Source: Heteronotia binoei (lineage: Eukaryota). Taken from it: a stretch of DNA of 64,000 bases. The notes below the pieces were generated by a model. The model was not told the DNA's origin, did not search any database, and was given only the letters and a program-made list of their open reading frames with translations. The translations under genes were made by a program, and so were the position numbers. The stretch's first letter is position 1, and every line of letters starts with the position of its first letter. The stretch is taken from assembly GCF_032191835.1 (NCBI RefSeq), contig NC_083224.1, positions 89,900,001 through 89,964,000 on the forward strand, in the 5' to 3' direction. Shown one piece after another: positions 1 to 64,000 of this stretch.

Positions 1-1354
1 AACCAGTGATAGCTGATGTGTTCTGCTGCTGAGGAGGATCAGGGTGCAGTGCAGAGATACCTCCTCCCTCTCACTTTCTGAGGCCTTCCCTGAGGAAATG
101 GTGTGAAAGGTTACTTCAAAGGCTGGGTAAGGTGTGCCGCTCCACCAATGAACTGGGATCTGATGCTGGGCATTATACTAATCCTGCCGCCCTTGAAGCC
201 CCCATCCCCTTGCTTAGAGTGTGACTCTGTGCCTGACAAAAGCCTTGCTGGGCTGGGGAAGATGTGCCACCCCATCAATGAACTGGGATCTGCTGCTGGA
301 CATTGTGCTGGTTCAGCTGTCCCTGAAACCCCCACGCCCTACCTGGATTGTGAGTCTGCACCTGTCAGTGGCCTTGCTGGGCTGGGGATGTTCTACAAAT
401 GTGCTGGATTCTCCTGCTGGGCAGCACCATTGGCAGTGCAGTGGGTTTAGCTGCTATAAGGTAGGGGCACTAGTTGCAGTGCTTCAGCTGTCCTTGCAAA
501 ATCCCCCCCCCCCCGGATTGCAATTCAGAGATTTTCTGATTGGACCTTTATCCTGTTGGTTTTTGGGGTTTTTTTGGCAATGCCATAGTGGCATTGGCTC
601 TGCTTGGCACATTATACTGGTTTTGCTTCTAACTGAAACCCCCCCACTATTTTGTAGGTAAAATATTCGCTTACTTGACCTTACTCATTTTTTCCCATAG
701 CTGAAAGCAATGGAGCTTTCTCAGCCATTGGTTTCAATGGGGTGGGGGGGAGAGGAGGAGTCCAAGTCCACTCCAGTCTTCTTTGGAACTTGGGGGTTCT
801 TTTGGGGAGAGCATCCAGTAGGTACACTGCAAATTTGGCGCCTTTCCCTCAAACCCCATTCCCCCCAACACATGGGTTGTTCTGTATGTGGTTTTGCCTT
901 TTTTTTACAAAGTCAATTTTTAAAGTGATAGTCAGATTCTTTGATTTGACATTTTCCCCATCATTGAAATTAATGGATTTTTCACAGCCATTGATTTTAA
1001 TGAGGAATAGGGGCACCCTCTTTGGGTGCCCATAGGATTGGACTCCTTGGTCCAATCTTTTTGAAACTTGGGGGATCATTTGGGGAGAAGCTCTAAAAGG
1101 TACACAGCAAATTTGGTGCCTCTACCTCCTCCCCCCCAGCTCACGGAATATACTCTATGGGATTTTGCCATTGACTGAAATGGCCCATAGAGTATAATGG
1201 AGCCTAAAAAATTCGGGAATACTGAATTTTGGGGGGCTTTTTCCTTTTACCTAATATGAGATTTGGCTTTCCAAGGAAATAATGATTTTTTGTTTGTTTG
1301 TTTAATCCACCCAAAACTGAATTTTAACTAATTTTTTTTCTCTGCACACTCCTA
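1..1354. mobile_element. End of a long non-autonomous DNA-transposon-like repeat (other end outside window)
   Basis: Degenerate ~130-bp tandem units (121, 251, 380); a recurring TTTGAAACTTGGGGG...TTTGGGGAGA module at ~781 and ~1060 that recurs at ~33395; ends in a TIR-like TGCACACTCCTA (1343-1354). Family not assigned. Confidence 0.4.
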
Positions 1355-3514
1355 CTGTATACTTAGTGTTCTGTTCTTTTTGTTCAATTCAGTTTGCACT
1401 AAATATATTTGTACACTGTTTTGTGAAAGTTACATTGTTTCCACTGATTTTCTTTTAGTATCCATTTTCTTCAGGGGAGCTGATCTCTGCCAGCTGGCAA
1501 CACTAAAACAGTGAGTAAATAAAGCTGCAGGCAAGGTCAAGTTTAGATTTGTATGGAGAGATTTGTGTGAAAGCACCCAGTCCCCCTAACTTTGGGAACT
1601 ATCCCACTAGCCATAAAGTACAGTTGACTACTATATTCATTTCTGAACCTTTTTTATTTGTTGTATTTGTAAATTCTGCAACTTCTGAAAGGCTTTGAAC
1701 TGTGAGTGTATCATCTCTTGATACATGTATTTATGACACAGGAAAAAAAGAATAAAATAAATCCCACCACCACTAGTATTTTGATAATCATACAACTTGT
1801 TATAGAATTCCTTATTCTCTCAAAATTTAAAGTTCTTCCCCCTTTTAGTACTACCATATATTAGTGATCGTTTCTTAGCTACATCTCTCTCCTCCACCAT
1901 ATTTATCAATAGCAAAATTATGGCAGAGAGATGGCATATAAATCCCCAAATAAAAGGAATAAATAATAAATATATTCCTAAAGGGATGCCAAAAAAGAAG
2001 TTGAGAATGCTTCTTCTCTGTCTCTTGTGGCAAAGAATGCTTCTTCTAATGCATTCTTCTTCATCATGTTGTGTTGCGCTCTGAACCCCTATGGGGAATG
2101 GGCAGAATATAAATAAACAGATAATAATAATAATAATTTTGTTTTGAGTGATGTGGCAGCATTGGGAGGGGCTGAATCCTTATTGAAAAAATACATATCC
2201 TCTTCCTTCCCAAAACTGGCAATCAGGTGATTTACAATTTAAAAACAAAACAAGACATGCTGCTTATTTATATGTAACCAATAACAATTCATAAAAGCAA
2301 ACAATTAGAACAAATAATAAAAAGCCACAATGATAATCGCTGAAGATCTAGCCAAATTCCTTTTGAAACATAATTTCTTTCTAACTCCTTTTGGCTGAGA
2401 TGATACCATGGTATCTCTGACTTGTAGAGGAATCCTGTTTTCTTTCAAAATCCTCTGAGGCTCAAGCAGGAAAATCTTTGCAGGTAAAATAAATTACAGA
2501 CTATCTGATCAATTGTAGGGTACCAAAAAACTCACAGTTACTAAACATAATTACAAAGTCAGTTTGGCTTATTTCTATTTATGGACAGATGAATATAGAT
2601 GCTTTCAGGCTTTGCTGAATTACCTAATAGCAGCAAACAGTATAGAGAACTAATCCTATTGAGAGATCAGAGCAAATTTGCAGGCAGAAGGGGCTTGAAC
2701 TACTGCCAGTATTGTAATTATACAATCAAGTATACTACATACTGGCTTATATTGTCTTTTGAGTTCCCTTTTGTTTGTTTACTCTGAAGTTTATAGCTAT
2801 AGATGATCACAGTTCAGCAGTGTCTAAAGGTGACTAAGTGGACATTCTTTGACCACCATTTCAAGCTTGGTTAACATGGCTCCTGTATTTGAACAGTTTT
2901 CTCTTGACCTGAGAGGCAGTGGAAGACCATCACATTCATTTTAGTAGCAATAAATTGAGGCCAACATGGCTTGATATAACAAGAATGCTTTCTGGCTACC
3001 ACACCATTCCTGCCAAAGTTAGTTTCAATAATAGGTTTGTGCTGCACCTGCTCCCCCTCTAGGCCATTAGGGAAAATGACACTGAAGCCAACATGAATGA
3101 AATCTAAGACATGTTCAGCTGGGAGTGGGACACTGGGTAAGGGTTGGGTGCTCTCAAAAGCAGCAGCATTTTCTTCATGGAAGTGCATTGTTGGTTAGAA
3201 AATAGCCAGCCCTGACCTCACAGAGCCTCAAGGAGAAGTTCCAGTCTACCTTTCCACCCCAATATCCTTAACTTTTAATTATTGTGGCCGAATGACAGCC
3301 TGCATGGATCTGTTCGTTGAATCAATGACCTTTGCACCTGAATTAGTCCTCATCCTGCCATGTCCGTGTAGTTAGCCTGAGCAGCAGCTCTGCCAGATCA
3401 GCACAGGGGCACCAGCATTCTCCATTGCTCTCCTCTCATTCAGGTTTCCTCCATATGAACTTCTGCCAGGGCTCCATTCTGACAGAAGCTGCGCTTGAAG
3501 CTCAGCTCTCACAT

Positions 3515-3625
3515 CTACCTTATGCCTGTTTCTGGACATAGCTTAGTCTTTTTGAGGCTTTCTTTGACAAGGATGAACTCCGGCCTGCCATCTTGCTCCC
3601 CATTCAGGACCAGCTCTCGCTCATA
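3515..3625 (-). CDS. FAM107-family protein, last coding exon (YERELVLNGEQDGRPEFILVKESLKKTKLCPETGIR*)
   Basis: Acceptor ttgtttgcag, phase 0 matching the upstream exon; PEFILVKESLKKT resembles the FAM107A/B C-terminal PEFIKVRENLRR / PEFVKVKGNLRRT; TAG at 3517-3515. Confidence 0.9.
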   Translation of the reverse strand, partial: YERELVLNGEQDGRPEFILVKESLKKTKLCPETGIR

Positions 3626-4368
3626 CTGCAAACAAGACAACGATGAAAACGAAAATCAGCTCCTGATCCATTCTCTTAAGAACAGAGATTCTACCCAAAC
3701 ATCAACAACCTTAAATCTCTAACCCAAATTTCATACTATTGACTTAAAACTTAAATAATTAAACTTAACTTTAGAACACGACAGACACTGAATTTGCAGT
3801 ATTTTTTTAAAGACAGCTGAGAGTGGTTTTAGAGTTTCAGAGCCTCTTGTCACCCTGTTTGAGCAATATCTTGCTTCCTGTGATTTACACATTTCTTTTG
3901 TCCTGTTGTCATTGGGGCAAGCAGGTTTGGAGGGTTCTTTCCCCATAACTTGCAAAGCCTGCTTACCCAAGATGAAAATAAAATAAATATATATGGCATG
4001 AGCAGCAACCACTTTTTAAAACCCCCTTAAACAATTAGGTGGGGGGGGGGGAGCTTCCACCTATCTCCAGCTTCATTATGGCAACACTTAGACTTACAGC
4101 ACTGAACATTCCCCAATCAGTGAAGGAGCTATAAGTCTCATGCATTGCATTTATTATTATCCCTTTGTCCTACTGAACATCTAATACCAGAGATGGAAAA
4201 CAACACTAAGGGTTTGGCATAAATTCTAATTTTTTATTTCTGTTTGGTTCTAACATTTATTTGTAAATTGTGAGAGAATTCCATTAACATAAACATTCCT
4301 AATAAAGCCTGGGATTTAATTTGGATTAAGTTACCATTTAAAAATTGTAGCTACTAAGGGGAGAGAAA

Positions 4369-4963
4369 TGTCCTCAAAATCAATACATATGACATTATTA
4401 AACTATTAAATTTCACTAATTTTTCCTTTTATTAATGGAAGGGCTGCCAGTTTCAGGGAACGCACTATGATATCGATACATCTGTTTAAAAATTCAGATC
4501 TAAGAGGAACTCAATAGGAGAATTTGCCAGAATTATTGGAAGGATTTAGCCTCAGATTTTAGAGAGGGATTATTGAGAGTCAAAGAGATAGATAGATAGG
4601 TCAGGACCCAGAACGTTTTTTTCTACTGCTCTGATGCTGTCCCCTTGATGTGTGGATTGATACTCTCAGGCAATTTTCCTTTCTGACATCTTCTCGCCAC
4701 ACTGTTCTCCATCATGGCACCTAGAAGGGCCAGAATCCTTTCAAAACTCAGGGCTCAGGGAGCGTCTTGCTCGTGAGCGTGCCGCCCTCCTCCGATCCCT
4801 GAGGTCCTGATGAAGGCGGTCACGCACACGAGCCACCCGAGAGGGTGAGGCAGGGGGGCTTGGATCTTCTCCAGCAGGAGGCAGGGGCATTGGTGCAGGT
4901 GGCAGGGGCACAGTTTCTTCTGCAGGCTCGGCTTCTTCTGCAGGGCCCCCAGCACCCATGACA
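4369..4963 (-). mobile_element. Probable solo LTR (Gypsy/ERV-type), ~595 bp, in FAM107-like intron
   Basis: Minus strand begins TGTCAT and ends AGGACA; flanks GAAA/GTAA (4-bp TSD with 1 mismatch); AATAAA ~60 nt before the 3' end (4428-4433). Confidence 0.6.
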
Positions 4964-5085
4964 GTAACTTTGTTTCCTAGCAGCACACACAAACCAGATA
5001 GACTCTGCTGCATTACATGCCTTCAGCAGTCTGCTAAAGTAATATTAATATACCCTGCCAAACATTGGACTTGTGAGCAGACCAT

Positions 5086-5210
5086 GGGGGGTGGGGATGC
5101 GGGGTGGGGAAAGCATAGTGCTGGGACAGAGAACTTGGATGGGGGGTGGATGGGGGGTGGGGAGAGCATAGTGCTGGGGAGTGGGGAGAGCATAGTGCTG
5201 GGACAGAGAA
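5086..5210. repeat. G-rich minisatellite
   Basis: GGGGAGAGCATAGTGCTGGG-type unit three times, interspersed with GGGGGTGG runs; G-quadruplex potential. Confidence 0.7.
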
Positions 5211-5437
5211 CCTTAAGGATTTATTGTGCTGTGGCCCACGTTATGCAATGAAGAGGGGTGACGATACTGAGAACCAGTAAGGATTTATATGTGGAGGAAC
5301 TGTGAGTAAATGAGGGTTAGGGGAAAAATCATTGACATGGAATCAGCCTTGACATGCTGGGAGCCTATTAGGGAGGAACAGATGATGGCTGTGCCATGGG
5401 ATGGCTGAGATGTTGTTGTGACTAATAAAGAACAAAC

Positions 5438-5582
5438 CTGCTCAAGTTTCTGCTGTCTTTTTCTCAGCTCCTCTTCCAGGTCTCTTAGGGGTGTGTGTGT
5501 TTCTTCCTGTTGCTTCAGCTGCTTGAGTCTCCTGGTTTCTAGTACCCTCTGAAGTTCAGGCTTGTGTTCTGGAAACAGCCCC
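5438..5582 (-). CDS. FAM107-family protein, internal coding exon (GLFPEHKPELQRVLETRRLKQLKQQEETHTPLRDLEEELRKRQQKLEQ)
   Basis: 145 nt, ag/gt bounded, phase 2 in and phase 0 out; KPELQRVLE and ELxKRQQKLEQ are FAM107 core motifs. Confidence 0.95.
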
Positions 5583-5734
5583 CTAAGACAGTACAATAAA
5601 AAATGAAGGGCCTATGATTATTCCTTCCTTGATTCTTCCCCCCTTTTCCTCCAATTCCTACTTCTGCTGTTGAGAATTAGAATGCAATAAATCTCCACTC
5701 TGCTGTGAACAATTCTCACAGGTTTGTTGTAGGG

Positions 5735-6700
5735 ATTTATGTCCACTTTTCTCATTGAGACTCAAGTCGGCTTGCACAGTGTAGATCAAAGCAAACAATA
5801 TGATGATATATCTAATGAGCAATGTAATGGGACTAGAAATTACAGGAATTTGAAATGGTTATCTGAACAAAGCAAAGGTATTAAACGTGTCATACTATGG
5901 ATTGCATAAACTGAAACAGTACATTTTCCTGGGCCAATCTGTTATAATTTAGGCTTATTTCCTTCATAAATATGCCCTCCTGAACAATTATGCTTCACCC
6001 TATTTGTGAAAGGCCAGGAGCTTGAGAGCATTTGTGACCTTCTCAGGCAAGCCATTCCACAGGGTGGGGGCGACTACAAAAAAGGCATGTGTACAGGCAG
6101 TTGTTGATCAGATGGGTGAAATTGTCATGGCTAGATGGAGATGGTCCAGGGCCATGAAGGGCTTTGTCTGTGATTGTTAATACCTTGGTAACCAATGGGC
6201 AACCAATGGATTACAGAATGGGTATAATGGGCATACTCTGCCTAGGTCCTGATAATAATGAAACTGTGGCATTTGGCACCAACTTGAGTCTCTGAATTGA
6301 TTTCAAGGAGAGATCAATGCAGAGGGCATTACTGTAGTTCAGTCTTGATATGAACATATATGAACATATGAAGCTGCCTTATACTGAATCAGACCTTTGG
6401 TCCATCAAAGTCAGTATTGTCTTCTCAGACTGGCAGCAGCTCTCCAGGGTCTCAAGCTAAGGTTTTTTCACACCTATTTGCCTGGACCCTTTTTTGGAGA
6501 TGCTGGGGATTGAACCTGGGACCTTCCCAAGCAGATGCTCTACCACTGAGCCACCGTCCCTCCCCATGTTACCATGGCACGGATCCAGGTGACTAGATTG
6601 GCCAACTCAAGGTAGGAAGCTATCTTCAGGGCTAGAGTAATTCAGGAAAAAAGCATTTTTGTGTCTGCATTAACTTGCTTTTTCATCAGTAATGTTGGCC
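5735..6700 (-). mobile_element. Old L2 LINE 3' fragment interrupted by a SINE
   Basis: Decayed L2 RT/3' sequence similar to the L2 pieces at 10430-10805 and 50185-50950; no intact ORF. Confidence 0.55.
6356..6565 (-). mobile_element. tRNA-derived SINE with CR1-like 3' tail
   Basis: Minus strand: GGTGGCTCAGTGGTAGAGC (A box), GGTTCAATCCCC (B box), tail TCTGATTCAGTATAAGGCAGCTTCATATGTTC. Confidence 0.8.
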
Positions 6701-6717
6701 CAATATAATTGCTCAGC

Positions 6718-6945
6718 TCTTAACCAGGCTTTTGCAACCTCCAGGTGGGACCTGGTGATCCCCAAGCATTACAGCTAATCTCCAGACTACAGGGATCAGT
6801 TCCATTGGATAAAATGGCAGCTTTGGAGAGCATACTCTATAGTATCACTTCCCTGATGAACTCCCTCCCCTTCCCAAACCCTGCCCTCCCTAGTCTCTGT
6901 CCCCAGATCTCTAGGAATTTCCCAACCCAGAGTTTGCAACCCTAC
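6718..6945. mobile_element. hAT (Blackjack-like) MITE
   Basis: Same internal sequence as 9311-9510 and 47203-47421; decayed GGGTTGCCA/TTGCAACCCTA termini. Confidence 0.65.
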
Positions 6946-7158
6946 TTAATGGAGTCAGCAACGAGATGATAAACAAGGTAGCACACCCTGAACTGACTTT
7001 TGTCCAAACAAACCAAGAAGATTTTGCACCCAGGTGGCAGGGGATGGGGTGGGCTATAAAATAGGATTGCTCCCTTGAAGAATCTTATCCCCAATAAGAA
7101 TTATCCCTTCACAGCAGTAATCCCTTCACAACAATCCATGGATTACAGATCCACTCAC

Positions 7159-7303
7159 TTCCTATGGGTGAAAAGCAACTCCCGGTGCATCTCCCGGTGG
7201 TGCTTGGATTCCTTTACTGGGTTTGGCAGTTTCTTGGGCTCAATGAGTCCTCTGTCACTCCCAGATTCCTGGTAGATGCCATGCTCAAAGCTGCTGTTTG
7301 CAT
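7159..7303 (-). CDS. FAM107-family protein, internal coding exon ([D]ANSSFEHGIYQESGSDRGLIEPKKLPNPVKESKHHREMHRELLFTHRK)
   Basis: 145 nt, tgtttcag acceptor and gtgagt donor, phase 1 in and phase 2 out; LIEPKKLPNPVKES..HRELL matches FAM107A LIKPKKLLNPVKAS..HRELL. Confidence 0.95.
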
Positions 7304-7483
7304 CTGAAACATAATAATAAAGGCCATCTGCTATAAAATCCAGTGTTTTGCCGCAGAAGGAAAGTTTCTTACAATTCCTTCCCTATGACCCTGGTCTCAA
7401 CCAGTAGTGAATAAATTACTATAGATGTGATATATATATGTGTGTGTATCTTTAAGTTAGCACTCATAAGCCATTTTTTCAAT

Positions 7484-7700
7484 AGAGCACCAGTTTGGTA
7501 TAGCAGGTTTGATTCCCCACTCCTCCACATGCAGCTGCTAGAGTGACCTTTGGTCAGTCACAGTTCTTGAAAGAGCTCTCTCAGCCCACTCTTCAGTTGT
7601 GAGGAGGGGAGGGGAAAGGAGATTGTAAGCCACTCTGACACTCCTTTGGGTAATGAAAGGCAGGGTACAAATCCAATCTTCTTCTCCTTCTCCTCCCCCC
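7484..7700 (+). mobile_element. tRNA-derived SINE with L2-like tail (Squam3-like), partly deleted
   Basis: Aligns to the fuller copy at 42522-42805. Confidence 0.7.
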
Positions 7701-8364
7701 TACCTGTGTGGGAGGGGCCTCTCTTAAATCTCGTTCTGTGTGTGGGGGTGGATGTTGGTTGGTTACAGTTTTCCACCAACTATTCTCCATCTGTGTAAGT
7801 TTTCAGTCCCAGTTGTAAGTAATAAAGAGATCTGTTATTGAAGCTGCCAAAGTTGCCTGTGTGCTGACTACTGAGCAGGACTGAAGGGCTATCTGACAGG
7901 TAAGCATACTGCTGTTCTACACAGAGGATACTACAGTGGAGAAGGAATACCTTTGATGGGCCACCCCTTTGTAAGTCTGCTGGATGGACTGAAAATAATT
8001 ACCATGCAGAGAGAGGTTTTGAGTGATCTATTTCTGAGAGGATTTTTCAATGCAATTTCAGAGATTCCTACTCTTTCAGAGATTCCTACACAGTTAATCA
8101 TATATGCCCCCATGTGGTGAAACCACAAATTCCAGCCATTGAGCTTGTACTGTTTTTTAAATTCATGGCTGTAACCTTCATTGTATTGAGATACATTTAT
8201 GCAGTCATCAACAGCAGAAAATTTGCAGAGCATTCTAAAATCTTTGTAAACCCATACTAAATGCTTATATGAAGCATTATATAAAGATAGTGAACAAACT
8301 AAGCATAAAGCAAAAAAGAGTCTGATATAATGAAGAGTTTGAGATCTGAATAATAAATAAGATT

Positions 8365-9160
8365 CAGGCTGGTAGCCACAGGAGGGCCCGGGGGGCCCGG
8401 CCTCTCCATTGAAACCACCCCCTTTGACCTGTATGACCACTCCTGGCAGCCCCACTCTCCATGGCTCTTGTGGGCCCCACTCTCTCCGCCACCACTTCTC
8501 TGGCGGTCCCAATCTCCTTGCCACTCTGGTGGCCCCCTCCACGGCACCTCCCCTTCCTTCCTCCCACCCAGTGAAGCGCAGCTCCTGGGGCTCTTTCAAG
8601 GCCCCCACGCCAATCAGCTGATCAGTGGGAAAAGCTTGGGGAGGCCAGCACTCCTCTGCCGGCCTCCCAGCACTCTGCATCTTTAGCGCTAGGGTGGTGG
8701 TGAAAGGAAGGACCAGCAAACCCTGGAAAAGCGCCCACCGCCTCCACTGCTTCCTCCTCACTTCCCTCCCATGAAATCCGGGTAGGGAAGTGGGGAGGAA
8801 GCAGCGGAGGAGGCGGGTGCTTTTCCAGGGCTTGCTGGTCCTTCCTTTCACCACCGCCCCAGTGCTAAAGATGCAGAGTGCTGGGAGGCCGGCAGAGGAG
8901 TGCTGGCCTCCCTGTGGTTTTTCCCACCAACCAGCTAATTGGCGGGGGGGGGGGGCTTGAAAGAGCCTCAGGAGCCAGCGCTTCACCGGGTGGAAGGGAG
9001 GAAGGGACGGGGAGGTGCCGGGGAGGGGGCTGCCAGAGCGGCAGGGGGATCGAGGGCAGCCAGAGCCCCCAGAGAGTGGGGGCTGCCAGAGCGGTGGCCC
9101 CTCCATCTGAAATTTTATTCCGTGGCCCCCTCCACCTAAAATTTTTTGGCTACGGGCCAA
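8365..9160. mobile_element. Largely palindromic hAT-type MITE
   Basis: Termini CAGGCTGGTAGCCA / TGGCTACGGGCC; arms ~8440-8770 and ~8780-9095 are reverse complements; same TIR type as 61536-61810. Confidence 0.7.
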
Positions 9161-9310
9161 TTTAATGGATTACTGGGGAAATCTGGATACTGTGTGCTTT
9201 CCCTTTGTCCTGAAGCATCTAGACGCATTTTTTAAAAAGAGGGTGAACATCAGAGTGGCTACACTGCCTTCACCAAAACTTTGCAACAAGACTATTTCCT
9301 CCACTGTCAA

Positions 9311-9510
9311 TAGGGTTGCCAACCCCAAGGTGGCATGTGGAGGTCTCCCGCTATTACAGTTGACCTCCAGACAATCAAGATCAGTTTCCCTGGAAAAAAT
9401 GGCAGCTTTGGAGGGTGGACTCTATGGCATTATCCTCAAGTTCCCTGCCCTCCCCAGGCTCCACCCCCAAAATCTCCAGGTATTGCATAATCAAGAGTTG
9501 GCAACACTTA
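9311..9510. mobile_element. hAT (Blackjack-like) MITE
   Basis: TAGGGTTGCCAA ... TTGGCAACACTTA termini; flanks ACTGTCAA/ATTATCAA (8-bp TSD, 6/8). Confidence 0.75.
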
Positions 9511-10429
9511 ATTATCAATCATTTGGGAACAGGTTTTCAATCTTAAAGCATTTGTGTTCAGGGAACAATCTGGATAGTGTTGCAGACTATCCTAAATTTG
9601 GCAGATTTTTGCCAGGAGGGGGCATGGTGTGCTCCCCCACGGGCCTCAGACTGAGAGGGAAGGGGACTTTCCTTGCTTTCCATCTCCGTGCTGACCCTGC
9701 TCCTTTCAACCTGAGGAGCAAGAGCCTTGTCCTGCTCTGCAGATTTCCTTTTGCTTATGAAGGGCCTGTCTTGTCATGTGGCTAGGCTCCACACCTCTGG
9801 AACTCCCATGGGATCTGAACACTTCCTGTGGGAAGCTACCTGCATATCCCAACTGTGGTTCATCCCACTGTTTTCATGCCCAGAGTCGAAGCTGCCTCCC
9901 AGCTGATTGTCACACAGTGGGTTGTTAAAAAGCCAATGCCAAGGCTTTGACTTAAAGGTGCCTCATGTGTTGCTGCTTTGGTGAATGGACACTGAGGGTG
10001 AATCCCTGGGTGGCCTCAGAGTGGAGGCCCCCAGGGGCTGCTTGTCTGGCTCACCAATAGGTGATAGAAGGAAATTCAAAATCGAATGTAGAGTTGGATG
10101 TCTTTCCTAGCATTTCTTGAGAGATTTATTTTTTAAAAAAATCAGGTCCATAATCCTTCTCTGAAATATGCAACAGAATCTCACTGTTATGGACAATAAT
10201 AAATTTATGTTACAAAGGTGAAGGTAACTTCTATTTCCATCCCCATGAAGATGAGCTTCTCCAATCTGTATTCCTGCACATTTTCTCCCCACTTTTATAA
10301 CCATTGCCCCTCCTTTCCCCTCATATGTAGAATGTTCCTACCTGTATTCTGTCTGTTCTTGTGGGTCCTATATTCACCCTAGAAAAGAAAAGTCTGAAAT
10401 TAGGAAAGAGACAAGCATTTTAAGAAAGC

Positions 10430-10803
10430 AGTGAATAAACACAAAATCCTTAATTAATTTTATTTAAAATGTTTGAATACCATGTTTCCACTCACCTTAG
10501 GGCCCTCAAGGTGGCAAACGATCAAAACAATTAAAATCAGCTTTAAAACACACACATATTTAAACTATATTTAAAACAATAGAATGCCAAACAAAGCAGA
10601 AAAGTCTTCACCTGCTAATGAAGGATAACAGTAGAGGGAGACAAAGCTCCCTGGGGAGGGAATTCCATGGTTTTGGTTATACTGCCAATAAGGCCCTTTC
10701 TCAAGTTGCCACCTGTCTTGCCTCAGAAAATAGGGTCACCCGAAATAAGGCCTCTGAAGATTATCCCAGTGGCTGCATAGGTTCATATGGGAATTGGCAG
10801 TCC
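10430..10803 (-). mobile_element. Old L2 LINE 3' fragment
   Basis: L2-type 3' tail and decayed RT C-terminal sequence. Confidence 0.5.
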
Positions 10804-11098
10804 AAGAGCCCTGTGGCACAGAGTGGTAAAGCTGCAGTATTGCAGTCTGAGCTCCCTGCTCATGACCTGAGTTTGATCCCAGCGGAAACTGAGTTCAGGT
10901 AGCCAGCTCCAGGTTGACCCAGCCTTCCATCCCTCCGAGGTCAGTAAAATGAGTACCCAGCTTGCTGGGGGGAAAGTGTAGATGACTGGGGAAGGAAAAC
11001 CACCCTGTAAAAAGTCTGCCGTGAAAACGTTGTGAAAGCAACATCACTCCAAAGTCAGAAACGACTGGTGCTTGCACGGGGGACTACCTTTACCTTTT
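10804..11098 (+). mobile_element. Sauria SINE, near full length
   Basis: Head GTGGCACAGAGTGGTAAAGCTGCAG, body AAAATGAGTACCCAGCTTGCTGGGGG, tail GGGGACTACCTTTACCTTT. Confidence 0.85.
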
Positions 11099-11104
11099 TA
11101 AGGT

Positions 11105-11299
11105 ACGTGAACTGCCTTACACTGAATCAGACTTTTGGACCACCAAAGTCAGTATTGTCAACTTAGACTGGCAGTTGCTTTCCAAGGTCTCAAAGGTCTT
11201 TCACATCATCTTCTCCCAGATGTTTTAACTGGAGATGCTGGGGGTTGAACCTGGGACCTTCTGCATGCCAAGCAGATGCTCTGTCACTGAGCTGGTCCC
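11105..11299 (-). mobile_element. tRNA-derived SINE with CR1-like tail
   Basis: Same family as 6356-6565. Confidence 0.75.
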
Positions 11300-11494
11300 A
11301 ATCTATATTGGTCTTTAAAGCTCAATATCAGCACCTCGAATTGGACTCCAAAGCAAATTTGAAGGACCCACTGGAGCGGTACATTCTGTATGACCCACTC
11401 CAGTCAGCATTGTGGCTGCAGCATCTGCAGTTGTAGCTTCCAGACTGTCTTCATTGGCAGTCCATGTAGAGCAAATTGCAGTAGTCTAAATTAG

Positions 11495-11712
11495 ATCATA
11501 GAATCATAGAGTTGGAAGGGTTATCTAGTCCAACCCCCTGCACAATGCAGGAAACTCACAAACACCTCCCCCTAAATTCACAGGATCTTCATTGCTGTCA
11601 GATGGCCATCTAGCCTCTGTTTAAAAACCTCCAAGGAAGGAGAGCCCACCACCTCCTGAGGAAGCCTGTTCCACTGAGGAATTGCTCAAATGGTCAGGAA
11701 GTTCTTTCTAAT
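11495..11712 (-). mobile_element. CR1 LINE 3' end
   Basis: ATCATAGAATCATAGA octamer tail followed by CR1 3' UTR and ORF2 end. Confidence 0.8.
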
Positions 11713-12030
11713 GTTACCAGAGCATGTTAGCAGGGCATGCACCACAGCGGCAAGATCTTTTTTTACCCAGGAAAGGCCAGAGCTGCTGAAAGGCACTACT
11801 GTCACCTGCTTATCTAACAAGAGGCCTGAGTCCAGCAGCACCCTCAAGCTATGAACCTGTTTCTTTAGGGGGAGAGCAACCACATCCAGAACAGGAGACA
11901 CATCTATTCCTGTGTCCATCCTTTTGCCTGCAAATAGCACCTCTATTTTTTCAAGATTAAATTTCAGTATATTAGACGTATTTGCTAAAGCCATTCCATA
12001 AATACTGGCTGAAAAAATGGTTAACAAGAG
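11713..12030 (-). mobile_element. Old L2 RT fragment
   Basis: Translation LKFNLEKIEVL...VHSLRVLLDSGLLLDKQV resembles L2 RT LKLNPxKTEVL...VKSLGVLLD. Confidence 0.7.
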
Positions 12031-13820
12031 TGCTTCTCAACCTAATTTCTATCCCCCCTTGGATCCAGCAAAAATGATACAGATGCAGGAGGCTCCTGGG
12101 TTCAGAACCAAAATGGAAACAGATGTGCACTGAGATGCAGACACATACTGGAATGCTAATACAAGTCCCACTGAAGTGGCTGGATGTATTTTGATGTGGA
12201 ATTTTTAACCTTTAAAGTTCTACATGGCTTAGGTCCAAAGTACCTGAAGGACCATCTACTTTCATATAAAGTTCAAGGTTTATGAATCAGTGTGGTTTAT
12301 GAGGTGACATTGGCAGAGGCTAATGGGAGGGTTCTTAATGTCAAGCAGCCCACCCAATGCGATGGAACTTTGTCCCCTCGATAATGAGAGTAGAATCAGC
12401 TATCCAGGCCTTCTAATGGATGCCATGCTTTTTAAAAAATCTGAAAAGTCTTTGAATGATGGTTTGCGTTTGTTCTTTGCATTCAACTTTTCTTTTTGAT
12501 TTAAAATTTGGTTTGTATGATGTGGACTGATACAATGGCTTCAAACCAACTTAGATTCCTTATGAAGCTATAAAAACAGAATATAAATTAACTACATGAA
12601 ATAAATATACTTGGGATCCTTTTTGTACAGCTGGATCATATTCATTAAATAAGGTAATTAAAATCTGACTAATCCTATCATTGATATGTAATCACCATAT
12701 TTTAATTTTGCTTTATTATATGAGACAGGCGATACCGGTCTTATATTATAGGAAATAAACAATACAGACCTTACCTAGTTCTATTTTGGGCCCATCTAAG
12801 TTACAGGCCTAACCTAGTTCTACTTCTGAGAGACCCTAAGAATTATAACAAAGCTTTCCTAGTATCTCACCAGTTTATGCTAGCCAGTATTTGCAGGGGG
12901 AGTGTCTTGGCTGTTAGTGTGGTATAAAAGAACTAATATATTAATACCATCTCCCAACAACTTGACAGGTTTCAATGGATTTGTTAGGTAATAACTGCAA
13001 GAAATACAGAATATTTGATGCCTTTTACAGAATTGTCAATTTCTTTTTTCACGTGGTAAGACTGAGTTTAGATGGTATGATTTTCACAGTGTAATCTCAC
13101 ACATAATATTGAAACATGTTCACATACTCCTTTAAAGCTGTGTACTGACTCAGGGAAAATCCTTATGACCACATTTAATATGTTTTAGCTGAGAAACATT
13201 TTACTATATATTGCTTTTCACATTGACGTTATCATACTGCTCAAACAGGTGACATTATCTCTCTCTGTCAAAGGAGCAACAAAACATGTCACCTAATTGA
13301 ATCTAATAAGTACAGTATCAAAAAACGCTATGCCTGCTTCCTTTTGACAAGATAATAATGATATATTCAGGTTCTTGAGTCCCATTGTCCAGTAAACTGA
13401 TCCTACTACCAATCTGACAAGAGACAGGGGAACTCAGAGGCCATTGCAAACTATATACTTTCCCAGCATCGCATTTATTCGCCCAGTTCAGTATTCTGCC
13501 TTGGTCATTCACAAGATCATCTCAAAGTACTAATGCTATTCTGGATGCGTCTTTTCCTCTGTGTGGCTTTTAAAGATTAGGTTTTCCATCTCAGAGCAGA
13601 CTTCTCTTTTAATCCACTGCTGATTAGCCCATCACCTCCCAGGCTGAGCTTCTGTTGCTCATCAAAAGAAAATGGTGTGAACATATTGCATTGGTGTAGT
13701 TCGAATTGTGCTGGGAGTGGAGTGCACACATGTATATGTACTAAGAATACATTGAAATTATATTATTATACATTATACATATACTATTATACATGAGTGC
13801 TCTGAACTGCCATCCAGACA

Positions 13821-13859
13821 CTCTCTCTCTCGGCTTGGCTTCGCGAACGAAGATTTAAG
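13821..13859 (-). mobile_element. Extreme 3' tip of an RTE-clade LINE
   Basis: Minus strand CTTAAATCTTCGTTCGCGAAGCCAAGCCG followed by a (AG)n tail; recognised from memory of RTE 3' ends only. Confidence 0.4.
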
Positions 13860-15768
13860 AACACTAGGAGTTTAGCAAAATGAACTCTGTTAGAAGCATG
13901 GTTTTGCATACAGTTTTAATAGCATGGGCAAAAACTACAATTCATTTTTGCAATCCTTTTTTTCTGTAGATTTGGGAACAAAGCACAGCATCCCTAACAC
14001 ATGCATACAGGTCTAAATCCTAGAAAACAAGACATATTTATAAATTGATGCCACCATTTAGGATGAAAGACAGACTTTATACAGTCATTCATTTCAGCAT
14101 TTATTCTTAGGAGAGGCATGAGCTGCTCCCCTTCATCTATTATGGTCTTTTGACAGTAACCTGCTTATGTTATTTCAAAGCCAGTGTTGTTAAAGCTGTC
14201 ATCTCTGAGCCTGTGAAGCTGTCATCTCTGAGCCCATGGATGCAAATTTAAAAAGTATGCTTTCTCCTTTCCACCCAGCTAAGAAAGTAAATCAGGAACT
14301 GGAAGGCCAAGCATTATCCTGCTCTAATCTGTAGTGCAAAGGCTAAAAACAGCCTTTCTGGCAAGCCTTGGCTTAGGTTCTGGTTAGACAACCACGGAAA
14401 GGAAGGTAAAGGGGATAGGTTCACTAGATCAATGTAAGAGTGAAAATGATGACTAGACCTAGCAGGATTAATTAAAACCTCCACGTTTATCCCCTCAGGA
14501 GGCTGTTTTGTGGGGGCTGCTTTCACCTGTAGGTGTGGTATCTGAAACATCAAATGTTTGCTACCACAACAGCCTTGTGCTGAAGAGAAGTCACAGTGGC
14601 CTGTGAGTTAATGCTGAACTATCTAGGAGATATCACATGCATCTGCTCCATATGTATAGTTACCTTTTGTGCACTTGTGGAAAGACCTCACTGACCAACA
14701 CCCACCCTTTTCTATTGTAGGAGTGGCCATAACCTTTCAATAAGCCTGAGTGACACTGTAGTATAGTAGAGAGGTTAGTCTTGATGTAGATGTATAGTGT
14801 TGGCAATGGTGTATCTGTTCTCTCCTTCATTTAAAAAAGAGAAGTGTGCATCATTGCTAGAAAAGGAGATACACAGCTGATACCAGTAGAGAAAGAGAAG
14901 GAAAGAGGGAACCTAAGGGGAAGAAAACTGCTACTGAGGGAGAAAATAGTCTTGTTGACATTGAGTCTTTTAAAAAATACTTAAGCAGCCATATTTCAGC
15001 ATTCCAGCACCTAATGAAGTTTATAAAAATATCTTGCAATTTTTACAAAATAGTGCAGGCACAATGGAATCTTGTATCATTTGTCACCACTGATTTCATG
15101 GGGACCATATAATAACTCTTCATAAAACTTGTACTGTCAAATTTCACTAACCTTGCCTGACTGGTGGTATCGCCAAATCAGAAGTGCTTACTTAAAGAAA
15201 GACATCTGGTTCACCTTCAAGAACTGTACATTAATTGCTTAAAATAATGATAACTGAAAAGGTCCAAACTGACGTTTGTGACATTGATGGTACTTGGAAC
15301 AAGGCCTGTTATTTTTATTTGGTTAAGCCAGCTCCATCTTGAATGTTCCATTAGGGATAGCATTTGATGCTAAAAACTATAACTAAATGATTCGTCATTC
15401 ATGTTACAGCACCCCCATCCATCAGCTTAGCCAAACTAATATAAAATAATACTGACTCCAATAGGTCCAAATAAAAAAGGTGTTATAATACTCCATAGAA
15501 AAGCTTTTAGTCAAGCTTTCCAGAGTTTCTGGAGAGAGAATATTCCATAATTGTGGCACAGCCATCAGAAGCACTTCTTAGTTTTAGTCAAGAGACTTGT
15601 CGTATTGTCACAGATCTTATAAGTTCACTACTCCAACAGCAAAGGCAGGGAGATGGGCCTGGTTGATCAAAGAGACCACACTGCAATGTCAGGATTGCAA
15701 CCTCCAAGACATGATGGGTACAAGCTTTAATCCTTTTTCACCAGACCATCAACAAGAAAGCTACTCAC

Positions 15769-15792
15769 CCGTTTTGACTGAGAGACCCCCAT
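15769..15792 (-). CDS. Candidate first coding exon of the FAM107-like gene (MGVSQSKR)
   Basis: Strong Kozak gtcATGG, perfect gtgagt donor, MGxxxS myristoylation pattern. Phase 0 does not join the phase-1 exon at 7303 directly, so another exon would be needed. Confidence 0.3.
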
Positions 15793-16521
15793 GACTCTGA
15801 GTCTGGAGGAAGCTGTTTTCTCTTTCTTTCCTCTATAGCAGTAGAATGTTGTCTCTGTAATATTTACCGGATATCAGGCGCACTAGAGTAGTTTAGCTCT
15901 GAGAATTTGTTTCTTTTTAGAAAACACCTTTGGCACAGATCTATATACCAAGCCCTACTATGTGTTTTTCTTTGCAGAGACAGTAATGTGATTGTGAATA
16001 GATGCTGCTTCTTTTAGCAGGCTCTTCACAAAACCTATTAAAGCCCTTAGACTAATCCTTGGGTGTGTGATTGGGTATGGGGAAAAGAGGTGTCATGTGA
16101 CATGTTCCTGTAAGAACCTTGAACAGATTAGGCAAAGGATGTCATTTTCAAAGTCGGGAGCACTGAAACAGTGCCTAGGGTGATGCAGGTTCAGCAAAGC
16201 ATGGAGGGTTTAAGTATACATTTTGTAACTATACAAGTATTTTGGCTACCATCCTCAATATGTATATTGCTTGCAAAAACATTGCACCGCATATTTGTAT
16301 CCAGGCCTTTTTTTGTAGAAAAGGCCCAGCATGCTTATTTGCATATTAGGCCACTCTTACTGGAAATGCTTGATGTCTCCTCTTTTAGATGGGGAAATTA
16401 GCAAGAGGGAGACTCAGTAGAGCAAATTAGGCTCTACTGAGATTTTCACCAATTATATGAAGGTCTGGTTTTCATAAAGACTCCAGATCAAATATATTTT
16501 AGAATGTTTACTAGAAAATTA

Positions 16522-16961
16522 TGTAAAGAGGTACATTCACACACACAATCAATACAGTATACACAATCAAGGGCTAAGAAGGATAGAGGTGATCGATAGG
16601 GAATTGTGGGATTTTGGTTGAAGCGAGTGATACTACCTGTCCTGTAGCGAAGACATCTGTGTAGCTAGGAAAAATGGAGAGTGCGTACGACCAATGTGAC
16701 ATGTCCAAAGACCCAATTACAGAAAGTAACGGGGGTACAAACTGTATATGGCCCCTTACAGAATGAACGCTGGAACGTGATTTTGACTCAGTTTATATAG
16801 GATTTCGAGGGGTGGAGACCCTTGTGTAACTATGGTGCTCTTAATGGCTGTTGATGGGCTTATCCTGGACACATGAATGTATCACCGAATAAAACAACTG
16901 GTGTTGCTGACTCAGTATTGTTTGTCTGGATGGTTTAAGATGGATGTAAATGGTTCAAACA
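16522..16961 (+). mobile_element. Probable solo LTR, ~440 bp
   Basis: TGT...ACA termini, TATA-like TTTATATAG (~16792), AATAAA (~16889), flanks ATTA/ATTT (3/4). Confidence 0.45.
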
Positions 16962-17789
16962 ATTTAGCAATGATTCCCTGAGGAAAGGTAAGCATGGAAG
17001 ACAAAGGATTTGTCTAAGTGTCAGACATTACCATAGTAATAAACAAAGAAGAGAGTTGAGCTGCAGCAATGAGTTAGGAAGATGGCCTCTTAATCAGTTG
17101 GCTGAGGATTTGAGACAGAAACAATACCTACCTTTTGAACCCATAATCTTATCATTCAGTTGAGAGGGGGAGAGTAGCCAGTACAGGAAAATGTTTGTGT
17201 TGAAATCAGAGCCAGGCCCCAGCATGTTCTTTGCTATTTCACAGAGAGTGTTTCCTTGGCCTGTTTTCTGACCAGCATCCATTTTGTTTCCTTAGCTTGG
17301 GGTCCCCTTAGCTCCAGTGGGGTTCCCCCTTAGAAGTAGGCAGCGTCTCCTAGCCACAACACCCCCTGACATCACCATTGTTCCATACAGGGCTTTCTTG
17401 TAGAAAAAAAACAGTATGAACTAATTGGTATATTAAGCCACACCCCCTGACACCAAGCCAGCTAGAACTGCATTCCTGCTAAAAAAAAAAAAGCCATGTA
17501 TCAGCTTGTGGAAAAGTCAAGCTATTTACTATACAATGTATAAAAAGAAAATGAATAATAGCTGAAACCTTTTCTCTCAAGATATCATTGATAGTTTTCT
17601 TCACCAGTCCAGAGAGAGATACAGTTCTTGCAAAACTTTGTGGATCATATACTTGAATATTATGCTAAAAGACTCTAATTCAGTGATAGTAGCTCGGGAG
17701 ACACCTGTGACTCTTCTGTTCCATGATATGGCATCCACATCACACTCTGGGAAAGTAGACAAAGCCATTGTCCAATAGGGCCTGTGTTT

Positions 17790-18906
17790 GCAGTATAAAG
17801 TTTTTTATTAATTTTAGAAAAGGAAAGAAAAAGGGTAGGGAAAAAGGAGAATAAAGAAAGAGCATTGTCATTTACAATACAATATTAGTCCGTCCTGAAT
17901 AAACATAATCCATAACATAAAGTATTATTAGATACAGTATAATCAATTATGCCACATAACTTCTCAGATTATAAAATTTATTGTAGAGATTGTAAATTCT
18001 CCTATAAACCATCACATTTTAATTATATTTCTAATACAGCATTTTAAGATATCTACTATAAGAGCTGAAGATCAAAAATTCACCCCATATATTTTTAAGT
18101 ATCTAACCACACATACAACTTTTTCCCAATATTTCTTTGCTTCTTCTTCTGATTTCCCCGCTAGTATTTGAGACAGATAGTCCATCTCCGCAGCTTCCAT
18201 TATCTTGCCGATCAAGTCTGATTTCGTAGGCACCTCTTGAAGTTTCCATTTCTGTGCAAGCAAAATTCTGGCTGCTGTATTAATATGGGTCAACAAATGT
18301 CTTGTCTCTTTTGTATAGTCACTGGGATATATATTCAATAAGAATAGTTCTGGTTTAAATTGAATCTGTCTCTTCAGTATTTTCTGTAAGAGTTCATGAA
18401 CCATCTTCCAAAAATCTTTCACCACCTTTCATGTTCACCACATATGATAAAACAACTCCACTTGTTTGTACATTTCCAAAACTTATTAAACACATTAGAG
18501 TACATTTTAGAAAGTTTTTGAGTTGTCACCACCTTGTATGACCACCACATATGATAAAACGACTCCACTTGTTTGTACATTTCCAAAACTTATTAAACAC
18601 ATTAGAGTACATTTTAGAAAGTTTTTGAGTAGTTACATACCATCTATAAAACATTTTATACAAATTTTCTTTAAAAGCCACTGATCTGGTTAATTTAATA
18701 TTGAATTTCCATAATCCTTCCCATTCCTCTAACATAATGTTGCAGCCTACATTCTTAGCCCACTGAAGCATACAGTCCTTTACAATTTCATCTTGCACTT
18801 ACTTCATTGTAAGTAAGAGTATGTTTGATATCAGTTTCATTTGAGGGCCCAAAAAGATTTTGTCAAATGTATATTGATCCAAACTGACACGTATTATCTT
18901 ATCCAG
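17790..18906 (-). mobile_element. 5'-truncated L1-clade LINE with 14-bp TSD
   Basis: ORF2 C-terminal peptides (FKENLYKMFYRWY; DFWKMVHELL...AARILLAQKWK); TAGGGCCTGTGTTT at 17776-17789 and 18907-18920. Confidence 0.9.
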
Positions 18907-19093
18907 TAGGGCCTGTGTTTAACAGGTGGTTCCCACCAACCAGAGGGACTGGAGGATGGAAAAGCTGTGTGAACCTAGTGCCAGGGACTGAAGGGCCCAT
19001 CCTCTTATAAAGTTCCTCATCAAAGGCTCCTTAGAAAGCTTGAGAGTCATGGAGTAAAAGGACAGGTCCTCTTGTGGATCAAAAACTGGCTAA

Positions 19094-20175
19094 TTAATAG
19101 GAAGCAGAGAGTGAGTATAAATGGGCAGTCTTCGCAGTGGAGGACGGTAAGCAGTGGGTGCCGCAGGGCTCAGTACTGGGTCCCATGCTCTTTAACTTGT
19201 TCATAAATGATTTGGAGTTGGGAGTGAGCAGTGAAGTGGCCAAGTTTGCAGATGACACTAAATTGTTCAGGGTGGTGAGAACCAGAGAGGATTGTGAGGC
19301 ACTCCAAAGGGATCTGTTGAGGCTGGGTGAGTGGGCATCAACGTGGCAGATGAGGTTCAATGTGGCCAAGTGCAAAGTAATGCACATTGGGGCCAAGAAT
19401 CCCAGCTACAAATACAAGTTGATGGGGTGTGAAATGGCAGAGACTGACCAAGAGAGATCTTGGGGTCATGGTAGATAACTCACGGAAAATGTCAAGACAG
19501 TGTGCGATTGCAATAAAAAAGGCCAACGCCATGCTGGGAATTATTAGGAAGGGAATTGAAAACAAATCAGCCAGTATCATAATGCCCCTGTATAAATCGA
19601 TGGTGCGGTCTCGTTTGGAATACTGTGTGCAATTCTGGTCACTGCACCTCAAAAAGGATATTATAGCATTGGAAAAAGTGCAGAAAAGGGCAACTAGAAT
19701 GATTAAAGGTTTGGAACACTTTCCCTATGAAGAAAGGTTAAAACGCTTGGGGCTCTTTAGCTTGGAGAAATGTCGACTGCGGGGTGACATGATAGAGGTT
19801 TACAAGATTATGCATGTAATGGAGAAAGTAGAGAAAGAAGTACTTTTCTCCCTTTCTCACAATACAAGAACTCGTGGGCATTCGATAAAATTGCTGAGCA
19901 GTCAGGTTAAAATGGATAAAAGGAAGTACTTCTTCACCCAAAGGGTGATTAACATGTGGAATTCACTGCCACAGGAGGTGGTGGTGGCTACAAGCATAGA
20001 CAGCTTCAAGAGGAGATTAGATAAAAATATGGAGCAGAGGTCCATCAGTAGCTATTAGCCACAGTGTGTGTATATATGTGTGTGTGTGTATAATTTTTTT
20101 GGCCACTGTGTGACGCAGAAGTTGGACTGAATGGGCCATTGGCCTGATCCAACATGGCTTCTCTTATGTTCTTAC
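19094..20175 (+). mobile_element. CR1 LINE 3' portion (RT, one frameshift)
   Basis: [51 protein letters not shown]; tail GGCTTCTCTTATGTTCTTA. Confidence 0.95.
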
Positions 20176-21054
20176 AACCCTTCTTTATACTGTGCACTCT
20201 CACTCTTCAAAGCAGCCATTTTCTCCAGGGGAGCTGATCTCTGCCAGCTGGAGATCAGTTGTAAAAGCAGGAGATCTCCAGGCCCCACCTGGAGGCTGGC
20301 AACCCTACCCAGCATTGAACATCATTACAACTGGAAATACTATTTTTGTCTTTAAGAGCAAATCATGACAGGTGGCTTGTGGTATATATTTAAACCTATG
20401 TATGGAAAAAAACCATTGCCCTTTAAGTATCAAGTCAGGACAAAGAGTGCACATCTTCAGAGGAAAAGCCATAGCAAGCCAACTTGAGGCAAATTTTCTG
20501 ACAAGCATATAGAACTAACAGAAAACTGGACTGAACAATTTGGAAGCTAAAAAGAAGGCTACAACAAGCAGTGGGTGGTAAGCCGGTGTACTCAACTACT
20601 AGTCATTTGAAAGTTGCTTTGTTTGTGATGCACTGGACAGAGCATAGGACTGCAATATTATGCATACATACAATTTACAATGTGATCTTGCGCATAGTTA
20701 GCTAGAGGTTCTGCAGGATCTGGCAGGGCTTGCACCAAGGTCAGTGTACAAAGGATTGCAGTCTTACTTGCAAGTATTCCACTGAAATTATGGAATTACT
20801 TTTGAGGAAACATATTAGGATCAAGCTATAAGTCTAATGAGCTCTAGCTTGTTTTGATGTCTTCCAGTGCTTTGCCATTCCTCCACTAGGTGAACCCTCC
20901 AATTTGCCCAGCTGTCCATCAGCAATTGGTATTCCTTTATTTTTCATTTTTCTAGGTAATGGCAAAGTATTGGAAGATGGTGGATTTCACTGAATCACAG
21001 TAGTGGAAAGTGTTGCTTTTTGCTACTTCATCTGTCATTCACACCTTTGTGCTC

Positions 21055-21280
21055 CTGCCTTGAACTACCAACCTCCAGGTGCAGACTGGAGAGTTCCTAG
21101 AAATATAACTGATCTCCAGACAACAGGGATTGGTTCTTTGCAAAAACGGCTGCTTTGGAGGATGGACTCTTATAGCTTTATACCTCACTACAGACCCTCC
21201 CCTCCCCAAATCCTACTCTCCCCAGCCTCCATCCCCAGATTTCCAGGAAATTCCCAACCTGAGCTGCCAACTCTCCTCTC
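21055..21280. mobile_element. hAT (Blackjack-like) MITE, decayed
   Basis: Internal sequence shared with 6718-6945 and 9311-9510. Confidence 0.6.
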
Positions 21281-21689
21281 CCTAATACCCCTGCACATTA
21301 GCTCCTATGATAAGTGTGGAATGTCGGGTGCCTTTTTGTTCATAAACAGGAGAAAGCAAGCTGCCTAACCCAGTCCGTCTTGGGGCCAAACACCACCACG
21401 CATTTGTTTACGCGTCTGCCTGTCCTGTGCCCACCACCCCAAACCAGATCAGTGTTTAAACGTAACTGCTAGGCGCACAGGGGCTAACCTTGAGAGGAAA
21501 GGGCTTAAGAATGCAGCGCATATATTACCAGCAACGCCCCCCCCCCCAGTCTAAAGCCATGATCAAGTAAATTATCAAAAGTTAACAAATATATTTAGAT
21601 TTCAGTATACTTATTGTTGACTGATCATACACTCTGTGTGGGAGGTACTTAAACATTTTCTAATAATAATAAGAAAAAAAGATGCCGCC

Positions 21690-22330
21690 AAAAGTAAGCC
21701 GGAACTTGCCTCCTGTCTTATCACTTGAGCAGTCTTTTTAAAAAAATCTCTCTGGTCTTTAGAAACACCACAGTCAGAATTATCTGTGTTCTGCTAGTGT
21801 TGTCTGAAACAATTGTACCGCTTCCCTATGAAACGAACTACCATAGAGAGTATCTGCATCGGAGCTCAATTGGCACTGTCTAGTGAATCCGGTGCCGCGC
21901 TGGCCGTTGGTTCAATCTAGGAGATGCGGTGAGGGGCCCTGGACTGTGCCTTGCGGGTTGCCGTCATGGCCAACGGTGAGCTGGGAATGGTTTGACTTGG
22001 CCTATTGGCTGGACCTTGGCGTTTGTAGTTACGGCGGCTCTGCGCTGATTCTCCGCAGGCCTATTTAAATGCCCCTCCCTTTTGCCCTGCGATGGACTGG
22101 CTCACCTGGCGGGCCTGCTCAGACGGTCAGGCCCCCTTCAGTCCCCCGGGCGAGTGGCAAAGCCGGTAGTGGCCCTGCCACCTCGTTGACTCTCTTTCTT
22201 CGCCTTCCCTGCAGTGTATTCTCTGGACGGGTTATTGGTGTTCGGCCTGCTGTTCGTGTGTACCTGCGCCTACTTCCGGAAGGTCCCTCGGCTGAAAGCC
22301 TGGCTGCTGTCGGAGAAGAGGGGGGTCTGG
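21690..22330 (+). promoter_or_regulatory. TMEM167B: TMEM167B CpG-rich promoter/5' region
   Basis: CpG enrichment around exons 1-2; ETS-type GCCGGAAC at ~21698. Confidence 0.65.
21966..21975 (+). CDS. TMEM167B: TMEM167B (protein kish-B) exon 1 (MAN+G)
   Basis: ATGGCCAACG|gtgag; human begins MTNV with the same split. Confidence 0.9.
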
Positions 22331-22346
22331 GGGGTATTTTACAAAG
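22215..22346 (+). CDS. TMEM167B: TMEM167B exon 2
   Basis: [V][43 protein letters not shown]; cag/gtac bounded, phase 1 to 1. Confidence 0.97.
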
Positions 22347-22869
22347 GTACGAATCTCGCATTAAAACAGGTGGAAATTAATCGATGGCCAGTAGAAAACG
22401 CTGTTCAGTGGTTGCTGGGGAAGTTATGAGAGTGTTTATAACAATGGGAAGTTGAACTGGAAAGTGAACAAGGTGTCAATGTATTTCTATCTGCATATAT
22501 TTTAGAAATAGGAATGTTGTGGCAGGTGAAATGATTTTGAGTCTTGGGAGACTGAGCTATACTAATGTTATACTGTTATCTCCCCAGTGTGTTCAACCTG
22601 GTCAAGTGCACCAGAGACCCTTGAAATTAGTGGTTTGGGGTGTAACCAAAACTACTGCAACTTTATAGTTATTTCTGAATCTCACTGCAAGACTAAGAAT
22701 ACTTACAGTGTTTTGAAATGTTTTTACTTACTCCATTGTGAAAACTAAACTAAGACATCCTTTCCTACAAACTACTAACAGATTCTTAATTGCTCTGTAG
22801 CCACCCATTCTTTAATGTGAAAATAAATTAGAAGTTGGAGTGAGTCAAAAGGCTGTCATCACCGAATAT

Positions 22870-23330
22870 GACTTATTTGCTGCTTACAGACGGGCAGCTT
22901 GGGGCAGTTGGGAGGCGTCCCAAATCGGGCTGTCTGGAAAAGAGCAATCCCAAAGCTTCCACACACTCCCCAGCAAAGCTCCTGCATCCCGTCTGTGAGG
23001 CATCCAGGCGCCTCCAGACACGGAGTCGCCTCAGAAGCTGGACCGCTCTTCTGCCCCCCTCCACAAGTTAAGCACTCAAGTGCTCATATGCTCCAGCACT
23101 CCTAACGGTTTTTAATGGGGGGGGGGAGCCAGAAGTGGCTTGGGGAGGCTTGGCAGTTTCACAGGCTAGGGCGCCTCGCTTGCGCCCTGCCACTTCCAGA
23201 TGGCAAGGAGGTGAGTGGTGTACGGCTTAAAAATTTGCTACCGCTTCCAAAGTGGTAGCTTTTTGAACTACTCTCTAGAGGCTGGAGGACAGCTTGGGGA
23301 TGGGATAGGGATGGGCAGCAGATGTTGCCA
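22870..23330. repeat. Unclassified GC-rich interspersed repeat in TMEM167B intron 2
   Basis: Abrupt CpG-containing block in an AT-rich intron; no coding signal. Confidence 0.35.
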
Positions 23331-23675
23331 TTTGGAAAGATTTTTTGGGTCAATTTCAGAGGCGTCTGAGTCAGCCCAAAGTGCCAGTCTGTAATCACCC
23401 ACAAAGTGTGTAAATAAACCTTATTTTCCCTCTGGATTTTTAAATAAGCCTTTCTTAATCTTTCCTCTGGGCCCAAGTATGCCAAGATACTTAACTCCAT
23501 TTGGAGAACTGCACTCTGGCACATTGTTTGGGACCTAGGTACTAATTACCAATGGTAGGAATAAAGACAAATGCTAGGATTCTTACATTTGATTAGTTGT
23601 TCTTGCTGTTGATTGTTCTGTAACTTCCATATGTTTTACTGTAGAAGTTCAGTATAAGATTTAGAGACTGTATCA

Positions 23676-24120
23676 CAGGGGTATCGAATTCATTTGTTAT
23701 GGGGGCCGGATTTGACATAAATGAGACCTTGTCGGGCCAAGCCATGTGTATCATAAAATGTAATGCCAGGTAGCGGACATATAAACTTTATAAAGGGCTC
23801 AGACACACAATTAAAGATTTTTTTTGCTTAAAATAAAACATGCTTAAAATATTAGCCCGCTTGCAATATTTTGTTTTACAGTCTCTGGTAAATTGCTATG
23901 AATTATTGCATCAAAATCTGTAGACAATGTCTGTGCTGTACCAGTCTTGAATATGTGCTGTTCAGGTGTGCACATCTGTAAGTTGCAAACCTACTTTTGA
24001 TTCATTGACATGCATTACAGACATCTCATGGTCAATGCCTTGAGTCTAAGACCCAGAGGAACACGAAGCAGCTGGGCATTGTGAGCTTTTGTACAGAAGT
24101 TGCTTCAAGTACTAGTCAAG
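23676..24120. mobile_element. Non-autonomous hAT (Charlie-like) element fragment
   Basis: CAGGGGTATCGAATTCATTTGTT...GGGCCGGATTTGACATA start, shared with 59078-59395. Confidence 0.6.
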
Positions 24121-24614
24121 AACATGTGAAGGCACCATGGCACAGACTGAGGGCTATGTGCTTGTCTACAAAACTATAATTTACCCCAGAAAAATGACTA
24201 CAACTAAAAAAAAATACAACTCCCCCCCCCCCAAAAAAAACAACAACTACAAGAACAGAGAGACAGCCATGTACAGTGGTCAGTGTCAGCCTACTATCTG
24301 GGAAGTCTAAATTCAAGACTCCCAATCAAAGGAAAATGTGAAAGAAAAAAATAAGGAAAATTAGCTTGTTCAGATAACTGCTTTCTTGATAGCAGAAATC
24401 ATGGACTTTTCCAAACCACAGCAAGACAAGTACAATAATAACTGTTGATTCTCATGTTGATTCTCTGAATGTTCAAAACAGATATCTTGATCAAACTGAA
24501 ATAACAATTCCTATTTTTTATTGTATTTATTGAGGTACAATGATAACTTTGTCAAATTTAGATGGAATTTATATTTTTCAGTGAACAGTTACAGGCATGG
24601 TAGGTGCTTGATGG

Positions 24615-24617
<3 letters not shown>

Positions 24618-24670
<53 letters not shown>

Positions 24671-25130
24671 CTTTTATTTATACCCCGCCCTCCCCGCCTA
24701 GGCAGGCTCAGGGCGGCTAACAGAACATGGTAGAAACCATGATACAAATACACAATAGATTACAATTAATAATTTAAAGAATAAAACCAATAAAACAGTA
24801 AGATGTTAAAATACAGTCGAATGGCATATAAGATGGCTCGGTATTATTAATCTTATCAAGAGTTCTGTCTTAAAAAGCTAGCCGGAAGAGGGCAGTTTTG
24901 CAGGCCCTACGGAACTGGTTAAGATCCCGTAGGGCCCGCACCTCTTCCGGCAATTGGTTCCACCATTGGGGGGCCTTTGTAGAGAACGCCTGTTCTCTGG
25001 TAGCTTTTAATTTAGTTTCTTTTGGCCCAGGGATTTCAAGAAGATTTTTTGAGCTTGATCGCAGTGCTCTCTGGGGAACGTATGGAGAGAGGCGGTCCCT
25101 AAGGTAGGCAGGTCCTCGACCATATAGAAA
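24618..25130 (-). mobile_element. Young L2 LINE 3' end with (TTA)n tail
   Basis: YGRGPAYLRDRLSPYVPQRALRS...RRACKTALF; GCCGCCCTGAGCC stem; (AAT)n run at 24618-24669. Confidence 0.92.
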
Positions 25131-25273
25131 TGTCAACTAGTTCACATTATGAGTAATGTTTTTGCATAAGTACCAATAAAGCAGCAAGTGTTTTATTTGT
25201 TAGTCACAGAAATGGTGACAATGTATGTGTGTTCTGTATCATCTGTTATAAATGATATCTTTTGATCTTACAG

Positions 25274-25356
25274 CCGCAGTGATTGGAACCAGACTCCATG
25301 CAGCAGTGGCAATATCCTGCATTGTCATGGCTTTTTATGTTCTCTTCATAAAATGA
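25274..25356 (+). CDS. TMEM167B: TMEM167B exon 3 (last)
   Basis: [A][26 protein letters not shown]; spliced product is 74 aa, as in human. Confidence 0.97.
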
Positions 25357-26640
25357 CTGCCAGCGCCTCAGATGGACACTGTTGGAAGAAAAATGCTATA
25401 AAAGGCATACATCATTTTCTTCAGAGGACAAAAATCTCTTAGGGAAACTGACCGAGCACTCTACACAGATGTCAAGAGGAAATTCCCCAATGACCAAGCT
25501 TTGTTTGAGACCAAGAGAGTGGTCTTTGTAACAGCAACTATCTTCTGTATTTCTTGTAGTGCTCAAAATATTATCAAAGATTGTTTCAATGCAGATTATT
25601 AAAATCAAAACTATGGTCTGCATAAGGAAAACGTCACATTTGTGTTGCTAATCAAACTAAATAAGGAAATTGTTTGTGTCGAATAGAAACCGGATAAAGT
25701 GTTTCCAGATTTTGGCAAAGTGTAGAAGGGGAAAGGGTTAATGTTTCTGGTGTGTTAAAGGGAATTTCAATCCCAACAATATATGAACAGCAAAGGAAGA
25801 TGTAGAATTACTTTTAACAGCTCTTTGATTAATGCACTTTTGAGACTTCAGGCTAAAACTGTCCTAAAAACTAGTGGCTGGATGTGGTATATGAGCTAGT
25901 GGCAGCATGAAAGTTCTTTGCACATTTTAGAGAAGGGCAAATGTGATGTTTCCCATGACAAAAATGAGATCTGAAACACAAGAAAATAAAAATGCGGTTA
26001 GGTGATATGTTCCCATGCCCTTTGAAAAAACTGTCATAACCTATTACAAATGGTTAAGAAGAAAAGCAGCACATTCTGCTAAGCTAAGTAAGAATTGCTG
26101 AGTCAAACGTAGCCAGAGTTGTTGGATGCTTACATGTTGGAAAAAACAATGGGGACATGTGCTGTTACATAAGTTAATAGATGTTAAAATGTTTTAAGTC
26201 ACATTTAAAGATCATAACTTGTATATTTTGGGCAGTGTACACATTTTAAAGATAAATGCTCATGTTTGCTTTCTGTATCACTTTTAATAGTTTCCTTCCC
26301 TCCCCCCCAAACCTTCATGTCTTCTGTTTCCCTGAATTTTAATTGTAGGAACTAATCTCCTGCAGTGGAAGCTGTATGTTTAACTTGTACACTTGCAATA
26401 TTGAAAATGCTTGAAAGATGCAAGTTTACAAACTATTCCAGAATTGAGGCATAATTTATTTTCTTTTAATCCATTGTATTTACAACATCAGTTAGATCTG
26501 AAAGGACTGTCAATTTCCTGTTTTCAATTTTGTATCTTTTATCATAGACAAGAACTGTCATCAATTACATGTCTATAAATCAGAAACAAATATACTGGAG
26601 CCCTGACCTGGCTTCTGGGTACTCCAGCTATATATATTTG

Positions 26641-26646
26641 AATAAA
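26641..26646 (+). terminator. TMEM167B: Likely TMEM167B poly(A) signal
   Basis: AATAAA followed by a T-rich tract, ~1.3 kb after the stop codon. Confidence 0.5.
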
Positions 26647-27167
26647 TCTGCTTTATTTTTGTTCCCTATGCCCCATATTTAGTAAATTACAGGGCCCTTC
26701 CAGTTATCATGTGTGTGGTTCTTGCTGAGAGCTTAGAGGTAGAAAATCAGTGTAACACAGAATAGAGGCAAACTCAGTCTAATACAGAAGTGTGCAGGAA
26801 ATTGCTAAGTGTGGTTCTGAGAGAACATTAAACTCCTGTTGCAGAAGGTATCTGAATTAAGTGTTCTGCTTTTTATTTCAATGTAGGTTTCAATATAATT
26901 CTCAGCATAGCCCCACCTGTGGATATTTAAAGACAGATCTTGCTATAAATCTAGAAAAAGGCCCAGATTTACAGAAAAATCTGAAATTGAAACAAAACTA
27001 TACCAGTGCCTATAGCATTAAGAAAGGAATGGCTTAAGTGGCCATTGCTAGATAACTACAACAGTACTTCTAGCCTCCAAAGCTTGGTTTCTGTCAGTAA
27101 AGGTGGAGGAAGGATGGTCCTATCCAGGGTTTGTTGGCCCTTGTTTATCAGTTATGGTTTCATATTA

Positions 27168-27310
27168 GGATCTGGGAGACCCAGGTTTGAATTCTGAGTG
27201 CCATGGAAGCTTGCAGGGTAACTTTCAGATAGTCGCACATTCTCTGCCTTACCTATCTCACAAGGTTGTTGTGAGGAGAAGAGAATGATGTAAGCTGTTT
27301 TGATCTCAAT
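27168..27310 (+). mobile_element. Old tRNA/Ther1-type SINE fragment
   Basis: CTGGGAGACCCAGGTTTGAATTC head and CTACCTCACAAGGTTGTTGTGAGG core. Confidence 0.6.
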
Positions 27311-28454
27311 TGTGGAGAAAGCTGAAGAAGTAAATATAGCTGAAGATGGGTGAGAGATAAAATGTAGGATGGTAGATGAGAAAAGCAGAATGAAGCAGAA
27401 AAACCTGATGATATGGGGCCCTAATGTGCAACTGGGCCTAGCCTGAACAGAACTGCGCCCTGCCCAACAACTGGCACCACGCAACTCAGCCAAAGCTTTC
27501 CTTGGGGACATGCAGCCAAGGGAGGGAAGGGAAAGAAGAAATAATGGAGTGAAAAATTAGATCCTCCCGCAACTCTTAATACTTATTTCCATGCAATACA
27601 GAAGATATGTGTCTATAACAACCTTCCACATTACTACTGAAAGCATTTCTGCTCCAGCTTAGACAGCTGTACTACAAAGACAACAGCATTTTCTTATAGT
27701 GCTGGTAAATTTTCTGATTTGTTTATCAAAACAGAGTTGGCTTCAGTCATTGGAATTAAAAATTGGACTTTCTATCCTCACATGGATGACAGCTCAAATG
27801 ATCTGATTGGCTACTTGTAGTATCTCCACAGTTGCAGTTCAATTAGTACAGAGCATAGGAAGACCATTTCTAATATAACGTTCTGCCTTCCTTCACTTTT
27901 CTGTAGTGCTTTATTTCTCTTGAAATGCTTGGGATTCAAAGGAAACAGTTTATTTAATAATCCGGGGGGAGGGGGAATCAAGACTCAAAGTAAAGGGATT
28001 AGAGAGTATCAAGAAAACAAATTGTTTAAGTAGAAGGGCATATGTCTCAATTTACTGTCCATGGCAAAATAAATGAAAACATTTCTTGCAGCTTGCTTAT
28101 TGTATTTGATGTATGTTTGTAAATTATTGGGATTCATAGCAGCTATAAACTATAACCCATTTGCTTTCACAGTCTTCTGAAATACTATTGTATACAGTAA
28201 TTTTTAATGGTCAATAGCACAGTTTATTTCATTTACTTCATTTATACTTCAACTTTCTCCCCAATCAAGACCCAAATCAATTTAGTTTAATATCACAGAA
28301 GTGATAAATTTATCTTCGAATTAAAGTTCTAAAGTCTTCCAATCCTGGGCAGTCAGCCTCTGTAATGGAACAACAAAGCTAAACCATGATATTGTTTGCC
28401 TGCCCAGCTCTCCAGGTATATCCAATCCAATCAGGACCCTTGTAACAATGAACC

Positions 28455-28562
28455 TGTTGCATCTGAAGAAGGGGCTTCTATTCAACAAAACTTTGTGCTG
28501 GAATAAAATGATCTTAGTGATTAAAGTGCTACTATACTTGCTTTTTTGTTGCAGCAGACTAA
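28455..28562 (+). mobile_element. Decayed Penelope-like terminal fragment
   Basis: CATCTGAAGAAG...TTAGTGATTAAAGTGCTACT...CAGACTAA resembles PLE terminal repeats; hammerhead GAAA core is lost. Confidence 0.4.
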
Positions 28563-28866
28563 ATCGCCCATCTGGAAGTTATTGCTGTTGAACAACACTA
28601 GGAGCCCTGGGCTGTGACCATATAACTTTTTTTTTTATGAGAGGAAATACTTTTGAAACAGATGGAGTGAGCACACATGCACACAAAATTAACACCCTTA
28701 AATATAGCCATACAAAAGAACAAAAATATGGAAAAATAAATAATGGAAGAAGCTGCTGAGAACTAATTCAGGCAGCTGTTTTAGGTGATAATGTATTTGA
28801 TGCCTGTGTAGATCACATAATTTCAAACAAAATTCTGTTAAAACTGAAAAACCATGACATGCAGTA

Positions 28867-29147
28867 GAAGATGAAGAAGATATTGGATTTATATCCTGCC
28901 CTCTACTCGGAAGAGTCTCAAAGTGGCTCACAATCTCCTTTACCTTCCTCCCCCACAACAGACACCCTGTGAGGTGGGTGGGGCTGGAGAGGGCTCTCAC
29001 AGGAGCTGCCCTTTCAAGGACAACCTCTGCCAGAGCTATGGCGGACCCAAGGTCATGCTAGCAGGTGCAAGTGGAGGAGTGGGGAATCAAACGTGGTTCT
29101 CCCAGATAATAGTCTGCACACTTAACCACTACACCAGACTGGCACTC
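28867..29147 (-). mobile_element. tRNA-derived SINE with L2 tail (Squam3-like), full length
   Basis: Reverse complement of the 42522-42805 family with a (CTT)n tail. Confidence 0.85.
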
Positions 29148-29550
29148 CCCAGTGGTATGACCTCTTTCTTTTGAGCTTCCATCTATGCTCTGGCAAAAGG
29201 CATTGGGCAAGAGGAGTTGGACTCTGACTAGATATTTGAGCAGGTGAAGAAAATAAATTATTAACAAGAACAAGTTGATAGAATTTAAGAATCCAAGGAA
29301 AAGATCAGACTCACAGTAAACGCATTAGAGGTAGAAAAATCAGAATCAAGAAAACAATTTCCTTAAGAGGGACATATGTCTCAATTCACTGTCCATGGCA
29401 AAATAAGTGAAAACATATGAAAGACTTATTTGTACTATGCAGATCTGACATTACCACTTTATGGTATGGTGAAATAGTTCGAACCCAATTTTGGTTTTTT
29501 AGGTTAAGTTGCAGTCGTTGAGCTAATTAATCTGCAGAGTCATAGTAGAG

Positions 29551-29790
29551 CAGGGGGTCTCCAACCTTTTTGAGCCTTTGGGCACATTTGGAATTCTGAC
29601 ACATTATGGTGAGCGCAATTACAAAACCGCTGCCACAAAATGCTTGCTGAAGGAGGTGGAGCCAGCACAAAACAGCTGCAGCAGCTTACCATTAGTCACA
29701 GTGCAGATCCTTGTGCTATGGTGGCAGCTGCTGCCAAAGCAACATTTTAAAAAATCTGCACAGCTGATCAAATCACCCTGTAGAAAAGGG
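29551..29790. mobile_element. hAT-type MITE fragment
   Basis: CAGGGGGTCTCCAACCTTTTTGAGCC start; related to ~44793-45124 and ~48100-48510. Confidence 0.6.
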
Positions 29791-30329
29791 TATGCAGATC
29801 ATACGAAAAATTGAGCAGATGTAATGCTATCCAATATAGTCACATATTTAGTACAGCTGATTACTGAACAAACTTGGTAACTCTAATCACCACCTTCACC
29901 ATCACTCCGTAGTTCAGTTAATGAATGGTTTCCAACAGCCCTGGGTGGTGGTAGTCCAGTTTGTTAAATTCATTATGCAAGCTGGCCTGGCAGGAAGAGA
30001 GGGGCGGAGAAATTGTGTGAACCCTATAGCGCTGTCCAAAGCTGCCTACTAAAAACACATTACGTCGGAAACACTGTTTGCTGTTAAATAAAACTTAAAA
30101 TGCTGCCCTGAAAATATGCCTTTGGTCACTTTCTTCTGTTGGCAAAGACACAGGCGCATAAATGGAACTGTAATGCCACCTCTAGCGCGTTATGATAACA
30201 GCGCCTTTCTCCTGCACCTAGTCTCAGAGAGCAGACGTTGCGGAAAAGCCTTAGCCACGCCGAGCTACGAGAACAGAGTAGGCTGCACTGAGCGAGATGG
30301 ATCAATCATCTAACTCCGCCTGGCACGAC

Positions 30330-30476
30330 TTCACGTGACGTCTGCTCTCCGTCTTTCCCTTCGGCTTGGATTTTAAAGCGCCTCCACTAAACCGGAAGCT
30401 GCAGCGTGTCTGTCTACTTCTAGGAAGGCGAGGCCATGCGCGTTATAGTTCCCGCCATGCAATGCGTTGAGGCGTG
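30330..30476 (+). promoter_or_regulatory. SCARNA2: SCARNA2 independent Pol II promoter
   Basis: TCACGTGACGTC (E-box/CRE), CCGGAAG (ETS), GCCATGCGCG (NRF1-like), TTATAG (TATA-like, ~30443) and CCGCCATG (YY1-like) in a CpG-rich block. Confidence 0.7.
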
Positions 30477-30855
30477 GCTTTTAGCTCAGCGTTTAGCAGC
30501 CGGGGAGAGAGAATGGAGGTGGTTTGCATGGCGCGGGGTGTGAGTTTCGTGCGTTGTCTGCGTGTTTGGGGAGCTTCATGAAGTGTGCACGGGTGAGTGA
30601 GAGCGTGGCGTGAATGTCCTTGAGCTTGCGACGCTTTTTCTTACACATTGATCTTATTTGATCGGGCCGGGAGGTTGCCGTCTCCTCTGGTCTGAAATGA
30701 GAAGACGCCTTTCCTGTGAAGCCTTCGGGCGCTGTACAGCGAAACGGGTTGCAGGCGGCGCTTAGCCGGAGATGATGAATTGATCAGATAGATGAGGCCG
30801 AATGGAGGGGATACTCTCCTTACTGGCCAGTGTGTACTGAGGCGATTCTGATCCG
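30477..30855 (+). ncRNA. SCARNA2: scaRNA2 (mgU2-25/61) C/D-box small Cajal body RNA; 5' end approximate
   Basis: GU-rich 5' domain; TTGATCTTA guide + D' TTGA (30658) targets U2 G25; C box ATGATGA (30772-30778); ATCAGATA guide + ATGA (30792) targets U2 C61; terminal CTGA (30848-30851); same position as human, between TMEM167B and CFAP276. Confidence 0.95.
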
Positions 30856-31290
30856 GTTTTAGCGCTGCCGTTCCCGTTCTCCTGATACCTGCTGCGTACG
30901 ATTTGTTAGAAATGGTAGTTCCTTCCTCCCCACACGGCTCCAGTGTCTTTCTGCTGGTGAGCAGATTTACTTTTTTACTGGAAGAAAGTCTGGTTTGCTG
31001 CCACTGCAGCAAGGACGTTGAAAAAAAGCCTGGGGCTTCCAGGCCCTTTTGGCCTGGGCGTGACATAGCTGGCAAGGAGCAGGACAACTCATCGCTTCGT
31101 TCTGCCGGCCACTGCACGGTAGGGACCAGCAGGGAACATTAGAAGGAGTATGATGGCTGTTTCTGGGGCTATTTTGGGCCACCCAGTCTAGCCTGTAGAA
31201 ATTGGCTTACTGGTGTACCGGCAGAGCTATAGTTCCATCTTATGAAAGCCTTCATAACATGCTAATGGGTCAGGGTAAAAGTAGGATTTA

Positions 31291-33096
31291 CACAGATCTT
31301 CATGAATTCATATGATTTTTACATTGAAATGAAATCAAACCAGTATTCTGTAGATCCTGTCTTAGACTATAGGCAGGACTACAAAAATCATACCTCCATG
31401 AATTCATGGCGCCTCAGCAGTGCAAAAACAGGGTTCCAAAGCACGGATCCTAATGAATTCATATGATTTTTATGGTGAAATGAAATCAAACCAACATCAT
31501 GTTGTAGATCCTCTCTTAGACTATAGGCAGCACCAGAAAAATCATGCCTCCACGAATTTGTGGTGCCACAGCACTGAAAAAACATGTTTCCAAACCATGG
31601 ATCCTCATGATTTTTGCTTTGGGCCAACCCAAGATCACCAGCCAATGACATGTCCATGGGCAGATTTTGCACCACATAAATCATGGATCCACAGCTTTGT
31701 GGCAGCACCAGGGACCAAAAACTTGGTTTTGGACCACGGATCCTCATGGATCCACATATTTTTTGCTTTGGATCCCCCTAAGCCCTCCATCCAGTCACAT
31801 ATCATGTCCATGGGCTGAGTTTGCACCACAGAAATCATGGATCCACGGCTTCGTGGCAGCACCAGAAACCAAAAACTTGGTTTTGAACCACAGATCCTCA
31901 TGAATCCACGTGATTTCTGCTTCAGATCCCCCCAAGCCCTCCATCCAGTCACATATCTTGTCCATGGGCAGAGTTTGCACCCCACAAATCATGGATCCAT
32001 GGCTTTGTGGCAGCGCCAGAAACAAAAAACTTGGCTTTGGACCACGGATCCTCATGGATCCACATGATTTTTGCTTTGGATCCCCCCAAGCCCTCCATCC
32101 AGTCACATATCATGTCCATGGACAGAGTATGCACCCCACAAATCATGGATCCACGGCTTCATGGCAGTGCCAGGGACCAAAAACTTGGTTTTGGACCATG
32201 GATCCCCATGATTTCTGCTTCGGATCCCCCGAAGCTCATCATCCTGTCATATATCATGTCCATGGGCAGAGTTTGCACCTCAGAAATCGTGGATCCACAG
32301 GTTCGTGACAGCGCCAGGGACCAAAAACCTGGTTTTGAACCACGGATCCTCTTGGATCCACATGATTTCTGCTTTGGATTCCCCCAAGATCACCATCCGA
32401 TCACATATCATGTCCATGGACAGAGTTTGCACCACAGAAATCGTGGACCCACAGCTTTGTGGCAGCACCAGGGACCAAAAACCTGGTTTCAGACCACGTA
32501 TCCTCATGGATCCTCGTGATTTTTGCTTCGGATCCCTCGAAGCTCATCATCCAGTCACATATCATGTCCATGGACAGAGTTTGCACCCCAGAAATCATGG
32601 ATCCACGGCTTCGTGGCAGTGCCAGGGATCAAAAACCTGGTTTCAGACCATGGATCTTAATCGATCTTTCTGTTCTTGCTTCTCCCTCTGGAGTCATATA
32701 TTATGTCAATGGCCACAACTTAAATCCTAAAACCATGGATCCACAGTTTTTTGTGACACCTTGGAGCAAAAACTGGTCCCACACCATGGATCCTAACAGA
32801 TTTTTCTGTTCTTGTTTCATATCCCAAGCTCCCCCTCAAGTAATATGTCAGTGGCCACAACTTATATCCTATTGCCATGGATCCACAGTTTTGTGGTGAC
32901 ACCATGGAGATAAATATGGTCCTGCACCATGGAACCACATGGATCCCCATGGTTTTTGCTTGGGGTCACCCGAACATCAACATCAAACCACGTATCATGT
33001 CCATGGGTCTGCACCACAGAAGTTGTGGGTCCATGGTTTCGTGGGAACCCCATGGAGCAAGAACAGAGTTCCAGACCATCGATCCTCATGGATCCT
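31291..33096 (+). repeat. Left arm: ~12 tandem copies of a ~154-bp unit
   Basis: Anchor GGACCACGGATCC-like motif at 31731, 31885, 32039, 32193, 32337, 32491, 32645 (spacing 154, once 144); two variant outer units; decays inward. Confidence 0.95.
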
Positions 33097-33364
33097 CAGA
33101 ATGTCAAAGAATGAATTTTCGAAACTTTGTGTGTGAGCTCCACAAACTCAACATCTACTCGCTTATCACATCACTGGCCACTGTTTATGGCACGGAAATT
33201 TACTCAGTCATTTCCACACCACCATGTTACGAATTTGGATATCTAAAGTACAGATCTCTCATAGATTCATACTTATGATTGGACCCTCTGAAATGCAACA
33301 TCAAATCACATTTCACAGCAGGGTCCACAAACTATGGCACAAAAAACACCGTTTTGTGACACCC

Positions 33365-33638
33365 AACTTTATTGGACCCCCTAGTCTAATCCTTTTGAAA
33401 CTTGGTGGGTATTTTGGGGAGAGGCACTGGATGTCTCTACCCCAAAACACAGCCCCCGCAGAGCCCCAAACAGCCGTGGATGAATTTTCCATTTTACCCT
33501 ATGGGAATCGGTCTCCTTAGGGAATAATGGAGTGTCTAGCAGACACTACCCCCCCCCTGCTTTCTGATGACCCTGAAGTGGGGGAAGGACCTCCAAACAG
33601 GGGGATCCTCTGCCCCTACCTCAGGATTGGCTACCCTA
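33365..33638. mobile_element. End of a hAT (Blackjack-like) non-autonomous element
   Basis: Shares the module seen at ~1060 and ends TTGGCTACCCTA. Confidence 0.55.
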
Positions 33639-34346
33639 CTTTCCAGGTTAAAGGGTAGGCCAGCGTAGAATGGATTACAGTAATCTAGCCTGGAAGTGAC
33701 CACTGAATGGATTACCGTGGCTAGGTCTGAACGAGGCAGGAGGCGAACTAGTTGCCTGACTTGGCGTAGGTGGAAAAATGCAATTTTAGCAATATGTGTG
33801 ACCTGGGCCTCCACTGGAAGAGAGGCATCCAAGGTCACTCCCAAGCTCTTGACTGTTGGTGCCGGTGTTGAGGGTGCCCCATCAAGAGCAGGAAACCTAC
33901 ACTCCAGCTCCAACCCCGGTCCCCCCAGCCACAGAACCTCTATCTTTGAGTGGTTCAGTTTCAACCTACTCTGCTTCAGTGAGCCCACCATGGCCTCCAA
34001 ACCCACAGCCAAGGATGACAGGATTGAGGCCGATTGGTCACCGAAGAGCAAATACAGCTGAGTGTCATCTGCATAGTGATGACACCCTAGCCCAAAACTC
34101 CATACCAGCTGGGCAAGGGGAGAGGAGTGCCCCTTGAGGAACCCAACAAACCAGGGGGTGTAATGAGGACACATCCTCTCCTTGTGCCACCCTTTGTCCT
34201 CATGCGTGGAGAAAAGAGGAGAGCCACTGTAAGGCCAAGCCACATATTCCCATGTCATCAAGGCGGTGAGTCAACAGATCATAGTCGGCTGTATCAAACG
34301 CTGCTGTGAGATCCAATAATAACAGCAGTGCCAACCCGCCTTGATC

Positions 34347-35348
34347 CAGCTGCAAGCCATGGCTGACTGGCTCAGGCTGAGCGGGCTGAAGTTGAATCCA
34401 GCGAAGACTGAGGTCCTTTGCGTGGGCCGCGGCGGACTGGGAGGGGAGATTACGCTGCCGGCTTTTGACGGTGCGCCACTGATACCAGTGCGCAGAGTCA
34501 AGAGCCTGGGAGTGCTACTGGAATCCTCCTTGTCAATGGAAGCCCAGATAGCTGCCACTGCTAGATCCGCCTTCTTTCACCTCAAGAGGGCGAGGCAGTT
34601 GGCTCCCTTCTTGGAGCGCAGCGACCTAGCAACTGTGATCCACGCAACGGTCACCTCGAGACTAGACTACTGCAATGCCCTCTACATGGGGCTGCCCTTA
34701 TACCGAACGCGGAAACTTCAGGTAGTCCAGAACGCGGCGGCCAGGCTGCTATTGGGACTACCACGGTGGGAACATGTGCGGCCTGGGCTGCGGGATCTGC
34801 ATTGGCTGCCGGTTGTGTACCGTGTTCGCTATAAAGTGCTGGTCATTACCTTTAAAGCCCTATATGGCCGAGGACCCGCCTACCTAAGGGACCGCCTCTC
34901 CCCATATGTTCCCCAGAGAGCACTGAGATCTAGCTCGCAAAATCTCCTAATAATCCCTGGGCCAAGAGAGGCTCGATTGAAGGCAACCAGGGAGCAAGCC
35001 TTCTCCGCAATGGCCCCTCGATGGTGGAATCATCTACCAGAGATGGTGCGAGCCCTGCGGGACTTGAATCAATTCCGCAGGGCTTGTAAAACATTTCTTT
35101 TCCAGCTGGCTTTCGAAACAGAACCTGGCTAAACTGATGAGATTGATGTGTAGCCATCCAGCCATCTTGTGGATATTACGACCCATAGTAATGTAGCACC
35201 TTTTATCTATTTTAACTAATTTATTTACTATGTTATTGATTATTTAAAATTGTTGTTGTATTGTATTGTTTTATTGAACCATGGAATTCCATGCTTGTGA
35301 GCCGCCCTGAGCCCGCCTTTGGCGGGGGAGGGCGGGATATAAGAATAA

Positions 35349-35426
<78 letters not shown>
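34347..35426 (+). mobile_element. Young 5'-truncated L2 nested antisense in the older L2
   Basis: Open 263-aa RT C-terminal frame (34341-35132), 3' stem GCCGCCCTGAGCC...GGGCGG, long (ATT)n tail. Confidence 0.95.
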
Positions 35427-35427
<1 letters not shown>

Positions 35428-36044
35428 GCAACCAGAACCATCTCAGTCCTGTGACCAGGGCGGAAACCCAACTGGAATGGATGTAGCACCGATGTGCCCT
35501 GGAGCTGCTCAGCTACTGCTCTCTCAATTACCTTTCCCAGAAATGATAGATTTGATACTGAGCGGTAACTGGCCAGATCCACAGGATCTAACGATGGCTT
35601 CTTTAAGAGTGGCATAACCACTGCTTCCTTTAGGCCCTCTGGAAACATCCCAGTTTCTAGGGACAGGTTGATAATTTCCTTCATGGCCCTGGATCCTCAT
35701 ATCACCAGCACTAATCAGCCACAAGGGACATGGGTCTAGTAAGCAAGTGGTAGGTCTAACAGCTCCCAGGACCCTGTCAGTATCAGCAGAAGAGAGCAAG
35801 TTGAAAGAGTCACATACTGAATCCAAAGACGGCCAAGGGGCCTCCAGTTCATTCACTGTATCAAAATTGGCAGGTAGGTCATTGCGGAGCAACAAGACTT
35901 TATCCATGAAAAAGCTCATGAACGCCTCAGAACTAATAGCCAAATTATTTCCTCTGTTTGAGCCTCTAGTTGTGAGGGATCTTAGTGACCAAATTATTTT
36001 AAACATTTGAGCTTGGTGTGAGTAGGCCTGCCAAGCTCCCATGG

Positions 36045-36410
36045 AGAGCGGGAGATCCCCCAGCCTGGAAGGCCCAACTTGGCCACAGGAAGCAGGTTGC
36101 TGGAGGGATCCCTGCACCCAAAGAGTCCTGTCATCATGTGCTGTCCCTGGCATGATGACATCACTCAGAAGTTATGTCATCATGCCGGAGACATTGTGCT
36201 AGGGACGCTCTAGGAGTTGCAGCAAAAACTATAGTAGCATAGTGTTTTACTGCAAATTCTAGAGTGTTTCCAGTGTGACTCTTTCTGGTTTCTGGCTGTG
36301 ACTCTTTCAACTTGCTCTATGGTACCATAGAGTTTTACCACAACTCCTAGAGCGTCCCCAAAGTAATGCCCCCGGTGCAATTATGTCACTGCCAGCGGCG
36401 GAGTGGATGC
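36045..36410. mobile_element. MITE inserted in the older L2
   Basis: Non-L2 block with internal inverted GGGACGCTCTAGGAGTTG / CAACTCCTAGAGCGTCCC. Confidence 0.55.
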
Positions 36411-37269
36411 GATGGAGGCTGAATAGAACTCCCTCTTCACAGCCTTAACTGCCATCTAATAGGACCTCACCAACATCCTGAGTTGTTCAAGCCGTCTCGT
36501 CACAAGTACGCTGTCAAACTCGCTCTAGTCAGTTCTCCTGTTTCATCCCCTGGATTTCCTCTGTATACCAGGATGATGATTTTGCACAGGAGCACAGAGA
36601 ACATTGGGGTGCAATCTCTTTGATGGCTTCAGTGAGATGGGAATTCCAGTCCCCTACCAGTTCATTTAAGGAGGTGCAGGAGGGCTGTGGATCCTGCAGT
36701 GTTCTGGAACCCAATAGGGTCCATAAGTCTCCGCAGGCAAGCAAAAACCAGCTCGTCACCCAGACAGGGAAGAGCGGAAATGTCCAGCCAGGCCTTCAAA
36801 ACCAAATAGTCCGCCCATGGCACATCTTCCTTTGAGACTAGGTCCACATTCAACCCCATACTAAAGATCACATCCAATGTGTGGCATGCCTGATGTGTGT
36901 AACCCGAGATGATTTTTTTGAGTCCCAGTGCTGCCATGGAAGACATTAGTTCCATAGCCTGAACAGAAGTGGCAGGCTTGTCTGCATGGACATTGAAGTC
37001 TCCCAAGATCAATAGCCGTGGGAACTCCAAGGCCCACCCGGCCACCATCTCCAGCAGGCTCAGAAGGCCATCCGCTGGTGAGCTAGGCAATTGGTACACC
37101 ACACAGATGACCAGAATCACCTCTGACTTCCACACCAGACCAGCACATTCAATTCCAATGATTTTTGGGAAGGGGAGTGGTTGGAAGGAAAAAACCTCAT
37201 GGATGAGCAAAGCCACCTGCCCCCGTGTTCAAGACTGATGCAAGACCGAAAAACCTGGTGGGGCAAGCT

Positions 37270-37452
37270 CTTTCAGGGCGACTGTTCCCCCTTCCTGAAC
37301 CAAGCTGTGAGCTACTGGCATTAAAGTTGTGAGCTACTGCATAAATTAGTATGCTCAGGGGTCATTCTTCCTGAGCTAAGACAAAAATGTGTGAGCTGGA
37401 GGCTAAAAATCTGTGAGCTAGCTCAAACTAACTCAGCTTAAAGGGAACACTG
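37270..37452. mobile_element. MITE fragment
   Basis: Repeated TGTGAGCTA motifs; ends GGGAACACTG. Confidence 0.45.
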
Positions 37453-37730
37453 CTTGCCTGTGGTATTCTGGATTCATTTTGAGATGCTGATCATAACCTT
37501 TAAAGCCCTATATGGCCTGGGACCTATCTACCTTCAGGACCGCCTCTCCTCATATGTGCCCCAAAGAGCACAATGTTCAGGGTCCCAAAATCTTCTTCAG
37601 TTTCATGGACTGAAAGAAGTTCGATTTTCCATCACTAGAGCCAGAGCATTTTCAACAATAGGAATGCCCTTCCCAAAAACATCAGGGACCTCCGGGACCT
37701 GCCACAGTTCCGCCGGGCCTGTAAGACTGA
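37453..37730 (+). mobile_element. L2 3' fragment
   Basis: LIITFKALYGLGPIYLQDRLSSYVPQRA. Confidence 0.85.
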
Positions 37731-38117
37731 AGTATAGTGTCCAGATCACGTGATGTGATGGTATTGCTTTACTCTGCTCTGGTAAGACCTCACCTGGAGT
37801 ACTGTGTTCAGTTTTGGGCACCACATTTTAAGAAGGATATAGACAAGCTGGAACGGTTCCAGAAGAGGGCGATAAAGATGGTGAGGGATCTGGAGACCAA
37901 GTCCTATGAGGAAAGGTTGAAGGAGCTGGGGATGTTTAGCCTGGAGAGAAGGTGGCTGAGAGGTGATAGGATCACCAACTTCAAGTACTTGAAGGGCTGG
38001 AAGGTAGGACCAGAACCAATGGGTTGAAATTAAATCAAAAGAGTTTCTGGCTCAACATTAGGAAGAACTTCCTGACCATTAGAGCGATTCCTCAGTGGAA
38101 CAGGCTTTCTTGGGAGG
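37731..38117 (+). mobile_element. CR1 3' fragment; tail resumes at ~39097-39148
   Basis: [29 protein letters not shown]; GATTCTATGATTCTA tail at ~39135. Confidence 0.9.
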
Positions 38118-38149
38118 TAGGCTAGGGGAAGGCCTGGATATAAATTTGA

Positions 38150-39090
38150 TAAAATAAAGTTTTTCAAAGTTTGCCTTTCTGAAGTCTAATCTGTAAGTCT
38201 GACTACGTATAGCTTTCCCCTTCCCTAAGACTGTAAATTCTAAAATCACATGGTCACTACTGCCAGGGTGTCCACTATTTCCACTTCTTCAATCCATTCT
38301 TCCTTGTTGGTGAGAATCAGGTCCAAGATAGCAGATCCCCTTGTTTCTTTCTTCACTTTCTGGAAAAGGAAGTTGTCAGCAAGACAAGTCAGGAATCTAT
38401 TTGACTTTTCATTTTTAGCAGAGTTGGACTTCCAACAGATGTCTGAGTAATTGAAATCTCCCATGATCACTATGACCCTTCTCTTGGAGAACTTTGCAAT
38501 CTGTTGTAGGAGTATCTCATCCAAGTCCTCTGCCTGGCTTGGTGGTCTATACCATAATATCACTGTTTTTTTCTTACTTTTATTTTTACCCAGACTCTCA
38601 GCTGAGCTGCCATGTTCAGATTCACGTATTTCCTCACATGTATATACCTCCGTCACATATAACGCTATGCCTCTGCCCTTTCTCATTTGTCTGTCCCTTT
38701 TAAATAAGTTGTACCCCTGAATCCTAAATTCCAGTTGTGTCATCCCACCAAGTTTCAGTAAGGCCTATTATGTCAAAGTCTCCTTCCTGTATTAGGTCTT
38801 CCAGTTCATCCTGTTTGTTTCCCATACTCTGTGCATTAGTGTAGAGACATCGGAATCCACGTTTTATACATCCCGAGGGTTTATTTTCCATACAAACCTG
38901 CAAGTTCACATCATCTAGCGTATGTGCCATTCTCTGCAGATCTTTAATGTTCTTATCCCCAGTTTCTGGTATTATATGAGGCTTTGAATTATTGTCTTGC
39001 TCCCCCATACAATTTAGTTTAAAGCCCTCCTTATTAGGTTAGCAAGGCTGTTACAAAACACCCTTTTCCCTACTGTCGTAACGTGCAAAC
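38150..39090 (-). mobile_element. CR1 ORF1-end/ORF2 endonuclease fragment
   Basis: CLYTNAQSMGNKQDELE...[33 protein letters not shown]. Confidence 0.92.
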
Positions 39091-39289
39091 CATCTCCCAA
39101 TAGATGACCCTGGAGATCCCTTTCAACTCTTACGATTCTATGATTCTAATAGCCCAATATGATTAATAAAAGAATAATATAAAGATAATCCAGTCAATCA
39201 ATCCAAATCCATAATGTAATCAAGAGGTATTTAATTAATTAATTCACTATCTCCTATACAGAATTAAAATACAATTTTGGGGGGGGCAC

Positions 39290-41100
39290 TATGTGATTTA
39301 ATGGTGTATTTCTTCTGAACCAGTGCAAACATCATAAGGATCCATGAGGATTCATAGTCTGGAACCATGCATGTGTTCCATGGTGTTGTCGCTAAGCCGT
39401 AGAGCAAGCTATGCCCATGGACATATCTTATGGTGTGTTTTATGGTATGTTTGGGTGACTGAATGCAAAGACTTTGAGGACCCAAGAGGATCTGTGCTTC
39501 AGTACGATCTTTTGGCAGAATGGTGTAATCATGAACTCATGGATCCAAGACATTTCTGATGTAAACCATTATCATCATATGTGATATGATGGGAGTATTG
39601 GGGTCATCCAACGCAAAAACTCCAAAGATCAACGAGAATCCATGGTAAAACATGTTTTTACAGCATGGCTTCTCAAAGAAAGTGTGGATGTATAATTTCT
39701 GTGGCGCAAGTTGTGCCATGGATATGATACTATATTTGATGGTGATGTTGTGGTGACTCCAAGTAAAACCCCAGAGGATGCATGGGGATCCATGTTTCAA
39801 AACCATATTTTGGCTCCATGATAGTGACAAGAAGCTGTGGATCCATGAATTCTATGGTGCAAACCCTGCCCATGGACATCATATGTGACTGGATGGTGAG
39901 CTTGGGATGATGCAAAGCAAAAATCATGAGGATCCGTGAGAAAACATGCTTCAAAACCATGGTTTGGCTCACTGGTGTTGCCACAAAGCCATCCATCAGT
40001 GATTTCTGTGGTGCAAGCTGTGTGGCGGCCCAAAGCAAAAATCATTAGGATACATGGTCTGGAACCATTTTTTTGGGCCAAGGTGCTACCATGAAGTCGT
40101 GGATCCATGATCTCTGTGGTGCAAACTCTGCCCATAAACAGGATCTGTGATTTGATGGTGATGCTAGGATGTCCCAAAGCAAATATCATGAGGATCCATG
40201 GTTCAGAACCTTGTTTTTGCTCTGTGGTTTTGCCACATGGATCCATGATTTCTGTTGTGTGAGCTCTGCCCAAGGACATTATATCTGATTTGATTGTGAA
40301 TTTGGCTGGACCCAAAGCAGAAATCATGAGGAACCAGCAGGATCTGTGGTCCAAAAACAAATTCTTGGTCCTTGGTACTTCCACCAAGTCGTGGATCCAC
40401 GATTTCTGTGGTGCAAACTCTGCCCATGGACATATCTGACTGGATGGTGATCTTGGGGGAATCCAAGGCAAAAATCATGTGCATCCAAGAGGATCCATGG
40501 TCCAAAACCAAGCTTTGGTCCCTGGCGCTGCCACGAAGCCATGGATCCACGATTTCTGTAGTGCAAATTCTGCCCATGGACATGATATGTGATTGGATGG
40601 TGAGCTTGGGGGCATTCAAAGCAAAAATCATGGGAACCATGAGGAGCCGTGGTCCAAAACCAAGTTTTTGGTCCCTGGCGCTGCCACGAAACCGTGGATG
40701 CACGTTTTCCGTGATGCAAACTCTGCCCATGGACATGATATGTGACTGGATGCTGATCTTGGGGTAATCCAAGGCAAAAATCATGTGCATCCAAGAGGAT
40801 CCGTGGTTTGGAAACATGATTTTCCACTGCTGTGGTGCCACAGATTCGCGGAGGCATTTTTCTGGTGCTGCGTATAGTCTAATACAGGATCTATAGCGTG
40901 ATGGTGGTTTGATTTCATTTCACCGTAAAAATCATATGAATTCATGAGGATCCGTGCTTTGGAACCCTTTTTGCACTGGTGAAGCGCCACGAATCTGTGG
41001 AAGCATGATTTTTGTGGTCCTGCCTATAGTCTAAGACAGGATCTATAGAATTACAGTGGTTTGATTTCATTTCAATGTAAAAATCATATGAATTCATGAA
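39290..41100 (-). repeat. Right arm: ~12 copies of the same ~154-bp unit, inverted
   Basis: 41057-41100 is the exact reverse complement of 31299-31342; the two variant outer units correspond arm to arm; decays inward. Confidence 0.95.
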
Positions 41101-42235
41101 TTCTCTCCCCGATGTTATTTAACATCTATATGCGACCTCTTGCCCAGATTGCCCGAAGGTATGGGCTGGGGTGTCACCAGTATGCTGATGACACCCAGCT
41201 CTATCTACTTATGGACGACCGACCTGTCTCCGCCCCAGAAAATCTAGATCGGGCATTGCAGGCCGTGGCTGAGTGGCTCAGACTGAGTGGACTGAGACTG
41301 AATCCTGCGAAGACAGAGGTCCTTTGTTTGGGCCGTCGTGGACCGGAGGGGGAAATCCCCCTGCCGACTTTTGACGGTGCGCCGCTGACGGCGGCGGACA
41401 GGGTCAAGAGCCTGGGGGTGCTGTTGGAGCCGTCCCTAAAGATGGAGGCTCAGATAGCAACCACTGCCAAGTCCGCGTTCTTTCATCTTAGACGGGCAAG
41501 GCAATTGGCCCCCTTCCTGGACCGCGACGACCTAGCAACAGTGATCCATGCTACGGTCACCTCGAGATTGGATTACTGCAATGCCCTCTACATGGGGCTG
41601 CCCCTGTGCCGGACCCGGAAATTGCAGCTGGTGCAGAATGCCGCGGCCCGGCTGTTATTGGGCCTCCCAAGGTGGGGGCACATCCGGCCGGGCCTTCGGG
41701 CTCTGCACTGGCTTCCAATAACATACCGAGTCTGGTACAAGGTGCTGGTCATTACCTTTAAAGCCCTATATGGCCTGGGACCTGCCTACCTGAAGGACCG
41801 TCTCTCCCCACACGTTCCCCAGAGAGTACTGAGGTCTGGGACTCAAAACCTTCTCACCATCCCCGGGCCCAAGGAAGTCCGTCTCAAGACAACCAGAGAC
41901 AGGGCCTTTTCTACAATGGCCCCCACATGGTGGAACCAGCTGTCGGAAGAGGTGAGGGCCCTGCGGGATCTTACTCAGTTCCGCAGGGCCTGTAAGACAA
42001 CCCTCTTCCCGTTAGCTTATGCCGACTAGATAAATGTAGCTTATCAGATTTTAGTGAAATATACTGGATAGTTTTAATGTTAAGATTTTAAGGTTTTTAG
42101 GTTTTTTAAATGTTTTGACTTTTAAATGTATTAACTTTGTACCTTGTTTATTGTTTTGTCGTTGTTGTGAGCCGCCCTGAGCCACTTTGTGGGAAGGGCG
42201 GGATATAAATTATAGAATAAATAAATAAATAGAAT
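41101..42235 (+). mobile_element. Young 5'-truncated L2 LINE
   Basis: Open 305-aa frame 41112-42029 with HQYADDTQLY; L2 3' stem and (AATA)n tail. Confidence 0.95.
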
Positions 42236-42521
42236 AAATTGCAGTTTTGTGTTTATTTTTCTATGCAACTGATTATAAGGTGAGGGGGTTGGTTGCTCCT
42301 GAGGTTACAGAACCCTGTGAATGGAATTACCCAATAGATTATCTCAATCCTCCAGGATCCCTCCCCAAAAAATGTGAATTTATTTCAATGTCATATTAAT
42401 GTCAGCTGATATTGACTAGTGTCAGCTATCTCAGTTCCATGATTACTTTTTAGGATATTACTGCCAGGCAGAGACTCTTGGTGACAATTTAAAATTTATT
42501 TCTGTGGATTTATAGTCTCTT

Positions 42522-42805
42522 GGAGAGCCAGTTTGGTGTAGTGGTTAAGTGTGCGGACTCTTATCTGGGAGAACCGGGTTTGATTCCCCACTCCTCCACT
42601 TGCACCTGCTAGCATGGCCTTGGGTCAGCCATAGCCCTGGCAGAGGTTGTCCTTGAAAGGGCAGCTGCTGTGAGAGCCCTCTCCAGCCCCACCCACCTCA
42701 CAGGGTGTCTGTTGTGGGGGAGGAAGGTAAAGGAGATTGTGAGCCGCTCTGAGACTCTTCGGAGTGGAGGGTGGGATATAAATCCAATATCTTCTTCATC
42801 TTTTT
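42522..42805 (+). mobile_element. tRNA-derived SINE with L2 tail (Squam3-like), full length
   Basis: GGTGTAGTGGTTAAG A box, GGGTTTGATTCCCC B box, TGTGAGCCGCTCTGAG L2-type tail, (CTT)n end. Confidence 0.88.
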
Positions 42806-43630
42806 CTTTCCCTAATTGGGCTCAAAATGTCTCTCATTTGGCTAAGAAGACACCGAAACAGTCTGTTTACCAAATCTGAGGTTCCTTCTCCCTGCAACAC
42901 TTTGGAGTGTTGTTTTGTGCTAAAGGAAAGACAGTGGGCCTCACAGTCTATCAGGATGTTTTGATGCTTATACAATCTGAAGAGAAACCAGAGGGGGCAA
43001 GATGACAACCTGAGCAGACACTTGCCATTATACTCCTCGTGCCTTTCAATAAGTATTCTTTTTCCCATGGTGGTGAATAACTGTTCAAATTCAGTTTACT
43101 AACTGCTTCAGGCTGCCTCTTTGACTACAATAAGTGCTTTGGGTGTGTGGAGTGAATTGTTGTGTTTATAATTGCTTTGAACTCCAGGATTTCTTATGCT
43201 TACAGAAAACAAACTCGGTGAAAAACAAACCTGAAAATCAAGTCAGAAACCAAAAGATTGAGCAGCAAAAACATAAAATAAAATTACTTATTACAGTGCA
43301 CAAAAACCTAAGATTAAAAACAACACATATAGGATACAAATAAAAGCTGAGAGCATAGCATACGGCAACAAAGTGTAAGTTGCATATAAATTAAAATACT
43401 GGATCTCAATAATGGTTATGCATATATTAACCACAGGACCAAATGTGCTTCAGCCCAGAGAGCCTTCTTCAGTGATCTAAAATTGTACTAACACACTTAA
43501 TGTAAATATAAAATATATTTTCCTGGCGAAGCAGGTTGTAAATGAGTCTCTGAAAAAGTGTAGCTCCAAATAATAGTTATAAATCAGGCCTGCATATACT
43601 GAGGAGCCCACACTCATCAGAGATGGTAAC

Positions 43631-43799
43631 CAGGGCTTTTTTTGTAGCAGGAACTCCTTTGCATATTAGGCCACATACCCCTGATGTAGCCAATCCTCCA
43701 AGAGCTTACAGAGCCCACTGTAAGCTCCAGGAGGATTGGCTACATCAGGGGTGTGCGGCCTAGTGTGCAAAGGAGTTCCTGCTACAAAAAAGCGCCATG
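43631..43799. mobile_element. Palindromic hAT-type MITE
   Basis: CAGGGCTTTTTTTGTAGCAGGAACTCC...GGAGTTCCTGCTACAAAAAAG folds back on itself; relatives at 43809-44043, 59435-59592 and ~17300-17480. Confidence 0.8.
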
Positions 43800-43808
43800 A
43801 TTTGGTAT

Positions 43809-44043
43809 CAGCTTTTTTTGAGCAGGAACACACAGGAACGCAGTTCCGGCTGGCTTGGTGTTGGGGATGTGGCCTAATATGTAAATGAGTTCCTGCCAGG
43901 CTTTTTCCACAGAAAGCTGTGAAACAATGGTGACATCAGGAGGTGTGGTCTAATATGCAAATTAGTTCCTGCCAGTGACATCAGGAGTATGGTCTAATGT
44001 GCAAATGAGTTCCTGCTGGTTTTTTTCTACAAAAAAAGCCCTG
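43809..44043. mobile_element. Related MITE with internal ~55-bp repeats
   Basis: GGCCTAATATGCAAATGAGTTCCTG repeated three times; ends AAAAAAAGCCCTG. Confidence 0.7.
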
Positions 44044-44653
44044 GTAGCTATGAATGAACATTCTTTGTGTTACGCACACTGGAGATAAGAGCAGTGGCCA
44101 AGGACAGAGTTCAAATCATATTGGCTCTGTACTAAATTTTTAAAGCTTGCTGTTTTTAATCTTCAAAAGAAAATAGTTTTAAGTGATAGCACACCTAATC
44201 CTTGATTCAGAGTTAAATGTCTGCTTCTTCAAATGCTTTCCATAATGTAGTTTCCATTAAAATAAACAAAAGCAAGAAATGGGAGGTGGAGACATGGAAT
44301 TAAAGAATAGAATAGAGTAAGGTATGCATTCTATAAGTTCTCATGTGGGGTTTAAAGATAGGCAGGTTTGTGTGCTGTTGGCAGAAAGGAATCCTATGGG
44401 CCAGAGAGGAACCAGTATACATGTAGAACTGCTATGTCTAGTATATAGACCTTACTGGGAATCCTGAGAGTTGTTTTTACTGTCAGTGCAGCATTGTGAC
44501 TGAGCAAGCGAGTTCTAATCTACAGAAGTCATTGTGCCTGCTAAGGCTTTTCTATTGTTGCGGCCCTTAATGCATTATTTTGCATTTGCAGATCTTGAAC
44601 CCAATTCATTCTTGTCCTTGATTGGCTTCTGATGGGGGAACAAAGTCAGGCTA

Positions 44654-45178
44654 GCCAGATCTTGTTAGATCCAGGAAGCTAAGCAGGCCTGGTTAGTATT
44701 CAGATGGGAGACCACCAAGGAATACCAGGATTGCCACACAGAGGCAGGTGATGACAAATTACCTCTGAACATCTTTTGCCTTGAAAACCCTGCAGCATGG
44801 GTCCCCAACATGGTACCTGTGAGAGCTATGATGTATAACAGTTTTCCTGAAACTGCTAAATGTTTTTAGAAAGTGGGTGGGGCTGGGTGGCTTCTGATTG
44901 GCCGTTTGATATTTGACTGGCTGTGCAGATATTTAAAAAATACTTTTGGCAGCCACACCACCATAGCACAGAGGTCTTCACTGTGTGATTAAAGGTAGGC
45001 TGCAGCAGCAATTTTGTACCTGGCTCCCCCTCCTGTAGCAGCAATTGTAGTTTTGTGACTGTGCCTACCATGCTGTGTTAGAATTTCAAAGGTGCCCACA
45101 GGCTCAAAAGGCTGGGGACCTCTGCCTTATAGGGTTGCCATAAGTGAGCTGTGACTTGATGGCACTTTCCACCACCAA
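44654..45178 (+). mobile_element. 5S rRNA-derived SINE interrupted by a hAT MITE (~44793-45124)
   Basis: GGAAGCTAAGCAG...CCTGGTTAGTA...ATGGGAGACC..GGAATACC matches 5S internal promoter boxes; non-5S tail resumes at ~45128 (GGGTTGCCATAAGT...CACTTTCCACCACCA). Confidence 0.75.
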
Positions 45179-45933
45179 TGAACATTACTTAAGCAGTTCT
45201 GGGTATTTTGTGGCGGTGGGAACTTTTCCTTGAAGAATTCCAGTTAAATATCAGGCAGTTATTATGAAGGCAATGGGCAATTCAGAATCCATCGTTGGAA
45301 TTCATAGAAGCTGTCAGGCTGTTACCTTCAAGTTATAGCACAAAAAGATATCCTGGATTCTTTGCAATAAAGATACTTCTTGTTTATAGTGAGATAGATG
45401 TGTTAAGGTGCATCATACAAACCTGTTAAAACCTAAAGCTTGCCAAGCTAGAACATAGACTAGATCTTCTTTTTGGTGGATATGTGTTTTAAAGCACTCA
45501 GACACTTACATAGCACTCCTTTTTGTCAGTGTGTCTTCTTCTTAGATTCTCAGCATCTTTGAAGCATTGGAAATAGTGTCTCCAACAAGGGAGACTGGCT
45601 GGCTAAATAACAGGAGTTCTGCTTCCTACACACAAATCTTCATATTGGGAACAAACAGGCTTCCCCTTAGTCCACTAATAATTTGAAATAACTGGTTATC
45701 TTATTACAGGATCAGACTTCTGAATAACAGATAACTTGTGTTGATTTTTAAAATGCTGATAGTCTTGGGGGTTTTTCCCCTTGAGACATGACTATATCAT
45801 CATGCACTTGGATCCCCATTTGCTGTGTCATTCCCCAAAATTTAGAGAGCACAAAATGATTATACTGTCACTAGACTGAATCCCCATGAAAATTCTCACT
45901 AACTAGAGGGGGCATTTTGGGCTTCAATATAGA

Positions 45934-46050
45934 TTACTGGGGAAGGCAATGGCAAATCACCCTGTAACAAAAAAGTATGCCAAGAAAATATGTGACATCA
46001 CCCCATGGGTCAGTAATGACTCGGAGCTTGCACAGGGGACTATCTTTACC
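45934..46050 (+). mobile_element. Sauria SINE 3' half
   Basis: ACTGGGGAAGGCAATGGCAAA...GGGGACTATCTTTACC. Confidence 0.75.
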
Positions 46051-46283
46051 TTATGAAGAGGGAGGTGAGGAAGTCCCTTTTTGCTGTTGGAGATCTTTCT
46101 CATGTTCCAAGCCATTGAGATGTGGCCAGAAGGGTAAAGTAATCAAATGATCACTTAACCATGTGCTTATAAGGTTTTTTTTTTTTAAAAAATCACTTAT
46201 CCATGTTCCTAATCCAATCCACACAGCCCAACAAACAGGAAAGAATAGGTCAGACTGGCTGTCCAGCTTTGGAGTATCTGGAT

Positions 46284-46575
46284 AGGTAAAGATAGTCCCC
46301 TGTGCAAGCACCAGTCGTTTTCAACTCTGGGATGACGTTGCATCACGTTTTCATGACTGATTTTTTTACGGGGTGGTTTGCCATTGCCTTCCCCAGTCAT
46401 CTACACTTTCCCCCCAGCAAGCTGGGTACTTATTTTATCGACCTCGGAAGGATGGAAGACTGAGTCAACCATGAGCCGGCTACCTGAACACAGCTTCCAC
46501 TGGGATTGAACTCAGGTTGTGAGCAGAGCTTAGGACTGCAGTACTGCAGCTTTACTACTCTGTGCCATGGGGCTG
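46284..46575 (-). mobile_element. Sauria SINE, full length
   Basis: Reverse complement of the 10804-11098 family. Confidence 0.88.
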
Positions 46576-47202
46576 CTTAGGCATAGCACTAATTGTGAGA
46601 GGGTTCACCGTACTCCTGGTTAGGGGATAGGGATTACTCTTTACAACCCCCATGTATTACTGCATCCCCATGCTTATTGCAAAGAAGTAATTCCAGCAGG
46701 ACATATTTAATAAAGTGTATTTAAATGTATTTTGATGGATTTGGAGAGTCTTTTGGATAAGGCAGACCAGTAATGGGAATGTACCTTCTGTTACTCAGCT
46801 AGGAGCAATTGTGTTAATATGATTGTTAGTTCTAAAATAGATCTATGAGCTTAACTGGCCTTAGCCCATGTGCTGGCAGTTACTTTAAAGAAAACTGTCT
46901 CAAAGGGTATTTTAAATAAATATATTGGATTTTGGCCCTTCAGCACTGAAGGCCACCCCGACAGCTTATAGCTTCTCTGCTGACAGCACTTCTTGTGCTC
47001 AGAATATTAGCTTGCTCTCAGTTTGGTTTCCAACCCAGAGCTCTCCTCTCCCCTGTTAAATGGAAGAAATGAAATGCACTTCCCTGTTTTGATGGCAATT
47101 CACAAGAACAGGTTTTTCAGGCTATCACAGGAAGTATACACAGATGTCCAGAAAAGATTGGGTGGATGTATGGCTCTGAGGTAAATGAAATGTGTGTTTT
47201 AC

Positions 47203-47421
47203 TAGGGTTGCCAGGTCTGTGCTGGAAACTACTTGGAGAATTTGGGGGTGGAGCCAGGAGACGGCAGAGTTTGGGGAGGTAAGGGAGCCTCAGTATGGTA
47301 CAATGTCATAGAGTCCACCCTTCAAAGCAGCCATTTTCTCCAGGGGAGCTGATCTCTGCCAGCTGGAGGTCTATGCAAAAGTGGGAGATCTCCAGACCCC
47401 ACCTGGAGGCTGGCAACCCTA
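47203..47421. mobile_element. hAT (Blackjack-like) MITE
   Basis: Perfect 11-bp TIRs TAGGGTTGCCA / TGGCAACCCTA; no clear TSD. Confidence 0.8.
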
Positions 47422-47807
47422 CTGTAGAGGGATTTATTCCAGACTATAGCAGATAAGATTAGCATTTCATTAAAACAAAAATGGATGATCAATCCAAAAT
47501 GTATCTATTGCAGTTCAAGTATTCAATTCCATTATTAATCTGGATCCATTAAGCTTGATAAATTTACCATTTGGTCCATAGGCAAGACATGGCTTATACC
47601 TTTCAAAGCCTGAGGTATAAATCCCATTGTAAATATAACAGAAAAGAAAGCATGAGAATGGTTGCATTTAATAGATGTGATCTTACTAGAGTTCAGTGAA
47701 GCTGGGGCATTTAATGAAGAATCAAAAAGCAAAGCAGACTAAAGAATGAACTCAGATGCAAATTAACGCAAGCTGAAGGATGAAGGAAGGATGGCCTTGC
47801 AAAACTT

Positions 47808-47878
47808 TTAGTGATAGAAGATCCCACCATTCTCTTTGCGAGAGTATCCACTGTTGGTGGCTGCAGTGTGAGGACTCT
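47808..47878 (-). CDS. CFAP276: CFAP276 exon 5, last ([E]SPHTAATNSGYSRKENGGIFYH*)
   Basis: Matches human SPHTAATNGGYSRKKDGGFFST; ttttccccag acceptor, phase 1. Confidence 0.95.
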
Positions 47879-49358
47879 CTGGGGAAAAAAATTAAGAATG
47901 TCAACCTTTATTAAGTATTATAAATATTGAGAAATCTTCCAGTTAGAGTTCCAGGCAGCAGCATGCACCAGAAACTCTTACTTCCTTATACAGTGGAGAA
48001 AAATCCACTGAAACCTTTCTAGATGTTGAGGAAAATAACATAGATAATGAAGCTTTAAGTGAATGCATAAAACCAACATTATACTTCCATAATGACTACA
48101 ACAGGGGGTCTCTTCAATATTTTTTAGCTTGGGGGTACCTTTGGAACTCTATCATAGGATGCTTGGCACAGCTACAAAATGGCTACCACAGAAGGTTGAG
48201 CCAACTACAAAATGTCAGCGAATGAGATCATCCATAATTGTAACAGTATCACTTCAGCATTTTAGGCAGAAACTTTAACAGGATGCTTTTTAAAATTAAC
48301 ATATTGTTTTAAAATACTTTCTTGCATACACACAGTTCACCTTCAGTCACACAGTGAAGATCTTCATGCTGCAGTAGCAGCTGCTTCTGCAGCAACTTTT
48401 AAATCTGTACAGTCAGATCTTCAGTGGCCAACTGAAAGCCCTATTGAACAAAAGCCCCACCTGGCTCTGCCCATTTTCTAAAAACACTTGGCAGGTGCCA
48501 GGGAGACCCTGGTTTAAAAAAATGTTCCATCTGGGCAATAAGAAGAAATAATAGAATAGACATGCACTAGGCAGGGAACTAGAGATTCCAAACTGATCTA
48601 CTGCTTAACTTTTAAAAGAATTTTTTAAATCCCACCCATCTTAACTACACGCAACAGGTTTTTAGCATTGTTTCCCAAGAATTGCCAGATATTTTCAAAA
48701 TTTGTAGTTTGTATGGGAGCTACTGCATTCCTTTCAATAGATGGTCCAGTTGTACAAGCTAACTGAATATGTTTGTTTACAGTATGTATAGACTACTTTT
48801 CTCATTGGGACTCAAGGCAGATTTCACAGAAAAATTAATGCAATCAACAGGATGGGGCATCCAATAAACAATACAATAGGATTTGAATTTTAGGAGCCTA
48901 GAACCAAGCAGAAATATTTTAAAAACTGAAGCAAAATATAAGTATTATGAATATGCCCTGTTAAATTATGCAAAAATTACATTCTAGGATTCTACTTTTA
49001 ACAACAGACAGCACAAGCAATACATCATAATAAAACCTGCAGTCCCTAATGCTTTTCCCAAGAATTTTTCTGAGCGGCTCTGCTACAGAACTGCCTCATC
49101 TTCAATGTAGAAAAACCCTCTTGACTGTGTGTGTAATGGATATATGAAACATTACATACTGTTATTAAAAACCTATATACTCTTAACAGATAAGCTTAGG
49201 CTAGCAGAGGTGTCAGCACATTAATTAAAATTAAATAGAATCACTTGAAGAGGTCAGGTGTCTAAAAAATTAATTTGTCAGAAGATGGGGCTGATCACTT
49301 GGGGGAGAATCTTTTCTGAGATCCTAACCAGGGATATGCATGCACCAGCTGTACTTAC

Positions 49359-49492
49359 CAATGGCTCCCTCAAAGCTGTGGATTGACTCTTTTACTGGGT
49401 TGACCCAGTGTCTCACAGAAATGCCCTTAGAAGTGTGAGGCTGAACTGGAGGCACAGCACGTTCCTTCACAGACTGTAAACTCTTCAGAGCT
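49359..49492 (-). CDS. CFAP276: CFAP276 exon 4
   Basis: ...ISVRHWVNPVKESIHSFEGAI vs human IRHWINPKKESIHSIQGSI; phase 2 to 1, gtaagt donor. Confidence 0.95.
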
Positions 49493-49642
49493 CTGTAAGG
49501 CTCAAAGACACACAGAGAGAAAGAATTAGCAAAGATAATCAATATTATCAAAGATTTCAGGTTTTCACGGCTGGTAACATCATTAGGGTTTGTAGAATCT
49601 TTCGGGATCAAGTGCCGTGTTCTACTGGAGAAAGTTTTCCTT

Positions 49643-49683
49643 CCAGACGTTTCGCTCTCAGCTGCGGAGAACATCCTCAGTGG
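49643..49683 (-). ncRNA. Minimal type I hammerhead ribozyme motif (sense to CFAP276 pre-mRNA)
   Basis: CCA-CTGAGGA-T-GTTCTC-CGCAGCT-GAGAGC-GAAA-CG-TC-TGG: core CUGANGA/GAAA, 6-bp helix II, palindromic ACGT helix III, GUC cleavage triplet. Confidence 0.75.
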
Positions 49684-49743
49684 CGTTGCAGCCGGAGCAG
49701 GCGCTCAGACCTTCTTGGCTGAGCGCCTGCTCCGGCTGCAACG

Positions 49744-49784
49744 CCACTGAGGATGTTCTCCGCAGCTGAGAATGAAACGTCTGG
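49744..49784 (+). ncRNA. Second minimal hammerhead motif (opposite strand)
   Basis: CCA-CTGAGGA-T-GTTCTC-CGCAGCT-GAGAAT-GAAA-CG-TC-TGG; closing pair of helix II is G-U rather than G-C. Confidence 0.7.
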
Positions 49785-50184
49785 AAGGAAAACTTTCTCC
49801 AGTAGAACACGGCACTTGATCTCGAAAGATTCTACAAACCCTAATAATCAATATTACATCTGTGCCTATGAATTTCCACCTTTACTGAAACGAATGCATG
49901 TTAATATGTAGTCGTGTGACATACAAGTTGATTTATTTCCATGCTGCATTTTTTTATTACCATCTGCCCCAGCACAGAGATAGTGGATGGTCAGGTATTG
50001 TGTTTATTCACAGTTTTATTGAGTATATTTAAACAGGTACAATTTGGCCCTATTTGGATTGTGCCAAGAAGATCAAGGACTACTACAGAAATGGCTTTTA
50101 ATGGTTTTGTGAGTATTATTTAGTACAGACACAATGTACTATGTTTAATAGTTTGGTTTTATGGTCAAGTACAGTGATGTCAAT

Positions 50185-50950
50185 TTTATTTTTTTATTTA
50201 TTACGTTAAATTTATATCTCTCCCTTTCTGTAAGCAGACTCAGGGTGGCTAACAATCTAAAATGGCATCAGAAACAAATACATCAGTTAAAACCTTAAAA
50301 ACATAAAAACACCATGGTGCTATATGGCAAAATAATACAATTTTCTAAAAATTCCTTTCAGTTTTTTTCAGTAGCTGTCGGTGTTCCTTAGAGGCAATGT
50401 TATAGACAGGCGAATCCAGGTGGGTCGGCAGCCCTCTCCCATTTGAGATGTTATATGCCAGCTGGAACAATTCGTTTTACAGGCCCTGTGGATTTGGGAG
50501 AGATCCTGCAGGGCCCTAATGATCTCCAGAAAGGTGTTCCATAATATTGGCGCTGCCACAGAGAATGCCCTGGCAGAACTCAGCCTGGCCTCCCATGGCC
50601 CGGAGATTGAGAGATTCTGAGTCCCCGAGTGCAGTACTCTCTGGGGAATATGTGGGGAAAGGGGGTCCTGCAGATAGACAGGTCCCAGGCCATATAGGGC
50701 TTTAAAGGTCAACACCAGCACCTTTTAGTGGATTCAGAATGCAACAGGCTTTCAGCACATGTTGGATGTGCTCTGATTGTGGGAGCCTCATTAACAATCT
50801 AGCCACAGCATTTTGCACCAGCCGCAGCTTCTGGACCTAATTCAAGGGCAGCCCCATATAGAGGACATTAGAGTAGTCTATTCTTGAGATGACCATAGCA
50901 TGGATCACCATTGCTAAATTGCTGCACTCAGGGTAGGGGACCAACTGCCA
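50185..50950 (-). mobile_element. L2 LINE 3' fragment in CFAP276 intron 3
   Basis: LVLTFKALYGLGPVYLQDPLSPHIPQRVL; L2 tail near 50185-50250. Confidence 0.88.
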
Positions 50951-51665
50951 TTGTGGTGCCTGTGAGCCCTATGATGTCTGCCAGTGTACTTCTGGCATTA
51001 AGTTTCTTCTTCCACAAAGCAAAGTGTTAATCCTGGCTTTCTTTGATCTCACTGGAGCATGAGGTGCACTAGAAGACTCCTGGAGGCATCATCTTTCACT
51101 ATGCATCATCTTTTGGCCACTTCCCAATGTTCTGTAATTTTGTACTACCTTCTCCCCTTTCTCAAAATTCCAAACATGAACATGAGCTGAATGTACAAAA
51201 AGCCATGAAGCTGAAGGGGGGCTTCAGCAAGGGGAGCTATTGGATTAAACTGCCCCTTTCTTCTTTGCTCTTGGACCTCTGCTTGTGGGGGAGGAAGACA
51301 ATTTCTTACTACAACATCACCAACCCTCATGGCTTTTTGTCCATGCAAGATCTTGCAACCCCAGACATCATCTCTCTGGGTGTCAAAGGATACTGTTGAA
51401 GGAAAGGGAAGATGCAGAAAATCCATTTCTACTGGCACTTTCCACTGACAACTAGTTGAATACAACCCAATGGAATTTGCTGAGAAAATGTATAAGGTTA
51501 CTGGTGGCTCTGAAGGTTGTGCCCATGTGAGAAACTGAATTAGATGACATTGTGGCATCATGAGGTAGCTGCAGGAGTTTCAGGGGGTACACTGATGGAG
51601 AACACAAATCTTATGAAAAGCTATATTGCTTGCTGAAACCTGGAAAGTAAAAGGATTAGGCTTAC

Positions 51666-51781
51666 CCATGGTCATCAAAAATGGTTTCTTTATGGAGAAC
51701 TACCTTGCTCTTTTCTTTAAGCAAGTCTTTGTGATGATTGTACAAGGAACTGAGGTTAAAATCCAGGCTGTCTCTGGAAAC
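51666..51781 (-). CDS. CFAP276: CFAP276 exon 3 (VSRDSLDFNLSSLYNHHKDLLKEKSKVVLHKETIFDDH)
   Basis: Matches human IPKDDLDFRLAALYNHH; phase 0 to 2, gtaagc donor. Not in the ORF track frame shown. Confidence 0.95.
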
Positions 51782-52050
51782 CTACACAAAGAGTTTCAGA
51801 AACATTCAGGGGGGAGTCTATTTTGACATTTAAACTACCAACCATCTCCCATTAGTAAACAATGGAATTGCAAGTGATTAGAAAATTGCCCATGTGAATG
51901 CAAAGCTGACAACACAAAAGCATAGGCCCACCAGTTTCCAGAGAAAAGACAACAGCAAAGTGGTTGCCAGCATGTTCTAAGTATGCAGATCCTTTAGATA
52001 TGTTTTAAAGAAAGAAAATAATGGACAGTATCTGATTTATATTTTTATAC

Positions 52051-52167
52051 CTCAGGTTCTGTGTACCAGACTTGCCTCCTGGTGCTTGCTAGGGTAGGCA
52101 TGGCATGCAATCGATTCCAGGGGTCTCGTTGTTGCACCAGGTGGGTGGGCAGAGCATAGAGAGCTTT
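52051..52167 (-). CDS. CFAP276: CFAP276 exon 2 (KALYALPTHLVQQRDPWNRLHAMPTLASTRRQVWYTEPE)
   Basis: Matches human PTHLAQQQEPWSRLNSTPTITSMRRDAYYFDPE; phase 0 to 0. Confidence 0.95.
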
Positions 52168-52597
52168 CTGGACAAAGGAGGAAAAAAGCATAAGAGGCTT
52201 AGAGTAGTGACTGGCAACCCTTCCAGACAAGATGTTTGGGGACTGGACCATCCCTGGTCATGTTGCCATTACAGGTGAGATTTGGTTTTCTCTTGGTACT
52301 GATTTCACCAGCAAGTCTATGATCCCAGGGAGTCTTCTTCCTATGGACTTGTAAGTAAACTCCTTTTGCTGTTTAAAGGATCTGCTCATTGGTTAGGTCT
52401 CCCTCTTTGGTTGCTGATTGAATGCTCTAAGGCAATAGGGTTAACTGCATCTCTCTCGTCTCTTTTAACTTGTACAGATCAGACAAACTGCATTCATAAT
52501 GTTAAGAAATTTAATAAGAAAATGCAAAAACACATGACATCAGTAAACATGAAGGAACCCCAGGAGGACAAAAGAAAAAGGTGATTAAAACCACAAT

Positions 52598-52850
52598 CAT
52601 AAGAACATAAGAAAAACTGTGTCAGATCAGGTCAATGGTCCATCCAGTCCAACACTCTGTCACACAGTGGCCAAAACTCAGGCATCATCAGGAAGTCCAG
52701 CAGTGAATCCAGAATTCCAGAAGCCCTCCCACTGTGTGCCTCCCACAACTACCAAGAATACAGAACATCACTACCTCAGACATAGTGTTCCATCTATATC
52801 TTTGGCTAATAGCCACTAATGGACCTCTGCTCCATATGTTTATCCAATGT
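52598..52850 (-). mobile_element. CR1 3' UTR fragment
   Basis: CATAAGAACATAAG tail; same 3' family as 19094-20175. Confidence 0.75.
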
Positions 52851-54387
52851 GTTTATCTAAGTCCTCCGATCCTGTTACGTAATTTTAAATGATGGAAAAT
52901 TAGGATAGGCTATTGATTCCTGGAGTTGTTAGCATTAAGAAATCATCCATTATATTGTTCCAGTGCTTTAGGGCTTCTTCCTTTGTGGTTTCAGCAACAG
53001 ATTAAAATGGAGCGTGATCTTAAGAATTAAGACCTCATGGAAAATGGCTAAAAATGGCTCTTCCTAACTGATGGCTGTTATTTATATTTTAACTGTTCTT
53101 AATTTACTGAATTATTGTGTTATTTTATTATCTAATGTAATCTGCTCTGAGCCTGCTTGCAGGGAGGGCGGACTATAAATTGAAATAAATAAATACATCT
53201 GAAGTTTAAAATATTTATCCCCCTCTGCCCCTCCCTTTGCAGAGCCTCTCCTCACCCCGTTCCAAATAAAAGGTTCATCCTTTTCTTTTGGTGTCCCAAG
53301 CTCTATAGCTGAGTTGTGCCCTGGCTATTGTCCTTTTGGCTAGGGCTGTTTGAATTTCTGTGGCACCTCACAGTAGAGTCATACCAACTAATCTTCCTCA
53401 TTCTCCCCCACCTTTGTAACCTCTGGACATGTACAGAGTACAGACCCAATAACAACAGACTTTTCTGGGTGTGCAAATTCTGAGGTATAAGGCATTCACC
53501 ATATAGCTGCCCAATGTTTTCTCAGCTCATTCAGTAATGGGAAAGAGTAGGATGCCTTATCCTGCCTGGTATGAGACCAGTTGATAATGCTTACAATAAT
53601 CTGAGGGTTCATACTGCTACCTTATCCTCCCTCTTCCAAGACTAGCCAAATTGCTCAACAATTTGAGGGAGAAAAGTAGTTTGTATTGTGGATACTGTCA
53701 AATTGCTCCTTGCTCATTTACAATTAAGACCAGCATGGAGAGAGCTGGGGACTCAGTCAGCTTTAGTAAAGGAGAAAGAACAGTGAATGCATGTGCACCT
53801 TCTAAGTCAGAAATTCCCCTCATAAAGTGTGCATCTGGAGAGAAAGATTCAAAGGATTTAGAATGCCTCACAATCCTTTGAAAGTACCTCTGCATCAGCC
53901 CAAATTCTAATCCCAAAAGATTACAAATAAATTATTTCTCAATCTTTGTGGGACAGAGACTTGTCTTTTTTTTTTCTTGCATTATTCTGTAAATTGATAA
54001 ATACAGTTTTAAATAGAGGCTAGGGAAATAGGCTCATTGTTACTGAAGAGTGATTTTTCTCCCAGGCTATAGTGGAGGTGAGAGGCTGGACTGTTTGCGC
54101 TGTTAAACCTCCACAAATAATACTGTCTTTTGCTCTTTCATCCTTTCCTATAGACTTTTCCTTTCTAGACCCTGGAGGAGCATATCCTCTTGCCATATAA
54201 GGTCCTTACAGCCAGCTCTAAAAAGAGAATTAAGATAGTAATAGATTAAAATGTAGCAGAGTGGAATTTATGGAAACACATGAGAGGGTGGATATTCCAA
54301 ACAACAATTGTATATTAGAGCAGCAAGAGAAGAGCAGAGTAAAAACTGTAACATTGCCCTGAAACGGTATAACTTGGTTTCCCTTAC

Positions 54388-54468
54388 CTGGCAATTCCTG
54401 GGCTGACCAGGGCAGGTGTTTTCACTTTCGTAGTGGGGAAACGGGAAGGGGTCCCTGGTAGGTGACAT
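54388..54468 (-). CDS. CFAP276: CFAP276 (C1orf194) exon 1 (MSPTRDPFPFPHYESENTCPGQPRNCQ)
   Basis: Human starts MPPTRDPF; cag|gtaagg donor; five exons splice in frame to 172 aa. Confidence 0.95.
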
Positions 54469-54587
54469 ATTCCAGTCTCCGGAAAAACCCCGCTCAGGAA
54501 CCCCAAGTGTCAATAGCGGTCACAACAACTGCAGCAGACCCGTAGGTTGTGACACCGCGCGATAGTTTTGTTTAGGATTTCACAGAG

Positions 54588-54600
54588 GTTGCTAGGCGAC
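54588..54600. promoter_or_regulatory. RFX X-box upstream of CFAP276
   Basis: GTTGCTAGGCGAC, 120 nt upstream of the ATG of a motile-cilia gene. Confidence 0.7.
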
Positions 54601-55189
54601 GGTTCTGGCGGCTTCGAGAAGTTGTCGCGCAATCTTTTTACGCGCCCTCTAAGGGTTGGAAATGATACTACAGGAAGCGGCGGAAAGAGAGACCTGGAGG
54701 CCAAGGGGGGGCGGGAAGATGGGAGGGAGGAGGCGCGGGGCAAACGGGGGCGGGAAGGAAGAGGCTATTGGTGTACTGGGATAGCTTCGTGGCTAGTCGG
54801 GGAGAGGGCGAAAGCCCCGTCCACACCCTTCGTGCTATTTTCCCCCACTTTGGGAGAGGGTCCTGATTTTTTTTTTTTTGAATTAATTTTTTCCATGAGA
54901 GAACATACTATCTTTTTGACAGTTTACATATTCTGAGTAGTTTGGCGCATTTGTAATGCTGCTTTAGACGATCCCCCCCCCCCCCCATTTTAAAATAAAC
55001 TTCCAACCAAGCGCATGTGATCACGTTTTGGACAAGTGGGAAATTTCAGTTTTGCAAAGAACTTCTAGTGGAAAATTGAGCTTCATGCCTGTATTTCTTG
55101 TGTAAGCTATTACGATTCGGGACAAGTACTGTTGCCAGCCTAGTTAATTAAAAAAGAAGTCCCCACCCGGCCACACCACCCTTGCCGAT

Positions 55190-55282
55190 CTGTTTGCTGA
55201 AGTCTAGTCGCAAACGTTGTGAAAGCAACGTCACCCCACAGTCGAAGACTTGCACAGGGGGACTACCTTTACCTTTTTTTAG
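55190..55282 (+). mobile_element. Sauria SINE 3' tip inside the divergent promoter
   Basis: AAACGTTGTGAAAGCAACGTCACCCC...GGGGACTACCTTTACC. Confidence 0.7.
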
Positions 55283-55825
55283 TGGCAAAGGTCCGGCTGG
55301 CAAAGAGGCAAGAAAGCAGCCTCCGCACGCCTCTTCATAAATCGCTCCCATTCTAGGTTCGCAATTGTCTATGCGTTGGATTTGGAATCTTCATCATACA
55401 TACCAACAAGAGAGGAGCTTATTTGATGTGCAAATTAAACAATGGGCCAAAGGTGCAGTACAACCCCCCCCCTCCCCCGAAAAACCTCGGTGGCCACAAT
55501 CAACATGACAGCCCTTTCAAAGGTCTAGCAGTTCCTCCATTCCAAACGTCCTTGCAAGTTCCACGTGCAGCCCGAGCCTTGTACCGGCGTGCAGCAGCCG
55601 TGGCGCCATGCTAGGCTGCGCTGCTCACCCCACGGATTCCTGCATCTCTTCTCTGCCACCGTCGTTGCCAGTCAGGCCTCTGCCAAGCGCCGAGGGAGGC
55701 GCCGGGCCTGCTCGTGGAATGAGCGCGCGCTGAACAAACGGCCTCCGGGCCGCCCGAACCGCGGCGGCATCTTTCAAGCCTCAGGTGTGCTTCAGCCAGA
55801 GGCCGGCGCTACAGAGGCAGCGGCG

Positions 55826-55838
55826 GTTGCTAGGCAGC
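55826..55838. promoter_or_regulatory. X-box-like motif upstream of ELAPOR1
   Basis: GTTGCTAGGCAGC, ~140 nt upstream of the ATG. Confidence 0.5.
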
Positions 55839-55974
55839 GCCGTGGGGGCGGTGCAGACCTGGGCGTGGGCGGAGCGAGGTTCCTGCATCCCTGTGCCGGA
55901 GAGTCCTGCTGTTGCACCTGAGCCGGCGGCTGCCTCCGACGTCGAGCGCCGTGCCTGGCGGCTGCTGCGCAGCG

Positions 55975-56145
55975 ATGGCTGGGGCTGGGGCTGGCAGGCT
56001 CCATCCTTCTCGCGATGCGGCTGGATGCTGGTGCCTCTCTGGTGGGATCGGGCGGAGGCGCCTGCTGCTCCTCCTGCTCTCTCTGTCGCTGCTGGTTGGG
56101 GCGGGCGCTGCCATCCAGGGAGAGGACCTCCACGCCTGCAAAGAG
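55975..56145 (+). CDS. ELAPOR1: ELAPOR1 (KIAA1324/EIG121) coding exon 1, signal peptide; exon 2 not found in window
   Basis: MAGAGAG...RRRLLLLLLSLSLLVGAGAAIQGEDLHACKE|gtaac; human exon 1 ends GPELHACKE; position head-to-head with CFAP276 is conserved. Confidence 0.93.
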
Positions 56146-57095
56146 GTAACGGGGCAGGGAGGCAGTCTCTGTCAAGGGGAGGGCGGAGGGCATTTGTGTC
56201 CGGTTAACAAGGAGCTGGTGATGGAGATGAGCACTAACAAGGCCGTCGAAATGTCATTGCCTGCTGAGGGTTATTTACTCATCAAACTCCACCCCAAAGT
56301 GACATCTGGGATGCTTGTAAAGCAAAAGACACATTGGAGGTCCATAGTTTTAGAGAGAAATGAAATGCAGGGTCTCTGAGGAGGTTGGTTTGTTTTGTCT
56401 GAGACGCTTACAAAAATGCACTTGCCTGTGTTCTTCTCTAGTGTCTTGGTGCCACGCAAGGTGTTAAATGTAGTAGGGACAGGAAGCCATGTCTTGTTAG
56501 GAACAAAAGCAATCAAACTCACTTTGTGGGCATTTGGGGAGACTGTTGAGATGAGGTAAAAGTGAATTTCAGGCCACATCTCCCCAACTAGCAAGGGCTG
56601 GGAGAACAATAATGTTTTAGGGGTGGAGGAAATTTCCTGGGCCAGACTAAATCAAAAGCAGTATTGCAGCGGGGAAGTGATTTTCACTAGTCTGTTTCTC
56701 TGAGTTTGTATACACTGGTTTGGGGGGGGGGGGGTACTTTTAGTATCCAACAGAAAAGAAATTGATTCTCACTAGTGCTTTACTTATGGTGGGAAATGCC
56801 AGAAAGTCAACCTTGTAGCAAAAATAAGTCATCTTGCAGCACCTGAGGAATTAACAAATTTACTTATAACTTAAGTTTTATGCCACAGGAGTCTTTGCTG
56901 CTTTACTGGCTTTGTAGCCTCATCTAAGTTCCCCAGATCCTACATCATCAGCATTACCACCTGTCCTGGTTTTCACTGAAGGTAATAGTAAGGACCCATC
57001 TTGCAGAGCAAAAGAGAGGCCCTCCCTGTCTTTTAATTGGAGGATCATCCAATATTCTGCCGCTGTAATAATTAGCATTCCTATATCCTGCTCCT

Positions 57096-57360
57096 GGAGA
57101 GCCAATTTGGTGTAGTGATTAAGTGTGTGGACTCTAATTTGGGAGAACCAGGTTTGATTCCCCACTTTTCCAAATACAGCTGCGGGTGTGGCCTTGGATC
57201 AGTCACAAGTTCTCAGCAGAGCTGTTCTCTCAAGAGCAGCTCTTGAAAGAGCTCTCTCAGCCCCACCTACCTCACAAGGGTATCTATTTTTGGGAAGAGG
57301 AAGGGAAAGGAGATTGTAAACCACTCTGAGTGAAGGGGGGTATAAAACCAATCTCTTATT
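57096..57360 (+). mobile_element. tRNA-derived SINE with L2 tail (Squam3-like)
   Basis: Aligns to 42522-42805. Confidence 0.85.
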
Positions 57361-58281
57361 TTCTGTTAACTGCTGACTGCAGCCTGCTTTAAGAAAGTAC
57401 CTCCTTATTTGTGCATATTTATTCTGTATAATGTGGCATATTACCTCTGAGTCAGATGCTGCTATCTAATAGATGAACAAGGAATAATTTACATTTCTTC
57501 TGAGCTTATTTGGTTTTTCTTTCTTTTTCTCTCTCCTTTATTTAAACTAACAGAACTGGATATGAACATTATGGGTGGTGGAAACAAAAAACAAACATAA
57601 CAGATGAAAATTAAAAAGATATTTATTGCAAGGGAGTTAACATACTTTTGGTCTCTGCTTGGGTTTTTGAGTTTACTTCTGGAAACAGCAAAGTTTCTGC
57701 ATTTAGCATGTAATGTAATCCATAAGTATTTTTCTCTGTTGCAGTTTGAAGACTAGCTTATCAGATCCCCTACAGTTTTATAAATTTCAAATATGTGTCT
57801 ACAGAAAGCTGGTAGAATAGCCAGAAAAGGCTTTAATTCTATTTGAGATAGTGGTTTAGAGTCTTGTTGAGAATGTAACCTGCTTTAATTGTGGGTGTGT
57901 GATCTCTTTCTGTCCCTTCACTGTGTTGTTCCTGCTTAAACATCAACCTGAGGTCACACAGTACCATTTGGATGGTATTTTTTACTGTAGCTTGTGATTG
58001 TGTACTCATCCATCAAAGAGCAAACATGGTAATGAGGATGTGTTCCTGAGGGTGCATGGTTGCTGTGCCACTCATACAGCTCACATGATTTAAAAAACAG
58101 CAACAGGATTATTCTGTGAAAGAAGCTTTTGGAAAGGATCACAATACGAAAATAAAATGGAGCCAGGGGGCAGTAATCTTTGTTCGTAATGCAGGACCCC
58201 CTCATGTGTGGATGTCTAGGGAGTCCAAATAAGGAGAAATGGTGAAGGAAGGTATCTGGTATGATAGAGATAATATTGGGC

Positions 58282-58452
58282 CAGGACTGGATCTACATGT
58301 TTTTTGAGGGGGGGTAAAATTAAATAATGGTGTCCCTTTATGGCCCATTCTACCTTATGGGCCCACAGAATAGAATAGACTCCATAGCCAATTTGGTGCC
58401 CCCCCCTCTAGTGGGGCCCGGGGCAAACACCCCCCCCCCCAATCTGACCCTG
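58282..58452. mobile_element. hAT MITE with perfect 8-bp TSD
   Basis: CAGGACTGGATC / AATCTGACCCTG termini; TATTGGGC at 58274-58281 and 58453-58460. Confidence 0.88.
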
Positions 58453-59077
58453 TATTGGGCTCAACTGACTCCCTTTGTTCCTCCAAATGTAAAGCCCCAC
58501 TGTAGGTGTGGGTGGTTCCTGTAACTTCCCTCTGCTGCTCCGCAATATATGAGCCCATTAGTTGTGCTGGCCTTAGCCAGTTCGTCAAACCTCCTTCAAA
58601 CCATTCTGAACAAGAAATGGACCCTAGAAAGCCAATTCATGGAGCAGCTGATCCTCTCTGCCACTCCAAGCATAAATTACCCAGCCGATTGGACCAGCTG
58701 CTAAGGCTGAAGGGTGGTGAGCACTGAAAATACTGCTCCATGCTTTTCCAAGGCCAGGCACTCCCTTCATCCCTTCCTTTGCTTCTCAGTCAGGTCATAT
58801 AGGAGGGGTGCCTAGAACCATAGAGCAAGGAGCTGTTATTTCAACATCCTTGGTTGACAAGCTGGGACAGTGGATGCCATCTGGGCTCCCTCCACCCCAT
58901 TCTGTTTATGTATTTATTACATCATATTTTGGGTCCTCATCGACAAAGTTGTCTACATCTTTTTGCTGTAGAGTGTCTAGACACTCCTCCAGTCCCTGAG
59001 GAAGGTGACAAAAGCAGGTGAAAATGTGTGGTATTGGGCTGCAATCTAAGAAACAGCTTTGACAGCACCCTTTAAGC

Positions 59078-59395
59078 CAGAGGTGTCAAACTCATTTGTG
59101 ATGAGGAACGGATCTAACATAAACATCTTTTTGTTGGGCCAGGGCCATGAGTGCTATAAAATGTAATGTCAGCTACTGGGGATATAAACTTTATAAAGGA
59201 CACAGGCAAACCCAATTAACAATATTTAAGTCAAAATACAAACATGCTTTAATACACTGACAGTCTTATAGAATTTCCTTAAAGTGTCTCCCAGATGCCT
59301 ACCCTCCCACTTATATCGCATGTTACGCATTAGCACAGGGACAGTATACTGGATGGGCTAGTTCCGGCCCACGAGCCATATCATTGATACCCCTG
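59078..59395. mobile_element. hAT (Charlie-like) MITE
   Basis: CAGAGGTGTCAA / TTGATACCCCTG termini; TSD CTTTAAGC/CTTTAAGT. Confidence 0.85.
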
Positions 59396-59434
59396 CTTTA
59401 AGTTTAATGTTTTCAGATGTACCGATGTATAGTG

Positions 59435-59592
59435 AGGGCTTTTTTGTATCAGGAACTCCTTTGCATGTTAGGCTACACACCCCTGACGTAGCCAATCCTC
59501 CTGGAGTTTACAGTGAGCCCTGTAAGCTCTTCGAGGATTGGCTACATCAGGGGTGTGTGGTCTAATTTGCAAAGGAGCAGCTCCTGCTACAA
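59435..59592. mobile_element. Palindromic hAT-type MITE
   Basis: Same family as 43631-43799. Confidence 0.75.
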
Positions 59593-60849
59593 CCCACCCC
59601 CCCTGCATATAGTGTGTGTGGATGTCTGTAGGTAAACAGAGAATGTGCAAATGAATGAATGGCAAAGTAGTTGGTGTCTTTGTGAATGCAATACCAAACT
59701 GTGGATGAATAAATATTTGAGAGGTCTCTGAAGTTTGTACATATTTGTGTTTCTGTTACATCAGTGTTTCTGTGTGTATATTAATACATTACTATAGTTA
59801 TGCATATGCAAGAACTATAATATTTCTCACTAAACAATACAAGTCTTCACTTACAGTTGTTAGCAGTAAAGACCCCCAGATGTGTCCCCGTGTCAAAGGA
59901 AACAATCTACCTGCACTGTTTTTAATGTGTGGATGGGAGATGAGATGTAGGGAGGATGAGATCCTGCACTTTGAGTGCCTTCAGTCTGCCACTGGATTAT
60001 ATGGCTTTGACCTTGAGACTCAGGTCTTGGGGCTCATTCTTTGAGTCTCAGCACAACAGATATCCCATAAACCTGATAGCTTCTTTTATGCATGCCTGCT
60101 TGTGATAACTACTGGTCATGTAAAATAGAGATAGGTGTTAATAATCTCAAATTAACATCTTAATTACAATTGATGCTTAGTGTACAGCTAATTTTAATTT
60201 ATTTGTATGCTTATTTTTCACAATGAACTAATAGTTCATCTTTTTAAGGACACATGATTGTGACTATACAAATTTACACATCATCTGGTACAATTCATAT
60301 TGGAATTGTGGAAGTACAACCATTAATACTGTTATGAATGTGACATCATTAGTTCCCACGCCATGACATCACTAGCCCTGACCAATGAGTCTTGGGGTTT
60401 GGCCTACAGGGGATCTGGCAACCCCACAGTAGCAGCACTTTGCTATTTAGAGAGTACCTTTTCTGCATGTGCAAATAAGCCTTTAGGCTGGATTATAACA
60501 CACATTTAAATCACAGAATTGCTTACCTGGAAATAAGCCTTTTTAGTTTCAATAGAATTTATTTCCAAGTAAGTGTGTACACTTAGAATGGCAGCCTTCC
60601 TTGGAAGTTTATGTATTAACTGATTTGAGGAGTTAAAACCTGTTTTCCAGAAAAAATATGTTTTCCAAATGACATACTGAAAACATAATCAAGCAATAAA
60701 ACAGTATTTATACCATTAAATGCCAAAACCTTAAATAATATTAACAAAGAAAACCAATTCTGCTGCCAAAACTTTAATCAGTAACTTGAGCCCAACAACC
60801 CTGAACTATATTTATCAAGGCTTTCTTAAAACCATTCAAGTCTGGAATC

Positions 60850-61080
60850 TTATTTAGATAGCTATACCATTCTTTTTCTCTCCAGCGTGGACCCAAAATG
60901 GATAGCAAGATCATTCTTCCCTCTGTTTTCCTCACAACAACCCTGTGTGGTAAAGTTACACTGAGAAAGAGTGAATTGTCTAAGGTTACCCCACAGTCTT
61001 CCTTGGCAAAAGGGTAGGTTTGAATCTGGGTCCCCCAGGCCCTAGTCTGACAATTTAGCTGATACATCTCACTGGCTCTC
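60850..61080 (-). mobile_element. Old Ther1/MIR-type SINE
   Basis: CCTCACAACAACCCTGTG core; tRNA-like head at the high-coordinate end. Confidence 0.6.
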
Positions 61081-61535
61081 ACCTGAATCTCATCTGAACC
61101 TGAATGTGAACTAATGAACCACACCTAAAAGCTAGCTCCCAGGAGTTCTGTAGAGAATGTTTGGTCAGTCAGGACTACCAGTCTGACATGAGACAACACC
61201 ACCAGCAAGTTGTCTGAAGCTGATCTCAGTGAGCAGGCAAGAATACAGTTTATAAGAAAAGGCACTGCACTGAAATCTTTTGGCATATTTGTTTACAGTT
61301 ATGGTGTGTAAGGGCTGACTATACATTCAAAAAGAGTATGTGGCTCATTCCCATTGGAAGAAAGTCCCAAGCAGCTCAGCGGAACTTGCTTAATTGTTGA
61401 GTGTGCTTAGGCTTACAGCCAAACTGGGACAAATTTGGCAGAAACGCTGTGTACTCAGGCTGTCAACTGAAAGACTGCTTCCTAATCAATTATTATATAA
61501 AAAGAGTAATCTGGACGAACCTTTTAGACAGGCAT

Positions 61536-61810
61536 GAGCCCCATAGCTAGGGGGGCTCATGGGGGTGAGTGCAGAAAGCTGGAGAGGCTGGGGGCCATCC
61601 CTCTCCCTCCCACATGAATTTTAAAAGCCTGCCAATCAGCTGATTGCTGGGCCCTTTAAATAGCATGGGAAGGGCAGTGGCTGCTCCTGCAAGCCCCTCC
61701 CATGTAATTTAAATCACACAGGAGAGTAGCCATGGAATGGGGGTGAGGGACCCCAAAAACCTGTCGGGGGGGGGGCAGGCTCCATGGACCCCTGGTTAGC
61801 TACGGGCCTG
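61536..61810. mobile_element. hAT MITE with perfect 8-bp TSD
   Basis: ACAGGCAT at 61528-61535 and 61811-61818; right TIR TAGCTACGGGCCTG. Confidence 0.85.
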
Positions 61811-63654
61811 ACAGGCATACATAACATAACTCTGCATGTGTCTCAGGATGGCAACAAACAAAGTGTGTCAAGATCCTGATGTGCTGCCATTTATTCAGCT
61901 GGTAGGCTGTGCTCAACCTAGTTTGTGACCTGTTGTCATGCAGACCTGGGTTAGTAGCATCTGTTATTACCAGTTTCGTCATTTTTCAACATAGCCTTAT
62001 AAGCCATGGATAGGTCTATGGGAACCAGCCTGCTGCTTTTCTAAGGAATGAACACGTCATGCTAGTAAACATTCACAGTTCTTCACAAATGCTATAGAAT
62101 ATAGGCCAACATCAGCCAAATGGGTATCAGATACAAAATGTTGATCTGCAGACACAGTCTTGTTCTACAACTAAAAGTGTGGCATCCTGACTCACATGAA
62201 ATAGTGTTCTATTATTGTGGGGTAAATTGCCTGACTGTTTCCATCCTGGAGTGAATATTGATGTTGGTTATATTCTTCATATAGAGGCTATCCATATGTC
62301 TGGCTTCTTTGGATTCCTGAAAATTAGAAGCAGCATGTCCTCCCTCTGCTGTCTGCAGCAAGGATGGGCAATGGGGGGGATAGAGTTTCTCCACTCCCAC
62401 CTGGGAGGTGGCAGCCCTACTTGCTTGACTCCTAGTTCACTGTCATCAAGCAGTCTTAATATGCTTAAAATTTAAATAACTTGAAATAACTTAATTTCTT
62501 TAAAATACTAATAAAATAACTAATAAGAATAAGTGCCCAAGGCCCCCACAATAACTATCAGAGTACCTCTGTACTAATACTGGAAGGTGGGAGTAGGTTG
62601 ATTTCTGTGTGAGGTGGAATATTGTTTGCACACTTTTCCTTATCTCTCCATATGGTAAAGGCCTAGAAGCTTACTTTAAAAAAATAATGGGATCATTTAT
62701 AGAAAGAGCTTGGAATATCCCTGAGAGCCCCACAACAACGATGCCTTGGGTAAATTGGGAATGAACATTAAGAAAAACTGGTTCCACACTTCACTTCAAT
62801 CATCACATATAATTTCATGTTCCACTACCAAGATACATAAGTAGTAGGGGTTGGCTAGATGACCCTGGAGGTATCTTCCAACTCTGATTCTGTGATTAGT
62901 GCTTTTTCATAGATTCTGATGTTGGCTCTTTCAGACCCTACCAGCCAGACAAGTAGTTGTTTCTGGCAAAATAAATCATCCCTAATTCTCTTGCTAAGAA
63001 GTTGGAAAGTCAAATTAGGATAAACTAAAACTCCTGTATCTCTCTTGTTTACTAGGAGTAGCAACATCATAGCTATATTCTGATTTAATTTACTCTGATG
63101 CAGATTTTTACCATATCTGTTGGCTCCAGGAGTATAATGCCTGTTTTTTTCTTTTAAAATTCACTGATGCTACTTTCAGTTAATGCTGGGCCTGATTCTT
63201 TTGATATCCCAGTAAAACAAGCAAGCAAATAAGACCTTTTTCACATTCTTTAACATAAAAGTCTCCTACAGAGACAAATGTTTATAAAGTGTTCTATCTG
63301 TGTATGGACTACAAGCAACCTTCTGGGGGCTAAAATAGGTGCCATATAAAAGGTACATTCTGCTGTGTCAAAGCCCTGAACTGACTTTAGTATTAGAGAA
63401 CTTCATCATAAAGATTTTCAGAATTCTTTGGACAAAATAAATGCAAACTTGGCATTTATTCAGTGTTACATTTTTCTAATATCTGAGAAGGTTGTTACTG
63501 CATGTATATTGGTCTGAATGTAATTAAACTGGCAAATGAAAAGAAAGGTGGCAGAAGTGCAGAAGAGAAAGGATCAGGAAAGAGGCTGGGAAAATCTAGG
63601 TGCTCATGGTTCTCTACCCATAAACTCTGCCACCACTTAAATTGATTTACATTA

Positions 63655-63900
63655 TTTATAGTCCACCTTTCACACTTGGATTCAAGGCAGATTGCACATA
63701 GTGAGTTAATACAATGGGATGGGATATTCAATAAACAATGTAATAGGATTGTGGTTGTGGAACTAACCAGGAATTTAAGAACTGAAGCAAAACACAAATA
63801 TTAACATGACACAATACATTATGGAAATATTACATAGTGAGATGCTAGTTTCAGCAAGCTATACACAGTAGTATAGCCCAAAGTCCCCAATAATTTATCC
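63655..63900 (-). mobile_element. Old L2 3' tail fragment
   Basis: Similar to ~5740-5960 and ~48780-49000. Confidence 0.5.
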
Positions 63901-64000
63901 AAGCAACTTTGTGAATAATTTTGTGCAGTTGTAACCTTTTTGCCTCAGTAGAAAGGCAAAAAAACTGAACAATTCAGTTTTGCATAATTTGAGGCAAGTG

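Follow-up and report, generated by a model that had tools for sequence, protein, structure and literature searches.

Organization of the locus

We identified a pair of inverted tandem arrays within the window, which is the 64-kb stretch of Heteronotia binoei DNA analysed here. The arrays form an island of their own in gene-rich surroundings, with the small-RNA gene SCARNA2 on one side and ordinary intergenic sequence on the other; the island begins 435 bp downstream of SCARNA2, and the locus lies ~9 kb from a TMEM167B exon. The left arm (31291-~33315, + orientation, ~2.0 kb) and the right arm (39290-41100, - orientation, ~1.8 kb) occupy opposite strands, and each contains ~13 units of a ~154-bp repeat. 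Together with the LINE that abuts the right arm, the main features are:

31291..31594, + strand: left terminal domain, variant units L1 (31291-31440) and L2 (31441-31594); outer-unit HMM E 1.7e-48 and 1.2e-50
31595..32647, + strand: left core block, seven homogeneous ~154-bp units L3-L9; core HMM E 3e-43 to 2e-51
32648..33315, + strand: left inner domain, decayed units L10-L13 and traces; core HMM E 4e-11 to 0.12
33316..39289, no strand assigned: spacer between the arms; ORFs, Pfam RVT_1, Exo_endo_phos_2 and Exo_endo_phos
39290..39795, - strand: right inner domain, decayed units R10-R13; core HMM E 9e-08 to 3e-17
39796..40806, - strand: right core block R3-R9; core HMM E 1e-49 to 2e-21
40807..41100, - strand: right terminal domain, units R2 (40807-40957) and R1 (40958-41100); outer-unit HMM E 1e-48 and 9e-46
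41101..42240, + strand: 5'-truncated L2-like LINE replacing the right terminus; 305-aa ORF with RVT_1, E 4.5e-10

The initial annotation had described the locus as two inverted arms of 154-bp tandem repeats, and this description was borne out by each approach that we used. Tandem Repeats Finder (TRF) reported arrays of period 152-154 at 31291-32656 and 40236-41099, and a repeat search returned 51 inverted pairs linking the left and right blocks, the longest of 301 nt. A profile HMM was built from the array units and scanned across the window. It placed units on opposite strands with E values down to 1e-51, on the + strand at 31291-33199 (weakly to 33315) and on the - strand at 39290-41100, and found no further repeat unit anywhere else in the 64 kb. 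Once the LINE-derived spacer is set aside, the inverted arms make up nearly the whole structure.

Each arm consists of three parts: two diverged 154-bp units, a homogeneous block of the UhenSat05-153 satellite family and a decayed inner domain. The two arms had been thought to share the same polarity from the outside in, and the HMM and the tree of units agree on this order of variant units, homogeneous block and decayed units. In the left arm the boundary is sharp, with the array beginning at unit position 1-2, and the core units L3-L9 show pairwise identities of 82-91%. Its inner domain includes a 142-bp variant pair, L10/L11 (TRF period 142 at 32622-32933), and one exception to the general decay, L12 (core HMM E 1e-30). 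The homogeneous part of the right core is limited to R3-R5 and fades through R9, as units R6-R9 diverge step by step, and R10-R13 sit on terminal branches of 0.30-0.33 in the tree. R1 is present without its last 9 bp, the match to the outer-unit HMM beginning at profile position 10.

Relationship between the two arms

The outermost units of the two arms pair in register. L1 and R1 are 93% identical and L2 and R2 89%, compared with 81-84% for other pairs; the estimate of ~85-90% that had been made by eye for the outer units was thus right in ranking them above their neighbours (84%) and slightly low. In the tree, the variant outer units group in a clade apart from the rest (support 100/100), and the in-register pairs (L1,R1) and (L2,R2) are recovered with support of 99/91 and 98/88, respectively. 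Core units of both arms interleave rather than grouping by arm, with R3-R5 falling among the left-arm core units. The terminal 44 bp, which the initial annotation had singled out as identical in inverted orientation, are indeed so (31300-31343 versus 41100-41057). The probability that all 13 differences would miss the first 44 columns is P = 0.007, whereas a 44-bp identical run placed anywhere in the unit would be unremarkable (P = 0.10). The inner units are out of register between the arms, at 65-80% identity, and the arms were therefore never simple full-length duplicates.

This pattern bears on two alternative explanations. Long-read assembly is known to fail at long inverted repeats, and the structure could in principle be a false inverted duplication created from chimeric fold-back reads. 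Such an artefact should have near-identical arms, whereas these differ by 7-35% unit by unit and also in their unit counts and indels. Moreover, 6 kb of unique LINE mosaic separates the arms, and only one of them is cut by a LINE. The divergence of the arms effectively refutes an assembly error, to which we assign a negligible probability.

A second alternative, and the strongest competitor of the foldback reading, is that the locus is a small, immobile euchromatic island of UhenSat05-153-type repeats that underwent a local inverted duplication or switch of polarity, with LINEs later filling its unstable centre. Fold-back repair of a break would produce such an inverted duplication, and degenerate edges around a homogeneous centre, as seen in both arms, are typical of satellite arrays. 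However, after a one-step inverted duplication the in-register identity should be uniform; here, in-register pairing is limited to the two outermost units, and the inner units fall to 65-80%. It also leaves unexplained how the island arrived at a gene-rich site.

Spacer, termini and flanks

We found that the spacer is mostly LINE-derived, as indicated by its Pfam domains and by blocks of L2-like sequence. Within it are:

~33371-33650: short interspersed repeat
33536-37228, - strand: L2-like LINE
34341-~35426, + strand: nested L2-like 3' half ending in (TTA)25
37454-37753, + strand: L2-like fragment
37737-~38200, + strand: CR1-like 3' piece
38246-39008, - strand: CR1-like endonuclease piece

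In addition, 34351-35112 matches the L2-like element beyond the right arm at 41257-42018, with 77% identity. The initial annotation held that the ~6-kb spacer is nearly all later insertions; its LINE origin is confirmed in the main, while we infer the timing implied by "later". A patchwork of truncated LINEs also resembles ordinary intergenic DNA, and no homology links the inner ends of the two arms. Both observations would fit a chance arrangement in which a one-armed, array-bearing element inserted twice, independently, ~6 kb apart and in opposite orientation, with LINE-rich host DNA between the two insertions. Against this, the terminal domains both face outward and the numbers of units are about equal. 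Since the 64 kb contain no other unit, two chance insertions within 6 kb of each other and in mirror arrangement are improbable, and we give this explanation little credence.

As had been anticipated, no transposase and no target-site duplication (TSD) could be seen. Searches of the ORFs and of Pfam identified no transposase in the element, and Pfam identified no MULE or other DNA transposase in the 43 other ORFs of the window. The lack of a MULE DDE transposase in the element or the window means that the copy is non-autonomous at best. A 170-aa ORF from the array had no relatives in a protein search, and a 39-nt terminal motif gave 0 matches in a metagenome scan.

Only one terminus of the two, the left, survives. 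A 5'-truncated L2-like LINE begins exactly at 41101, where the earlier reading had an L2 cutting the right end, and has taken the last 9 bp of the right terminal unit. Neither these 9 bp nor any repeat of the left flank was found beyond the 3' tail of the LINE, and the terminal 12-mer was seen only at 31290-31301. Because the LINE removed the right terminus, the TSD is unreadable.

Matches between the two flanks are confined to a pair of SINEs and one other interspersed repeat, which do not lie in mirrored order, so that homology between the arms ends at the edge of the arrays. A larger palindrome taking in the flanks was considered and rejected for the same reason. A local duplication would require its outer end to have met the array edge by chance, and flank homology is not seen.

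Origin of the repeat unit

The ~154-bp arm unit is homologous to UhenSat05-153, a link made here from sequence comparison. This satellite of the gecko Uroplatus henkeli forms long tandem arrays at centromeres and on the W chromosome, and its description mentions neither inverted pairs nor transposons (PMC11049218, Table S2). By hand alignment, the unit and the monomer appear colinear over their whole length, with agreement at 118/154 columns (~77%). Similarity between the two rises to 87-90% in a GGATCC-N4-GGATCC block and in a block of 38 nt. In addition, a 34-nt block of UhenSat05-153 matches 31824-31857 and 32584-32617 with 2-3 mismatches, giving 2 matches against 0 expected. The periods are also close (153 and 154 bp), and both repeats are arranged as head-to-tail monomers. 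The two differ in setting, since the present locus is a mirrored island of 2 x 1.8 kb in gene-rich DNA and not a long centromeric or heterochromatic array. The terminal variant unit has no counterpart in the Uroplatus henkeli satellitome (PMC11049218). Squamate satellites derived from part of a Squam SINE have been described (PMC10702118). In a comparison with the SINE copies of the window (28868-29148 and 42522-42802), the unit HMM matched neither of them.

The satellite link changes the weight of the explanations. The initial annotation also named a satellite dispersed by a foldback element as an alternative, and this gains weight now that the unit is known to be a published gecko satellite. 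It likewise favours a local switch of polarity, as the unit is a tandem satellite with centromeric arrays in another gecko and a satellite needs no transposon to switch polarity; the missing transposase and the unreadable TSD point in the same direction. Taking into account the pattern of pairing between the arms, we regard a local origin as rather unlikely.

Comparison with foldback elements

We suggest that the locus is probably an old copy of a foldback-type DNA transposon, dead and non-autonomous, whose architecture most resembles that of Tetris of Drosophila. The foldback reading of the initial annotation is supported by the inverted arms of tandem units, the terminal domain that they share, the sharp left edge and the absence of flank homology; it is weakened by the missing transposase and the unreadable TSD. 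Features of the foldback class found here are long terminal inverted repeats and tandem sub-repeats with a distinct terminal domain.

Tetris, or TIR-220, is a non-coding foldback element of Drosophila virilis with kilobase-long inverted repeats, each arm consisting of an outer flanking domain, a block of ~220-bp tandem repeats and an inner domain, with a variable middle enclosed by the two arms; its repeat exists as satellite arrays too (PMC4079207). The present locus has the same three-domain arm and a non-coding middle, and the double role of the Tetris repeat as a satellite parallels the link between the arm unit and UhenSat05-153. In contrast, the host of Tetris is an insect, its repeat is 220 rather than 154 bp and the sequences are unrelated. 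The terminal domain here consists of two diverged copies of the repeat unit itself. Tetris also has documented TSDs of 8-10 bp and multiple copies, and the present copy shows neither.

Foldback elements have been recorded in insects, nematodes, sea urchins and plants. In Drosophila Foldback (FB), the sub-repeats are 10-31 bp in length. Both FB and Tm1 of Meloidogyne, members of the Mutator/Foldback group, are mostly non-coding and have composite inverted repeats of variable length made of tandem units, with 9-bp TSDs and a MULE/Phantom transposase in some copies (PMC3169594). Within a single Tm1 element the arms are on average 93% identical, with sub-repeats of 13-15 bp (PMC3169594). The gecko locus shares the inverted repeats of tandem units, and its outer units resemble Tm1 in their 93% identity. 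However, it shows none of the short sub-repeats, the 9-bp TSDs or the transposase copies of this group.

A more tentative proposal, which we consider possible but doubtful, is that the locus is a decayed copy of a vertebrate Mutator/Foldback family whose arm repeat is a gecko-wide centromeric satellite family, the transposon having seeded the satellite or been built from it, in the manner of Tetris in Drosophila. The very existence of Mutator-type elements in vertebrates has been questioned in a recent survey (PMC6446971). In the literature we came across no foldback element described from a reptile; the family had been called apparently undescribed, and this seems to hold for a reptile foldback element but not for the repeat unit, which had already been described as a satellite. 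If the family is real, it would connect a dispersed transposon with the centromeric satellite of another gecko, and it would provide a vertebrate case of transposon arms becoming satellite DNA as well as a source of long inverted repeats able to drive rearrangements. To these questions the degraded copy contributes its anatomy and the link to a satellite; it does not prove mobility.

If the locus is a foldback copy, a transposase supplied in trans may have recognised the terminal domain together with the repeated palindromic GGATCC-containing sites, and would have cut and pasted the whole hairpin-capable unit. The copy would have landed downstream of SCARNA2, at the distance seen today, and then decayed, so that units in register have come to differ by 8-11% between its arms. 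LINE fragments would have filled the middle of the element, and the 5'-truncated L2-like LINE would have taken its right tip. A possible model for the use of repeated sites is provided by Galileo, which has a THAP/P-type transposase and 7-bp TSDs. The long inverted repeats of this element of the P superfamily are internally repetitive and carry multiple sites for transposase binding (PMC3573991, PMC3688188), and GGATCC-type sites might work here in a similar manner. Unlike Galileo, nothing at this locus assigns a superfamily. The palindromic sites also account for a minor observation: a comparison of 30500-42500 with Rfam assigned the arms to no RNA family, ribozymes included, and its single sub-threshold match, a histone stem-loop look-alike, arises from the GGATCC-N4-GGATCC hairpin.

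Anatomy of the inverted arms

The locus is probably an old, dead, non-autonomous foldback-type element, whose two arms of tandem units of about 154 bp lie in opposite orientation on either side of a LINE-filled spacer. There are about 13 units per arm, numbered here L1-L13 on the left and R1-R13 on the right from the outside inward.

31291-32656: tandem array, period 152-154 (Tandem Repeats Finder)
40236-41099: tandem array, period 152-154 (Tandem Repeats Finder)
31291-33199, + strand: left-arm units, with traces to 33315 (profile HMM)
39290-41100, - strand: right-arm units (profile HMM)

A repeat search of the window joined the left and right blocks by 51 inverted pairs, and profile HMMs made from the units into which both blocks were cut gave unit matches on opposite strands with E-values down to 1e-51. 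The initial annotation had described an outside-in polarity common to both arms, from two variant units through a homogeneous block to decayed units, and this was borne out by unit comparison and by the HMMs. The homogeneous block comprises L3-L9 in the left arm and R3-R5 in the right arm, where it fades through R9. Two independent insertions are unlikely, and distinctly so, given that the tips of both arrays face outward and that the profile HMMs found no further unit outside the arms in the 64-kb window. An assembly artefact can be ruled out, since corresponding units diverge by 7-35% between the arms, the indels are not the same, and only one arm is cut by a LINE.

Relationship between the arms

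The outermost units pair in register, with identities of 93% for L1-R1 and 89% for L2-R2 against 81-84% for L1-L2, R1-R2 and the cross pairs. In a maximum-likelihood tree of the units, these same pairs were recovered with support of 99/91 (L1,R1) and 98/88 (L2,R2), and all four formed one clade (100/100) on a long branch. The first 44 shared bases of L1 and R1 are identical (31300-31343 and 41100-41057); were the 13 L1-R1 differences randomly placed, all would miss those first 44 columns with P = 0.007, while the value for a 44-bp identical run at any place in the unit is P = 0.10. Core units from both arms are interleaved in the tree, and their K2P distances are about alike between arms (0.19) and within arms (0.17). 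Inner units show no register between the arms, with identities of just 65-80%. Taken together, these patterns of sequence similarity indicate that both arms come from one array end with an already differentiated two-unit tip, and that neither was ever a plain copy of the other over its full length. The in-register K2P between arms is 0.084-0.115. On the assumption that the arms started out identical, a neutral rate of ~1e-9 per site per year, itself uncertain for geckos, would give the insertion an age of the order of tens of millions of years.

The unit as a satellite

Decayed CpGs occur in the core consensus, as do four GGATCC sites, of which the two at its start make up the motif GGATCC-N4-GGATCC. 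This motif opens every unit and corresponds to a stem of 6 bp closed by a 4-nt loop; it also gives rise to a sub-threshold Rfam match to the histone 3' stem-loop at 32339-32384 (19.9 bits, E 0.17). The terminal variant units carry GAATTC in place of the second GGATCC, two symmetric substitutions that leave the site palindromic.

The monomer of UhenSat05-153, a published satellite of the Madagascar leaf-tailed gecko Uroplatus henkeli (PMC11049218, Table S2), aligns colinearly with the 154-bp unit once the latter is reverse-complemented. By hand alignment, 118/154 columns match (about 77%), including 19/21 across the double GGATCC, the best-conserved part common to both, and 33/38 across GCCACGAAG.CGTGGATCC.TGATTT.TGTGGTG. 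Searching with a 34-nt block taken from this monomer gave two left-arm matches at 2-3 mismatches, against a chance expectation of zero. UhenSat05-153 is centromeric on all U. henkeli chromosomes and accumulated on the W chromosome, is scattered in U. guentheri, and resembles sequences in gecko genomes (PMC11049218). The paper makes no mention of inverted pairs or transposons for this satellite, and its Uroplatus satellitome holds nothing that corresponds to the terminal variant unit (PMC11049218).

Boundaries and flanking sequence

The left edge of the element is sharp, at unit position 1-2, with unique sequence further left.

22214-22345: TMEM167B (kish-B) exon
30512-30856, + strand: full-length SCARNA2 (Rfam RF01268, 107.6 bits with a gathering cutoff of 48, model positions 1-420)
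41101-~42240: 5'-truncated L2-like LINE with a 305-aa ORF (RVT_1, E 4.5e-10)

SCARNA2 lies 435 bp to the left of the element and, with the TMEM167B exon nearby, places it in gene-rich DNA. This looks like a conserved locus, because the two genes presumably adjoin each other in human as well. On the right, the L2-like LINE starting exactly at 41101 has replaced the last 9 bp of R1. The sequence beyond the LINE tail contained neither these 9 bp nor any repetition of left-flank sequence, so no target-site duplication can be read. A local polarity switch within a satellite island agrees with that absence and with the unit being a satellite, yet it leaves unexplained why register is not uniform, why the end of the copy coincides with the array edge, and how the sequence arrived at a SCARNA2-adjacent site; we regard it as a rather improbable alternative, albeit the strongest.

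Outside the arms, homology between the flanks comes down to a SINE pair (94%) and a single further interspersed repeat, in non-mirrored order, so that inverted homology is limited to the arrays. The tRNA-derived SINEs, which we read as Sauria-like, lie in opposite orientation at 28868-29148 (-) and 42522-42802 (+). They were rejected as part of the palindrome, being independent insertions at unequal distances around the region.

Comparison with known foldback elements

The foldback-type element favored here resembles Tetris of Drosophila virilis in its three-domain arm and non-coding middle; the 220-bp arm repeats of Tetris form satellite arrays too (PMC4079207). Tm1 and Drosophila FB offer additional models (PMC3169594), and Galileo provides one of transposase binding by repeated arm sites (PMC3573991, PMC3688188). 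Our literature search turned up no publication on foldback elements from geckos or any other reptile, and a survey of Mutator elements doubts their existence in vertebrates at all (PMC6446971). Foldback architecture is already known, as is the unit, as a published satellite. The main value of the locus therefore lies in the link between transposon and satellite, and in what a family rather than a worn copy may show.

Composition of the spacer

On the evidence of ORFs, Pfam domains and repeat matches, the spacer (33.4-39.3 kb) is almost entirely LINE-derived, and these LINEs probably came after the arms.

Spacer, - strand: L2-like element harbouring a nested L2-like 3' half on the + strand, ending in (TTA)25
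Spacer: further L2-like fragment
Spacer: CR1-like 3' piece
Spacer: CR1-like endonuclease piece

No DNA transposase was found in the spacer or among the 43 other ORFs of the window. Several of the LINE pieces have no 3' end, among them 33536-34261 (-) and 38246-39008 (-), and such loss is not a product of ordinary target-primed insertion. Speculatively, these pieces might have been shortened by deletion after insertion or, alternatively, captured at DNA breaks in the centre of an unstable palindrome. The (TTA)25 at the nested L2-like 3' end is a perfect microsatellite (35351-35426) and is read as poly-isoleucine in a - strand ORF. A short interspersed repeat (33371-33428), possibly the MITE of the initial annotation, borders the left arm on its inner side and has a second copy close to the beginning of the window at 1037-1094 (81% over 58 bp).
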